Shown: positions 1 to 64,000, counted from the stretch's first letter. The stretch is DNA of 64,000 nt from Scenedesmus sp. PABB004 (GCA_014905635.1 JABVCE010000005.1:1178001-1242000); one strand, 5' to 3'. Program-made: numbers and translations. Notes: generated from the sequence alone by a model not told the origin.

Positions 1-1948
1 CGAGGCGGCGGCGGAGCACGACGGCAACATGGCCAAGCTCGTGGGCAGCCTGGGCGAGCTGCGCGGCACGTGCCAGGCGCAGGTGCGGCGGCGCGCGCCG
101 CGCGGTGCGGGCGCAGACGCCATGGCGTCGGCGGCAGCGGCGTGCGCTCGGCACCGCTGCGTGCGACCGCCGGCGGCGCGCGCCCCGCGCCGCCCCGCCC
201 GCAGGCGGCAGAGGTGGCCGAGCACGCCGCCGCGGCGGCGCGGCTGCAGCAGGAGCGCGCGGCACTGCGTGCGCAGCTGCACGCCCAGGACGAGATCATC
301 ACCAAGCTGCAGGCGCGCGCCCGCCGGCGCTGCCCTGGCGCTGGCTCGCTGCCGCGCCCGCCGGCGCCCGCCGCCGCCCGCCGACGCCTGCCGGCGCCCG
401 CCGACGCCCACCGACGCCCGCCGCGCGGCGCCGCCAGACCGAGAAGGGCGTGCTGGAGGCGGCGCTGCAGCACGAGGTCAGCGCGCAGGCGGGGGCGCAG
501 GCGCAGCTCAGCATCGTGCAGGCCAAGCTCGGCGAGGCGGTGGCGGAGCTGGAGCGGCGCTGCGGCGGTACGCGCGCGGGGGGCGGCCGGGAATGCCGGC
601 CGTGGCGCAGCCGGATTGGTGGTGGGCGCTCGCGCGTCCACCCAGGCCCCTGGCCCGCCGCTGCCGGCGCCGCAGCGGCCGAGGCGCGCTGCGTGCAGCT
701 CATGGCGCAGCTGGTGGACGCGCGGCGCCGCCTCGTGGACGCCGTCGTCGACCCGGCGAGCTCGTGCTCGCCCCAGCTGGCAGCGGAGCTGGCGAGCTCG
801 CTCGAGGCCGAGCGCCAGCGCACGCAGTCGGAGCTCTCAGCTGCCCAGGAGCGGGCCAAGAGCCTGGCGGAGGACCTCGGGATCGTTCGAACCCTGCTGC
901 CGCTCGCGTCGCCGCCCGGCGGCGCGCCGGCGGGCAACGGCTCGCTGTCGGCGCTGGCGCAGGTCCTGGCGCAGCGGGACCAGCAGCGGCAGGCGGCGCA
1001 GCAACACCCGGGGCTTGAGCATCACGCAGCGGCGGCGCGCGGCAGTCCAGACCGGCAGCCCTCGCCGGCCTGGCCGCGTGAGCGCAGCCCCGACCGCGCC
1101 CGCGCCGGCGGCGGCGGCTGCGGCGGCGGCCCGGGGACGCTCGCCGGGCTTGTGTGTGAGCTGCAGGCGGACGTCGGCAGGCTGCGGCAGCAGCTGCACC
1201 GCAGCCGGCGCCAGCAGCAGGCGCGCGCCGGGCCGCAGCAGGGCAGCGCGTGCGGCAGCCCGGCGCGGCAGGCCCCCGGCGGCGCGTGCGGGGCTTCGCC
1301 CGACCGCGCCAGCGGCGCCTGCGCCGCCGCCGAGGAGGCGGGCGGCATGGCGGGCGCGCTGAGGCACCTGCTGCTGCGCACGGAGCGGCTGAGCGCGGAG
1401 AACGGCGCGCTGAAGGTGATGGTCAGCGGCGGCTCGCCCGCGCGCGCTGGCCGCAGCCGCCGCGACCCGGGGCGGGGGAGCGTTGAGAGCGACGACGGCG
1501 TGGCGAGCTGCGCAGCTGGCAGCAGCCTGGCGGGCAGCCTCGGCCCCGGCTCCCCGGCCTGCGGCACGCCGCACGGCAGGCGGGCGAGCCGCCCGGCGCG
1601 GCACGGCGGCGCGGGGGCAGCGCGGAGCGACAGCTGCGGCGCGTCGCCCCGGGCTCACCGGGGCCGGAGCTGCGCGCGTGCAGCAGCCCGGAGCCGTCTG
1701 CAGCGCAGCTGGCGCACGCCGCGCCGCGCGGCAGCGGGCTCGAGCTCCTCGAGCGCGTGCTGGCGAGCTGGCCGGCGGACCCCAGGCTCCTGACGGAGCT
1801 CATCGCTGCGGCCGGCGCGGCGCGGCTGCGCGGCGGGCCCGGCGGCGCCAGCCCCGCCCGGGCGGCGTTGGCGCGCGAGCAGCTGCGGCGGCTGGCGGCG
1901 CTGTCCCCCACGCGGTCGCGGCTGCTGCGGGCGCTGGCGGGCGGGTGA
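1..1948 (+). CDS. Coiled-coil hypothetical protein, 5'-partial, multi-exon; 3' part needs a frame change near 1580-1660
   Basis: Introns 83-204, 313-437 (GC donor) and 568-675 join a heptad-rich reading (AAEVAEHAAAAARLQQERAALRAQLHAQDEIITKLQ|TEKGVLEAALQHEV...). The coding-like C-terminus (GLELLERVLASW...RALAGG*) lies in another frame ending at 1948. No family recognised. Confidence 0.6.
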
Positions 1949-2286
1949 TCAGGGGCAAAGCGCACGGCCGATCACAGGCGGCTGCGCTGGAAAGCGTTTT
2001 TGCCTACGTGCCTGTCATGCGGGCTCTGTGTTCACCTGGGCGTCTGCCGGCGCGGGCGTCAATCGGCGCTCCGCGCTCGCATGCGGCCGGTGACCACACC
2101 CGCGCCGCCGCCCCCCACTCGGGCAGCGCGCACGCGAAGAACAGCTTGCGCGGCAGCTGCACCCGCCCGCGCTCGCCGCGCGGCGCCGCCGCGCCGGCGA
2201 CAGCGTGCTGAACGTCTGCAGCCGCCCGGCGATGCGCGGAGCGTGATCTGGCCGCGTGCGCCGGGAGCGCGCGACCGCAATCACCG

Positions 2287-5200
2287 ATGGCCGCACGCGC
2301 CCCCGCGCTGGGCCTTCCCAGCCCCGAGGAGCTGGTGTGGGCAAAGGTGGGCGGCCGACGGGGCGACCGCGCTCCCGTGGGCCATGCCGCGGCGCCGGGG
2401 CGCGCGGGGCGCGGCCATCTGCGTCGGCACCAACAGCCCTCACTCGCTCGATCGCGCCGCGCAGGTGCCCGGCTGGCAGTGGTGGCCCGCACGCACGCTG
2501 GACGACGCCGGAACGGCGAGCCGGGCAGCCCGCGGCTCGCGGGGTGGCAGCCGCGAGGCGACACCGCAGCGGTCGCGCGGCGGCGCCGCGGGCAGCCGCG
2601 AGGCGACGCCGCAGCGGTCGCGCGGCGGCGGCGGCGGCGGCAGCCGCGAGGCGACGCCGCAGCGGACGACGCAGCGGGAGCAGGTGGTCCTCTTCCTCGG
2701 CGACCGCACCGTCGCGCGCGTGCCGCCCAACCCGCCGCCCTTTGGCGAGCACTACGCGCGCTTCGTGCCCAGCACGTACGGAAACAAGGTGCGGCGGCGG
2801 CACCTCTGGAGGCGCCCGGCGGGCCGCGGACCGTCGGCTGTGCGGCGGGGTTTTGGGGGCCGCCGGCGGCGCTCACGCGCCCGCGCGCCGCGCCGCTTGC
2901 GCGCCCGCAGAAGCTGTTCCAGGCGGTGGAGGAGGGCCGCGCGCTGCTGGCCGATGGCGCGGAGGGCGGCACGCCGCTGCTGCCGTACCCGCCGCCGGTG
3001 CGCGAGGACCTCAAGCGCGGCGGCCGCCAGCTGCTGGCGTGGCTGCGTCACGCGGCGGTGGAGCCCGCGGTGCGTTGGCGCGGCGCGGCGCGGCGCGGCG
3101 CGGCGCGGCCTGCGGGCAGAGGCGCCGCGGCGCCGCCGCTCGCGCGCTCACGTATCCCCCGCGTCCGCGGCGGCAGGCGGCCACCAACAAGCTGAGCGAC
3201 CAGGCGAACAAGCGCGTGCTGCACGCAGTGCGCAACAACCGCAGCGTGGCCGAGGTGCGTGCTCAGCGCCGCGGCCGCAGCGCGCGGGCCGCAGCGCGCG
3301 GGCTTGCAGCGCGTGGGCTTGCAGCGCGCCGCCGCCGCCGACGACGACTGCGCGCTGCGCGGCCGCAGGACATGCGGCCCGTGCTGCTGGCGCCCGAGGG
3401 CCAGGCGGCAGGCGGAGTCGCGGCCGGCGACGCGGCAGCCGCCTTGGCGCTGGATGACGCTGCGCGGCTGCCGAAGCGGCAGCGCAAGCAGCAGTCGTGG
3501 CTGCAGCTGCTGGGCGGGCGCGGCAGTCGCGAGGCGGCGGCCACTTTGGCGGCGGTGCCGGACGAGGCGGGCGGGGCGCGGCTGCCGCCCGGCGCGCCGC
3601 GGCAGCCCGCCACCGGCGGCGGCGGCGGCGGGCACCTCGCCCAGCTGCGCCAGCAGCAGCTCGAGCGCATGCGCCAGCAGCTCGACCACGCCGGCGGCAG
3701 GCCGGCGGCGGGCGGCGCGCTCGGCGCGGGCGGGGGCGGCCGCAGCGGCGCGGGGCGCGAGCGCAAGCGCACTGCGCTCGCGCTCGCGGCGGAAGAGGCG
3801 GCGGTGGACTCCGACTCTGACGGCGCGGGCTTCAGCGGGAGTGACGAGGAGGGGCCAAGCAGCGAGGAGGCCGGCCTCAGCGGCCTGAGCCAGGACGAGT
3901 CCTCGGACGGCGAGCTCGAGGGCGGCGCCACGCCGCGCCGGCGGCAGCGTGGCGGCTGGCCGGCGCTGCGCACGACGCCGCCGCCGAAGCGGCGCCGCGT
4001 GGCCGGCGCGCGCCCCGGCGCACGCCGCGGGCCTGGGGCCGCGTGGGACGCGGCAGGCGCCGACTCGAGCGGCAACGACAGGCGCGAGGAGAGCGGCGGG
4101 CGGCGGCGTGCGGAGGCGCTGCACCGCCTGGACGGCCTCGGCCCGCATGGCAGCGACGGCGGCGCGTCTGACGGCGCCAGCTCCGACGACGGCGGCGGCG
4201 CCGCCGCGCAGCGCCGCGGCCGGCGGCACGGCAGCAGCTGCAGCCAGCGCCAGCGCGCGGCGGACGCCGCGGCCGCAGCGGCCGCGGCGGCTGCGGCCGT
4301 GGCCGCCGCGTTTGGCGGCGAGCCCCGCAACGCCAGCGGCTCCGCGTTTGCCGCTGCGCTGGCGGGCGCGGCCCGCCTGCGTGCGCACAGTGCCGCCGCG
4401 GGCAGCGCGTGCACCTGCGCCGGCGCCGGCCTCATGGCCGCGCTGTGCCCGCGCTGCGTGTCGAGCCCCGCGCTGCTCGGCGGCGCCAGCGCCGGCGGCG
4501 CTGCGCCGCCCAGCCGGCTGCGCCTGCCCGGCGCCGCGCCGCACCGCTGGCGGGCGCCGGGCGCCGGCGGCGGGGCCCCGGCGCTGCTCGCCGGCGGCAG
4601 CGGCGGCTGCAGCAGCAACAGCATGGATCACATGGAGCACTGCCTCGCGCTGCTGGGCGACGACGAGAGCGAGCAGATGCAGCAGCGGCGGCCGCCGCCG
4701 CCGCCCGCCCTGGAGCTCGAGGAGCACTCGCTGGTGGAGCTGGGCGGCCTCGCGCCCGAGGGCCTGCTCAGCCCCTTTGGCTGTGCCCAGGTTGACCTCG
4801 GCGGCGGCCCGCCGCTGCCGCGCGCCGCGGCCGCCGCGCAGAGCAGCGGCGCGTCGGGTGGCAGCGCCGGCGCCGCGACGACGGCGGTCTGCCTCGGCGC
4901 GGGCGGGCCGCGGCCGCCCTCGCCGCTGCCGGGCGCGGCCGACATCGCGGCGGCGGCGCCGCACGTCGGCGCGGAGCTGCTGCCCACGCTGGAGGAGGAC
5001 CTGCGACACGCGGCGGCCATGTTTGGTCCTGCCGACGCGCCCGCGAGCCCCGCGCGCGACGCGTGCACGCTGCACAACAGCCACTCCTGGCAGGCGCGGC
5101 ACATGGAGCTGCTCACGCTGCAGCAGCACGGCGGCGCCGGCGCGGGGGCGGCCGCACCGGCGGCTGCGGGCAGCGCGCACTCGGGCTCGCGCCCGGCCGG

Positions 5201-6671
5201 CGGCGGCGCCGCGAGCCACCCTGACAGCCCCTGCAGCTGCTCCCACGCGGCGCTGGCGCTCGGCGACTGGGAGCGCGGCGGCTGGCGCGAGGGCCCGCAC
5301 GGCGACAGCGCCGGCGGGGCGCACGACCTCGCAGGGCGCGCGCTGCGCGCCGCCGCGCAGCGCGCCGCGCCGGCGCCGGCGCCGGCGCCGGGTAGCGCCA
5401 CGGGCGGGCTCATCCCGGACGGGGACGCCGCCAGCGGCGGGCGCAAGCTGCCGGTGCTGGACCTGCAGGGCCAGCTCACCGCGGCGCGGCGGGACAACAA
5501 GTCGCTGCGGCACCAGCTGGCGTCGGCCAACAGCCACCTCACGCGCCAGGCGAAGCAGCTGCAGCAGCAGGCGGGCGAGCTCATGGCGTTGCGGGCGCTG
5601 GTGGCGCAGCTGCAACGCAAGCGCGTCGCCCCTGCGGCCGCGGCGGGCCGCAAGCGCGCGGCCGCCGAGGGCCCGGCCGCGCCGTCCGCTGCAGAGCCCG
5701 CGGCGCCAGGAGCGGCGGCGGGCGGCGAGCCCGGCGCGGCGGCGCCCGGCGCAGTCGACCCGCCTGGCAGCGGCCGGGGTCGGGGCCGGGGCCGCGGGGG
5801 GCGCGGCCGCGGGCGCGGGGGGCGCTGGGGTGCCAGGCCGAGCGAGGCAGCGGTCGGGGTGCAGCCCGCGCCCGCCGCGCCCGCGGCCGCCGCGCCGCCT
5901 CCGGCCAGCGCGGCAGGGCAGGAGCCTGCCGGCGCCGCTCAGCCGGCTGACACGGCGACCGGCGACGCGGCACAGCAGCAACAGCAGCAGCAGCAGCAGC
6001 TGGTGGTGCAGGTGAAGCAGGAGGTGCAGCCGGGCGCCCCGATCGGCGACGCCGTGGCCGTGGTGCCGGGCGGCGCACGCGGCGGCCTCGGCCTCGGCCG
6101 CGGCCGCGGTCGTGGCAGGCGCGGCGGCGGCGGGGGCCGCAGTGCGGGCCGGGGCACGCTGGCAAAGCTGGCGCACGCGGGAGCGGCCCCGGCAGCGACG
6201 GCGGGCCCAGCGGCAGACGTCGTGCAGGGCCAGGCTGACCAGGGCGCGCAGGCGGCGGCACCGTCGGCTGCAGAGGTGTTCGCGCGGCGCCCGCTGGGCC
6301 TGCAGCTGCAGAGCCCCGCGGTCACCGCGCAGGCGCTGGCGGCGGCGGTCGCCGCGCTTACCGGCGCGCAGCAGCAGCAGGCCGGCGGCGCCACCGCGTC
6401 GGCCGCGTCCGCGCAGACGGCGGCGCCGGCGGCGCCGGCGCCCGCGGGCGGCCTGTTTGCGCTGGCGGGCGCCCACGGCGCGCTCGGGCTGATGCTGCAG
6501 GGGTCGCCGCCCACGCTGCTGCCGCTGAGTGCGCTGAGCAGCTTGATGGCGTCGGTGCCGGCCGCTTTTGCTGCCCGGCCGCTGCCGGCGGCGGCGCCGG
6601 TGGCCGCGCCGGGCGCCCAGGAGCTCGCGGCGTCTGCGGCGCCGGGCGTCGCCGCAGCGGCGGCGCCCTAG
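2287..6671 (+). CDS. PWWP-domain protein with a long low-complexity C-terminus, a coiled coil and GRG/RGG motifs (putative chromatin protein)
   Basis: Exons 2287-2346, 2465-2788, 2911-3069, 3177-3254, 3369-6671 (all GT-AG). Spliced N-terminus reads LVWAK|VPGWQWWPAR...VVLFLGDRTVARV...KLFQAVEEG, a PWWP-like signature. Confidence 0.8.
2546..2665 (+). repeat. Three coding tandem copies (45-48 bp period) of GSREATPQR(SRGG)
   Basis: ggcagccgcgaggcgac(a/g)ccgcagcgg at 2546, 2591 and 2639. Confidence 0.85.
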
Positions 6672-7131
6672 TGAGTGTGCATCGGTGGTCTGGGCTGAGC
6701 GAAGGAAAAGCCCGTGTGCCTTGAATCCTGGTTGGTGCGGCTGGCTGAGGGGGAGGGGGAGGGGGAGGAGGCTCGCAGCCCTGCGCGCCGGGTGCGTGGC
6801 CGCAGCGCCCACCCCGGTGAGCGCTCCACCCAGCACTCTGCGCGTGGCCAGGGATACGCTTGCCCCGCGCACGGCTGTGGCACGCCTGACTGACTTTTTC
6901 TGGTGCGCGTTGTGTGTGGCGCGCTCGCCTGCAGGACTGGCCACAGGGCCGCGCCGGCCGCCCGGCGGCACCCATTGTGCCGCCCATTTTGCATCGCAAG
7001 CACCGGGGCTCATTGCACGTTGCCCGGCCGGCAGAGAAGGAATGACGAGCTGCGCGCCGCCGCAAGGAAACACAGATGCGCCCCACGCCCAGCCCGCCCA
7101 GCCCGCGCTCAGCCCCGCCACGCTGGTGCGC

Positions 7132-7224
7132 TCACTCCCAGTCGAACGCGCCGCCGCCGCCGAGCAGCTGGTCGGGGTCGGGGCGCGCGTCGCCGCCCGC
7201 GCCGGGCGGGGCGCCGCACCACGG

Positions 7225-7256
<32 letters not shown>

Positions 7257-10200
7257 GCCCGCCGGCGATGAGGTGGCTGAGCCCCAGGCCGTGCAGCACC
7301 TGGCGCTCGAGCATCACGTACTCAGCGTCTGCGGCGGCGGCGGCGGCGGGCGGCGGCGAGGACGCGGCGCCAGCCTCGGTTGGCAGGCGCGCCCGCCGGC
7401 GCGCACGGCGCGCGGGCGCGGGGGCGACGCGGGGGCGTGCTGGTGGCGGGGCGCACCCGGGTCCTCGGGGAAGTGCGTGTGCAGCGCGTTGGACCAGCCG
7501 ACGAGGCTGCTGCCGCACATGCTCGAGTCGAGCACCAGCACCGCCATGACCGCGTCCTGCTGCCCCACGCGCCCGCGCGCGCACAGCCGCGCGTGCGCCT
7601 GCAGGGCCGCGCGGGGCGCGGCAGGGAGGGGGTCGCCGCCGCGGCCTCGCGGCGGCGCGGGCGCCCGGCGGCGGCGCCCGGCGGCGCGCGCGCGGCGAGG
7701 CGCGTGCCGGCCGCCGTACCTGGCTGACGCGGACGAGCGACTCGAGCATGCGTATCGTCGTGCGCGCCTGGCTGCGCTCCTCGGCGCGGCGCTGCTGCTG
7801 GTAGTAGGCCAGGATGACCTGGGCGGGTGGGTGTGGGCGGGTGGGGTGGGCGGGTGAGTGTGAATGAGTGAGCATGAGTGAGTGTGCGTGAGCGTGTGCG
7901 TGTGCGTGTGTGTGTGAACGGTGGGGGGTTTGACAGGGCAGGGCTGCGGACAGCTGCGCGACCGCCTGCTCGGTGGCGGGCCGCCAGCGCGCGCGCGCGC
8001 CTGCTCGGCGGCGTCGTCCATGCTGATGTTTGGGTTGGCCGCCTTGGCCCAGGCCACGTAGCCGCGCAGCTCCTCCACGCTCCACCCGTGCAGCGCGCGC
8101 ACAAACGGCTGCGCCGCCTGCGCGCGGCGGGGCGGCGAGGCGGCGGCGCGTGGTGACGCGTGGGTGACGCGCGGCGCGGGGGCCGAGGCGCGGCGCAGCG
8201 CGGCGGGGGAGCGAGCTGGGTGCGGGGCGCGGCGCTGGATGGCTGGGCCGCGTGCCTGCTGGTGGTTGCTGAGCACGTGCTCCGACACGATCCGGTCCCA
8301 CGTGGGCTCGTGCTGGTCCAGCAGCAGCAGCACAACGTCAAACCTGCGCGGCGGCCGGCGCGGCGCGTGCGGGGCTGGGCTGGGCGCCGCGCGCCCGCCC
8401 GCCCGCGCGCGCGGCCGCCGCGCCGCGCCTGCTGAGCAGCGGCCCCGACAGCGACGTCGCCGCGACGCCCGCGCACGCGCCGCCGTGCTTAAACGCGCCC
8501 TTGGTGGGGTTTGTCACGCCCAGCACGCTCGTGCGCGTGCTCAGCGTCGTCACCATGCCCGCCTGCGGCCGCGGGCGGCGACGGGCGCGGCGCAGCGGGG
8601 CTCAGGGCTCGGGGCTCGCGCCCCGCGCCCCGCGTGCCGCCCCGCGCGCCGCGCCGCGCGCCGCGCGCCGCGCCTTTGCAATGTGCAGCGTCTGCTGCTC
8701 CATCGCCTCGTGGATCATCGCGCGGTCGGCCTCGCGGATGCACTCGAACTCGTCGATGCAGCACAGCCCGCCGTCGGCGAGCACGAGCGCGCCCGCCTCG
8801 AGGCTCCACGCGCCGCCCTCCTTCATCGCCGACACCGTCAGCCCCGCGCCCGTGGTGCCGCGGCCGGTCGTGACGACCGCGCGCGGCGCCATGCGCGCAG
8901 CAAACTTCATCACCTGCGACTTGCCCGTCCCGGGGTCGCCGATGAGCAGCATGTGCACCTCGCCCCTGCGCGACACACAGGGCGCGCGCGGAGCTGTGGA
9001 GCCAGCGGCTGGAGGGCGCGTGCAGGCTCCGACGGCCGCGCGCGCGGCCGCGGCGGCGGGCGGCGCGCGCCGCGCGGCCGCGCGGCCGCGGCACGCGCGC
9101 GCGCACCGGATGTGCGCGCCCGCGTCGTCGCGGCGCGCGCAGCCGCCGATGAGGGTGAGCGCGACCGCGAGCTTGACGAGGAAGAGGCCGTAGATCTGGG
9201 GGCACACGCTGGCGAGGATCTTGTTGCGGCCCTTGAGCGGGCAGGACGCGTGGTACGACCAAAAGTCGCTGGCGGGCGGGCGGGCGGCGGCGTGTGTGTG
9301 CGTGCGTGTGCGTGTGAGTGTGTGTGAGTGTGGTGGTGGGTGTGGGTGGGTGGGTGTGGAGCGCGCAAGGCACGGCGGCGGGGGGCGGGGCGGGCGCGCG
9401 GCGCGGCGGGCGCGCACCGGAACTGCTCCTGCAGCCCCTCCGGCGGCGGCGCGGCGGCGCGGTGCAGGCTGCTGACGCAGCGCAGCTGGCACGCGCGCAG
9501 CGTGAGCGTGCCGTCGCAGCGCGCGCCGGGGAAGAGCGGCCGCCAGTCGGCGCACACCACGCCCGTGACCTCCACGTCGTCTGCGCCGGCGGCGCGGCGC
9601 GCGCGCACGCGTGTGTGTGGGCGGGCGCGCCGCCCGCCCCCCGCGCGCCCCCCGCCCCCCCCCCCCCCCCCCCCCCCCCCCGCGTCGCCCCCCGCGCCCG
9701 CGCTCTCCCCCGTCGTGGCGCACCCCCGGGCTGGCAGGCGTCGGCGAGCTCGTCCTGCAGCAGCACCGTCATGCTCGCCGGCACGCTGCCGGGCTCGAGG
9801 CACTGCAGCTGCTGCTGCACGCGCAGCTCCTGGTGGTTGGTGTAGCACGTGCCGCCGGGGCCGTCGTCGGGCCGGAAGTTGGCCCCGCTGCACGGCGCCG
9901 CGCCCTCGGACGGGCACTCGAGCGGCAGCTCGTACGCCACGCTGCCGCTGCTCGGCTCCGCGGTGTTCTTCAGGATGAACCTGGAGGTCACACGCGCGCG
10001 GCGCGCCGCTTGGGGACGACGGGCGGCGGCCGCGGCGGCCCGGCCGACGCGCGCCGCGCGGCCGGCCCGCGCCGGGCAGCCTGCGCGCGGCCTTGCAGGC
10101 AGGCCGGGCAGCGCGCGGCCGCCGCCGCACCGGTGCTTGCACTTGTTGCAGGCAAAGACCTTCTGCGCCTCAAACATCTTCACCGGCCCCGCCTTGACCA

Positions 10201-10855
10201 CGGTGCCGCGGATCGCGACCAGGCGCCCCAGGTGCGCGCTGCCCATGGCGCTGATGCCGGGGCTGAGGCGGTTGGGCTCGGGGTCGAGGCTGTACGGCAG
10301 GCTGTGCGGCCGCACGTGCGCGTTGGGCTTGACCGCCATGCGCGACCGCTCGGGGTGGCGCTCCAGCACCAGCTCCTGTGCGTGTGCGCGCGCGCGGCGC
10401 GCGCGCGCCGCGACGGCGGCCGTCGTGCAGGCCGCCACCCGCGCGGCAGCGCACGCCGTCCTGCAAGCTGACGACGGTGTCCTGCGCGCCGTCGCGCGGC
10501 GCGCGCCGGCCGCGCACGCACCTGCGCCGCGACCAGGGCGTCCTCCAGCGCCTCCAGCATGGCCTGCGGCTGCGCCACCAGCGCCGCCGCGAGGCGCGGC
10601 TGCTCCTGCAGCAGCGCGACGACGTCCAGCGGAACGCCGTAGTGCTCGTCCAGCTCGGCCGCCGCCAGCGCCGCCTCTATGCCCTGCGGACCGGCCCGGC
10701 GGCCGGGGGTGAGCTGCGCGCGCTGCCGCGGCCGCGGCCGCGCGCCGTTTGAACGCCGCGCCGCGCCGCCGCCGGCAGCAGCGCGCGCCCACCGGCTGGC
10801 ACAGCGCCGCCAGCACCGGGGCGATCGCGGAGGGCTCCAGGTTTGCCACGGGCAT
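7132..10855 (-). CDS. MCM9: DNA helicase MCM9 (about 13 exons)
   Basis: Spliced product has a zinc-finger region (FACNKCKH), [22 protein letters not shown], Walker [46 protein letters not shown] and [20 protein letters not shown]. These details fit MCM9 better than MCM2-7. Confidence 0.9.
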
Positions 10856-11394
10856 GGCGGCCAGCTCGACCGCACAGGCTGCGGCACGCGCAGGCCGGGC
10901 GCGGCGCTGCGCACGCGAGCAGCGGCCGCCGCCGCGCGCTGCGTGCCGCGCGAGCCCTGGCGCGGCCTGCTGCAGCGCCAGCGGTGCCGTCGTCGTCACC
11001 GCGCGGTCATTGGGCGGGTCGTGCAGAGAGTCGCAGAGAGCGAACGAACCAGTGAGTGTTGGGTCAGCTCCAGGTCCAGGTCTTGGCGGCGGCGCCGCGC
11101 CGCGCTGCGCCGCGCCCACTGCCGTCTCGCCGGTGACGCGTACGGGCACACGCCTGGCTCCCGGTCCAGGCGCCCACACGCTTGCATCGCGGGCTAGCCG
11201 ACCGCACGAACAGCGGGCAGCAGACCCGCGCGACTGCAGCGCGGAATCGGCAGCCTTTGCCTGGGACGACATCGCGAGCCGTCAGCGCTCCTCTCGGCGG
11301 ATCAGCGGCCTGGCGCCGCAGCAGAGCTGTGCGCGGGACGAGGCCCCGCGCTGCGCCCGCCGGGGGCGCGCAGCAGCCCGGCGGGCATCGCAGG

Positions 11395-12300
11395 ATGACC
11401 AAGGTGCGTGCGGTCGTGCTCGGGGCATGCCTGTGGCAGCCGAGACGGCCAGGACGGGCCGTGCGCGGGACGGCAGCAGCCCGCTCGCGCCCCGGCCCCA
11501 GCACGGCCTTCCGGCCCGTCCTGATGCCTCCGGGGGCACCAGCAGCCTGCAGCGGCGCCGGGGCGCGCGGCGCAGGGCAGGGGAGCGCGCCCGCGGAGCG
11601 GCGGCGGCGCCGGCGCGGCGTGCCTGCGCGTGCGGCGGCATGCCCGCCATCGGCGCTCCCGCCAGCGCGCGCCGCTGCCGCCCAGGCTGCGCCGCCCGCC
11701 CTGCCGTACACAGGAGGTGGAGCTGAGCGAGGCGGCGTGGCTGGCGGCGGTGAGCGGCAGCGACGAGGTCTCGGCTGACGCCAGCGGGCCGTGCCGCAGC
11801 CTGCTGCACCGGCGCGTGGACCTGCAGCTGCAGGAGTGAGTGCGGCGGCGGGGCGCCACGCGTGCCGCAGGGCACTCCCGCAGCATGCGCGCCCCCGACT
11901 GACCCTCTGCGCCCGCCGCGCGCAGGTACGAGGCGCACCAGGCTGAGGTGGCCGGTGCGCTGAAGGCCGCGGGGCTCGAGGTGGAGCTCCCCGAGCCGGT
12001 GTGGCTGCAGCCGGGCGAGCCCGGCGCCGCCGCCGTGCAGCTGGCGGCATGGGAGCGCGGGCGGATCACCGCGCTGGGCTTTTTCCGCCACATTCCCCTG
12101 GACGCCGCCGGCGGCGCGCTGGCGGACCTGCCCGCGCAGTCCGTGTGCTTCATGCGCATCGTGCTGCAGCGCGAGCCGCCGCCGGGCGCGGGCGCGGGCG
12201 CGCCGCGGCAGTGCTGCGTCGTCGAGCTCTGGCCCGGCCACGGACACAGCGACTTTGTGCTGATGCTCGACGCGCTGCCGCCGCAGCAGCAGCAGCAGCC

Positions 12301-12348
<48 letters not shown>

Positions 12349-14149
12349 AGCGGTGCAGGCGGAGCTGGAGCCGGCACGCGCGGGGCAGCAGCACTCGCAG
12401 CAGGCGAAGCCTGCGCAGGGCAGGGCCGTGGCGCACCGGCTCCGCGCCCGCCCGGCCGCCGCCGAGCACGAGCCGGCGCACGGGCCGGCCGCGCCGCGCT
12501 GCTCGCCCGACGGGCCCGCGGCCGACGCCAGCAACAACGCGGCCGCGCGCAGCACGAGCGCGGAGCCGGCGGCCACTGGCGCGCCCAGGCGGCGGCGCGG
12601 CAAGTCGCCATCGCAGCCGCCGGCGGCCAAGTTGCCGGCCGGCGGCGCGGCAGCGGCGCGTGCGTTGGCTGCAGCCGCGCCGGCGCCGGCGCCGGTGGCG
12701 GCGCTGAGGGCGGTGGCGGTCAAGCGCGAGGGCGGCTCGGAGTCGGGCTTTGACGCCGGCGACACGCCCGTGGCGATGGCGGGGCCTGGGTCCTTCCGGC
12801 CCGCGCACCGCTCGCGCAAGTCCAAGCACGTCGTGGCGAGCACGATCGACGACGCGGCGGCCGCTGCGGCCGCGGCGCCGCCGCACCACCACGCGGGCGC
12901 CGCGAAGCGCGCGCGCCCCAGCGACTCGGACGACCACGGCGGCAGCGAGGCGGGCGACGACGCGGACGCGGTCGTGCGGCGCAGCCAGCGGCGGCGCAAG
13001 CCAAAGTCCTTCTTCGACGGCGGCACGGAGCAGCTGCCCGGCTGGGCTCCGCCCGACGAGCCCTGGCCCGCGCCCGATAGCGTCGCCTGGGGCCAGCGTG
13101 CGCCGCGCGCGCCGCGGCAGTCGCCCGAACCCGAGGCGGCCGCGGTGGCGGGCGCGGCGGCGCTGCGCGCCACGGGACTGCCGCCGCAGTGGTTCCGCCG
13201 CGCGGCGCCGCCGCGCGCGCCGCGGCCCCGCCCGCGGGCGCAGAAGCAGCAGGGCCCGCGCGTGCGCGGGCCCGGCACGGCGCGCTACGCGGGCGCCCCC
13301 CGCTTCTCGGGCGCCCCGTCCCTGCCGGCGCCGCGCCCGGCGCCCGGCGGCTGCCAGGCGTACCCCGGCGCCGCGCCCCACCGCGGCGGCGCGCCCTTCC
13401 GCAGCGACCCGGCGCTGCCAGGCGGCCCCGCGCCGGGCCACGGCGGCGGCGGCGGCGGCCTGCAGGCGGCGCAGCTCATGGAGCTGGCCGCGCAGCTCCG
13501 GGGCGGCGCCCCGGCGGCGCCGCGGCCGCCGGGGCACCCCGACGTGGTGGCCCTGACCCTGCAGGCCCTGCACGCCACAATCACGGAGCGGGGGTGGAGC
13601 TTCGGGGAGGTGCAGCGGCACCAGCTCGAGCGCGAGGCGGCGCAGCGCGCGGCGCAGCAGCAGGCGCAGCAGCAGCAGCAGGCGCAGCAGCAGCGGCAGC
13701 AGGCGCAGCAGCGGCAGCAGGCGCCGCAGCAGGCGGCGGCCCCGGCGCTGCTGCAGGCGCTCGCGTCGCTGGACAAGGGGGCGCTGCGCGCCATGGCGAC
13801 TGGCAGCTCGCAGGCGGGCGCGCTCGCCCAGCCGCAGCCGCACCAGCCGCCGCCGCACCCGCCACCTCTGCGCCCGGCCGCGGCGCCCGGCGCCGACGTG
13901 GCGGCGACCCTGCTGCAGGCGCAGAAGCTGCAGGCGGCGGAGCAGATCAAGCACATGCTGCAGGAGCAGCAGGCGGCGCGCGCGCAGGCCGCAGACGCGC
14001 GCCTCGCGGCCGCGGCCGAGTCGGCCGCCGGCGCGGCGTCGGACGCGCCCTCCGGCGGCACTGCGAAGCAGGACGCGCTGGCCAGCTTCCTGGACAAGCT
14101 CACGGCCGCTGCGCTCGGCGGCGCCGCGCGCCGGAGCAGCCAGCCGTGA
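11395..14149 (+). CDS. Hypothetical protein with a globular N-terminus and Q/P/A-rich disordered remainder
   Basis: Probable exons 11395-11403 (MTK), 11714-11835, 11926-14149 with GT-AG introns in phase; TGTAA at 14516. First exon uncertain. Confidence 0.6.
12283..12347 (+). repeat. (CAG)n coding microsatellite (polyQ)
   Basis: About 20 CAG units interrupted by one CCG, in frame as QQQQQPQQQ... Confidence 0.9.
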
Positions 14150-14515
14150 CGCCGGCCGCGCGTCGCGCGGCTGCACTTTTGTCGGGCGGGAGGGATCGCG
14201 CGACGCCGAGCTTTGCCACGAGGCGCCGCGGGGACGGAAAACTTGCTTTCCTTGCACTCCTCTTGCTTTCCTTGCACCACACTTGCCAGTGCGCACTGGC
14301 GGCACCGCAGTGACACACACTGGCCGTGGGACCCGCGCGGCGCGCTGTTAACGGCGCGCGCGCGCAGGAGTGGCCCCCGCAAGACTGAAGCAGCAGTGCG
14401 ACTGCGGGATGGGCGGGGGCCTGGTTTGATGGTGACCCGGGGGTCGGTTCGCGCAGCGGCGCCGCCGGCCGGCGTGCAGGGTGGGCACACGAGGCCCGAG
14501 TGCTTCGCACGCGCT

Positions 14516-14532
14516 TGTAACTTACAGTTACA
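14516..14532. promoter_or_regulatory. Back-to-back TGTAA poly(A) signals on both strands between convergent genes
   Basis: TGTAA(+) at 14516-14520; TTACA at 14522-14526 and 14528-14532 (TGTAA on minus). UGUAA is the established chlorophyte poly(A) signal. Confidence 0.7.
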
Positions 14533-14609
14533 GTCTCGTCCCGTGCGCCACGGCAGCGGGACGAGCGCACGCGGGGGCCGCGCCCGCGTCTCAAGGCGCC
14601 GGCGACAGC

Positions 14610-14690
14610 GCCGGGCGCGGCGGCGGGGTCGGGCCGCGCGGGTGCGCCGGGGCGCAGTTGCCGCGCGGCCGTCAGGAGCCGCGTCCCGGC
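14610..14690 (-). promoter_or_regulatory. SECIS element (type II) in the 3' UTR of selenoprotein M
   Basis: Minus strand: helix I gccggg(a)cgcggc/gccgcgcccggc; core cUGAC...CGAC; perfect 10-bp helix II ggccgcgcgg/ccgcgcggcc; unpaired AA 12 nt after UGA; apical mini-stem ugcgcc/ggcgca. Confidence 0.85.
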
Positions 14691-14750
14691 CTGCGGGCGC
14701 CTTGGCGCGGGCGCGCGCCCGCCGGCGCGCGTTGGAGGTGCCTGGCCTGG

Positions 14751-15557
14751 TCACAGCTCCAGGTGCTCCTCCGCCTCGCCGTAGGGCTCGGACTCGTCCA
14801 GGGCGGCGCCGTCCTCCTCAGCGTACGGCTCATCAGGGTAGTCGTACGCCGGGGGCGGCGGCGCAGCTGCGCGCGGCGCGGCCAGGCGCGGCAGCGTGAG
14901 CGCGGGGCGCCCTGCGGCAGACGCGCGGCGCGGCGCGGCGCGGCCCACCCTCGGCGACAAAGAGGCGGGCGAACCCGCGCTCCTGGACGAGCTCGTGGAG
15001 CTCGTCAAAGCTCTTGCCGCGCACGCTCTCGCGTGACAGCTCGAGCCCGGCCGCGTCGAACAGCACCAGCTCGGGCGGCGCGCCGGGGATGCTGACCGCG
15101 CGGCGGGCTGCGGGTGAGCGCGCGTGGCAGCGCGCGGTGCGTGGCGCGGCGACGCGGGCGAGCGCGCGCGGCTCACAAGTTGACGGTCAGTCGGTCTCCG
15201 TACTCGCGCTTGAGCACGGAGTCGAAGAAAAACCGCTTCACCCTGCGGCACGGCAGGTCAGCAAGCGGCACTGGCGGCGGCAGCAGCGGCGGCGGCGGTG
15301 GCAGCGGCAGCGGGCGTGCTGCTCACTCCGGCATGCTGCTGAGCTGTCAGCCGCTGCAGGACTGCGGCGGGCGGGGGCGGCGGGCGGGCGGGGACCGCGG
15401 GGGGCGGTCGCAAAGGGTGGTCGGATGCTGCAGCGGCTCAGCGCTGCCTCCGTCGACGGACCTGGAACTCCCCGCGTGCGACGGCGGGCTCGGAAGGCTC
15501 AGAGGCACCACCCCCGGTCACCGACAGCGCGAGCAGGAGCAGGGGCAGCAGCTTCAT
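14751..15557 (-). CDS. SELENOM: Selenoprotein M (Sep15/SelM family), 151 aa, in-frame UGA = Sec at 15347-15349
   Basis: Exons 15557-15462, 15361-15327, 15242-15177, 15091-14949, 14866-14751 (all GT-AG, 456 nt). Product: MKLLPLLLLALSVTGGGA...GEFQ|SCSGUQLSSMPE|VKRFF...N|FIPGAPPELVLFDAAGLELSRESV...ELHELVQERGF...EEHLEL*. Signal peptide, CxxU, PGAxPELVL, ER-retention-like end and downstream SECIS. Confidence 0.92.
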
Positions 15558-15574
15558 CGTGCGGAGAGGGCTTT

Positions 15575-15579
15575 TTACA
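15575..15579 (-). promoter_or_regulatory. TGTAA poly(A) signal of the SDR gene, just upstream of the SelM ATG
   Basis: TTACA on + at 15575-15579, about 190 nt after the SDR stop. Confidence 0.55.
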
Positions 15580-15768
15580 GGCGCAGCGAGAGCGGCGCTG
15601 CGTCCGTGTGCAACTGGTGCTCGCTTCTAGGGCCGCACGGCGCTATGGGCGGTCGCGCAGGAGCTGCGGCCCGCCGCGCGGCGAACCGCGGCGGCGGCAC
15701 GCGCCCGCGCGCCGCTGCGGCACCACTGTCGTAGCGGCAGGGCGTCGACCGGCCCCGAAATCCCCCCG

Positions 15769-16749
15769 TCACCACGGTATCTCGGCGCCGTCGTAGCCGT
15801 ACCAGCGGCCGTTGAGCGGGCGGCCGTCCTCGAGCAGCGCCAGCAGGCCGGTGGTGCTTTCGTCGACTGTGACCCAGCCGGCGCCCCCGGTCATGTCCGT
15901 TTGCACGTAGCCGGGGTGCACGCACACGCAGTCGACCTGCTGGTCCCGCAGGTCGAGCGCGAGGGCCTTGTTGATGATGTTGAGCGCTGCCTTGGACGCC
16001 CTGCGCGCCGCCGACGCGCGCCCGCGCAGGTGTGCGGCCCAGCCTCCCGGGCAGCACGGCGGCGGCGCGCCGGCCAGCCGCCCGGGCAGCAGGGATGCCG
16101 GGCGGCGGCGCGCTGCGGCAGGCGGCCGCACCGGTAGGCGTAGCCGCCGGGCGTGACGGAGCTCACGGCGGCGTCGCCGTGGCTCGCCATCACGCTGCTC
16201 ACATTTACAACCAGGGATCCGGGCGGCCCCAGCAGGCCGTGCTTGAGCAGCTGCTGCACCACCAGGAACGGCCCGACCGCGTTGGTCTGGAACACGCTGC
16301 GCGCGGCGCCGAGCGGCGCGCGGCGGCGGCGTCGCAGGCGCGCGCGCGCACCGCACCGCTCAACCCCTGGCCGCCCCTCGCCCCGCGCCGCGCCCCCGCG
16401 CCGCGCCCCCGCGCCTGGTGAAGTCGTCGGCCTCGAACTCTGCGAGTGCCAGGCGGCGGCCGTAAACACCGGCGTTGTTGATCAGCACGTCAACATGCGG
16501 CGTGTGCGTGGACAGGCCCGCCGCCCACGCGGCGATGCTGCCCGGGACGGCCGTGTCGAGCTGCGTGAGCGTCAGCCGCCCGCCGTGCGCCGCCACCAGC
16601 GCCGCGAGCGACGGGTCGGCGTCGTCGGGGCTGCGCCGGCTGGTTGCAATCACGCGGTTGCCGCGCGCGAGCAGCTTCTCCACCAGGCCCCGCCCCACTC
16701 CCCTGCTGCCGCCCGTGACGACCACCGACTTGCCGGCGATCGGCGGCAT
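15769..16749 (-). CDS. Short-chain dehydrogenase/reductase (CsgA/C-factor-like), 3 exons
   Basis: VVVTGGSRGVG, VLINNAG, FQTNAVGP, NVSS, catalytic YR|ASK (YxxxK), HPGYVQTDM, C-terminal DGAEIPW. First intron has a GC donor (16414). Confidence 0.92.
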
Positions 16750-17164
16750 CGCGGGGCCAGCGGCGAGCGGCGGAGCGGGCCGGCGTGGCGGCCGCAGCAG
16801 CGCTGGGCGGCCTAGCTGGGAGGCCGACGCGCGGCAAGAAGCCGTTCGTCGCTGCTGCCGCCACGCCTCGGACTGCAGACGGGCAATTGGGGCGGCGGCG
16901 GCTGCGCGCCGCGGGGTGGAGCAGCGGCGCGCGAGCAGGTGCCGCCAGCGTCGTGACTGAACCGCGCTGCCAAGTGCCAGGGCGCCGGGTCGTGCGTCGT
17001 CGGGCCGACATTTCGTTCTCGTGTGAGCAGCCCCACCCGCCCGCTCTCCGCGCGCGCACGCCACTGCCCCGCAGCCCCGCCGCTCTCCTGCGCTCCCGCA
17101 GTCTGCTGCCCGCGCTCATTGGCGTCGGACAGACGCAGCAGGGCGCCCTCGACCCTCCGCGGGC

Positions 17165-18010
17165 ATGGCGGAGCAGCCGGCGGGCGGCGAGGCGGCAGCA
17201 GCAGCAGCGCCCGCCGATGCAGGCGTCCCGGCGCCCGCCCCGGCCGAGGAGGCGGCCGAGGTCAATCCCATGCTGCAGACCAGCCTCACGCGGCGCTTCC
17301 AGGGGCGCTTCAAGCCCATGGTGATGCCCACGTACGACCTGATCATGCAGGAGGACATGATGAACAACTGCGGCGTCCGCTCCGTCATCGCCGGCGTCAT
17401 GGGCGCCTGCCTGGGCGTCGCCTTCGGCGTCTTCACGGCCAGCTTAGACACCCAGGCGCGCGCGCGCGCCAGGGGGGCCGCCCGCCGCGGCGGGGCGCGG
17501 CGGCGCGGGGCACGGGGCGCCGCGCCGCGCGGCGGCCGCTGCCAACCCCCGCGCGCCGCCGCGCCGCCGCCGCGCGCAGGGCATCGACGCCGCGCCGCTC
17601 GGGGAGCCGGCCAAGCCGACGCGCGTGGTGCTGCGGGAGACGTGGATGCTGATGCGCGAGAAGAGCCGGAGCTACGCGAAGGGCTTTGGCGGCATGGGCC
17701 TGCTCTACAGCGGCACCGAGTGCGTCATCGAGCGCTACCGCGCGCGGCACGACGCCTGGAACGCGACGCTCGCCGGCTGCGCCACGGGCGGCCTCATGGC
17801 CACGCCGGGTGCGCGCGCGGCGGCGGGGGCGGGCGGGCAGGGCGCGCGCCGGGCGCGCGGCGCAGCCGGGCCGCGCGGCGCGGCCGAGCGCGCGCCGCCG
17901 CCGCCACGTCGCCCCCGCGCCGCGCAGGCGGCCCCAAGGCGATGTGCCTGGGCTGCGCGAGCTTCGCCGCGTTCTCGACCGCGATCGAGTACTTCACGGG
18001 CGGGCACTGA
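17165..18010 (+). CDS. TIM22: Mitochondrial inner-membrane translocase TIM22 (Tim17/22/23 family), 3 exons
   Basis: MNNCGVRSVIAGVMGACLGVAFGVF, SYAKGFGGMGLLYSGTECVIERYRARHDAWNATLAGCATGG, GPKAMCLGCASFAAFSTAIEYF. Intron 1 has a GC donor (17456). TGTAA at 18250. Confidence 0.92.
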   Translation: MAEQPAGGEAAAAAAPADAGVPAPAPAEEAAEVNPMLQTSLTRRFQGRFKPMVMPTYDLIMQEDMMNNCGVRSVIAGVMGACLGVAFGVFTASLDTQARARARGAARRGGARRRGARGAAPRGGRCQPPRAAAPPPRAGHRRRAARGAGQADARGAAGDVDADAREEPELREGLWRHGPALQRHRVRHRALPRAARRLERDARRLRHGRPHGHAGCARGGGGGRAGRAPGARRSRAARRGRARAAAATSPPRRAGGPKAMCLGCASFAAFSTAIEYFTGGH

Positions 18011-18306
18011 CAAAGAAGCTCACGCCCCGGTTGCCCTGCCGGGGCCGCGCCGCCCGCTGCCGCAGCCGCAGCAGCGCGCGACGGGTGCGGCAGCTGCAGG
18101 CGCAGCTGCGGAGCGCACCGCATTGACCGTGACCTGTTGGAGTTTTGGTTGTTGGACGCTGACGGCCGCGAGCGCTGCTGCCTATGCCGGCATGGGATCG
18201 CTCGGGGGGCTGCGGCTGCGCGTGCGGGCTGCTCCCAGGCGGCCGCTGCTGTAACGCGCGTCCCGCAAGCTCTCCGCGCAGCGTCGTTGCCCGCCCTCCC
18301 GCCCGC

Positions 18307-21300
18307 TCACAGCTCGTCGCGCCCCAGCTCGTCGCCGCCGCCCTCGCCGCCGCCCTCGCCGGCCTCGCCGCCCGCCGGCGGCACGAGGCGCAGCGTGCGC
18401 TGCGGCGGCGCGCCGTCGGCGCCCGGGTCCTCGTGGTAGAGCCCGACGTCATCCATGTCCATCACCGTGAACGCCGCCGCCTGCTCCTCCTCAATCAGCC
18501 GCGCGAGCTCCGCCAGCTCCGCCGCGTCCTCGGGCGACGCCTCGCCGCCGGCGGGGCCAGCGCCGGCGCCGGCGCCGTCGCCGCCGCCGCCCTCGGCCGC
18601 CGCCGCCGCCGCGGCCTCGCGCGCCGCCGCGCGCCCGCCCGCGCGCACGGTGCCGCCGGGCGGCAGCGGCGCCGCGCCGGCGCCGCCGCCGCCGCCGCCG
18701 CCGTCGGCGTCCTCGGCCGCGTAGTCGAGCGCGCCGCCGGGGTCGCCGCCGCCATACGCGGCGTCGTCGTCGTCGCCGTAGGCGTCGCCGCCGGGGCCGC
18801 CGCCATACTCCTCCTCCTCCTCGTCCTCGTCGCCGTAGCCAGAGTCAAAGTAGTGGTACGTGCCCTCGTGCGGCCGGAGGTCCATCACCACCGGCGACGC
18901 CGCCGCGGCGCCGGGGAGCAGCGCCGAGCCGGCGCCGCGGCGCGGCGCGGCCGCGGCGGCCGCGTGCGCCGTGTGCAGCTGCGCCGCCGCGGCGGCGGCC
19001 GCCGCGCTCGCCGCCGCGCGCTCGGGCTGCGCCGCGGCGGCGGCCTTGGCGCGGCTGAGCAGGCGGCTGGCGAGCCCCTCGCCCCGCGCACGCAGCGCCG
19101 CCTGGATGCGCTCCGCGCCAGTGGCGCCGAGCTCGTCCGGCGCCTCGAGGCCGCCCGCGGGGGGCGTCGCCGCCGCGGCGGCGGGCTCGCCATGCTCCGG
19201 CTCAACTGCGGCTGCCGCCGGCTCAGCTGCCGCTGCAGGCTCCTCCGCAGCCGGCTCCACAGCTGCCGGCGCGGCCGCTGCCGGCTCCTGTGCTGCTGAA
19301 CCTTCCACCACAGGCAGAGGAGGCTCCTGCGCCGCTGCTTGCACCTCGGCTGACGCGGCAGGCTCGGGGGCCAGCTCCTGCGCCGGCTCCGCTGCCGCCG
19401 GCTCGGTGGGCACGGCCGCCGGCTGCGAGGCTGCCGGCGGCGCCGCCTGTTCGAACGTTCCTGGCTCCGGCGCCAGGCCCCCAGCAGGCCCCTGCGGCAG
19501 CTCAGGCGCGCTCGGCTCGGGTGCTGCCGCGGGCTCCGTCGCTGTCGCAGGCTCTGGCGTTGCCGCGGGCTCGGGCGCCCACTGCTCTGGCGCTGCTGCA
19601 GGTTCCGGCGCCCGCTGCTCCAGCGCCCGCTGCTCCAGCGCAGCGGGCTCCGGCGCCCGCTGCTCCGGCGCTGCAGCGGGCTCCGGCGCCTGCTGCTGCG
19701 TCGCTGCCGCGGGCTCCAGGGCCTGCTGCTCCACCTCAGGTGCTGCTGGGGGCGGCTCCTGCCACGCCTCAGCGGGCGGCGCGTGCTCCCCGGGCAGCTC
19801 CGGCGGCTGCACAGCCGCCGCCTCCGCCGCAGGTGCGGCGGCCGTGTCAGCGGGCGCAGCCGGCTGCTCCTGCTGCCAGTCCGGCTCAGCACCGCCCGGC
19901 TGGGCGGGCACTGCCGCAGCTGCGGCCGCGGCGGCGGCCGCCGCGGCTGCCTGCTCAAGGCTCCCCCCGCTGGGCTCAGGCTCCTGCGGCTGCTGGTCCA
20001 CCGCAGCGTCCAGCGGCGCATGTTGCGAGGCCCCCTGAGCCTCGTGGCCAGGCTCCAGCTGCTCGCTCACGTGCTGTGGCGGCTGCATGTCGCTGGGCGC
20101 CGCCGCGTGCTCGCTGGGAGCCGCCGCGTGCTCTCCGGGCGCCGCCGTGTGCTCGCCGGGCGCCGCATGCTCTCCCGGCGCCGCCGCGTGCTCGCCGGTC
20201 GCCGCGTGCTCGCCGGGCGCCGCCGCGTGCTCGCCGGGCGCCACCGCGTGCTCACCGGGCGCCGCATGCTCTCCGGGCGCCGCCGCGTGCTCGCTGGGAG
20301 CCGCCACATGCTCGCTGGGCGCAGCTGCGTGGTCGCCGGCCGCCGCTGCGTGCTCGCTGGGCGCTGCCGCGTGGTCACCGGCCGCCGCTGCGTGCTCGCT
20401 GGGAGCCGCCGCGTGCTCTCCCGGCGCCGCCGCGTGCTCGCCGGTCGCCGCGTGCTCGCCGGGCGCCGCCGCGTGCTCGCCGGGCGCCGCCGCGTGCTCA
20501 CCGGGCGCCGCATGCTCTCCGGGCGCCGCCGCGTGCTCGCTGGGAGCCGCCACATGCTCGCTGGGCGCAGCTGCGTGGTCGCCGGCCGCCGCTGCGTGCT
20601 CGCTGGGCGCTGCCGCGTGGTCACCGGCCGCCGCTGCGTGCTCGCTGGGAGCCGCCGCGTGCTCTCCCGGCGCCGCCGCGTGCTCGCCGGTCGCCGCGTG
20701 CTCGCTGTGCGCCGCCGCTGCATGCTCGGCGGTCGCCGCGTGCTCGCTGTGCGCCGCTGCGTGCTCGCTGAGCGCCGCCACGTGCTCGCCGGGCGCCGCC
20801 GCGTGCGCTGGCTGCTCCCAAGCGTCCTGTGGCACCGATGCCGCAGGCTCCGGCTCGCTCGCCAGCGGCTGCGCCGGCGCAGCGTGGGGCTCGGGTGCAG
20901 GCATCGCATGCGGCGGCTGCTCGTGCGCTGCCTCTGCCAGCGGCGGCTGCTCCGGCGCGCCGCGCGCCGCCGCGTCAGGCTCCGCCTGCCCCGGCATGGA
21001 CAGCCTGAGCGCCTCCGCCGCTGCCTCCATCGCCGCGGCGGCCTGCATGGCGGCCGCCGTCGCGGCCGCCTCGGCGTGCACGCGCGCGGCCGCCGCGTGC
21101 TGCCGCTCCTCCTCCTCCTCCGCCGCGCCGGCGCGCACGAACTCGGCTTCGTCGGCATCCTCCTCCGTCGCCGCCGCCGCGCCCGCCTGGTCGCCCCACT
21201 CGCCGCCGTGCACGCCGGCCGCGCCGCCGGCCGCGCCGCCGGCCGGCGGCGGCGCCGCGTCGGGGTCCATGATGCCGAGTGCCGGCGGCGGCTGCTGCGG

Positions 21301-23331
21301 CTGCGGCGCCGCCCGCGCGGCGCCGCCGCGCGCGTCCCAGTGCGCGTCGCCGGGCGGGCCGTCGGGGGTGCCGCCGTAGCCCCGCTCCTCCTCCTCGTCC
21401 TCGGCGTCGGCGGCGGCGCCGTGCGGCGCCGCGCCCCCAACGGCGCCGGCGCCGTCGTGGCAGGCCGCGCCGGCGGGGCAGCCCCAGCCCTCGTCGGCGG
21501 GCGGCTGCTCCAGGTCCAGCGGCGGCGGCTGCTCGGGCTCGGGCGCGCGCTGCGGCGCCGCGGCGGCCGGGCGTGGCTCCGCCGCCTGCGGCGGCGTGCC
21601 CGGCGCGTCGCGCCACGCGTCCTGCGGCGGCGCCGGCCTGGCCGCCGCCGCGGCGGCCGCGTGCGCCGCCGCCTCCTGCTCCTTGAGGCGCTGCAGCCGC
21701 GGCGGCAGCAGCGAGCCGTCCGGCGCGCGCTGCCACGCCTTGCCGCCGGCGCGCTCGACGCGCGCGTGCCGCTCCGCGTCGAGCCACTCCGCCTCGGCGA
21801 ACGCGCCGCCGCCGGCGCCCTCCGCGCCGCCCTCAAAGTTCGCGTCCCACGCCGCCCACTCGTCCGGGTACGCGCCGCCGCCGCCACCGCCGCCGCCACC
21901 GCCGGCCCAGGGCTCGCCCGGCACAAACGCGCCGGGCGGCGGCGCGGCGGCGGCGTAGTCGGCGGCCGAGAAGGGCTGCCCGCCGTGGCGCATGTGCAGC
22001 AGGGTGTACAGGGGCTGCTTCATGAACGCCGGCGTGCGCTTGAACGAGATGTACGCCACGACCGCGAGGAAGAACGCAAAGCCGCCCCACATCGCAAACC
22101 TGGAGCGCCGCCGCGGGGAGGGCCGCCGCGGCGGTGGCGGCCGGGCGCGTGGGCGCGTGGGCGGGGGGGGGGGGGGGAGCAGGCGGGCGGGGCGCGGGCG
22201 CGAGGGCGCCGCGCCGGCGCCGGCGCCGGCAGCGTGGCGCACCGGTCCGCCATGCTCTGTGCCTTGATCGTGCCCAGCAGGCCGTGGCTCTGCTTGAACA
22301 CCGCGCGCTGCCCCGCGAGCTCGTCGCCGGCCTCGCCCAGGCGGCGGTTGCTGGCGGCTGCGCGCGCAGGGCGGGGCGGGCGCGGCGGCGCGGCGGGGGC
22401 GGTGCGGTGGGACGTGAGAGCGCGGCTGTGCCACCGCCAGCGTCGCCGCCTGCTGTTGCCTGCTGCCGCCTGGTGCAGCCTGCCCCGATGCCCGTGGCGC
22501 ACCAATGACTGAGATGTTGCCGTGCGTCTGCTCTAGGTTTTGGGCGATGAGCTGCTTGGTGCGGCGCAGGCTGGCGGTCACGTCCTGCGCGCCCTCCAGC
22601 GCCTCCTGCTCGCTCGCAAAGCGCTGCTGGCGCTGGCTGAAGTCCAGCGAGCCGATCAGCTCCTGGCGCTGCGGGCGCGCGCGCGGCGGCGCGGCGGCGC
22701 CGGCGCCGTGTGGGGATGCGCCGCGCGGGCTCCTGCGGTGGTGGCGGGCGCCGCGCTGCGCCGCGCCGCGCCGCGCCCCCCACCTGCTGCACGAACGACT
22801 GCTCCTTCCGCCGCGCAAACGAGATGCGCGCGTCCTGGAAGGCCTGGTGCGCCCTGCGCGCGGGCCGCGGCCGCGGGCGGCGGCGCGCTCGGCGCGGCCC
22901 GCATGCGCAGCGGCAGCGCCGCCGGCGGTTGCGACTCCGCCCCCACCTGTCGTACTCGGCCTGGTGGTGTGCCAGCACCGCCGCGACGCGCTGCGTCTGG
23001 TCCGGCCTGCGGGGAAGCCGGCGCGGGGCGCGTGAGGCGCGGGCCGCCCGCCGCCGGGCGGCGGTTGCGGCGGCAGCAGCAGCGGCGGCGCTCGCGCGCA
23101 CGTCTCCTGCTCCTCCGCAGCGTAGGCGAGGTCCTGCAGCGCCGAGCGGAGCCGCCGGAACGCCTCCTGCACGCGGGCCTCCAGCCCCGCCACCACGGCG
23201 CGCTGCACGCCCGCGTCCAGGGCGCCGAGCGCCGTGATGTCCTCCCAGGCGCCCGCCGTCAGCTGGCCGACGTGGCCGCTCAGCGCCGCCTCATAAGCGG
23301 GCAAGGGCGGCAGCTGCCCGCCGTTCTGCAT
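18307..23331 (-). CDS. SEC20: SEC20/BNIP1-like ER SNARE with a very long C-terminal (predicted luminal) low-complexity extension ending RDEL; 6 exons
   Basis: Spliced N-terminus contains RQELIG..AQDVTASLRRTKQLIAQNLEQTHGNISVI|AASNRRLGEAGDELAGQRAVFKQSHGLLGTIKAQSMADR (Sec20-type SNARE), then TM FAMWGGFAFFLAVVAYISFKR. Last exon 22099-18307 is open to ...GRDEL*. Confidence 0.8.
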   Translation of the reverse strand: MQNGGQLPPLPAYEAALSGHVGQLTAGAWEDITALGALDAGVQRAVVAGLEARVQEAFRRLRSALQDLAYAAEEQETCARAPPLLLPPQPPPGGGRPAPHAPRAGFPAGRTRRSASRRCWHTTRPSTTGGGGVATAGGAAAAHAGRAERAAARGRGPRAGRTRPSRTRASRLRGGRSSRSCSRWGARRGAAQRGARHHRRSPRGASPHGAGAAAPPRARPQRQELIGSLDFSQRQQRFASEQEALEGAQDVTASLRRTKQLIAQNLEQTHGNISVIGAPRASGQAAPGGSRQQQAATLAVAQPRSHVPPHRPRRAAAPAPPCARSRQQPPPGRGRRRARGAARGVQAEPRPAGHDQGTEHGGPVRHAAGAGAGAAPSRPRPARLLPPPPPPTRPRARPPPPRRPSPRRRSRFAMWGGFAFFLAVVAYISFKRTPAFMKQPLYTLLHMRHGGQPFSAADYAAAAPPPGAFVPGEPWAGGGGGGGGGGAYPDEWAAWDANFEGGAEGAGGGAFAEAEWLDAERHARVERAGGKAWQRAPDGSLLPPRLQRLKEQEAAAHAAAAAAARPAPPQDAWRDAPGTPPQAAEPRPAAAAPQRAPEPEQPPPLDLEQPPADEGWGCPAGAACHDGAGAVGGAAPHGAAADAEDEEEERGYGGTPDGPPGDAHWDARGGAARAAPQPQQPPPALGIMDPDAAPPPAGGAAGGAAGVHGGEWGDQAGAAAATEEDADEAEFVRAGAAEEEEERQHAAAARVHAEAAATAAAMQAAAAMEAAAEALRLSMPGQAEPDAAARGAPEQPPLAEAAHEQPPHAMPAPEPHAAPAQPLASEPEPAASVPQDAWEQPAHAAAPGEHVAALSEHAAAHSEHAATAEHAAAAHSEHAATGEHAAAPGEHAAAPSEHAAAAGDHAAAPSEHAAAAGDHAAAPSEHVAAPSEHAAAPGEHAAPGEHAAAPGEHAAAPGEHAATGEHAAAPGEHAAAPSEHAAAAGDHAAAPSEHAAAAGDHAAAPSEHVAAPSEHAAAPGEHAAPGEHAVAPGEHAAAPGEHAATGEHAAAPGEHAAPGEHTAAPGEHAAAPSEHAAAPSDMQPPQHVSEQLEPGHEAQGASQHAPLDAAVDQQPQEPEPSGGSLEQAAAAAAAAAAAAAVPAQPGGAEPDWQQEQPAAPADTAAAPAAEAAAVQPPELPGEHAPPAEAWQEPPPAAPEVEQQALEPAAATQQQAPEPAAAPEQRAPEPAALEQRALEQRAPEPAAAPEQWAPEPAATPEPATATEPAAAPEPSAPELPQGPAGGLAPEPGTFEQAAPPAASQPAAVPTEPAAAEPAQELAPEPAASAEVQAAAQEPPLPVVEGSAAQEPAAAAPAAVEPAAEEPAAAAEPAAAAVEPEHGEPAAAAATPPAGGLEAPDELGATGAERIQAALRARGEGLASRLLSRAKAAAAAQPERAAASAAAAAAAAQLHTAHAAAAAAPRRGAGSALLPGAAAASPVVMDLRPHEGTYHYFDSGYGDEDEEEEEYGGGPGGDAYGDDDDAAYGGGDPGGALDYAAEDADGGGGGGGAGAAPLPPGGTVRAGGRAAAREAAAAAAAEGGGGDGAGAGAGPAGGEASPEDAAELAELARLIEEEQAAAFTVMDMDDVGLYHEDPGADGAPPQRTLRLVPPAGGEAGEGGGEGGGDELGRDEL
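20091..20804 (-). repeat. Coding minisatellite: about 34 units of 18-24 bp encoding (E/D)HAAAP(G/S), with a 246-bp higher-order duplication
   Basis: Read directly from the sequence; the diagnostic variant cacatg recurs at 20305 and 20551 (246 bp = 12 units = 82 aa). Confidence 0.92.
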
Positions 23332-23612
23332 CGCGGCGCCTGCTCAGCGCAGTGCGCCCTGCTGTCCTGATGCTGCGAGCGTGCTCCAGCCCCGGGCGGT
23401 TGCCGCGCGGCCGCCCGATCCCGCGTACCCGGGTAGCTCTTACAGCGGCGGCCGGGGCGGCGAGCTGGCGGCGAGCCTGTTCCAGCGATGCGGCGGCGCA
23501 GCGGCGGCAGCAACCGCCGCGTCTCAGCGCAGCGCCGGCTGCCCGGTCACGCGGCCCTTGATGCCGGAGCCTCTCCCGCCGCCTGGCACTCGCACCTGCA
23601 GCCCCACTGCCC

Positions 23613-25903
23613 ATGGCGCTCGCCGCGCGCCGCCCGGCGCCGGCGGGTGCTGCTGCGGCCACGCTGCCGCGGGCCCGGCGCCAGCCGCGCCGCCGCCTGG
23701 CAGTGTCAGCGGCCGCACAGCCGCAGGCGCCACCATGCAGGCCGTCAGCGGCCGCTGCGCAGCCGGAGGCGCCAAGGCGGCCAGCGCTGGAGCCGCCGCC
23801 CTGCTACGACCGAGCCGCGGCGCGCGCGCTGGTGGCGCGGCAGCCGGCGCGGGCGGCGGCGCGCGTGCTGGAGCTCGCTGTCGCAGCGGCGCGGCTCGCG
23901 GCGCTGCCGCTGCGCCACGAGCGCGGCGGCGCGGCGTACGCGGCGGCGGCGCGCGGCACGGTGGCTGCGCTGGGACCGACGTGGGTCAAGGTTGCCCAGA
24001 CGCTGTCCATGCGCCCCGACGTCATCGGCGAGCCCCTCGCCGCGGCGCTCGCGGGCCTGCAGGAGGGCGCGCCGCCGTTTGACAGCGCCGCCGCGTTCGC
24101 CATCGTCACGCGCGAGCTCGGCGCGCCGCCGGAGGCGCTGTTTGCGGAGCTTTCGCCGCGCCCGGTCGCGTCGGCGTCGCTGTGCCAGGTGCACGCGGGC
24201 GTGCTCGCGTCCGACGGCCGCCGCGTCGCGGTCAAGGTGCAGCGCCCGGGGGTTTGGGCAAGCGTGCTGCTCGACCTCGGCCTGCTCGCGGCGGCGCTGG
24301 GCACGCTGCGGCGGGTCGCGCGCGTGCGGCAGGACATAACGCTCTGGGCGGACGCGCTCGGCGCCGGGCTCGCCGCGGAGCTCGACTTCGAGCACGAGGC
24401 GCGCAACCTGGAGCGCTTTGCGTCGGCGCACGCGCACCTCGGGTTCGTCACGACGCCGGCCGTGGTCTGGCGCTGCACGGGCACGCGCGTGCTGACGACG
24501 ACCTGGATCGACGGTGAAACGCCGGGCCAGCTCCTGCGGCGCGCGCGCGCCGAGCGCGGCGGCGCCGGCGCCGCCGGCCCCGGGGGCGGCGGCGCGCGCC
24601 CGGCCGCGGCGGCGCTGCTGGACCTCGTGGCCATGGGGCTCGACGCGAGCCTGTGCCAGCTGCTCGTCACGGGGGTGTTGCACGCCGACCCGCACGCCGG
24701 CAACTTCATGCTGACTCGTCACACGGGCCAGCTCGCATACCTGGATTTTGGACTGCTCGTCGACGTGCCGCCGCACGCGTCGCTGGTGCGCGGCGGCGGG
24801 GGCAGGGCGGCGCCGGCTGGCTGGCCGGGGGCAGGGCGGCGGCGAGGGCGCCGCGCCGGCGGCCGCGCGCTGCGGGCCCGCCCCAACCCCACCTCGGGGC
24901 CCCGCGCCGGCCGCAGGCGATGACGGCGGCGCTGCTGCACCTCGGGCTCGGTGACTGGCGGCGCCTCGCGGACGATCTGGGTGACATGGGGCTGCTGAAG
25001 GCAGCCACCGACCGCGACGCGCTCGCGGCCGACCTGCGCCGCCGCTTTGAGCAGCTCCCGGCGGGCGCGCCCGGGCGCGGCGGCCCCGGGGACGCGCCGC
25101 CGCCGTCGCTGCTGGCGCCGCGGCTGGGGTCGTACGGCGAGTTTGCGCGCGTGATCGCGTCGCTGTCGGTCGCGTACCGCTTTGAGCTGCCGCCGTATTA
25201 CACGTTGATCATCCGCTCGCTGTCCACGCTCGAGGGCTTTGCGCTGGCGGCCGACCCCGGCGCGGCGCAGCGCCTCGTGGGTGCTGCAGTGCGGGCGGTC
25301 GCGCGGCAGCTGCTCGCCGACGCGCGGCCCGGGGCGCAGCGGCTGCTGTCGCAGGTGTTGGCGGCGCCGGGCGGCGGCGGCGGCGGCGGCGGCGGCGGCC
25401 CGCTCAACCTGGCGCTCCTCGCGGAACTGCTGGAGCTTCTGCGCGAGCCGGCTCCGGGCGCCGGGGGCGGCCGGCGAGCAGCTGCAGCCGCGCCCGCGCC
25501 CCGGCAGCCAGTCGGCGCGTGGGCGGCGCTCGCGGCGTTCTCGCCGGCCGCGGTCGCGCGGCAGCTGCTGGCCGCGCCGCAGGCGGCCAACGTGCGGCGC
25601 GGGGTGGTTGAGCAGCTGGTCGCCTCGGCGTCGCGGCCCCGCCGGTGGCGAGCCCGGGGCGTGTGGGACGCGCTGCGCGCCGCCGCTGGCTGGCTGCGCG
25701 CCGCGGGGTGGGCAGGGCTCGCGCTGGCCGCGCAGCTGCTCGCCGCCACCGTCGCGGCCGCAGCGCGCGCGCGATGGCGAGGCAACCGACAAGCGTGCCC
25801 CCGTCAATCAACTGCCCGTTTCCAGGCCGGCGACGAGCTGGGACGCGCCCCATTCGGCAGTCCAGCGAACCGCGCCCCCGCACAACCGCCGCCGTCACGG
25901 TGA
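23613..25903 (+). CDS. ABC1/UbiB (ABC1K/COQ8-like) atypical kinase with probable organellar transit peptide
   Basis: LGPTWVKVAQTLSMRPD, PVASASLCQVH, VAVKVQRPG, ELDFEHEARN, LHADPHAGN, YLDFGL, FELPPYYTLIIRSLSTLEG. One intron 24786-24916. Confidence 0.92.
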
Positions 25904-26084
25904 GGCTCGGCCGCAGGTCAGCGACCCGCGTCGCAGGTTTGTGCAGTGTCGCACTGAGCTCAGCTGTCTTTCCGCCAGCTCGCGAGCTGCTGCCGGCCCT
26001 CGCACGCGTTGCCCAGGGGCCGGCCCCGTTTCTCCGTTGCCGCCCCGAGCGCACGACCGTGCGCGAGAGCGCCCGGCGTGCGCC

Positions 26085-28201
26085 ATGTCGGCCGCGGAGG
26101 CCGACGGCGGCAAGGGCGTGCTAACGTTTGCGCTGGCGCCGCGGCGCGGCGGCGACAAGGCCGGCGGCGACAAGCCCACGTCGACGGCGCTGCGCTACGT
26201 GTTGCCGGTCTCCGTGTACGCCATCGTGGCGGCCTTCGTGCTGCTCGGGTGGGGTGCAGGCAGCTGGAGCGGCGGGCGCATGAAGCCGGCGCCGGTTGAG
26301 GCTGGCATCCGGCCCCGCCTCGCGACCGCAATGGAGAAGCTCAGCGGGGCTGACCTGCAGTCGCTCCGGTTCCGCATGCTCGTCACCCAGCGCCCCGTGG
26401 TCCTCGCAACGTGCGTTGACTGCCCCTGCGGCATCGTCTGCGACCTGATCTCGGGTGCGCCGGCTGGCCGCGGCTGGCCGCGGCTGGCCGCGGCTGGCCG
26501 CAGCTCGCGCAGCTGGCCGCAGCTCGCGCAGCTGGCGCAGCGAGCTTTGTTCGAGCTGCCGCAAGCTCGCCTCGAGCCTGCCGCGCAGCTTGGCGCAGCC
26601 AAGCTGCCGGCAGCGCGCTCCGCGCGAGCGCGGCCGGGACGCAGCGCGCAGCACGCGCGGCGCGCGCTCACGCACGCCCCGCCGCCGAGCCCCGCGCGCC
26701 GCCGCGCAGAGAACCGGCTGTACGCGCCCGTGGAGTCGTGGCTGTTCGAGCACATCTGGAGCGTCACGCCCGCGCGCGAGCGCGTGCTCGTGGACGTCGG
26801 CGCCAACGTGGGCTACTTCAGCATGCTGTCCGCCGCCTGGGGCGCCAAGGCGCTCGCGTTTGAGCCCAACCCCGAGGCGCGGCGCCTGCTCGAGATCAGC
26901 GCCGCGCTGCAGCCCAACGTGCGCAACATCCGCGTCTTCCCCTACGCCATCGCGCACCGCGCCGGCACCGCGAGCGTCGCGGTGCCGCCGCGCGGCTGGG
27001 CGTTTGGGCAGGTGCGGCGCCGCGCGGCCGCCGGCGCCGCCGCGCCGCGCGTGGCGACCGCCGGCGCGCGCCCTGGCCTGGCCGGCGGCGCGACGCCCCG
27101 CCCCCGCCCCCGCCGCGGCGCGGCGCGGCGCGGCGCGGCGCGGCGCGGCGCCAGGTGGAGCTGGCCAAGAACCCCAAGAAGGACAGGGAGGCCGAGCAGG
27201 GCGGCGGCGACGGCGACAACGCCGCCGCCGCCGACGACGACGACGCGCCGCCGACGTACGGCACCACGCTCAAGGCGGTGACGCTCGCTGACTACGTGCG
27301 CGGCCCGGTGACCATTCTCAAGGCGCGCACACGCGGCGCGCTGGCGCAGCGCGCCCCGCGCGCCGACCCTTGGGCAGGCGGCAGGCGGCTGGCGCGCGCG
27401 CCCGAGGGTGGCGCAGCGGCCCGGCCCATGTGCACGCGCGGCCGCATGCGCGCCTGCGCGCGCAGGTCGACACCGAGGGCTCCGAGGCCGGCGTGTTTGA
27501 GGGCGCGTGGGAGGTGCTGCCCAACGTGCAGTACCTCATCACTGGTGCGGCGCGGGCGCACACCCGGGGGGTGGGGGACCAAGCGCAGCGCGGCGCCTGC
27601 GGAAGCCCTGGCCGCCGCGCCGGCGCTCGCCTCGGCCTCACCTCAAGCCCCCTCCCCCCCCCCCCCCCCCACACACACACACGCCACACACAAAAACGCT
27701 CTGCGCGGCCAGAGGTCAAGGACGTCAACGAGCCAGCCAAGCGCGAGCTGCTGCGCGAGATCATGCGCGTCGGGTGCGCGGCACCGCGCGCACGCGCACG
27801 GCCGCGCGGCGCCGCGCCGGCCCCCTCGTGTCCCTGACCGCCGCCGCTGGCGCCGCCGCCGTCGCCGCCGCGCAGGGGGTTCCGGCACGTGTACAACTAC
27901 AAGGAGATCTACGCGGCCACGCAGCAGTGCGTTCTTTGGGGGGGGGGGGGGGAGGGCGGGCGCCGCGCGAGGGCCCGCCCCGCGCGTGGCAGCGCGCCCA
28001 CGCGGTCACGGCCCCTGCCCCGCGCGCTCACCCCCCGCGCGCCGCACATGCGTCAGGTACCCGCCGCCGGGCGCAACGCTGGTGGACGTCAGCGCGCAGG
28101 TCGCGAAGAAGGGCGGCGACGCGGCGGCGCTGGCGCACGAGAGCTTTGCGTTTTCGCGCAGCCCCCTCGACGCGGCGCTGCCCATCACGGCCCCGCAGTG
28201 A
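26085..28201 (+). CDS. FkbM-family SAM-dependent methyltransferase with N-terminal membrane anchor, 7 exons
   Basis: TM (YVLPVSVYAIVAAFVLLGWG), VDVGANVGYFS, AFEPNP, VTLADYV..ILK|VDTEGSE. Confidence 0.88.
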
Positions 28202-28751
28202 CGCCACCGCGGCGGCGGGGGCGCGCGGGCGGGGGCGGGGGAGGGGCAGGCGTAACTAGGGGGCGCGCGGGCGCGCGCATGGGAAGCAGGCGTGCGGGGG
28301 ACGGGGCTCCCTGGCCCCGGGAACTGGCGGCGGCGGCAAACGGGGGAGCCGGCGATGGTGGTGATCTGTTGCACGCCGCGCGACGGCATTCCTCGCAAAC
28401 AGAAAGCTCGCTGTGCGTTGCCGCGCAGCGCGGGTAATGCGTGACGCACGCAGCGAGGCTGACACGCCAAGGCAGGCCCGCACCCGCGCCCAACGTCAGA
28501 GGCGGCAGGCGTCAAGACCCGATCGGGTCGGGTCTCGCGAGTGCCACCCGCGCCCGCCAGGCACGGCAAGCCCCGCCCCCGCCAAGAGATGGGCCTGTCA
28601 TCATCCTGCAGGCAGCTGCTGCCGCACAATAGGCTCCCCCCCCCTCGCTCCTCGCCACGCCGCCGCCGCGCCCCTCCCCGACCCCCCGCGCGCTGGCGCG
28701 CAATTCGCGCGTCCCTCCTGCTGCCCCGTCGTCGCTCCTGCCCCCCTCCCC

Positions 28752-30692
28752 TCACTCGCCCTTGTGGCGTGCGGTGTCGTCGGCGCCGCGCGCGGCCGTC
28801 GCGTGCTCCGCCAGCACGCCCGCGAGCGTGCCCGCCGCCACGAAGGCGGCGGCGGACAGAAAGGCAGCCTGCCCGCCCGCGCGCTGCATGATCACACCCC
28901 CCGCCAGCCCGCCCAGGCCTGAGGACGGGCGGCCAGAGGGGCGGGCACCGTGGCCGTGAGCTGGCCCAGCGCGGCGCGGCGCGGCGCGGCGCGGCTCCGC
29001 CCCGCACCCGCGCCCACTCCGCCGTACGCGGCCTGCCAAAGGCTCTGCATGGACGCAGAGAGATGGGGTGGCGCGAGCGAGCTCGCGTGCACGGTCGCGG
29101 TGCTCCAGAAAAGCCCAAACGTGATGCCTGCGGGGGGCGCGCCGCGCGCGGCGTCGGCCGCCGCCTGGACGCGCGGCCGCGCCGCGCGCTCCCGCGGCCG
29201 CGGGCGCAGGCGCCGCGCACCGTGCGTCAGCTCGATCGGCAGCAGCGCCCAGGCCAGGCCGCCCGGGCCCGCCGCGGGCAGCGCCCCATAGGCCGCCAGC
29301 CGCGCCGCCGTCACCGCCAGCGCGGCCGCGAGCAGCGCCGGCGGCCCGCCCAGCGGCGCCGCCGCGCGCAGCGCCGCGCCGCCCGCCGCAAACGCGGGCA
29401 CCTCGGTCGCCACGTTGGCCTGCCACGGCGCGGCGCGGCGCGGCGCAGGGTGGGCGAGTGCGGGGCGGGCGGAGCCAGCCAGCCGCCTGGGCGCCGCCGC
29501 GGCGCCGGCGCCGCACCAGCAGCGCGAGGCCCATCAGCGTCTCGGGCGCGCCGAGCTCTTTCAGCCAGATGAAGTTGCAGGTGGCCATGTGGCCCATGGC
29601 AAAGCCAGAGAGGCCGGCAAACCACAAGAACACGGCCACGCGCGGCTCAGCCAGCAGGCCGCGCAGGCCCGGCGCCGACGGCTCCGCCGCGCCGCGCCGG
29701 GCGGCGGGGGCGGCGGCGCGCGCCGCCGCCAGCGCCCGCCCCGGCGGCGGCTGCGGCTGCGGCTGCGGCGCGGGCGGGGAGTAGCTGTAGCGCAGCGACG
29801 CGCCCACGGCCAGCAGCGGCAGCGAGCACGCGGCGTAGGGCACAAACGCGGCCGACAGGCCCGCGTGCTGCACGAGCCAGCCGGCAGGCAGCGCGGCGAG
29901 GCCCCAGCCGATCGACGCCCACTTGCGGACGGCGCCGTAGTCGCCCTCCTGCGCGGCGGCAGCGGCGGCGGCGGCGCGCGCGCGCTCGGCTGCGCGCGGC
30001 TGGCCGGCACTGCCCCTCCCCCCCCCCACACACACACACACGCCGCCCCCCGGCGCCCCGGCGCCCTCGGCGTGCGCGGCTCACGCTGGTGCAGTTGGAC
30101 ATGATGGTCGCGTCGGCCAGCACGTTGGCGGGCGCGCCCGCGACGTCCGCCGCGAGCAGCAGGCCGACGAGCAGCGCGCCGCCGCCCGCGAGCGGGGCGC
30201 AGCTGCGCAGCGCCGCGGACGCCGCCGCGGCGGCGAGCAGGAGCGGCGCGTGCGCGCGCGCCGCGTCGGCGGCGCGGCTCGCGCCGACGCCGGTGGGCGC
30301 GGCGAGCAGGGGCCGCAGCGCCGCCAGCAGGCCGAGCGCCTGGGGGCCGAGGCCGCGCTCCTGGGCCAGGAAGAGGTTTAAATAGGGAAACACAAACGCG
30401 CCCGACGCGCCCGACAAGAAGCTGTACGCTTTTGCCAGTGCCAGCTGCTGCGCCCGCGCCGCCGCCGGCGCCGGCGGCGCCGGCTCCTGCTGCTCCTGCG
30501 GCGGCGACTGGCGCAGGGGCTTGGGGCTGCCGCTGCTTCTGCCGCTGCTGCTTCTGCCGCTGTCGCTGCGCGGGCGCGGCGGACGAGCAGCCCGGCGGCG
30601 GCGGCCAGCGCGCGCACGCGGCGCGGCGGCGCCGGTGCCGGCAGTGGCGCGCTGCTGGTGATGCGCTGGCTCCCTAGTGAGCGGGGCGCCAT
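28752..30692 (-). CDS. Major facilitator superfamily transporter (MFS_1-like/MFSD6-like); apparent 1-nt frameshift near 30525
   Basis: LAKAYSFL..FVFPYLNLFL..GLGPQALGLLAALRP, LADATIM, EGDYGAVRKWASIGWG, FIWLKELGAPETLMG, ELTH|GITFGLFWS, GGLAGG; 4 GT-AG introns. Start codon uncertain. Confidence 0.8.
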
Positions 30693-31034
30693 GGCAGGTG
30701 CGCCAGGGGCGCCGGCGTGCGGGCGGCCGCCGCCGCGCCCGGTCAGCAGCGCAGATTTCTGGCAAAAGCGAGTGCTGGCGGCGTGTGGCCAGGCTGGGCG
30801 CGTGCAGTGGGGTCTGGAGGCACGGCCGTCGGGGGCGGAGGCCTCGCAGAGCCAGCCAGTGACAGTTTTAACAGCGTCTCGCCGTCAAATTTCTTGCTCC
30901 TTCCCTCTCGAGCAACCCTGCATCACCCCGCACTCGCGTCACCCGCTGACCGCGCGCCACAGCACTGGCCGGCTGCCAGCCTGGCAGCGGCGGCGGCACG
31001 AGCAGCGTGGCGCTGCTGCTGCCGCGTCCCCGCC

Positions 31035-33911
31035 ATGCGCCGGGCGTCAGGAGCCCTGCTGCCGCTACTGCTGCTGCTGGTCGGCCATGCCGGCGGACAC
31101 GGACCGACCAAGCCAGCGTGGCCGGCGGGCCGCGTGCTACTCGGCACGCCAGGTCCGCTGCTGGTGCCGCTGCGCGCTCCGCCCGCCATCACCACCGCCC
31201 CAAACGACCAACCAGCCCGGGCGCGCACACCGCACCACGCAGACGGCTCGACGCTCGCGCCGTCGGCGGCCGCGCTGACGCGGCGCGGCGGGCAGCGCGT
31301 GGCCGTGGCGGTGTCGCGCCCGCGGCGCGCCGCGGCGGCGGGCGACCTCGTCGCGCTCTACCCCGCCGGCGCCGACCCGCGCGCCGTGGTGCCCATCACG
31401 TACGCCAACCTGAGCGCGGCCGACCCGCGCTACGCGTCGACCGGGCGCGGCAGCGTGGCGTTCAGGGTGTACAGCTTCAGGGCCGACCTCGTGTTCGTGC
31501 TCCTCACGGGCGGCACGTTCGCGCCGACCGTCGTCGCGACGTCGGCGCGCCTGCGCGACGCGCTCGCGGCCGCGCCGGCGCAGCTGCACCTCGCGCCCGC
31601 CGCGACGCCCCGGGGCGTGGTCGCGCAGTGGGTCAGCGGCAGCGGCGCGCCGCAGGCGCTGCAGTGGTGGCCCGCGGCCGGCGGCGGCGCCAGCGCTGGC
31701 GGCGACGGCGGCGGCGTCGTGACGGTCGGCTCGAGCGTGCGGCGCTACGGCGCCGACGCGATGTGCGGCGAGCCAGCGAGCAGCTTCGGCGCCAACGTCC
31801 CGGCCCCCTGGCTGCACGCCGCCCTCATCGCCGACGTGCCGCCGGGGGCGACGCTGCGCTACAGGCGCGCCGCGCCGCGCCGCCGCGCCGCCGCGCCGCC
31901 GGGCCGCCGCGGCGGCTGCTGCGCCCGCGCGGCCGGCCCACCGCGTGCGCGCGCGCGCCCGCCGCCGCCGCCAGGGTGGGCTCGGCCAAGGCGGGCTGGA
32001 GCGACGTGCGCGCGTTCACGGCGGCCCCGGCGGCCGCCGACGTCGCGGCTGGGCGCGCGACGTTCACGTTCCTGGCCTTCGCCGATGTGGGCCAGGACAA
32101 CATGGGTGCGGCGCGCGCGCCGGGGCGGGGCGGGGGGCCGGCGGGCGGCGGCCGCCGCCTGCCCAGCTGCGCGCGGGCGTGCCCTGGACGGCGCCGGGCG
32201 CGCAGCCGGCGCTCGCGGGCGTCGCGCGCTCTCGCCCACGGCCCCCGCACACACCGCCGCCGCCGGCGGGCGTCAGTGCTCTTCAACGACACCTGCCCGC
32301 CCTACTGCCCCGGCGGCTGGGCGTGGGAGGGCTACGGCGCCAACTCCAGCAAGCTCGCGCCCCGCCTGGCGGCCGAGGACGCGCAGCTGGGCCTGCTGGT
32401 GGGGGACCTGGCATATGCAAACGGCGTCGCTGCAGAGTGGGATTACTTCGGCCATCAGTTTGACCCCGCGTTCAGCGCCTGGCCGCTCGCCGTCGCGACG
32501 GGGTGCGGCCGTCGCCGCCGCGGGCCCGCCCAGCGCGCGTCGCGCGCACCGCGGCGAGCCCGCCAGCGGGCCCACGCCCCACGCCCGCGCGCGCGCGCGC
32601 GCCCGCGCGCGCCCGCTGCGCAGCAACCACGAGCGCGACTGGCCGGGCACCGGGGACGTCCTGGACGGCATGCCGGTGCGCGACGGCGACAGCGGCGGCG
32701 AGTGCAACGTGCCATACACCTACAGGCGCGCGCGCTGCTGCGCGCCAGCGTCCGGCGAGCGCAACGGCGGCAGGCGCAGCGCCCCCGCTCGCCCACCCAC
32801 CACGCCGCCCCGCCGCCGCTGCCACGCGCCGCGCGGCGCAGGTTCTACACGCCCGCGTGGGAGGAGTCGGCGGGGCCGCACGCGCACCGCGGCGCGGCCG
32901 GCGCGCCGCGCGCTGCCGGCCCGCAGCCGCCCGCGGCGCCGCCCGCGCCGCCGCCGGCGCCGGCGCCGCGGCCCTGGTGGTGGCCGGCCTGGCTCTGGCG
33001 GCCGGCGCCGGCGGCGGCGCCACCGCCCGCCGCCGCCGCGGCGTCCCCGCTGCCGCGCTGGCCCAACCCCTACCGCTCGTACTATGCCTTTGCGCGCGGC
33101 GGCGTGGCCTTCCTCATGCTCGACAGCGAGGCCCCCTCCCACCCGGGCAGCGCGCAGCACGAGTTTGCCAAGCGCGAGCTCGCGGCGGTGCGGGCACGCC
33201 GCCCGCCGCCGCGCACAGCCCGCCTCCCGCACGCGCCGCACGCGCCGCGCACGCGCCGCCTCGACCACGCCCGCCGCCACCACCGCTGCAGGTCAATCGG
33301 CGCGAAACGCCCTGGATCGTGGTCGCGCTGCACCGCTGCATGGTCTGCCCCACGGCCAACCCGGTCAACGTCGCCAACGCGGCGCGGCTGCAGGCGGACT
33401 GGGAGGAGCTCTTCCTGGACGCGGGCGTGGACCTGGTGCTGCAGGTGGGCGGCGGGGGCGGGCTGGGCTGCGCGCGCCGCCCCGTCTGTCGCTGCGCCGG
33501 CCCCCCCGCGCACGCCGGCGGTGCTGATCAGTGCCCTCCGCCTGCCGCCAGGGGCACGACCACGCGTACGCCCGCACCTGCCCCTGGCGCCGCGGCGCCT
33601 GTGTCGGCGGCGCCGCGGCGGCGGCGGCCGCGCCGCCCGCGGCCGGCGGCGGCCTGCCCGTGCTCGCGGCCGGCGCGGCGCCGGTCTACGTGCTGGCCGG
33701 CCACGCGGGCGCGGGCTTCACGCACGCCTTCCCCGACCCGCTGCCGCCCTGGGTCGCGGCGGGGCTCCAGGACCGCAACGGCTACCTGCGCGTGCGCGTG
33801 ACCGGCGACCGCCTCACGCTCGTCACCGTCTCCACCGACGACGGCGCGGTGATGGACGGCGTCACGCTCATCCGCGCGGGCGGCGCGCAGTCGCCACGGC
33901 GGGAGCAGTGA
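31035..33911 (+). CDS. Secreted purple acid phosphatase (nucleotide pyrophosphatase/phosphodiesterase-type)
   Basis: Signal peptide and the PAP metal motifs FADVG, VGDLAYA, G|NHERD, VALHR, Q|GHDHAYARTC; C-terminal VYVLAGHAGA. Confidence 0.9.
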
Positions 33912-34144
33912 CGCGCCCGCTGGCGCACTCTGGCGCTGGGTGGGTCGGGGCCCCTGTGACCAGCTCACACCTGCTTTACAGCCGCCGTCGCCGCCGCCGC
34001 GACTGCGCCGCCGCGCCGCCCCCTCCTGCCGGCCGCGCGTGCGCTTATTCGGGCGAGAGCCGCCGCCCGCCCGCGCTAGAGTACAGGGCACATGCGTGCG
34101 TGCCAGATCGTACAGCCGCGAGGGGCCCGCCCGAGGGGCGGCGG

Positions 34145-35229
34145 TCAGGCCGCGCCCGGCGGCGCGGGGGCCATGAGCATCGTGCCGCCGAGCGCGCTGC
34201 GCGCGCACGCGAGGCGCGGCGTCGCCGCGAAGAAATTGAGGCTGTTGCGCAGCCGGAACGGCAGCGTCACCAGCGCCCGCCCCGACCGCCGCGCGTCGAC
34301 GCGCAGCGAGGTGACCGCGTAGCGCAGCTCGGTCGCGCTGCGCCACTCGGCGGTGCCCAGGAAGTGCGTGGTCAGCGGGCCGAGGTGCGTGATGACGTCG
34401 ATGTCGCCCTCGGGGAACGCACGCGTGCGGCTCGCGCGCAGCTCCGCGCCGTCGAAGCTGACGCTGATGGCCGTCGCGTCGGGCAGCGCGCGGGAGAGGT
34501 CAAAATACTCGGGCACTGCGGCGCGGCGCGGCGCGGCGCGGCGCGGCGGGCGCGGCGGCGTCGGGCGGCGGCGTGGGGTGCGGCGCGGCGCGGCGCGGCG
34601 CGGCGCGCCGGGCGCGGCGGCGTCGGGCGGGGCTGCGCGCCGGCGCGCGCGCACCTGGGATGTAGAGCAAGCGCGGCCAGCCGCCCGACGAAGCGAAGAT
34701 CGGCTGCGAGCGGCAGCGGCGGCGGGGCGCGCGCTGATCCGGGGCGGCGCGCCCGAGGCTGCGGGGCGCAGCCCCCCCCCCCCTCCCCGGCCCTCCCCGG
34801 GCGCGGCAAGCTCCGGCTGCTCGCCTGCCAGACCTCCACGTCCTGCGGCGCGGCGGCGCCCGGCAGCGCGCCGCCGGCGGCCGCGAGCGCCTCAGCCAGC
34901 AGGACGGCGCCCTCCAGCACGGCCAGGTCCCGCGCCTCGCGCGAGACGCCGCTCTCGAGCAGGTCGTGCAGCGCGCGCGTCGCCGCGGGGTCGGCCGCCA
35001 GCGCGCGCGCGGCCGCGGCGGCGCCGCCGCCGGGCAGGCCCAGCGCCTCGGCCGCCGCGGCGAGCGAACGCTGCTCGTTGCGCGTCAGCGCGCCGGCGCC
35101 CGGCGCCGCTGCTGCCGCTGCCGCCGGCGGGGCGGCGCGCGCTGCGGTCCGTGGCGCCGCGCCACGGGACGATCGGGAGTCCCGCGTTCGCGGGGAGCCC
35201 GGGCCGCAGCGGCGCGCCAGCGCGAGCAT
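34145..35229 (-). CDS. Hypothetical plastid-targeted protein, possibly fibrillin/lipocalin-like
   Basis: R/A/S-rich N-terminus and a beta-rich C-terminal exon (VPEYFDL...IDVITHLGPLTTHFLGTAEW...LACARSALGGTMLM). Middle exon boundaries and family are uncertain. Confidence 0.55.
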
Positions 35230-35441
35230 GCTGGCAGCTGCGACGCGGAGCAGCGAGTGACCTGCGACCGGTGCGTTGCGGCAGCGACGGCGGCGGCGTG
35301 GTGTGCGGCGGCGTGCGTGTGCGGCGCTGGCGTGCGGGCGTGGAAGCCGGGCTCCCCGCCGCAGGCTTGCGCCCCGAACCGCCGCAACCGCTGCTGCTGC
35401 TTGCGCCGCGCTGCGCGCAGAACTGCCCCAGTCTCGCCGTC

Positions 35442-38400
35442 ATGCTCCGCCGCCTCACCTCTGCCGCGCACCTCCGACCGCGCGCCGGCACGCCGATCGG
35501 CAGCGCGCTGCGCCGCGGCCGCGCAGCAGCAGCAGCGACGATGGCGCCGGCGCCCGCCGCCCCGCTCGCCGGCCCCGCGGACGTCACGGCGTTCATCGAG
35601 GATGTAAATCAGGCGTATGAGAAGGTGTGGCGGCATCGGCGGTGGCAGCAGCGCGGCGCTGGACCCACCGCCGCGCCGCTGGACCCACCGCCGCGCCGCT
35701 GCGCACAGGTGCACCGCGCGTACGAGGCCAACTTCTGGAGCACCAAGATGGCCCTGCGGGGCTGCTCCGCCGAGGCGCTGGCGGCGAGCAAGAACGAGTA
35801 CGACGCCTTCCTGGCCGACCCGGCGCGCCTCGCGGCGGTCAAGCAGCACCTCGACGTGCGCGGCGCGGCCGGGCCTCGCGGCGGCGCGGCGGGGGGGGGG
35901 GGGGGGGGGGGCAGGCCCGGCGCGCGCGCACGCGCACACGCTCACGCAGCGCCCGCGCCCGCGCCGCCGCCCGCAGCGCACGGACCTGTCGGAGGAGCAG
36001 GCGGGCGTGCTCAAGGCGCGGGCCGCGCGGCCGCCCCGCCGCGGCCCGGCACGCCGCGACCGGCGCCACAACGGCCGCCACCGCTCCACGCCGCCGCTGC
36101 GGCGCAGATCATGGCGCGCACGTTTGGTGTGTATGTGACCGAAGACCCCGCGGTGGTGGCGCTCAAGGAGAAGCTCAACGCCGCCGAGGCCAAGCTCCAG
36201 GCTGCGCGGAACGCGATGCAGATGGGCTACACGCCCGCCGGCGGTGCGCGCCGCGCGCACGCGCGCCTGCCGGCGCGCGGCGGGCGCCGCCACCGCCGCG
36301 CGGCGGCGCGGCTGCCGGCGCGCGGCGCCGCGGCCGAGCGCGCCGCGCCGCGGCGCGCCGGCCGCGCGCAGGCGCGTGGACGCCCGCCAGCAGCACGCAG
36401 CTGCGCACGCTGCTGCGCGTCGCCGAGGAGGAGGGCACGCGGCGGAGCGTGTTTGAGGGCCTGCGCGCGGTGGGGCCGTTTGTGGCGGCGCAGGGGTTTT
36501 GCGAGATCGTCAAGAACCGCAACCGCCTCGCCCGCCGCGTGGGTTTCGAGGACTACTACGACCTGAAGGTGCGCCCGTGTGTGTGCTTGTGTGTGTGTTG
36601 CTGGGCGGCGGCGCCGCGGCCGAGGGCTGGCTGTGGCCTCGGACGGCGCGGAGGGGCCGACGGCGCGCGCGCGCCCCGCCCCGCGCCGCGCCGCGCCGCG
36701 CAGGTCACGGCGGCGGAGGGCTTTGGCAAGGCGCGGCTGTTTGAGATGCTGGACGACCTCGAGGCCCAGACGCGGCCGCTCATGGAGGCGGCGCGCGCGC
36801 GCCTGGCGCGCGAGAAGGGCGACGCCGCGCTCGAGCCGCACAACATCAGCCAGGCGCTTGCGGGTGCGCCGGCGCGGGGGCGCGCGGCGCCGCCGCCGGC
36901 GCGAGCGCGCCGGCCCCCGCCTGAGCGCCTCGCCGGCGTCGGCGCGCAGGCGACACCACCAAGGCCACCGACCCCTACTTCCCTTTTGAGGACGCGGTCA
37001 GTCCACACCGCACTGCGGCCGCGGCGGCGACGGGCAGACGCCCGCGTGGGCCTCCCGCAGGGCAGGCCCCGCACCGCCTGCGCCGACGCCCCGCCCGCGC
37101 CGACGCCAGCCGCGCCGCGCCGCGCCGTGCGCCGCCGCCGCCGCAGGTCGACGTGTGGGCGCGCACCTTTGCCGGGCTGGGCATCGACTACCAGGGCAGC
37201 GAGATGATGTGAGGCGCCGCGCCGCGCCGCGCCGCAAAGGGCCCGCGCCGTGCCGGCCGCGCCGACCGTCCCGCCGCGCGCCAACGCGCGCGCCCCCGCC
37301 GCCGCCGCCGGCGCCGCAGCCTGGACCTGTGTGACCGGCCGAGCAAATACCCCAATGGCTTCTGCGCCTGGCCGCAGCCGGCGTGGCGCCGCGCTGACGG
37401 GAGCTGGGTGCCCTCGGTCGCCAACTTCACCTCCCTCGCCACGCCGGACCAGCTCGGGAGCGGCAAGACGGCGCTCGAGACGCTGCTGCACGAGGGAGGG
37501 CACGCCGCGCACTTCGCCAACGTTCAACAGCGCAGCCCCTTCTTCAGCCAGGTGCTGCGCGCCGCCACCAACACCGCCTCCCGCGCCCGCGCCCGCCGCC
37601 GCGCGGCGCGCAGCCTCGCCGCGGGCTGCACCGCGGGCTGCGCCACTGCTGCGCCGCGGGCGCGCCACGCGCGTACCACACACGCCGCCGCCGCCGCCGC
37701 CGCCGCCGCCGCGCAGGAGCGCGCGCCGACGTCGGTCGCGTACGCCGAGAATCAGTCGATGTTCCTCGACAGCCTCGCCGGCGACGCGGCGTGGCTGGGG
37801 CGCTTCGCGGTGTCGCGCGAGGGCGGCGTGATGCCGTGGGGCGTGGTCGAGGCGATGCACCGCGACAGCCACCCCTACGCGGTCTTCATGGTGCGGCTCA
37901 GGGTTAAGGGTTTAGGGTTTAGAAGGGCGGTGGCCGGGTTCAGGGTGCCTGATGGTGACCTGGGGCGCGCGGGTCAGCGTGGGCGTGCGGGCGTGTGGGC
38001 GTGTGGGCGTGCCGCCCGCGCTGCGCCGCTGTGCGCCTGCGCACGCCTGCGCGGCGCGCCGCCGCGCGCCCACGCCGCCCCGCTGCCGCCCCCGCCCCCG
38101 CCTCGCCCTGCACGTGGCGCCCAGGTGCGCGCCATGCTGGCGGTGCCCTACTTTGAGAAGGCGCTGTACGAGCTGCCCGAGGAGGGCGTCACGCCCGAGG
38201 CCCTCCAGGCGCTCGCCGATGAGATTGAGGTCAAGGTGCAGGTGAGCCAGCCCCCCGGGCGGCCGTGGTGCCCAGAGAGGACCGGCCGCGCGGCGAGCCG
38301 GGGACCGCGCAGCTGAGGGCCGCCGGCCGCGGGCGGCGGGCCGGGGACCGCGCGCCGCGCGCGCGTGCGCGCCTGGCGGCCGGCCGCGACCTGCCGCGCC

Positions 38401-39328
38401 GCGCCGCGCCGCGCCGCGCGCAGGGCGGGCTCGCGTCGCGGCCGCTGCTGAGCGTGCCGCACATCCTGTCGGACGAGAGCAGCGCCTACTACCATGGCTA
38501 CGTGCTCGCAGAGATGGCGGTGCACCAGGTGCGGCGCACCTCACCTCGCCCGCGGCGGCAGCCCCTGAGAGAGAGGCCCCCGCGGCGCGCGCGGCCGGCC
38601 TCGGGCGATGGGCCCGCGGGTGCCGGGGCCGCCGCGCGCCCCACGCGCCGCGCGCCCACGCGCCGCCGCCTCTGCCGCCGCGCCAGACGCGGGCACACTT
38701 CCTTGGCAAGTACGGCGCGATCGTGGACAACCCCCAGGCGTGGAGCGGGGGCATGGACAGGGGCGGGGGCGGGGTGTCCTGGGCGGGCGTGCTGGCAGGG
38801 CGGGCGTGCCGCGCCCGCGGCGAACCGCCCGCCGCTGCCGCGCCGCGCGCCGCAGGTCGGCGCCGACCTGGCGGCGTGCTACTGGCGGCCTGGCAACGGC
38901 GCGGCGTTCCTGGACCTGGTCGCGGGGCTCACCGGGCGCCCGCTCGGCTCCGCGGCGTGGGTGGCGCGGCTGCAGATGCCGATCGAGGAGCTGCTGGCCA
39001 AGGAGCGGGAGGACTACGACGCCGCGGTCAAGGCGGGGCCCAGGCGCGCGCGGCGGCGGGGCTGGCCTGGGCAGCGCGCGGCGCCGGCGACGCGCCGCGC
39101 CGCCGGGGGGCTGCGGCCGGACCAGACCGCCGCGCCGCCGCCGCGCCCCGCAGGTTCAAGCCCGGCAGCGAGGCCGACATCAACATGCGCGTGCGTCTCG
39201 TGGACGGCGATGAGGTGATCGCCGACAGCGCCGACGGCGGGCTCCTCGCGGCGACCGCGGCGTTCAAGGCCTGGGTGCGCGAGCGCTTCTTCGGCGGCGC
39301 CGGCGCCACTGCGCAGGCGGCGGCGTGA
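35442..39328 (+). CDS. M3-family zinc oligopeptidase with N-terminal transit peptide (about 14 exons)
   Basis: RNRLARRVGFEDYYD, LDLCDRPSKYPNGFC, TLLHEGGHAAH (HExxH), AYAENQSMFLD, HILSDESSAYYHGYVLAEM. Confidence 0.9.
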
Positions 39329-39673
39329 GCCGCGGCGGTGCTGGCGCGGCGGTGAGGTGGGAGCGGCGGCGCCGCCGGCGGTGAGGAGTTGGCGGCGTCG
39401 AGCGGGGGCGGCGTTGAGCGGGGGCGGCCGCGGGGGCGGGCAACCGCCGCGCTTCAGCGCCGGGGCGCCCTGCGCCGGCGCGCCGCCGCCGGCGCCCTCG
39501 TCTTTCGCCCCGGTCAGACAGTGTGCTAAGCCCGCGCCCGGGCTGAACGGCGACCAGTCGGCCGCGCACCTCTCCCGAGTGCAGCTGCGTGCAGCGCGCC
39601 CGGTGCCATGCGCGCCCCCCGCCGGCCTCCTCGCGACGCGTGAGACGCTCAGCAGCACGTCGCGAGGCCCGCC

Positions 39674-42600
39674 ATGGCGCGGCGCGCCGCGGCGTGGGCG
39701 CTGTTGCTCGCGGCAGCAGCGGCGGCGCGCGGCGCCTCCCTGGAGTTTGAGGTGCGCCGTCCGGGCGGTCCCGCGGCCCGGGCGCTGGAGCGTCCCAGGC
39801 GGCGCCGGCGGCGTGGCGGCGTCGCCCGCGGCGGCGGCGGTGGCGGGCAGCAGCGCTGCGCGGCGCCGCGCAACCACCGCCGCCGCCGGGCGCCGCTGCC
39901 GCGCCAGATCACGGTGCCGCCGGACGTGGTGGTCAAGGGGCAGGACAGCTACATCTGCACGACGCTGCAGCTGCCGGACAAGCCGTACAAGGTCGTCGGC
40001 GTGGAGCCGCTCGCGGAGCAGGCGGTGGTGCACCACATCCTGCTGTTCGGTGCGCGCGCCGCCGCGGCGCGGCCCCTGGCCGGCGAGCGCGCCACAGCAT
40101 ACTTCAGCACGCGCTGCTGCCGCGGCGCCCGCGGCGCCCGCGGCGGGCCGACCTCGCGCGTTTGCCCGCCGCCGCCGCCGCCGCCGCCAGGCTGCGACGT
40201 GCCGCACGTCAGGCCCAAGCCGGGGCAGCAGTCCACGTGGGACTGCAAGATGGCGCCCACGTGCGGCGGCTTCCAGGAGACCATCATGCGAGTAGCCCCG
40301 CGCCACGCGCAGCGGCGGCGCGTGGGGCCGGGGCCGGGCCGCTGCCGCCGCGCCGTGCCGCGCCGCGCCGAGCGCCGGCCCCGCTGCCGCCGCGCAGGTA
40401 CGGCTGGGGCCGCAACGCGCCGCGCCTCGACCTCCCGCGCGGCGTGGGCTTCAGCGTCGGCAAGGGCAGCGCGGTGGCGTGGGTCGTGGCGCAGGTGCGC
40501 GCCGCGCGGCGCGCGCGGGGGCGTCGCCATGGCCGCCCCGCGCGGCGCGGGGCGGCGGCCGGCCGCCGCGGGCGCCGTTTCACGCGTCGCCGCGAGCGTC
40601 GCGCCCCACGCCGTGCGCCGCGCCGCGCCGCAGGTGCACTACCTGGCCGAGCGGCCGGCGGGGGACCGCTCAGGCGTCAAGCTTATGTGCGCCGGCGGCG
40701 CCGCCGCCGCGCGCCGCGCTGCGCCGCGCGCACGACGCCGCGGCCCCGCGCCCGCACACGACGCCGCGGCCCCCGCGCCCGCGCCCACGGCCGGGCCGCA
40801 CCGCCGTCGCGCGCGCGCAGCCTGCAGGACACGCCCGTGCCGTTCAGCGCGGGGCTGCTCTCGTATGCGAGCTGGTTCAGCATCCCGCCGCGCAAGCCGC
40901 ACTTCCTGGTGCAAAACTCCTGCTGCTACAGGGGCTTCCAGCCGCTCACGAGCTTCGCTGTGCGCGTGCACACGCACACGATGGGCCGCGCGGTCTTCAT
41001 GACCCGCCTGCCGCCCACCAAGGACGGTGAGCGCGCCGCGCGCCGCCGCGCCGCCGTGCTGCCGTGCCGCGCCGAGGCCGCGGCTGCTTGTTCTGAGCCG
41101 GCGCCGCCGCCGCTGTGCCGTGGTCAGGGCACGGGCACGTCGTCGCGTCGGGCGACCCGCAGCAGCCGCAGGGGTTCAACCCCGTCCAGCCCCAGGTCAT
41201 CTGGCCAGGTGCGGCCCGCGCACCGCGCCGCTGCACGTCGGACCAGCCCCTGCGCGGCCGGCGGGCGCGGCGCGGCGACCGGCTGACCGTCGCGCTTTTT
41301 GCACCGTCGCGCCGCGCCGCAGGTGACCGGCTGACGGTCGCGTGCGACTTCGACTCGAGCGACAAGACCGTCGCCGTCGGCGCGGGGCCGACGCACGAGC
41401 ACGAAATGTGCAACATGTGAGCCGCCCGGGGCCAGCGGGAGGGGGAGGGGAGGCACGCGCGCGGCGAGCCGCCCGCCGCAGCGCGCCGCCGCCTCGCCCC
41501 GCCGCCGGCCCCGCCTCCGCGCCCACACTCTCGCCACTGCCACGGCCACCGCCACCGCCCTAAAATGTGCCTGGCAGGTACCTCATGGTCTACTCCCCGC
41601 TGCCCCACATCGAGATGTGCAGCGACGGCTCCTCCATGGTCGACGAGCGCAGCCCGGGCAACATGCCCCGCGCCGCCGCGCTGCTGCCCGACCCGTTCCC
41701 CCTCTGGCGCCCGCCGAAGCCCGCGGACAAGCTCAACGGGGTGCGAGCGCGGCGCGGCGGCGGGCGCGCGGCGGCTGGTGCGCTGCCGTTCGGCAGCGGG
41801 CGCTCGGCGGCGGGCGCTCGGCGGTGAGGGGGTCACCGCCCCCCTTCGCGCCGACCCGCGCAGAGCGCGACCGTGCTGGGCAACGTCGCGTCGGTCGCGG
41901 TCGGGCCCGACGGCACGCTTTGGGCGCTGCACCGCGGCGGGCGCGTGTGGGGTGCCGACACGTTCGACGCGCAGGAGCGCATGCGCGACCCCACGCCCAT
42001 CGGCGGCGACGTGGTGGTGCAGATGCACGCCGACACGGGTGCGCCGCCGCGCCGCGCCGCCGGCCCGCCCGCAGCGGCGGCGCGCCGCGCCGCTGCGCGC
42101 CGCGCCGCACGCGCTCACCGCCCGCGACTGCCGGCCGCCTGCGCGCGCGCGGTGCGACCCTCCCTGCGTGCGTGTGCAGGCAAGGTGCTGCGGCGCTGGG
42201 GCGCCGGTCAGTTCCTGATGCCCCACATGATCAGCGTTGACCGCAACAACAGCGTGTGGGTCACCGACGTGGGGCGGCACCAGGTGCTCAAGTTCAGCGC
42301 GAGCGGGCAGCTCCTGCTCGCGGTCGGCAAGCGCGGCCAGCCCGGCAGCGGCAAGGTCACGCTCTGCAAGCCGACGCAGGTGCGCCGCGGCCACGCGGCG
42401 CCCGCTGCCGCGCGGCGCCCGCAGCGCTGCCCGCGCGGCGCCCGCCGCGCCCGCCGCCGCCACCGCGTTGACCGCCGCGCGCACCGCGTCGGCCGCCACT
42501 GCGCCGCGCGCCCCTCGCTCACCTAAACCCTGCCAGGTCGCGTTCCTGAACGACGGCTCCTTCCTCGTCTCGGACGGCTACTGCAACAGCCGCGTCGTGC

Positions 42601-43907
42601 GCTTCGCCGGCGACGGGCGGTACGTGGCGCACTACGCGCTGCCGGCCGGCGGGACCATGGGCGTCGCGCACAGCGTCGTCGTGGACGAGTGCGACGGCGA
42701 GCTCGTCGTCGCGGACCGCGAGGGCGCCAAGGCGCACCGCTTCGACCTGGACACCCGCGAGCTCATCGGTGCGGCGGCGGCGCGGCGCGGGGGCCTGGCA
42801 GTGAGGCGGGGCAGTGCTCTGCCGCGCCGCGCTGGTCGCCGGCGCCGCGCGCGCCCAGCCCGCCCGCCCGCCCGCCCGGCGCGCCGCGCGCCCGGCGCGC
42901 CCGCAGCGACGGTGGACCTGTCGGCGCGCGGCAAGGTGTGGGCGCTCGCCAAGGGCCCGTACGGGCGCACGATCGCGCTCACGTGGACGCAGGGCCGCGA
43001 CGCGGCGCTCGTCGACGTCGGCGCGCCCGCGTTTGCGTGGGCGCTGCCCAACTCGACCGACGCGTGGCCGCACGACTTTGCGCTCGGGCCCGCGCCGCTG
43101 CCGCTCACGGGCGCGGGCGACCGCCTGCTCGCCGTCTTTGTCGCGCCGCTGTGCGCGGCGTGCGGGGCGGTGCAAAAGTACGTGCTCATGCCGGCCGCGT
43201 TTGGCGCGCCCGACGCGGGCGCGCCGCCGCCGGTCGTGGTGCCGCCGGGCGCGCGGCCGGTGCTCTCGCACCTGCACGCCGGAGCGGGCGCCGCCGCGCA
43301 CGCGGGCCACGCCGCCGGCGCCGGCGGCGACGACGCCGCGGAGGAGGCGCACGACGCGGACGCCGACGCCGACGCGGCGGACGAGGCGGCGGTGGAGGCG
43401 GAGGAGGAGGCGGAGGACGAGGCCGAGGCGGAGCAGATGGCCGACCCCGCGACCGTGGAGCGCCTGCAGGCGCAGCTCACCGTGCTGCAGGCGCAGCTGC
43501 GCGCCGCGCGCGGCGGCGGCGGCGCCGGCGCGGACGGCGACGGCGACACGCAGGAGTTCAAGACCGTGCGCGCGGGCGCGCCGGCGCGCGCCGGCGGGCG
43601 CGCGGGCGGCGTCGCGGCGGTCGTCGCCGTGAGCGCAGTCGTGGGCGTCGCGGTCGGCGGCCTCGCGGTGCACCTGCTCTCGCGCGCCGCGCTGTCGCGC
43701 CGCGGCGGCTACGCGCCGCCGCCCGGCGCCGGCGCCGGCGGCGGCCGCGGCGGCGGCGTCGCCAACGGGCGGGCGGAGCAGCAGAGCATCGACGCGCTGC
43801 TGCGCGCGGGCGTGGAGGACGACGACGACGCCGCGATCGCGCGCGAGCGCGACCGCCTGCTCGCGGGCGGCGGGCTGCCGCAGCTGCGCAGCGGCCCGGC
43901 GCTCTGA
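39674..43907 (+). CDS. PAM: Bifunctional peptidylglycine alpha-amidating monooxygenase (PHM + PAL), type I membrane protein, about 13 exons
   Basis: Signal peptide; PHM copper ligands VHHILLF, Q|VHY, RVHTHTMG, EMCNM|Y, plus DPQQPQGF; PAL/NHL motifs FLMPHMISVD, WVTDVGRHQV, CKPTQ|V, SDGYCNSRVV, HS..VADRE, PHD; TM near the C-terminus. Confidence 0.95.
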
Positions 43908-44402
43908 CGCGTGGCGGCGGCGCGGCGAAGAAAGAACAACAACCTGGGATGAGGGAAGGGGCCTGGCTGGGGGGTGTGCAGCGAGCGCTCCGATGATCGG
44001 GGCGGCGGGGGTCATCGACGCGGACCCGGGGTCAACCTGGAACAGGCTGGCGCTGCTGCGTGCCGCGCGGTGACCCGTAAATTCTACAGCGAGTCTGCAG
44101 AGCGCGGCCGGGCGCCAAGTGGGTTGAGCCGAGCGCGTGACGCTCGAAAACACGCCGCGCCGCCGGGAGCGTCGCATGCGCCGCCGCCCTTGCCGCGCGC
44201 TCGCCGCTCGCTTTTCGCCGTCCCTGTCGTCCCCCAGTGCGCCAGAAAGCGCGTTTCGCCGCGATGGCATCGGGCGCTTGCATATGCTTGGCACCGACCT
44301 GTGGCCATTCACTCGCGCCCTGGCGCTAGCCGCGCCCTCCGCCCGCGCGCCGCATAGCACCCACACGTGACGGGCGCGCAGGAGCCGCGGCGCGCGGGCG
44401 CG

Positions 44403-45812
44403 ATGTCGCCGCCGCAGCTGCGACGGGTCGCGGCCGCAGCCGCGCTCGCGGCGCTCCTGGCGCTGCTCGCCACCCGCAACGGCGCGACGCCGTGGCAGGG
44501 CTCGTGGCAGCAGGGCTCGTGGCGCGCCCTGCTGCTGAGCGGCGGCGGCGCGCCGGCGGCGCTGCGTCTCGCTCGCAGTGGCGGCGCCGCTGCGCGCGCT
44601 GCGCCGCGCGGCGCGGCGGAGCCGCCGCTGGCCTTCCAGCCCGGCCAGGAGTGGTTCAAGATCGTGCAGGTCGCCGACACGCAGCTCGGGGATCGCGCGT
44701 GCGCCGGGCGTGGGTTCGACGCGCGCGGCGGGCGCGAGCTGGCGGCGCTGCTCCGGGACGAGGAGGCGGACGGCGGCATCGACCTTGTGGTGCACACCGG
44801 GGTGAGCGGGGCGGCACGCCGCCGCCGCCGCACGAAGCGAGCGCGCGCCGCAGCCGCCGCAGCCGGCCGCGTGGCGCGCAGCACAGCACGCCCACGCGCC
44901 CCGCGCGCCGCGCCGCGGCACCAGGACGTCATTCACGGCGACACCGTGCTGCCAGGCGACGCCGGGGCCTGGGCGGCGCGCGCGCTCGCGCCGGCGGCGC
45001 GCTTCCGCGTCGCGGGCGTGCTCGGCAACCACGACGCGCCGCGGCGGGACGTGCTCGCCGCGCTGCGCGACCTGCCGCGCAGCGTCGTCCCGACCGTGCG
45101 CGACCTGCCGGCCGGCCCCGCCGGCCCGCGCTCGGTGTACGAGCTGCCCGTGCTGCCCGCCCCCGGCGCGGGGCGCGCCGCGGCGCGGCTGATCTTCTTG
45201 GACACCGGCGGCGCGGGCGAGCCGGAGGGCGTCGCGCCGCGCACGCTGGAGTGGCTCGAGGCGCTCGCGGCCAACGCCACCACCACCTCGCGCGCGCCGC
45301 GCCCGCCGCCGGCGCTGCTGTTTCAGCACATCCCGCCGGCGGAGATGCCCGCCGCGTGGGCCGCGCGCGCCGGCGGGCGCTGCGCGTCGAGCCCCTTTGG
45401 CTCCGCGGGCGAGCCCGCGAGCGGCGCGGCGGCGCCCGACGCGGCGCGCCTGCGGGATGTCCTGGAGCGCCTGGGCGTGCGCGCGGCCGCGTTTGGGCAC
45501 GACCACGCCAACGCGGCCTGCTGCCCCGTGGGCGCGGCGCCGTGGTGGGCGTGCTACGGCGTGCAGGGTGGCTACGGCGCCTACTACCTGGGCGATGACC
45601 TCGCCACCGGCCACACCTGCGCGCGCTGGTGGGCGGTCTCGCGCCGCGCGCCCCGCGCCGCGCCGCGCGGCGTGCGCGTGTTTGCGCTCGCGCGCGACGG
45701 GCGCCTGCGCACGCACACGCGCCTGCACGACGCCGCGAGCGGCGCGACCTGGCGCAGCGCCGCGACAGACCTGGCGGCGCCGCCGCCGCGCGTCGCCGCC
45801 GAGGGGCGGTGA
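44403..45812 (+). CDS. Calcineurin-like metallophosphoesterase (Dcr2/PAP14-16-28-29-like) with signal/anchor peptide
   Basis: FKIVQVADTQLG, LVVHTG|DVI (intron 44802-44924), GNHD, FLDTG, FQHIP, FGHDHAN, GGYG, RGVRVF. Confidence 0.85.
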   Translation: MSPPQLRRVAAAAALAALLALLATRNGATPWQGSWQQGSWRALLLSGGGAPAALRLARSGGAAARAAPRGAAEPPLAFQPGQEWFKIVQVADTQLGDRACAGRGFDARGGRELAALLRDEEADGGIDLVVHTGVSGAARRRRRTKRARAAAAAAGRVARSTARPRAPRAAPRHQDVIHGDTVLPGDAGAWAARALAPAARFRVAGVLGNHDAPRRDVLAALRDLPRSVVPTVRDLPAGPAGPRSVYELPVLPAPGAGRAAARLIFLDTGGAGEPEGVAPRTLEWLEALAANATTTSRAPRPPPALLFQHIPPAEMPAAWAARAGGRCASSPFGSAGEPASGAAAPDAARLRDVLERLGVRAAAFGHDHANAACCPVGAAPWWACYGVQGGYGAYYLGDDLATGHTCARWWAVSRRAPRAAPRGVRVFALARDGRLRTHTRLHDAASGATWRSAATDLAAPPPRVAAEGR

Positions 45813-46268
45813 GGCGCGGCTGGCGTCGCACGCGAGTGAACGCAACCGTGTGAATGCATTGTGTGTTGCATCGTGCTCGCCCGCCATCGGCCTTGATCGC
45901 TGGGCCAGAGCGCGCGTGTGTATCATGAGACGTGGCGACGCCGCGCTGCGCTGCGACCGCGTACGCGCGTGCGCGCGCCCTCGGAGCGGGCGCTCACTGA
46001 TGCGTGCGGAGGGAGGGACTCCTGTGTGCACTCTGGTGCCGGGACGCCATGGTGTCTCTGGCCAGCGGCGGGGCGCATTGCCCGGCCGGCTGCATCTGCG
46101 CTCGGAGCCCGCTGGCGCCGCGCCTCAATTGACGAGGACCTAGCTGTTGACGCACGGCGAGATTGATTGATTGATCGAGGAGGCCGGCCTGGGCGCTGGC
46201 GGCGGCGCTGGCGCTTGCAGCACACGCCGGCGTGTGACGCTTCGAGCGCGCGCATACCGCGGTTTCAG

Positions 46269-47059
46269 TCAGTATTCGAAGAAGCTCACGCGCGCGACGA
46301 CGAGCAGCGTCAGCAGCTCCAGCGCCGCGGGCAGCGCGTTGAAGGCCAGCACAAACCCCAGCAGCGCGCCCGCAGACCACGCCTGGCGCGGCGACCGCGC
46401 GCGGCGGCCAGCAGGCGCTCGACTGGCTGCCACCGCCAGCCGGCCCAGCGGTGGCGCGCAGCTTGCCGCACCTGGGTGTACATGAGCCCCGTCACGACGG
46501 CGCCGGCGGCGTGCAGCGCGATGTAGAGCACGCAGTGCCCGCGCATGAAGAGCGACACGCCCGCAAACAGCCCCACGTACTCGACCGCGAAGCACGCGAT
46601 CGCGGCGTACACCAGGCTGCTCAGCCTGCGGCGCGGCGCGGCGCGGCGCGGCGCGGCGGCAGGGCGTGGAGCCGCGGTGCGGCGGGCGCCACCGGCGGCG
46701 CCGCGGCCGGCGCCGCTGCCGGGCGGAGACGTACTGCCGCGTGAGGCCGTCGAGCGCGGCGGCGCTGTACAGCGTCGGCTCCGTGCTGTCCGCCAGCAAG
46801 ATCTGGCTGGCCAGCGTGCGCTGCGGCGGCGGCGGCGGCGGTGAGCGCGGCTGTGCTGTTGGTGATGGCGGCCGGGTTGACCGGCTCACCACATCGAACA
46901 GAATCGTCAGCACCGCCACAAAGTGCGCCGTGGTCGCCAGGAATCGCGCTGGCAGCGTTATCTGCGTGCGTGGGGGCGCGGGTGCGCGCCAGCGGCCCGC
47001 CGAGCAGCGCAGCGGCGCCGGCGACGCGCTCGCACCTCCTCCGCCGCGCGGTAGCCCAT
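46269..47059 (-). CDS. TMEM107: Ciliary transition-zone protein TMEM107, 5 exons
   Basis: Spliced MGYRAAEE|ITLPARFLATTAHFVAVLTILFD...CFAVEYVGLFAGVSLF...IALHAAGAV...W...FNALPAALE matches the TMEM107 pattern (PxRFL..AH; E..G...GVS.F; H; W; LPA..E). Confidence 0.85.
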
Positions 47060-47285
47060 CGCTCGCGGCTGCTCGCGAGGCGGTCCGGTGACGCGCGCGC
47101 CCAACGCACGGCGCCTGCGGCGACGTCCGCGAACTAGAGACGGGGCGACGCGCGGCGAGCGTTGAGCTGATGCTGCGCAGGTGCTCGAGCTGGTGCGGCA
47201 CACGCCTGGCTGTGAAGGCTGGTTGCGCAGCCAGCCACTCCTGCACGGTTGATTGCTGGCGCGGCCTGAGTTGCGTGAACCCCGG

Positions 47286-48476
47286 TCACCCGCCCGGCGC
47301 GGCCGCGCTGCGCGTGATGCGCCAGATGCTGAAGCCACCGCCGGCAATCGCCGCCCGGCAATCGAGCCCCGCGCCGCGCAGCGCGCCCAGCAGCTCCGCG
47401 TCGAGCGCGGCGTGGCGGTGCTTGTGCGCCAGCAGGAAGCAGCCCGCGCCACACGCAGCCCGCGGCGGTGGCGACGACGGCGGCAGCAGAGCCGCAACGA
47501 GGCGCGCCACGGGCGCGACCTGGCGCGGGTTGTGCACGAGGTCGGCACCCAGCGCGACGTCCCAGGCCTGGCACAGCAGGCCACCCGCCTCGCAGGCGCA
47601 GGACGGCGCGTCCCAGTCGAGCGGCGCCGCCGCCGCGCTGCCGCCCGCGGCAGCGACGAGCGCGGCGTTAGCCGCAACGCTCCGGCACAGCAGCGGCTGC
47701 AGCGCCGGCAGGTCTGTCAGCGTCACGCGTGCGCCGAGCGCGGCGGCAGCGATGCCGACCAGGCCTGCGCCAGCGCCGACCTCGAGCACGCGCGCGCCGG
47801 TGAGGCGCGGGCAGCCCGCCGCGCTGCTTTGCACGGGCTCTTGCTGTGCCTGCGCCTGCTCCTGCGTCTGCTCCTGCTGCAGTTCGTGCTGCCCCACCAG
47901 CCAGCGGGCGAGCACGACGCCCGCGTCCCAGACCTTGGCGCTGCCAGGGCCGAGCCCCCCGTCTGCGCGCGAGCGGCGCGCGCAGGCGCGGCCGTCGGCG
48001 GCGGCAGCGGCGCGTGGCGGCGCGCGGCGGCGCAGTGCCTCACCCGCGCCGCCGCTGACGCGCAGGCCGGGCAGGCCCACCAGCCGCCCCAGCTCCTCCG
48101 CCGCGAGGGCCTCCGCCTCGGCGAGCTCCTCGGCCAGGCCGGGCTGGTCGGTGGGGTCGAGCGACAGGCTCATGGCGAACGACGCGTGCGCGGCGCGCGG
48201 CGCGCCCGCGTTGCGCTGCGCGCGCGCGAGCGTCGCCCACGCCGGCGCCCAGCGCGGCGCGGCGGCGACCGCGGCCTCCGCCGCGGCGAGCGCCTCGCGG
48301 TCAGCCTCGAGCTCCATGAGGCACTGCGCGAGCTGCTCGTGCAGAGTCGCGTCGCCCGGCGCGAGCGCGGCCGCGGCCGCAAAGCTCGTCGCGGCCGCCG
48401 CAAACTCGCCGCGCTCCGCCGCCGCGACCGCCGCGCTGCGCAGCCACTCCTGCTGCGCCACCGCCTGTGCAGCCAT
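47286..48476 (-). CDS. TPR-repeat plus METTL21/family-16 lysine methyltransferase
   Basis: N-terminal TPR-like helices (LHEQLAQCLMEL..A..AV..APRWAPAWATLARAQ), then KVWDAGVVLARWL, VLEVGAGAGLVGI, LTDL, LDW, GADLVH. Intron 48043-47963. Confidence 0.85.
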   Translation of the reverse strand: MAAQAVAQQEWLRSAAVAAAERGEFAAAATSFAAAAALAPGDATLHEQLAQCLMELEADREALAAAEAAVAAAPRWAPAWATLARAQRNAGAPRAAHASFAMSLSLDPTDQPGLAEELAEAEALAAEELGRLVGLPGLRVSGGAGEALRRRAPPRAAAAADGRACARRSRADGGLGPGSAKVWDAGVVLARWLVGQHELQQEQTQEQAQAQQEPVQSSAAGCPRLTGARVLEVGAGAGLVGIAAAALGARVTLTDLPALQPLLCRSVAANAALVAAAGGSAAAAPLDWDAPSCACEAGGLLCQAWDVALGADLVHNPRQVAPVARLVAALLPPSSPPPRAACGAGCFLLAHKHRHAALDAELLGALRGAGLDCRAAIAGGGFSIWRITRSAAAPGG

Positions 48477-48589
48477 GATGGGCTGTGTGGGGCAGCCGGC
48501 GGCAGCCGCGGCAGCCGCGGGCCAGGGCGCAGCGCGGCGGGCGGCGGCGGCGTCCAGCAGCGGCCGCGCGCGGGCGCAGCACACTGCAC

Positions 48590-48621
<32 letters not shown>

Positions 48622-48960
48622 CCTGCGTGCCTGCGTGCGTGTGTGGGGGCGGGTGGGCAAGGGGGCGGGGGCAGAAACTGATGCGCCTGGGGCATGCGGC
48701 GCCAAAAGCGCAGGCGCAGCGGCGGCGGCGTGCCGGCGCCGGCGCGCCCCGCGTCTCCTTGCCCTTGCCGAGATCGGAGTCTCCCCCGATCGCTCACCGA
48801 TCGCGCTGCGGCTGTCCCGGTCGAGAGGCGCCCACCGCACGGCAGCAGCAGCAGCAGCAGCAGCGCCCGCCGCCGGCGCCCGCCAGCTGCCGCCTGCCGC
48901 GCCTGGCTCGCCCCGCGGCCCTGGGCGCTCACATCCCGCGGCCGGCGGGCGCGTGACGCC

Positions 48961-49732
48961 ATGGTGCGCCGCGGCGGCTGGGCGGCGCAGCAGCAGCAGC
49001 GGCCTCGCCGCGCCAGCTCCAGCCGCGACCGCTCGCTGGCGCCGCCGCCGCGCGCCGCAGGACCCCACCTACAGCCGCATGGTGAACGACCTGGAGGCGG
49101 TCAAGGGCGCGACCCCGGGTTGGCTCTCGAACGAGGGCGCCTTCGATCGCGACGACATCCGCTTCCTGCGGGAGAAGGAGGCCGCGCAGCGCGCGACCGA
49201 GGCGCGGCAGCGCGAGGCCGAGGCCGAGGCGTACGCCGAGGCGCTTGCGCGCGCGCAGCGCGAGGCGGCGGCGGCCGAGGCGGCGCGCGGCGCGCGCCAG
49301 CCGGCGGCCGCGCCGCCCGGCGCCAGCAGGGCGGCAGCGCCGCCGGGCGTCCGGGCCAAGCCGGCGGCGGCGCCCCTGGCCGCGGCCATCCGGCCCAAGG
49401 TCGTCCCGCGCGGCGCCAAGGCGGCGGCGCCGGCGGCTGCGGCGGGCGCGCAGGAGAGCAAGCGGCCGCGGCTCGCGTCGCCGGAGCCGGCGGCGGCGGC
49501 GCCCGCGCCAGCGGCGGCGGCGCCAGCGGCGGCGGTGGGCGCGCCGGCCCTGGCGGGGCTGCTGGGCGCGTACGACAGCGACGACGACGGGAGTGAGGAG
49601 CAGCCGCAGGAGCAGCAGGAGCAGCAGCAGCAACGAGAGCAGGCACAGCAGCAGCGAGGGCAGGGCGAGGCGCAGCGGCCGCCGCTGCCGTCGGCGGCTG
49701 AGCTGCTCGAGGGCGTCGTGCCGGGCAGCTAG
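48961..49732 (+). CDS. Small NIP30/FAM192A-like hypothetical protein; first coding exon is the ATG alone
   Basis: gccATG|gtgcgc...cgcag|GAC (intron 48964-49060); FDRDDIRFLREKE plus coiled coil; C-terminal LAGLLGAYDSDDD. Family call tentative. Confidence 0.6.
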
Positions 49733-49949
49733 GTGCACACGGCGACTGAGCGTGGGCTCGCGGGGCGCGTCCGAGCCTGCAACGCGCCCGACGGCGACCG
49801 CGCCCACGCCGCGCGCGCAAAGCCGCCAGGGCCCAGCGGGCGCGGGCCGCGTCGCCGCCGCGCCGACGCAGCCACGTCGCCGCTCGCTCGCCGCCGGGGC
49901 TGCTCTCGGACCAGCGCCGCACGCGTGTGGCAAGCACAAGGGGCCCGAG

Positions 49950-57344
<7,395 letters not shown>

Positions 57345-57997
57345 CGCGCCGCCAGGCGGCAAAGCGGCGGTGGCGCGGCGGCGCGGTTGGGGAGGGCGCG
57401 GTTGGGGAGGGCGGCGGGCGGGCGGGGCGGGGCCGCGCGGGGGCGCGCGGCGCGCGGGCGGGCGGGGAGGGGCGGCGGGCAGGGCGGGGCCTCTCTTGGC
57501 GGCGCGGCGGGGGGGCGGCGGCCGCGCGGCGGGCGGGCCCTCGCTCGCAGGGCGGTGCTGCGTGTGCAGGCGCCGGCCGGCGCGCGACGGCGCGCGGCCG
57601 GCGGCAGCACGCTGCCCAACTCGGGGCTGTCGTGTGCGCGTGGTGTTGCAGGGTGTCCGCGCGCCCTTGCGCGCGCCGCGCGTGTGTCTGGGCACCGCTC
57701 GCGGCCGCGCGCCGCTGGGCCGGCTGGCGGGGCGCGCGCGGCGGCGGCAGCAGCTGGCACTGGTCGGGTCACGGCGGCGGCGCAGGTTTTAACTCTAGTA
57801 GGTGCGGCGACTCTAGTAGACGGCGGGACACCGCCCCGCCCCACAGCCGCCCCGCACGGCCGCCTCGCGAGCGAGCACGCAGCGCTCTGCCAGCGTCGAC
57901 GCAGCAGCGGCGGCGGCGCGCACGCCGCGCCGAGGCACACACACAGCCCCGCCTCGATCGTGCCGCGAGATCGCCACAGTCCGCCGCTGTCGGCGCC

Positions 57998-59456
57998 ATG
58001 CGGCGGGCTCTGCACCTCGCGCTGGCGGGCGGCGGCGGGTGCGGCGCGCCGACATTCAGCGGCCCGCGCGCGCCGATCAGCGCGCGTCGCCGCCTGGACC
58101 ACGTCTGCAGACGGCCTCCCCCCGCCGCACCCGCACCGCAGGCTGCGCCAGGCGCTGCCGCTGGCGGTGAGCGCGTCGCCGCAGCAGCAGCGCGCGTCGC
58201 CGCAGCAGCAGCGCTGTCTCCACGGGCCGCCGACGCAGGGCGAGCTCGCGCCGCAGCCGCGGCAGCAGCAGGCGCAGCGGGACCTGACCTGGCCGCAGCA
58301 GCGGGGCCCGACGCAAGGCCAGCAGGAGCAGCAGCAGCAGGTCAGCTGGGGCGCTGCGCCCGGCGGCGTTTCGGTCACCTTCCCCCGCGTCGGCAGCGAC
58401 CTCTGGCGCGTCACCTTCAGCGGCAACGCCTGGTGGGCTGTCGCCGGCGGCGGCGGCGTTGCTGGCGGCGGCGGCGTTGCTGGCGGCGGCGGAGGCGGCG
58501 GCAGCGCGCCGGCCTCCTGGGAGGAGCTCGTGGCGGGCAGCGCGCAGCTGCAGCAGCAGTTTGACTACGCCGGCCCCGGCGCGTGGGAGTACGTCGACGC
58601 CGACGGCGAGCTCGTGCTCGGCCGGCGGCGGCACGTCTGGCGCGCCGAGCCGGGCCCGCGGCCGGCCGCCAACCGCCTCGCACGCGCCGCGGCGGCGCAC
58701 CGCCTGTCGGCGCGCCCGGGGCGGCGCCGGCGCCCGCCATCGCGGCACGACCGGCGCTTCCGGCTGCGCAGCCACCCCAGCGTCGCGGGCGCGGGCGCCG
58801 GGATCCGTGCGCGCGCGTGCGCGGCGCCCTGCGGCTGCGACGCCGGCGCTGCGGCTGGCCCGAGCGCGGCGGGGCTGCTGCCGGACGGCGTCGTGCCACT
58901 GCCGCTTGGCCCCCGCGACGGCGAGGCGCGGCGCGCGGCGGAGGCCTATGCGCAGCAGCTGGGCCGCGTGTTGCAGTGGCGCAACGACGGCAGCAGCAGC
59001 AGCGGCAGCGGCGACGTCGGCGGCGAGGAGTGCGCGGCGCCGGCGACGGGCGCGGCGGGGCGCCGGCGCCGCGCGCTGGGCGCGCCGCGGTGGGACGACA
59101 GCGCGGGCGGCTGCGCGACGCCGGAGCGCGCGACGCCGGAGCGCGTCGCGCAGCAGCTGGGCGTGCGGCTCGTGCTGCTGGCCGACGGCGCGGGCGCGGC
59201 GCGGCCGGCCTGGCCGGGCGCCGGCCGCGACCACGTGGGCGCGCGCAGCGACGACGACGACGGCGACGACGACGAGGATGACGGCGGCTTTTGCAGCGAC
59301 GCGACAGAGTTTGACGTTGAGGAGGATTCGAACGACGCCGACCACGACGACTGGCGGGGCGCGGCGCGCCGCAGCGGCGTCGAGCCGCCTGCGCGCGTGT
59401 TCCGCGGCGCGCGCGGCCTCCTCTTCGGCTTCTGGGCGCGCGCGCCGCTCGGCTAG
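57998..59456 (+). CDS. Hypothetical protein, 2 exons
   Basis: gccATG at 57998; intron 58039-58141 joins it in phase to a long coding-like frame ending TAG at 59456; TGTAA at 59492. No family recognised. Confidence 0.6.
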
Positions 59457-59915
59457 CGTGTTGTTGTACCACTGTTCCCGGCCAGGCCGTGTGTAAACCA
59501 AACCAGAGTCCGCGCCGCGGTGCTGCAGCCGCGCGCGCGCCCAGGCTGTAGCGCCGCCGCCCCGCTGCTCCAGCTCCACCCACGCTTCGCGCTGCACTTG
59601 TTGAGTTGTCAGCCTCCTCACGAGCTCTGTCTCCCGTCGCTGCGCCTTCCAGCGACGCGCCGTCGACGGCGTGCAAGCTGCACAAGCCGTTCTCGCTCAA
59701 GCCAACGAGCAGGTCCGCGCGCCATCTGAACAGCTTTCTTGACACTGCTCCGAGCTCTGGGCGCGGCGACGGGCCCTGGCGCGGCCGCCGCGCCGCCGGC
59801 CAGCGCCGCGCTGCTGCTCGTGGCGCGCCAGCCGCCGCCCGCTCAACCCCGTTTGCTCGCTGGCCCGCTCCCCGCTCACATCTGGACCGCCCCTGCGCCC
59901 CTGCCGCAGGCCGGC

Positions 59916-60774
59916 ATGGCCCGCCCCGAGCGCGCGAACAGCTTCTCGGGCATTGCCCACCACCAGCCGCCCGGCGGGCGCAGCAGCATAAGCTTTGGCT
60001 ACGGCGCGCCGCCGCCGCCGAGCCCGGGCCCGGCGCGCGGCGGCGGCGGCTACAGGCGCGGCCCGCCGCCGGCCGAGCCGCCGGCGTGGCAGGTGGGCCG
60101 CGCGCGGCGGTGCCGGCGCCAGCGACGCCGCGCGGCGCGCTGTGTGCGCGCGCGCTCACACCGCCCGCGCGCCCGCCGCGCAGACGTCCAGCCGCGCCGA
60201 GTCAGCCACCGCCAGCCAGCCGGCCTCGCCTGGCTGGTCACCCAGCGCCTCGCAGGGCCGCCATCAGACGTACGGCGACGGCCAGGCGGCCTATGGCGGC
60301 GGCGACGGCGCCTGGAGCGGCGGCGGTGGCTGGGCTGCGGGGACGCAGGGCTACGACGGGTACAGCCCTGAGATGAAGCAACTCATGGCGCAGGTGGCCG
60401 CGAGCCAGGGCGGCGGCCGCGGCGCCACGCCGAGCTGGGAGCGCGCCGCCAGCGCGGCGCCCACCAGCGCGGGCAGCGCCGGCGGCGGCGGCTACCTTGA
60501 GCTGCTCTCCAGCAGATCTGGCGGCGGCGGCGGTGGCGGCGCAGCCTGGCCGGGCGGCGGCGGCGCCGCCGCGCCGGCTACCAGCCGCGGCGTGCGGCGC
60601 ACGGGCTCCGGCTCCGGCGCCTGGCCGGGCGGCGGCGCCGCGGCGGCGCCCGTGCCGCGGCCGGCAGCGCCCGCGCCCGGCTTTGTGGCCAGCGTCGGCG
60701 CATTTGGGGGCAAGACGATCGTCCAGCCGCCGGGCGGGCGGTGCAGCATCAACATCTTTGGCGGCGGCGCATGA
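59916..60774 (+). CDS. Gly-rich protein with two PPGG-x-S-I motifs (SPIRAL1/Jupiter/HN1-like)
   Basis: HQPPGGRSSISFG near the N-terminus and VQPPGGRCSINIFGG at the C-terminus; intron 60093-60183. Confidence 0.65.
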
Positions 60775-61328
60775 CGCGGGCCGGCGGGCGGGTGGCCGCC
60801 TGACGCGCGCGGCGGCGCGGCGGCGCTGCGACACGCGCTGCTGCCCCGGCGGCGGCGCTGCTGGGGTCGGCCGTAACTCAACGTCGTTGCGGTTACGCCT
60901 GATGCAGGCCGCCGGGCACGACGCAGCCAATGCAGTCGCCCGCCGCCGCCGCCCGCGCGCGCGCGCCCCCTGCTCCAGGGGCGGCCCCGTAGCTCCGCCC
61001 CCACTGCCAAGCCAGCGCGCGGCGGGCCTCGCGTGCGCCCGCCGCGGAGTCAAGGTCGGCCGCCGGAGCCATGGAAGATGCACACGCAACCCGGGGGCGG
61101 GGCACAGGGGGCGGCGCGCGCGGGGCGCGCGGCGCGGCGCGTGCAGCGTGGGGGCTGGTGTTGAGCAGGGAGTGCAGCTTGCGCAGACTGGTCTACAGCA
61201 TGCTCTAATCAAGTAAGCTCCGATCAAGCTCCCCGGCCGCGCGCGGCGCTCGGCACAGGAGCCCGGACACACGCACGCGCGACCGCCGCCGCGCGAGTCA
61301 CGTCGCGCGCTGGCCGGCGCCCGGGCGC

Positions 61329-64000
61329 CTAGCACTGGCAGCGCGTCGCCTCAAACGCGCCCGTCTGCACCACGGTGGGGTTGAGGGACGTCACGCGGTA
61401 GAGGCAGAGCGGGCGGGACAGGGCGCTCCTGCGCGCGGGGCGGCGGGCGGGGCGCACGCGGGGCGGTGAGCGCGAGGCGGCGCGGCGCAGCGGCGGCGTG
61501 CGGGCCGCGGCGCGGATGCGCAAGCGTGCACAGCCCGCGGCCTGCGCGCCGCGCGGGCGCGCTCACAGCTGCGGGGTGCAGCCGCACTGCTCGCCGGCGG
61601 CGAGGTTCTGGCTGCAGCACTGGCTCTGCAGGATGCCGAAGCAGCGCGGCAGCGCGGACGGCGCGGCCGCCGCGTTGGCGGCGTTGGGCGCGGGCGCGGG
61701 CGCCGAGCACTGGTCGGCGATGGCCGTGGCCTCGGCCTTGGCGGCAGCGGCGGCCTGGCCCAGGCCCTGCGCCTCGGCCACCGCGCGCGCGGCTGCGGCG
61801 CGCGCGGAGGATGGCGCGGCGGGGCGGGCGCGCGTGGGCAGGGATCGCGGCGGGGCGGCGGCGGGCACGCGGCAGCGCGGTGCGGCGCGGGCGCGGCGCC
61901 GCTCACCCACGAGCGCCTGCTGCGCGCCGGTGCAGCCGCCGGTCTGCGCGGCCTTGGTGAGCGCGGAGCTCACGGCCTGCGCGCAGGGGCCGCCGGTCGC
62001 ATACGCCGCGGCGAGGGCCTCGCCGAAGGTGGTCGTGTTGAGGCCTGCCGCGGCTGCAGGCAGAGCAGGGAGGTGCGGCGCGCGCGAGTCGGGGAGGGGT
62101 CAGGCCAGGCGGCAGCGCACGGACCGGCGCGCGCGAGGGCCTGGCGCGCCCCCGACCGCGCGGGCTCCCGCCGCACCCGCGCTGCCGCACGCCTCGGCCA
62201 CCGGCGCGACCGTCGAGGGGCTGACCGCCGCCTGCACGCACGCGCGCACGTGAGGGTGTGAGCGACCAGGGCGGCGCGGCTGCCGCGGCCGGCGGGCCGC
62301 GCGGCGCGGCGGCGCGCGGCGCGGCGAGCCCGCGGCGGCGTGCGCGCCTGCGCGAGGCCGGTGGAGAGCGCGGTCGTGTTCTCCGGCGGGCAGCGCTTGA
62401 CGCCGTCGAGGACGGCGGTGGAGTTGGCGGTCTGCAGGCCGCGGCAGACCTCGGCGAGGCTCGCCTCCGCCTGCGCCGCGCGCGCCTCGGCGACCGACGT
62501 GGCGATCGCCTCGGCCTGGCCGCCGTCGCCGCCGCCGCCGCTCGCGGTGGCGCTGGCCGCGCTCGTCGCCTCTGCCGGCGGCGGGGCGGGGGCGGCGCGC
62601 GGGGCGCGGGGCGGGCGCAGCGTGGGTCGTGCGCGGCGCCGCGCGGCCAGCAGGCGGCGGCGCAGCTGCCGCGCGCCGCGGCGCGCCCCCGCAGGCCCCC
62701 GCACTCACGCGCGACGCTGCCGCCGGAGCCGAGGACCTCCGCGGCGGCGTTGGCAGACGCGCTCGCGCGCCCGCCGCCCGTGGCGCGCGCGACGGCCTGC
62801 GCGGCGGCCTGGGCCGCCGCCGGCGCGGCGGCGGGCGCCTCGGCGGTGCACACGGCGGGCTGCTGCGTCGCCGGGACGACGGCGGTGTCGGGCGGGCACC
62901 CGCCGGTCGCGCAGCCGCCGATTGGCCCGGGCACGCCGGCGATGTTGACCGCGGGCGAGGGGCTGGGGCTCGCCGCCGGGCTGGGGGAGGCCGACGGCGA
63001 CGGAGAGGGCGAGGGCGACGGCGACGGCGGCGCGGGCACCGGGCTGGTGGCCGGCGCCGGGACGGGCGTGAGGACGGGGATGCCGGCCGCGGTCGCGCCG
63101 GCCGGGCTCGGCGAGGGCGCGGGCGAGCCGACGGCGGCCGCGGGGGCGGGCACGGGCAGCACCGCGGGGATGGGCGCGGAGGGGCTGCGGCGCGGCGGCG
63201 CGCGCGCAGCCGTCGGCGGCGACGGCGAGCGGCGGCGGCGCGCGTGCCGCGCGCGCAGCAGGCAGGGCGCGCAGCATGCGCCGCGCCCACACACCTGGGC
63301 GACGCCGCGGGGGACGGGCTGGGCGACGGCGAGGGGCTGGGCGACGCCGCAGGCGAGGGGCTCGGGCTTGGGCTCGGGGACGCCGCGGGCGAGGGGCTCG
63401 GGCTGGCCGCCGGCAGGCACGCCTGCGCGGCGCTCGCGTCGGCCGAGGCGAGCGCGGAGCTAATGGCCTGGCCGTTGCCGGACGCGATCGCCTGGCTGTA
63501 CGCCTCTGCGGCGGTCAGGGACGGATGGAGGGGGCGGCGGCAGGGGTGGGCGCGCGGGCGGCAGCGCAGCCGCGCGGCCGCGCGCGGCGCGCCCAGGCGG
63601 CAGCGCCGCGCGGCTCACGCGCGAGCGCCTGCGCGGCGGGGCTGCCGCAGCCGCCGCCCGCCGACGCGATGGCCTGGCTGACGGCCTGGGCGGCCGCGGA
63701 CGCGGCCGGGCAGTTGCAGGTGAGGTCCTGGCGCAGCTGGGTGGGGCTCGTCACGTTGACCGCGGGTGCGGGGCTGGCGCTGGGGCTGGGGCTGGGGCTG
63801 ATGCTCTCGATGGCCGCCACGGGCGACGGCGACGCCGCAGGCGCCGGCACCGAGCTGCGGCGGGGCGTGCAGGGCGCCACGGCGGCAGGCCGGCGTCAGC
63901 GCGGAGCGCGCAGCGCGCAGCACGCGTGCAAGCCAGCGGGCGCCCATCGCCGCGCGCCACGCCGCGCCCACCTGGGGCTCGGGGACGCCGCGGGCGAGGG
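61329..64000 (-). CDS. Ala/Ser/Pro-rich, Cys-containing putative extracellular (HRGP-like) protein, 5'-partial
   Basis: Multi-exon; (SP)n linkers alternate with AQAIA(S)A..GC modules; Cys-rich C-terminal domain (LPRCFGILQSQCC..CGC..LCLYR..RCQC*). Confidence 0.7.

What the first reader, a model, noticed from the sequence alone, without database searches (positions are those of the whole stretch)
18307..22099. SEC20-like SNARE with a ~1,240-aa luminal tail ending in RDEL
Seen: after the SNARE motif and TM helix the same exon stays open for about 3.7 kb (acidic, A/P/E-rich) and ends GRDEL*. Established: SNAREs are normally tail-anchored with very short luminal parts; yeast Sec20p is an exception with a modest luminal domain ending HDEL. 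Inference: an extreme luminal expansion with a KDEL-receptor signal, which would need non-tail-anchor insertion and might act as an ER-lumen scaffold or sensor.
Basis: partly seen in the sequence, partly recalled or inferred. Interest (0 to 1): 0.72.

Follow-up and report, generated by a model that had tools for sequence, protein, structure and literature searches.

The report
Sec20 SNARE with giant lumenal tail
This is a green-alga version of the ER fusion protein Sec20 whose part inside the ER has grown to about 1,240 mostly disordered, acidic residues ending in the ER-retrieval signal RDEL; it is an extreme case of a design already reported for plant and fungal Sec20.

Summary
On the minus strand a six-exon gene (ATG 23331) ends in one 3.79-kb exon, 22099..18307. 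That exon reads one residue of the Sec20 domain, a TM helix, then 1,244 open codons ending GRDEL-TGA.

In DNA of about 80% GC, ORF length alone is weak evidence: the codon-aligned antisense frame is open for 1,052 aa. The stronger evidence is homology. Tetradesmus obliquus Sec20 (722 aa, Pfam Sec20 52.3 bits) matches every exon. Its own roughly 490-aa post-TM tail shares in-frame blocks with ours at both ends: 68% identity over the first 136 aa, and a C-terminal helix motif. It ends HTEL, or HTDL in a second strain.

The extra length here is a lineage-specific low-complexity insert of about 700 aa. It includes a 35-copy 21-bp (heptad) His/Glu array. AlphaFold2 predicts disorder apart from the TM helix, a juxtamembrane helix and one C-terminal helix.

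The design itself is in print: Sec20 C-termini over 100 residues with KDEL/RDEL/HDEL "in many plants and fungi" (PMC13748404). What is new is the extreme size.

No RNA data could be obtained, so in-frame splicing of part of the middle is not excluded.

The parts
23102..23331 (-). Exon 1 (ATG at 23331..23329). N-terminal cytosolic domain of Sec20.
   Evidence: tblastn of T. obliquus Sec20 P0006 residues 1-78 onto 23331..23101, 54% identity. The donor GT at 23101-23100 was read.
22947..23006 (-). Exon 2
   Evidence: P0006 residues 79 onward align from 23005. The acceptor CAG|G and donor AG|GT were read.
22784..22853 (-). Exon 3
   Evidence: P0006 residues up to 121 align up to 22784. Splice sites were read.
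22503..22668 (-). Exon 4: start of the Sec20/SNARE domain
   Evidence: 88% identity to P0006 121-178. Pfam Sec20 profile positions 3-29, 13.4 bits. 18 of 37 candidate proteins matched at E<=0.01, all Sec20-like fragments or models.
22243..22357 (-). Exon 5: rest of the Sec20/SNARE domain
   Evidence: 63% identity to P0006 177-217. Pfam Sec20 profile positions 33-70, 13.4 bits.
18307..22099 (-). Last exon: 1,263 codons plus TGA stop (18307..18309). Contains the TM helix and the whole lumenal tail.
   Evidence: Open frame. Coding-type GC periodicity throughout. Conserved blocks at both ends.
22042..22098 (-). Transmembrane helix (19 residues)
   Evidence: Kyte-Doolittle 19-aa mean 1.89, the only window above 1.6 in the exon. 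AlphaFold2 helix 2-21, pLDDT about 90. Pfam Sec20 profile positions 70-91, 16.4 bits.
21649..22041 (-). Conserved juxtamembrane lumenal block A (tail residues 20-150 of the exon)
   Evidence: 68% identity over 136 aa to P0006 (E 8e-57). Found in 10 of the 13 hits of an exhaustive phmmer search of 1.84 billion representatives. Nine nearly invariant residues in a 13-sequence alignment. No Pfam family. Mostly low pLDDT apart from helix 24-34.
21109..21648 (-). Block B: low-complexity stretch with short motifs shared with T. obliquus (a W-G-C...C-H pair, an ALGI-x-DPDAA motif, an EEDADE-x-E motif)
   Evidence: Continuous tblastn alignment 22101..21013, 43% over 383 columns, E 8.6e-74. Blocks listed.
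18844..21003 (-). Variable middle (exon residues about 366-1085): Ala/Pro/Glu/His low-complexity sequence, largely absent from the T. obliquus orthologue
   Evidence: MAFFT alignment gives P0002-only stretches 385-423 and 519-1194. 0 stops in frame, against 2, 15, 2, 2 and 2 in the other frames. Relaxed codon usage: GCA+GCT 22% against 0-3% in the ends.
20082..20806 (-). Tandem array: 21-bp unit x 35 (heptads such as AAAPGEH / AAAPSEH / AAAAGDH), nested in a 246-bp unit x 2.9 (91% matches)
   Evidence: TRF scores 795 and 1155. Unit counts. 38 His and 36 Asp+Glu, with 0 Lys+Arg, in residues 431-680.
19492..19732 (-). Second set of in-frame tandem repeats (15- and 33-bp units; P/E/A-rich)
   Evidence: TRF.
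18415..18516 (-). Conserved C-terminal motif (helix, then a VMDMDDVGLYH-like stretch)
   Evidence: 22 of 35 identical to both T. obliquus strains. BLASTP 48% over 60 aa, E 2e-12. AlphaFold2 helix 109-131 of the 183-aa fragment, pLDDT about 80-85.
18310..18321 (-). C-terminal tetrapeptide RDEL (candidate ERD2/KDEL-receptor retrieval signal)
   Evidence: Translation. RDEL is named as a Sec20 variant of KDEL in PMC13748404.

Best explanation
The gene encodes the orthologue of Sec20, the Qb-SNARE of the ER target complex for Golgi-to-ER retrograde vesicles.

It is built as a type II membrane protein of about 1,477 aa:
- Five short exons give the cytosolic N-domain and the Sec20/SNARE domain (214 aa).
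- One 3.79-kb exon gives the single TM helix and a 1,244-aa ER-lumenal extension.

The extension is acidic (pI about 4.4) and intrinsically disordered. It carries a few conserved elements: a juxtamembrane block of about 130 aa, several short motifs, and one C-terminal amphipathic helix. It ends in RDEL.

Inferred mechanism:
- The TM helix emerges with more than 1,200 codons still to be translated. It therefore acts as a signal-anchor inserted co-translationally (SRP/Sec61), not through the tail-anchor (GET/TRC40) route.
- Molecules that escape to the Golgi are returned by the KDEL receptor ERD2 through RDEL, as shown for yeast Sec20p-HDEL.

The exceptional length comes from lineage-specific, in-frame expansion of low-complexity and minisatellite sequence between the conserved blocks. 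This middle part is most likely a weakly constrained spacer rather than a folded functional domain.

Shown here: gene structure, Sec20 orthology, open frame, conserved blocks at both ends, repeat anatomy, predicted disorder.
Inferred, not shown: expression of the uninterrupted exon, topology, insertion route, ERD2 retrieval.
For: Sec20 identity:
- Exon 4 found 18 of 37 candidates at E<=0.01. These include T. obliquus WIA13039.1 (P0006, 722 aa, precomputed PF03908) at 89% identity.
- P0006 scores 52.3 bits on Pfam Sec20 (cut-off 27).
- All six exons align collinearly to it.
- Exon 4, exon 5 and the start of the last exon match Sec20 profile positions 3-29, 33-70 and 70-91.

Long tail is real coding sequence:
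- P0006 itself has about 490 aa after the TM.
- Ours matches it at 68% over the first 136 aa (E 8e-57) and at 48% over 60 aa near the C-terminus (E 2e-12), in the same frame 1,195 codons apart.
- tblastn gives one continuous alignment 22101..21013 (E 8.6e-74).
- GC2 stays at 0.58-0.72, with high GC1 and GC3, along the whole exon.
- All 8 TRF rows (score >=80) inside the exon have periods divisible by 3, against 29 of 53 elsewhere in the window.
- The two T. obliquus strains differ in the tail only by substitutions and whole-codon indels.

Retrieval signal:
- Ours ends RDEL. T. obliquus ends HTEL or HTDL.
- PMC13748404 states that long Sec20 C-termini in many plants and fungi carry KDEL/RDEL/HDEL.

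Disorder:
- pTM 0.24 and 0.25. Confident helices only at the TM, the juxtamembrane segment and the C-terminal motif.
- No Pfam family in block A or the C-terminal 183 aa.

Expansion:
- A 21-bp x 35 array nested in a 246-bp x 2.9 array at 91% matches.
- About 700 aa have no counterpart in P0006.
Against: - No transcript evidence could be obtained.
- The middle region (residues about 331-1080) uses codons differently from the conserved ends: GCA+GCT 22% against 0-3%, and GGC 54% against 88-96%. Its GC3 is 0.74-0.87 against 0.96-0.98.
- Copies of the 246-bp repeat differ by 1 synonymous and 9 non-synonymous codons, with changes spread 6/6/6 over the codon positions. No purifying selection is visible.
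- Seven donor-like sites (GTG[CG]G[CG], the form of all five real donors) lie in the exon. The one at residue 321 has in-frame acceptor-like partners at residues 1000, 1025 and 1041.
- GC periodicity cannot separate the sense frame from the codon-aligned antisense frame, which is open for 1,052 aa.
- The orthologue models are themselves gene predictions. A third T. obliquus annotation (P0035, 214 aa) stops before the TM.
- HTEL/HTDL in T. obliquus are not canonical, and they vary between strains. Selection on the tetrapeptide may therefore be weak there.
Confidence: 0.72

Rival explanations
1. Same Sec20 gene, but part of the low-complexity middle is removed from the mature mRNA by one or more in-frame introns. 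The real tail would then be about 500-600 aa, like that of T. obliquus, and would still end RDEL.
For: - The orthologue lacks about 700 aa of the middle.
- Codon usage and GC3 are relaxed there.
- There is no selection signal between repeat copies.
- The donor-like site at residue 321 shares its first eight bases (GTGCGCGC) with the intron-1 donor. It has in-frame acceptor-like sites 2,037, 2,112 and 2,160 nt downstream.
- The other frames carry only 2 stops in these 720 codons, so zero stops by chance is not extreme.
Against: - The five real introns are about 95-145 bp. A 2-kb intron would be an outlier in this gene.
- Similarity to P0006 continues about 40 residues past the residue-321 donor: the tblastn alignment runs to 21013, and V-R aligns with I-R.
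- GC1/GC2 periodicity in frame persists through non-repetitive parts of the middle.
- All tandem-repeat periods there are multiples of 3, whereas repeats in this gene's introns have periods 15, 28, 17, 20 and 5.
- The frame is open for all 720 codons, with 5.6 stops expected from base composition.
Confidence: 0.2
2. The tail is a functional lumenal module, not a spacer. It would be a high-capacity, low-affinity divalent-cation (Ca2+, Zn2+ or Ni2+) buffer or scaffold, tethered to the ER fusion SNARE through its acidic and His/Glu-heptad sequence.
For: - D+E 198 against K+R 44; pI 4.38.
- 38 His and 36 Asp/Glu, with no Lys or Arg, in the 250-aa heptad array.
- A more distant relative (P0026, 50% identity in block A) carries its own His/Asp/Glu/Arg-rich insert at a different position. 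His-plus-acidic low complexity therefore recurs in this family.
- From recall, not from any call: acidic ER/SR-lumenal Ca2+ buffers, namely the calreticulin C-domain ending KDEL, calsequestrin, and histidine-rich Ca-binding protein.
Against: - The middle is not conserved in T. obliquus, whose corresponding part is Gln-rich.
- Repeat copies show no purifying selection, and codon usage is relaxed.
- No family or fold match was found.
- Composition alone does not demonstrate metal binding.
Confidence: 0.1
3. Chance ORF: the CDS really ends soon after the TM through an unrecognised splice or poly(A) site, and the 3.7 kb is non-coding GC-rich DNA that happens to lack stops.
For: - In DNA of about 80% GC, long ORFs occur in all frames: 1,052, 650, 570 and 446 aa in the same stretch.
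- One annotation of T. obliquus (P0035) and one of Scenedesmus sp. (P0007, 255 aa) give short products.
Against: - Amino-acid conservation with T. obliquus continues for over 360 residues after the TM and reappears at residues 1195-1228, in the same frame.
- P0035 lacks the TM altogether and reads into an intron. P0007 still contains 100 or more conserved post-TM residues.
- 0 of 2,000 shuffles stayed open.
Confidence: 0.03
4. The heptad array encodes a plus-strand (antisense) protein related to the grass antifreeze beta-roll.
For: The antisense ORF 19354..22512 (1,052 aa) scores 66 bits, E 3.4e-18, on PF21300 LbR_Ice_bind (cut-off 30) at its residues 285-356, which lie inside the heptad array. 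In the middle region GC1 exceeds GC3 on the minus strand, so the plus-strand codon-aligned frame has the more usual GC3 maximum.
Against: - The sense translation of the same array also hits PF21300 (18.6 bits). The match therefore follows the 7-residue period, not a particular sequence.
- The antisense ORF runs across the Sec20 TM exon, block A, intron 5 and exon 5, where homology shows that the minus strand is the coding one.
- It is the codon-aligned shadow frame expected opposite a GC-rich CDS.
- The product would be an Arg/Leu/Gly/Cys repeat.
Confidence: 0.02

Closest known systems
Saccharomyces cerevisiae Sec20p (Sweet & Pelham 1992, EMBO J 11:423). Only the title was seen, in reference lists; the paper itself is not held.
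   Same: [quoted passage not shown]
   Different: From recall, the yeast lumenal part is roughly 90 aa and glycosylated. Here the tail is 1,244 aa, has no N-X-S/T sequon, and ends RDEL rather than HDEL. No sequence comparison with yeast Sec20p was made here.
Plant and fungal Sec20 proteins with C-termini over 100 residues carrying KDEL, RDEL or HDEL (PMC13748404, Traffic 2026, section 2.4; passages read)
   Same: The same architecture: Sec20 domain, TM, long lumenal extension, K/R/HDEL-type end.
   Different: The length is about ten times the stated '>100 residues'. The extension contains large tandem-repeat arrays. The paper's supplements were not examined, so its longest case is unknown to me.
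Tetradesmus obliquus hypothetical proteins WIA13039.1 and WIA33187.1 (722 aa; UniRef name 'Sec20 C-terminal domain-containing protein')
   Same: An orthologue. All exons align, at 54-88% in the cytosolic part. Block A is 68% identical. The short motifs and the C-terminal helix motif are shared.
   Different: The tail is about 490 aa, not 1,244. The middle is Gln-rich rather than Ala/Pro/Glu/His-rich. It ends HTEL or HTDL instead of RDEL.
Human BNIP1/Sec20 and typical tail-anchored SNAREs
   Same: The same SNARE family and ER role (PMC13748404).
   Different: Human Sec20 extends about 4 residues beyond the membrane (PMC13748404). This protein has 1,244, so it fails the defining feature of a tail-anchored protein.
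Acidic ER/SR-lumenal Ca2+ buffers (calreticulin C-domain, calsequestrin, histidine-rich Ca-binding protein). Recalled; functional analogy only.
   Same: Lumenal location inferred, strongly acidic low-complexity sequence, His-plus-acidic repeats, and a KDEL-type end (as in calreticulin).
   Different: No sequence or fold relationship was detected. Cation binding is untested. This tail is membrane-anchored to a SNARE.

Membership tests
Sec20 (Pfam PF03908; Qb-SNARE of the ER retrograde complex) | Match to the Sec20 profile above the gathering score (27 bits) | tested here: inconclusive
   The window's protein could only be scanned exon by exon or as an unspliced read-through. Exon 4 gave 13.4 bits (profile 3-29), exon 5 gave 13.4 bits (33-70), and the TM start of the last exon gave 16.4 bits (70-91). 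Each is below 27 bits, but they are collinear and together cover profile positions 3-91 of 92. The spliced protein was not scanned as one piece.
Sec20 (Pfam PF03908; Qb-SNARE of the ER retrograde complex) | Orthology to a protein that does pass the family threshold | tested here: met
   T. obliquus P0006 scores 52.3 bits on PF03908 at residues 148-236. Those residues align to window exon 4 (88%), exon 5 (63%) and the last exon (68% over 136 aa).
Sec20 (Pfam PF03908; Qb-SNARE of the ER retrograde complex) | Single TM helix directly after the SNARE-like domain | tested here: met
   One hydrophobic 19-mer (Kyte-Doolittle 1.89) at the start of the last exon, and no second one in 1,263 residues. 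AlphaFold2 helix 2-21 at pLDDT about 90.
Sec20 (Pfam PF03908; Qb-SNARE of the ER retrograde complex) | Qb-type heptad layers and zero-layer residue; assembly with Ufe1/Syntaxin-18, Use1 and Sec22; binding of Tip20/Dsl1 | not tested
   No layer assignment or complex prediction was made, and partner genes are not in the window.
Sec20 subtype with long lumenal C-terminus and K/H/RDEL (yeast, many plants and fungi) | More than 100 residues after the TM | tested here: met
   1,244 residues follow the TM in one open frame. At least the first 365 or so and the last 70 or so are supported by homology.
Sec20 subtype with long lumenal C-terminus and K/H/RDEL (yeast, many plants and fungi) | C-terminal KDEL-type tetrapeptide | tested here: met
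   The protein ends RDEL, followed by TGA. RDEL is named for Sec20 in PMC13748404.
Sec20 subtype with long lumenal C-terminus and K/H/RDEL (yeast, many plants and fungi) | Actual retrieval by ERD2 and lumenal orientation of the C-terminus | not testable with these tools
   Needs localisation, protease-protection and RDEL-deletion experiments.
Tail-anchored membrane proteins (GET/TRC40 clients) | TM helix at the extreme C-terminus, followed by only a short segment (a few tens of residues at most; established knowledge) | tested here: not met
   1,244 residues follow the TM.
Grass antifreeze beta-roll (PF21300), antisense ORF 19354..22512 | A profile match that is specific to one reading rather than to the repeat period | tested here: not met
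   The antisense frame scores 66 bits, but the sense frame of the same array also matches (18.6 bits). The ORF lies opposite exons that homology shows to be coding.

The most novel reading that the evidence does not exclude
The 1,244-aa tail is fully translated and is the largest lumenal domain reported for any SNARE. Its His/Glu heptad array and acidic tracts act as a membrane-tethered, RDEL-retrieved divalent-cation buffer or condensate-forming scaffold. This would link ER-lumen ion or protein chemistry to the sites where retrograde vesicles fuse.
Probability: 0.1. Interest if true: 0.6.

Novelty: new variant of a known kind. Interest (0 to 1): 0.35.

Why it matters
Textbooks treat SNAREs as tail-anchored proteins, and Sec20 is the family that breaks this rule. 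This locus shows how far the exception can go. A SNARE with more than 1,200 residues behind its TM helix must use the co-translational signal-anchor route and a lumenal retrieval signal.

The locus also defines conserved lumenal elements shared among scenedesmacean-type green algae: a juxtamembrane block of about 130 aa and a C-terminal helix motif, neither with a Pfam family. These may mark an unknown lumenal partner of Sec20.

There are two practical lessons:
- Annotators of very GC-rich algal genomes cannot use ORF length or GC periodicity alone to tell sense from antisense or exon from intron.
- Existing annotations of this gene in relatives disagree widely (214, 255 and 722 aa).

If the middle proves to be a neutral repeat expansion, the finding is mainly a curiosity about tolerance of disordered inserts in the ER lumen.

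Tried and rejected
- RNA evidence: the look-up of sequencing runs on 17900..23500 (kind rna) listed no run. Read laying could therefore not be used. This is not evidence either way.
- Own genome: none is held for this window.
- Earlier scan notes: none for this genome.
- Homologue search with the C-terminal 84 aa (lengths 'longer'): 5,439 candidates, none at E<=0.01. Low-complexity words probably crowd out relatives; even P0006 was not recovered.
- Homologue search with P0006 (lengths 'near'): only P0006 itself among 7,999 scored candidates. This is uninformative about how widespread long tails are.
- ESM Atlas with TM plus block A: no usable hit.
The narrower alignment A2 gave 1 confirmed locus out of 276 pattern matches (L001, a 1,694-nt contig). 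It is cut about 130 nt after the match, so it says nothing about tail length.
- PDB sequence searches: P0006 gave only 2 weak chance-level hits (E 0.094 and 0.49). P0002 gave 2 repeat-driven hits in the heptad array: BpaC adhesin fusion (E 1e-7) and SF3A2 (E 0.0086). Neither is taken as homology.
- Fold search was not run, because both AlphaFold2 models are low-confidence (pTM 0.24 and 0.25).
- Synonymous versus non-synonymous test between 246-bp repeat copies: 1 against 9, no coding signal. It was kept as evidence against, not discarded.
- Three of the 13 phmmer hits (P0023, P0025, P0031; 928-3,294 aa; 6-16 matched stretches) were set aside unseen as low-complexity matches.
- Dispersed-repeat check: blastn of 18844..21003 against the window gave 63 of 104 HSPs outside the exon. 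The ten best-scoring of these all start from query positions 45-223, a GC-rich Ala-tract stretch, and not from the heptad array.
- Literature: five searches. None of the listed papers combining Sec20 with Scenedesmus, Tetradesmus, Monoraphidium or Raphidocelis actually contained 'Sec20'. Sweet & Pelham 1992 is not held. The plant SNARE phylogeny PMC7573729 says nothing on lumenal tails: 0 occurrences of 'luminal'.
Full report
**1. What is in the sequence**

The window is extremely GC-rich around the finding, 72-85% in 500-nt windows. On the minus strand there is a stop-to-stop frame of 1,678 codons, 23343..18307. Read through, it mixes exons and introns.

I read the DNA and aligned the Tetradesmus obliquus protein P0006 to the window with tblastn. 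Together these give a six-exon gene:
- exon 1, 23331..23102 (ATG at 23331)
- exon 2, 23006..22947
- exon 3, 22853..22784
- exon 4, 22668..22503
- exon 5, 22357..22243
- last exon, 22099..18307

All five introns are short (about 95-145 nt). Their donors have the form GTG[CG]G[CG], and their acceptors the form [CG]CAG.

The last exon (P0002) supplies the third base of an Arg codon, a 19-residue hydrophobic helix, and then 1,244 further residues ending ...GDELGRDEL. TGA follows at 18309..18307. The spliced product would be 1,477 aa; this count is mine, from the exon coordinates. The only slip is that the SNARE-like domain lies in exons 4-5, not in the last exon.

**2. Is the open frame more than chance?**

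Not on length alone.
- 0 of 2,000 mononucleotide shuffles stayed open for 1,263 codons (median 85.5). One shuffle reached 1,052.
- The real sequence has only 2-18 stops in its other five frames. The codon-aligned antisense frame is open for 1,052 aa stop-to-stop.
- Position-specific GC content is coding-like along the entire exon in the claimed frame: GC1 0.84-0.96, GC2 0.58-0.72, GC3 0.74-0.98. It breaks up in the intron-containing upstream part. However, this pattern is mirror-symmetric, so it cannot by itself separate sense from the codon-aligned antisense frame.

**3. Homology decides it**

Exon 4 (55 aa) retrieved 18 proteins at E<=0.01 among 37 candidates. These include T. obliquus WIA13039.1 (P0006, 722 aa, Pfam Sec20) and a 255-aa model from Scenedesmus sp. 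NREL 46B-D3.

P0006 scores 52.3 bits on PF03908 (cut-off 27). The window's exon 4, exon 5 and TM segment match profile positions 3-29, 33-70 and 70-91, at 13.4, 13.4 and 16.4 bits. Each piece is below threshold, but they are collinear.

P0006 itself has about 490 residues after its TM helix, and ours matches them in frame:
- 68% identity over the first 136 residues (E 8e-57).
- One continuous tblastn alignment from 22101 to 21013 (43% over 383 columns, E 8.6e-74).
- Several short shared motifs.
- 1,195 codons into the exon, a block with 22 of 35 identical residues (BLASTP 48% over 60 aa, E 2e-12).

A CDS that ended soon after the TM cannot explain a conserved block, in the same frame, 3.6 kb downstream.

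A second T. obliquus strain (P0034) differs from P0006 in the tail only by substitutions and whole-codon indels. That fits coding constraint there as well.

**4. How widespread is the lumenal block?**

I ran an exhaustive phmmer search with the TM plus the first 131 lumenal residues against 1.84 billion representatives. It found only 13 proteins at E<=0.001.
- Three are giant multi-stretch low-complexity matches, which I set aside without inspecting them.
- The other ten are fragments of algal Sec20 last exons.
  - Two are at 71-75% identity.
  - One more distant relative (P0026, 50%) carries its own His/Asp/Glu/Arg-rich insert.
  - Six of the other seven (P0024, P0027-P0030, P0033) keep the TM helix and at least part of a strongly conserved juxtamembrane stretch before diverging. 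The remaining fragment (P0032) diverges soon after it.
- There are nine nearly invariant residues in the 13-sequence alignment.

Neither block A nor the C-terminal 183 aa has a Pfam family.

**5. Anatomy of the tail**

Composition:
- Ala 31.6%, Pro 13.1%, Gly 11.6%, Glu 11.6%, His 4.8%
- D+E 198 against K+R 44; pI 4.38
- two Cys
- no N-glycosylation sequon
- no second hydrophobic segment

AlphaFold2 on TM plus block A (13-sequence alignment) gives pLDDT 62 and pTM 0.24. Only the TM helix and a juxtamembrane helix (residues 24-34) are confident. On the last 183 residues (3 sequences) it gives pLDDT 54 and pTM 0.25, with one confident helix exactly at the conserved C-terminal motif. The tail is therefore best described as intrinsically disordered, with a few conserved linear elements.

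Between residues about 366 and 1085 lies sequence with no clear counterpart in T. obliquus; MAFFT gives P0002-only stretches 385-423 and 519-1194. This region contains:
- a 21-bp x 35 array (heptads such as AAAPGEH, AAAPSEH, AAAAGDH), nested in a 246-bp x 2.9 array at 91% matches, 20082..20806
- 15- and 33-bp arrays at 19492..19732

All 8 TRF rows with score >=80 inside the exon have periods divisible by 3, against 29 of 53 elsewhere in the window. Arrays in this gene's own introns have periods 15, 28, 17, 20 and 5. The rows overlap, so this is modest support for coding constraint.

**6. Evidence against an uninterrupted 1,263-codon exon**

- The middle has relaxed codon usage: GCA+GCT 22% of Ala codons against 0-3% in the ends, and GGC 54% against 88-96%. 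Its GC3 is also lower.
- The 246-bp copies differ by 1 synonymous and 9 non-synonymous codons, spread evenly over the codon positions.
- Seven donor-like sites occur in the exon. That is about what base composition predicts (my estimate).
- One donor-like site, at residue 321, shares its first eight bases (GTGCGCGC) with the intron-1 donor. It has in-frame acceptor-like sites at residues 1000, 1025 and 1041. Using it would give a tail close in size to that of T. obliquus.

Against that reading:
- Similarity to P0006 continues about 40 residues past that donor.
- Such an intron would be about 15 times longer than the gene's other introns.
- The frame is open for all 720 middle codons, with 5.6 stops expected from base composition and 2, 15, 2, 2 and 2 observed in the other frames.

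No RNA run could be listed, so this stays open. I put about 0.7 on the whole exon being translated, about 0.2 on partial in-frame splicing, and well over 0.9 on a long RDEL-terminated lumenal tail of at least several hundred residues.

**7. The antisense ORF**

The 1,052-aa plus-strand ORF (19354..22512) scores 66 bits on PF21300, the 'grass antifreeze beta roll'. I treat this as a repeat-period artefact, for three reasons:
- The sense translation of the same array also hits that family (18.6 bits).
- The ORF is the codon-aligned shadow of a GC-rich CDS.
- It runs across exons whose minus-strand coding is shown by homology.

**8. How it most likely works**

Sec20 is the Qb-SNARE of the ER complex that receives Golgi-derived retrograde vesicles (roles summarised in PMC7573729 and PMC13748404).

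With 1,244 residues after the TM helix, the protein fails the defining feature of tail-anchored proteins. By inference from established targeting rules, it must insert co-translationally as a type II signal-anchor.

The RDEL end would let the KDEL receptor return escaped molecules, as the title of Sweet & Pelham 1992 states for yeast Sec20p and HDEL. I saw only the citation; the paper itself is not held.

The conserved juxtamembrane block and the C-terminal helix motif are candidates for lumenal interactions. The repeat-rich middle looks like a tolerated, fast-evolving spacer.

A cation-buffer role for the acidic, His-rich tail is an attractive analogy to calreticulin, calsequestrin and histidine-rich Ca-binding protein. 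This analogy is recalled, not tested, and rests on composition only. It is weakened by the lack of conservation of the middle.

**9. Comparison with what is known, and novelty**

PMC13748404 (Traffic 2026, section 2.4; passages read) states that human Sec20 extends about four residues beyond the membrane. [quoted passage not shown] The architecture is therefore known.

What I did not find in print is a Sec20, or any SNARE, with a lumenal part of this size, or a description of the conserved algal lumenal blocks. None of the listed papers combining Sec20 with Sphaeropleales genus names actually contained 'Sec20'. I did not examine the supplements of PMC13748404, which may list long cases.

Existing annotations of the orthologue disagree: 722, 255 and 214 aa.

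I file this as a new variant of a known kind, of moderate interest.

**10. Verdict**

- Observation: confirmed.
- Interpretation: partly supported.
- Interest: 0.35.

Noticed in passing
window 19354..22512 (+): The codon-aligned antisense ORF of 1,052 aa scores 66 bits (E 3.4e-18) on Pfam PF21300 'grass antifreeze beta roll', inside the heptad array. The sense frame also hits it weakly (18.6 bits). I judge this a repeat-period artefact. It shows how a tandem heptad can pass a curated Pfam threshold.
   Followed up: partly
window 17900..18310: A convergent plus-strand ORF ends near 18003-18010. Only about 300 bp separate the two stop codons. By eye, a plus-strand TGTAA lies at 18250..18254, and there is no minus-strand TGTAA between 18306 and 17900. 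The 3' UTRs of the two genes probably overlap. Pfam gave no family for the unspliced plus-strand ORF 17027..18010 at E<=0.01.
   Followed up: no
window 23562..24923 (+): An ABC1 atypical-kinase domain (PF03109, 174 bits) is encoded divergently from the Sec20 gene. Its open frame begins about 230 bp from the Sec20 ATG, so the two genes may share a promoter region.
   Followed up: no
window 15769..17115 (-): A short-chain dehydrogenase gene in at least two exons: adh_short profile positions 1-102 in ORF 16360..17115, and positions 150-188 in ORF 15769..16359.
   Followed up: no
P0006 versus P0034 (T. obliquus, two strains): The C-terminal tetrapeptide differs between strains, HTEL against HTDL. 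Both are non-canonical compared with RDEL in the window. Whether ERD2 reads either one is unknown.
   Followed up: no
P0026 (431 aa, ENA metagenome protein): A more distant relative of lumenal block A (50% identity) carries a long His/Asp/Glu/Arg/Pro-rich insert right after block A, a different position from the window's insert. Independent His-plus-acidic expansions seem to recur in this Sec20 tail.
   Followed up: partly
P0035 (214 aa) and P0007 (255 aa): Public gene models of the orthologue are truncated. P0035 reads into the intron before the TM exon and lacks the TM. P0007 breaks off about 120 residues into the tail. These are probably annotation errors in GC-rich algal genomes.
   Followed up: partly
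window 20082..20806, as protein residues 478-674 of P0002: The heptad array gives weak PDB sequence hits to other heptad-repeat proteins: BpaC adhesin fusion (E 1e-7) and splicing factor SF3A2 (E 0.0086). This is repeat-driven, not homology.
   Followed up: no
L001 1306..1566: A 1,694-nt metagenome contig encodes the TM helix plus about 90 residues of block A at 67% identity. The contig ends about 130 nt later.
   Followed up: no
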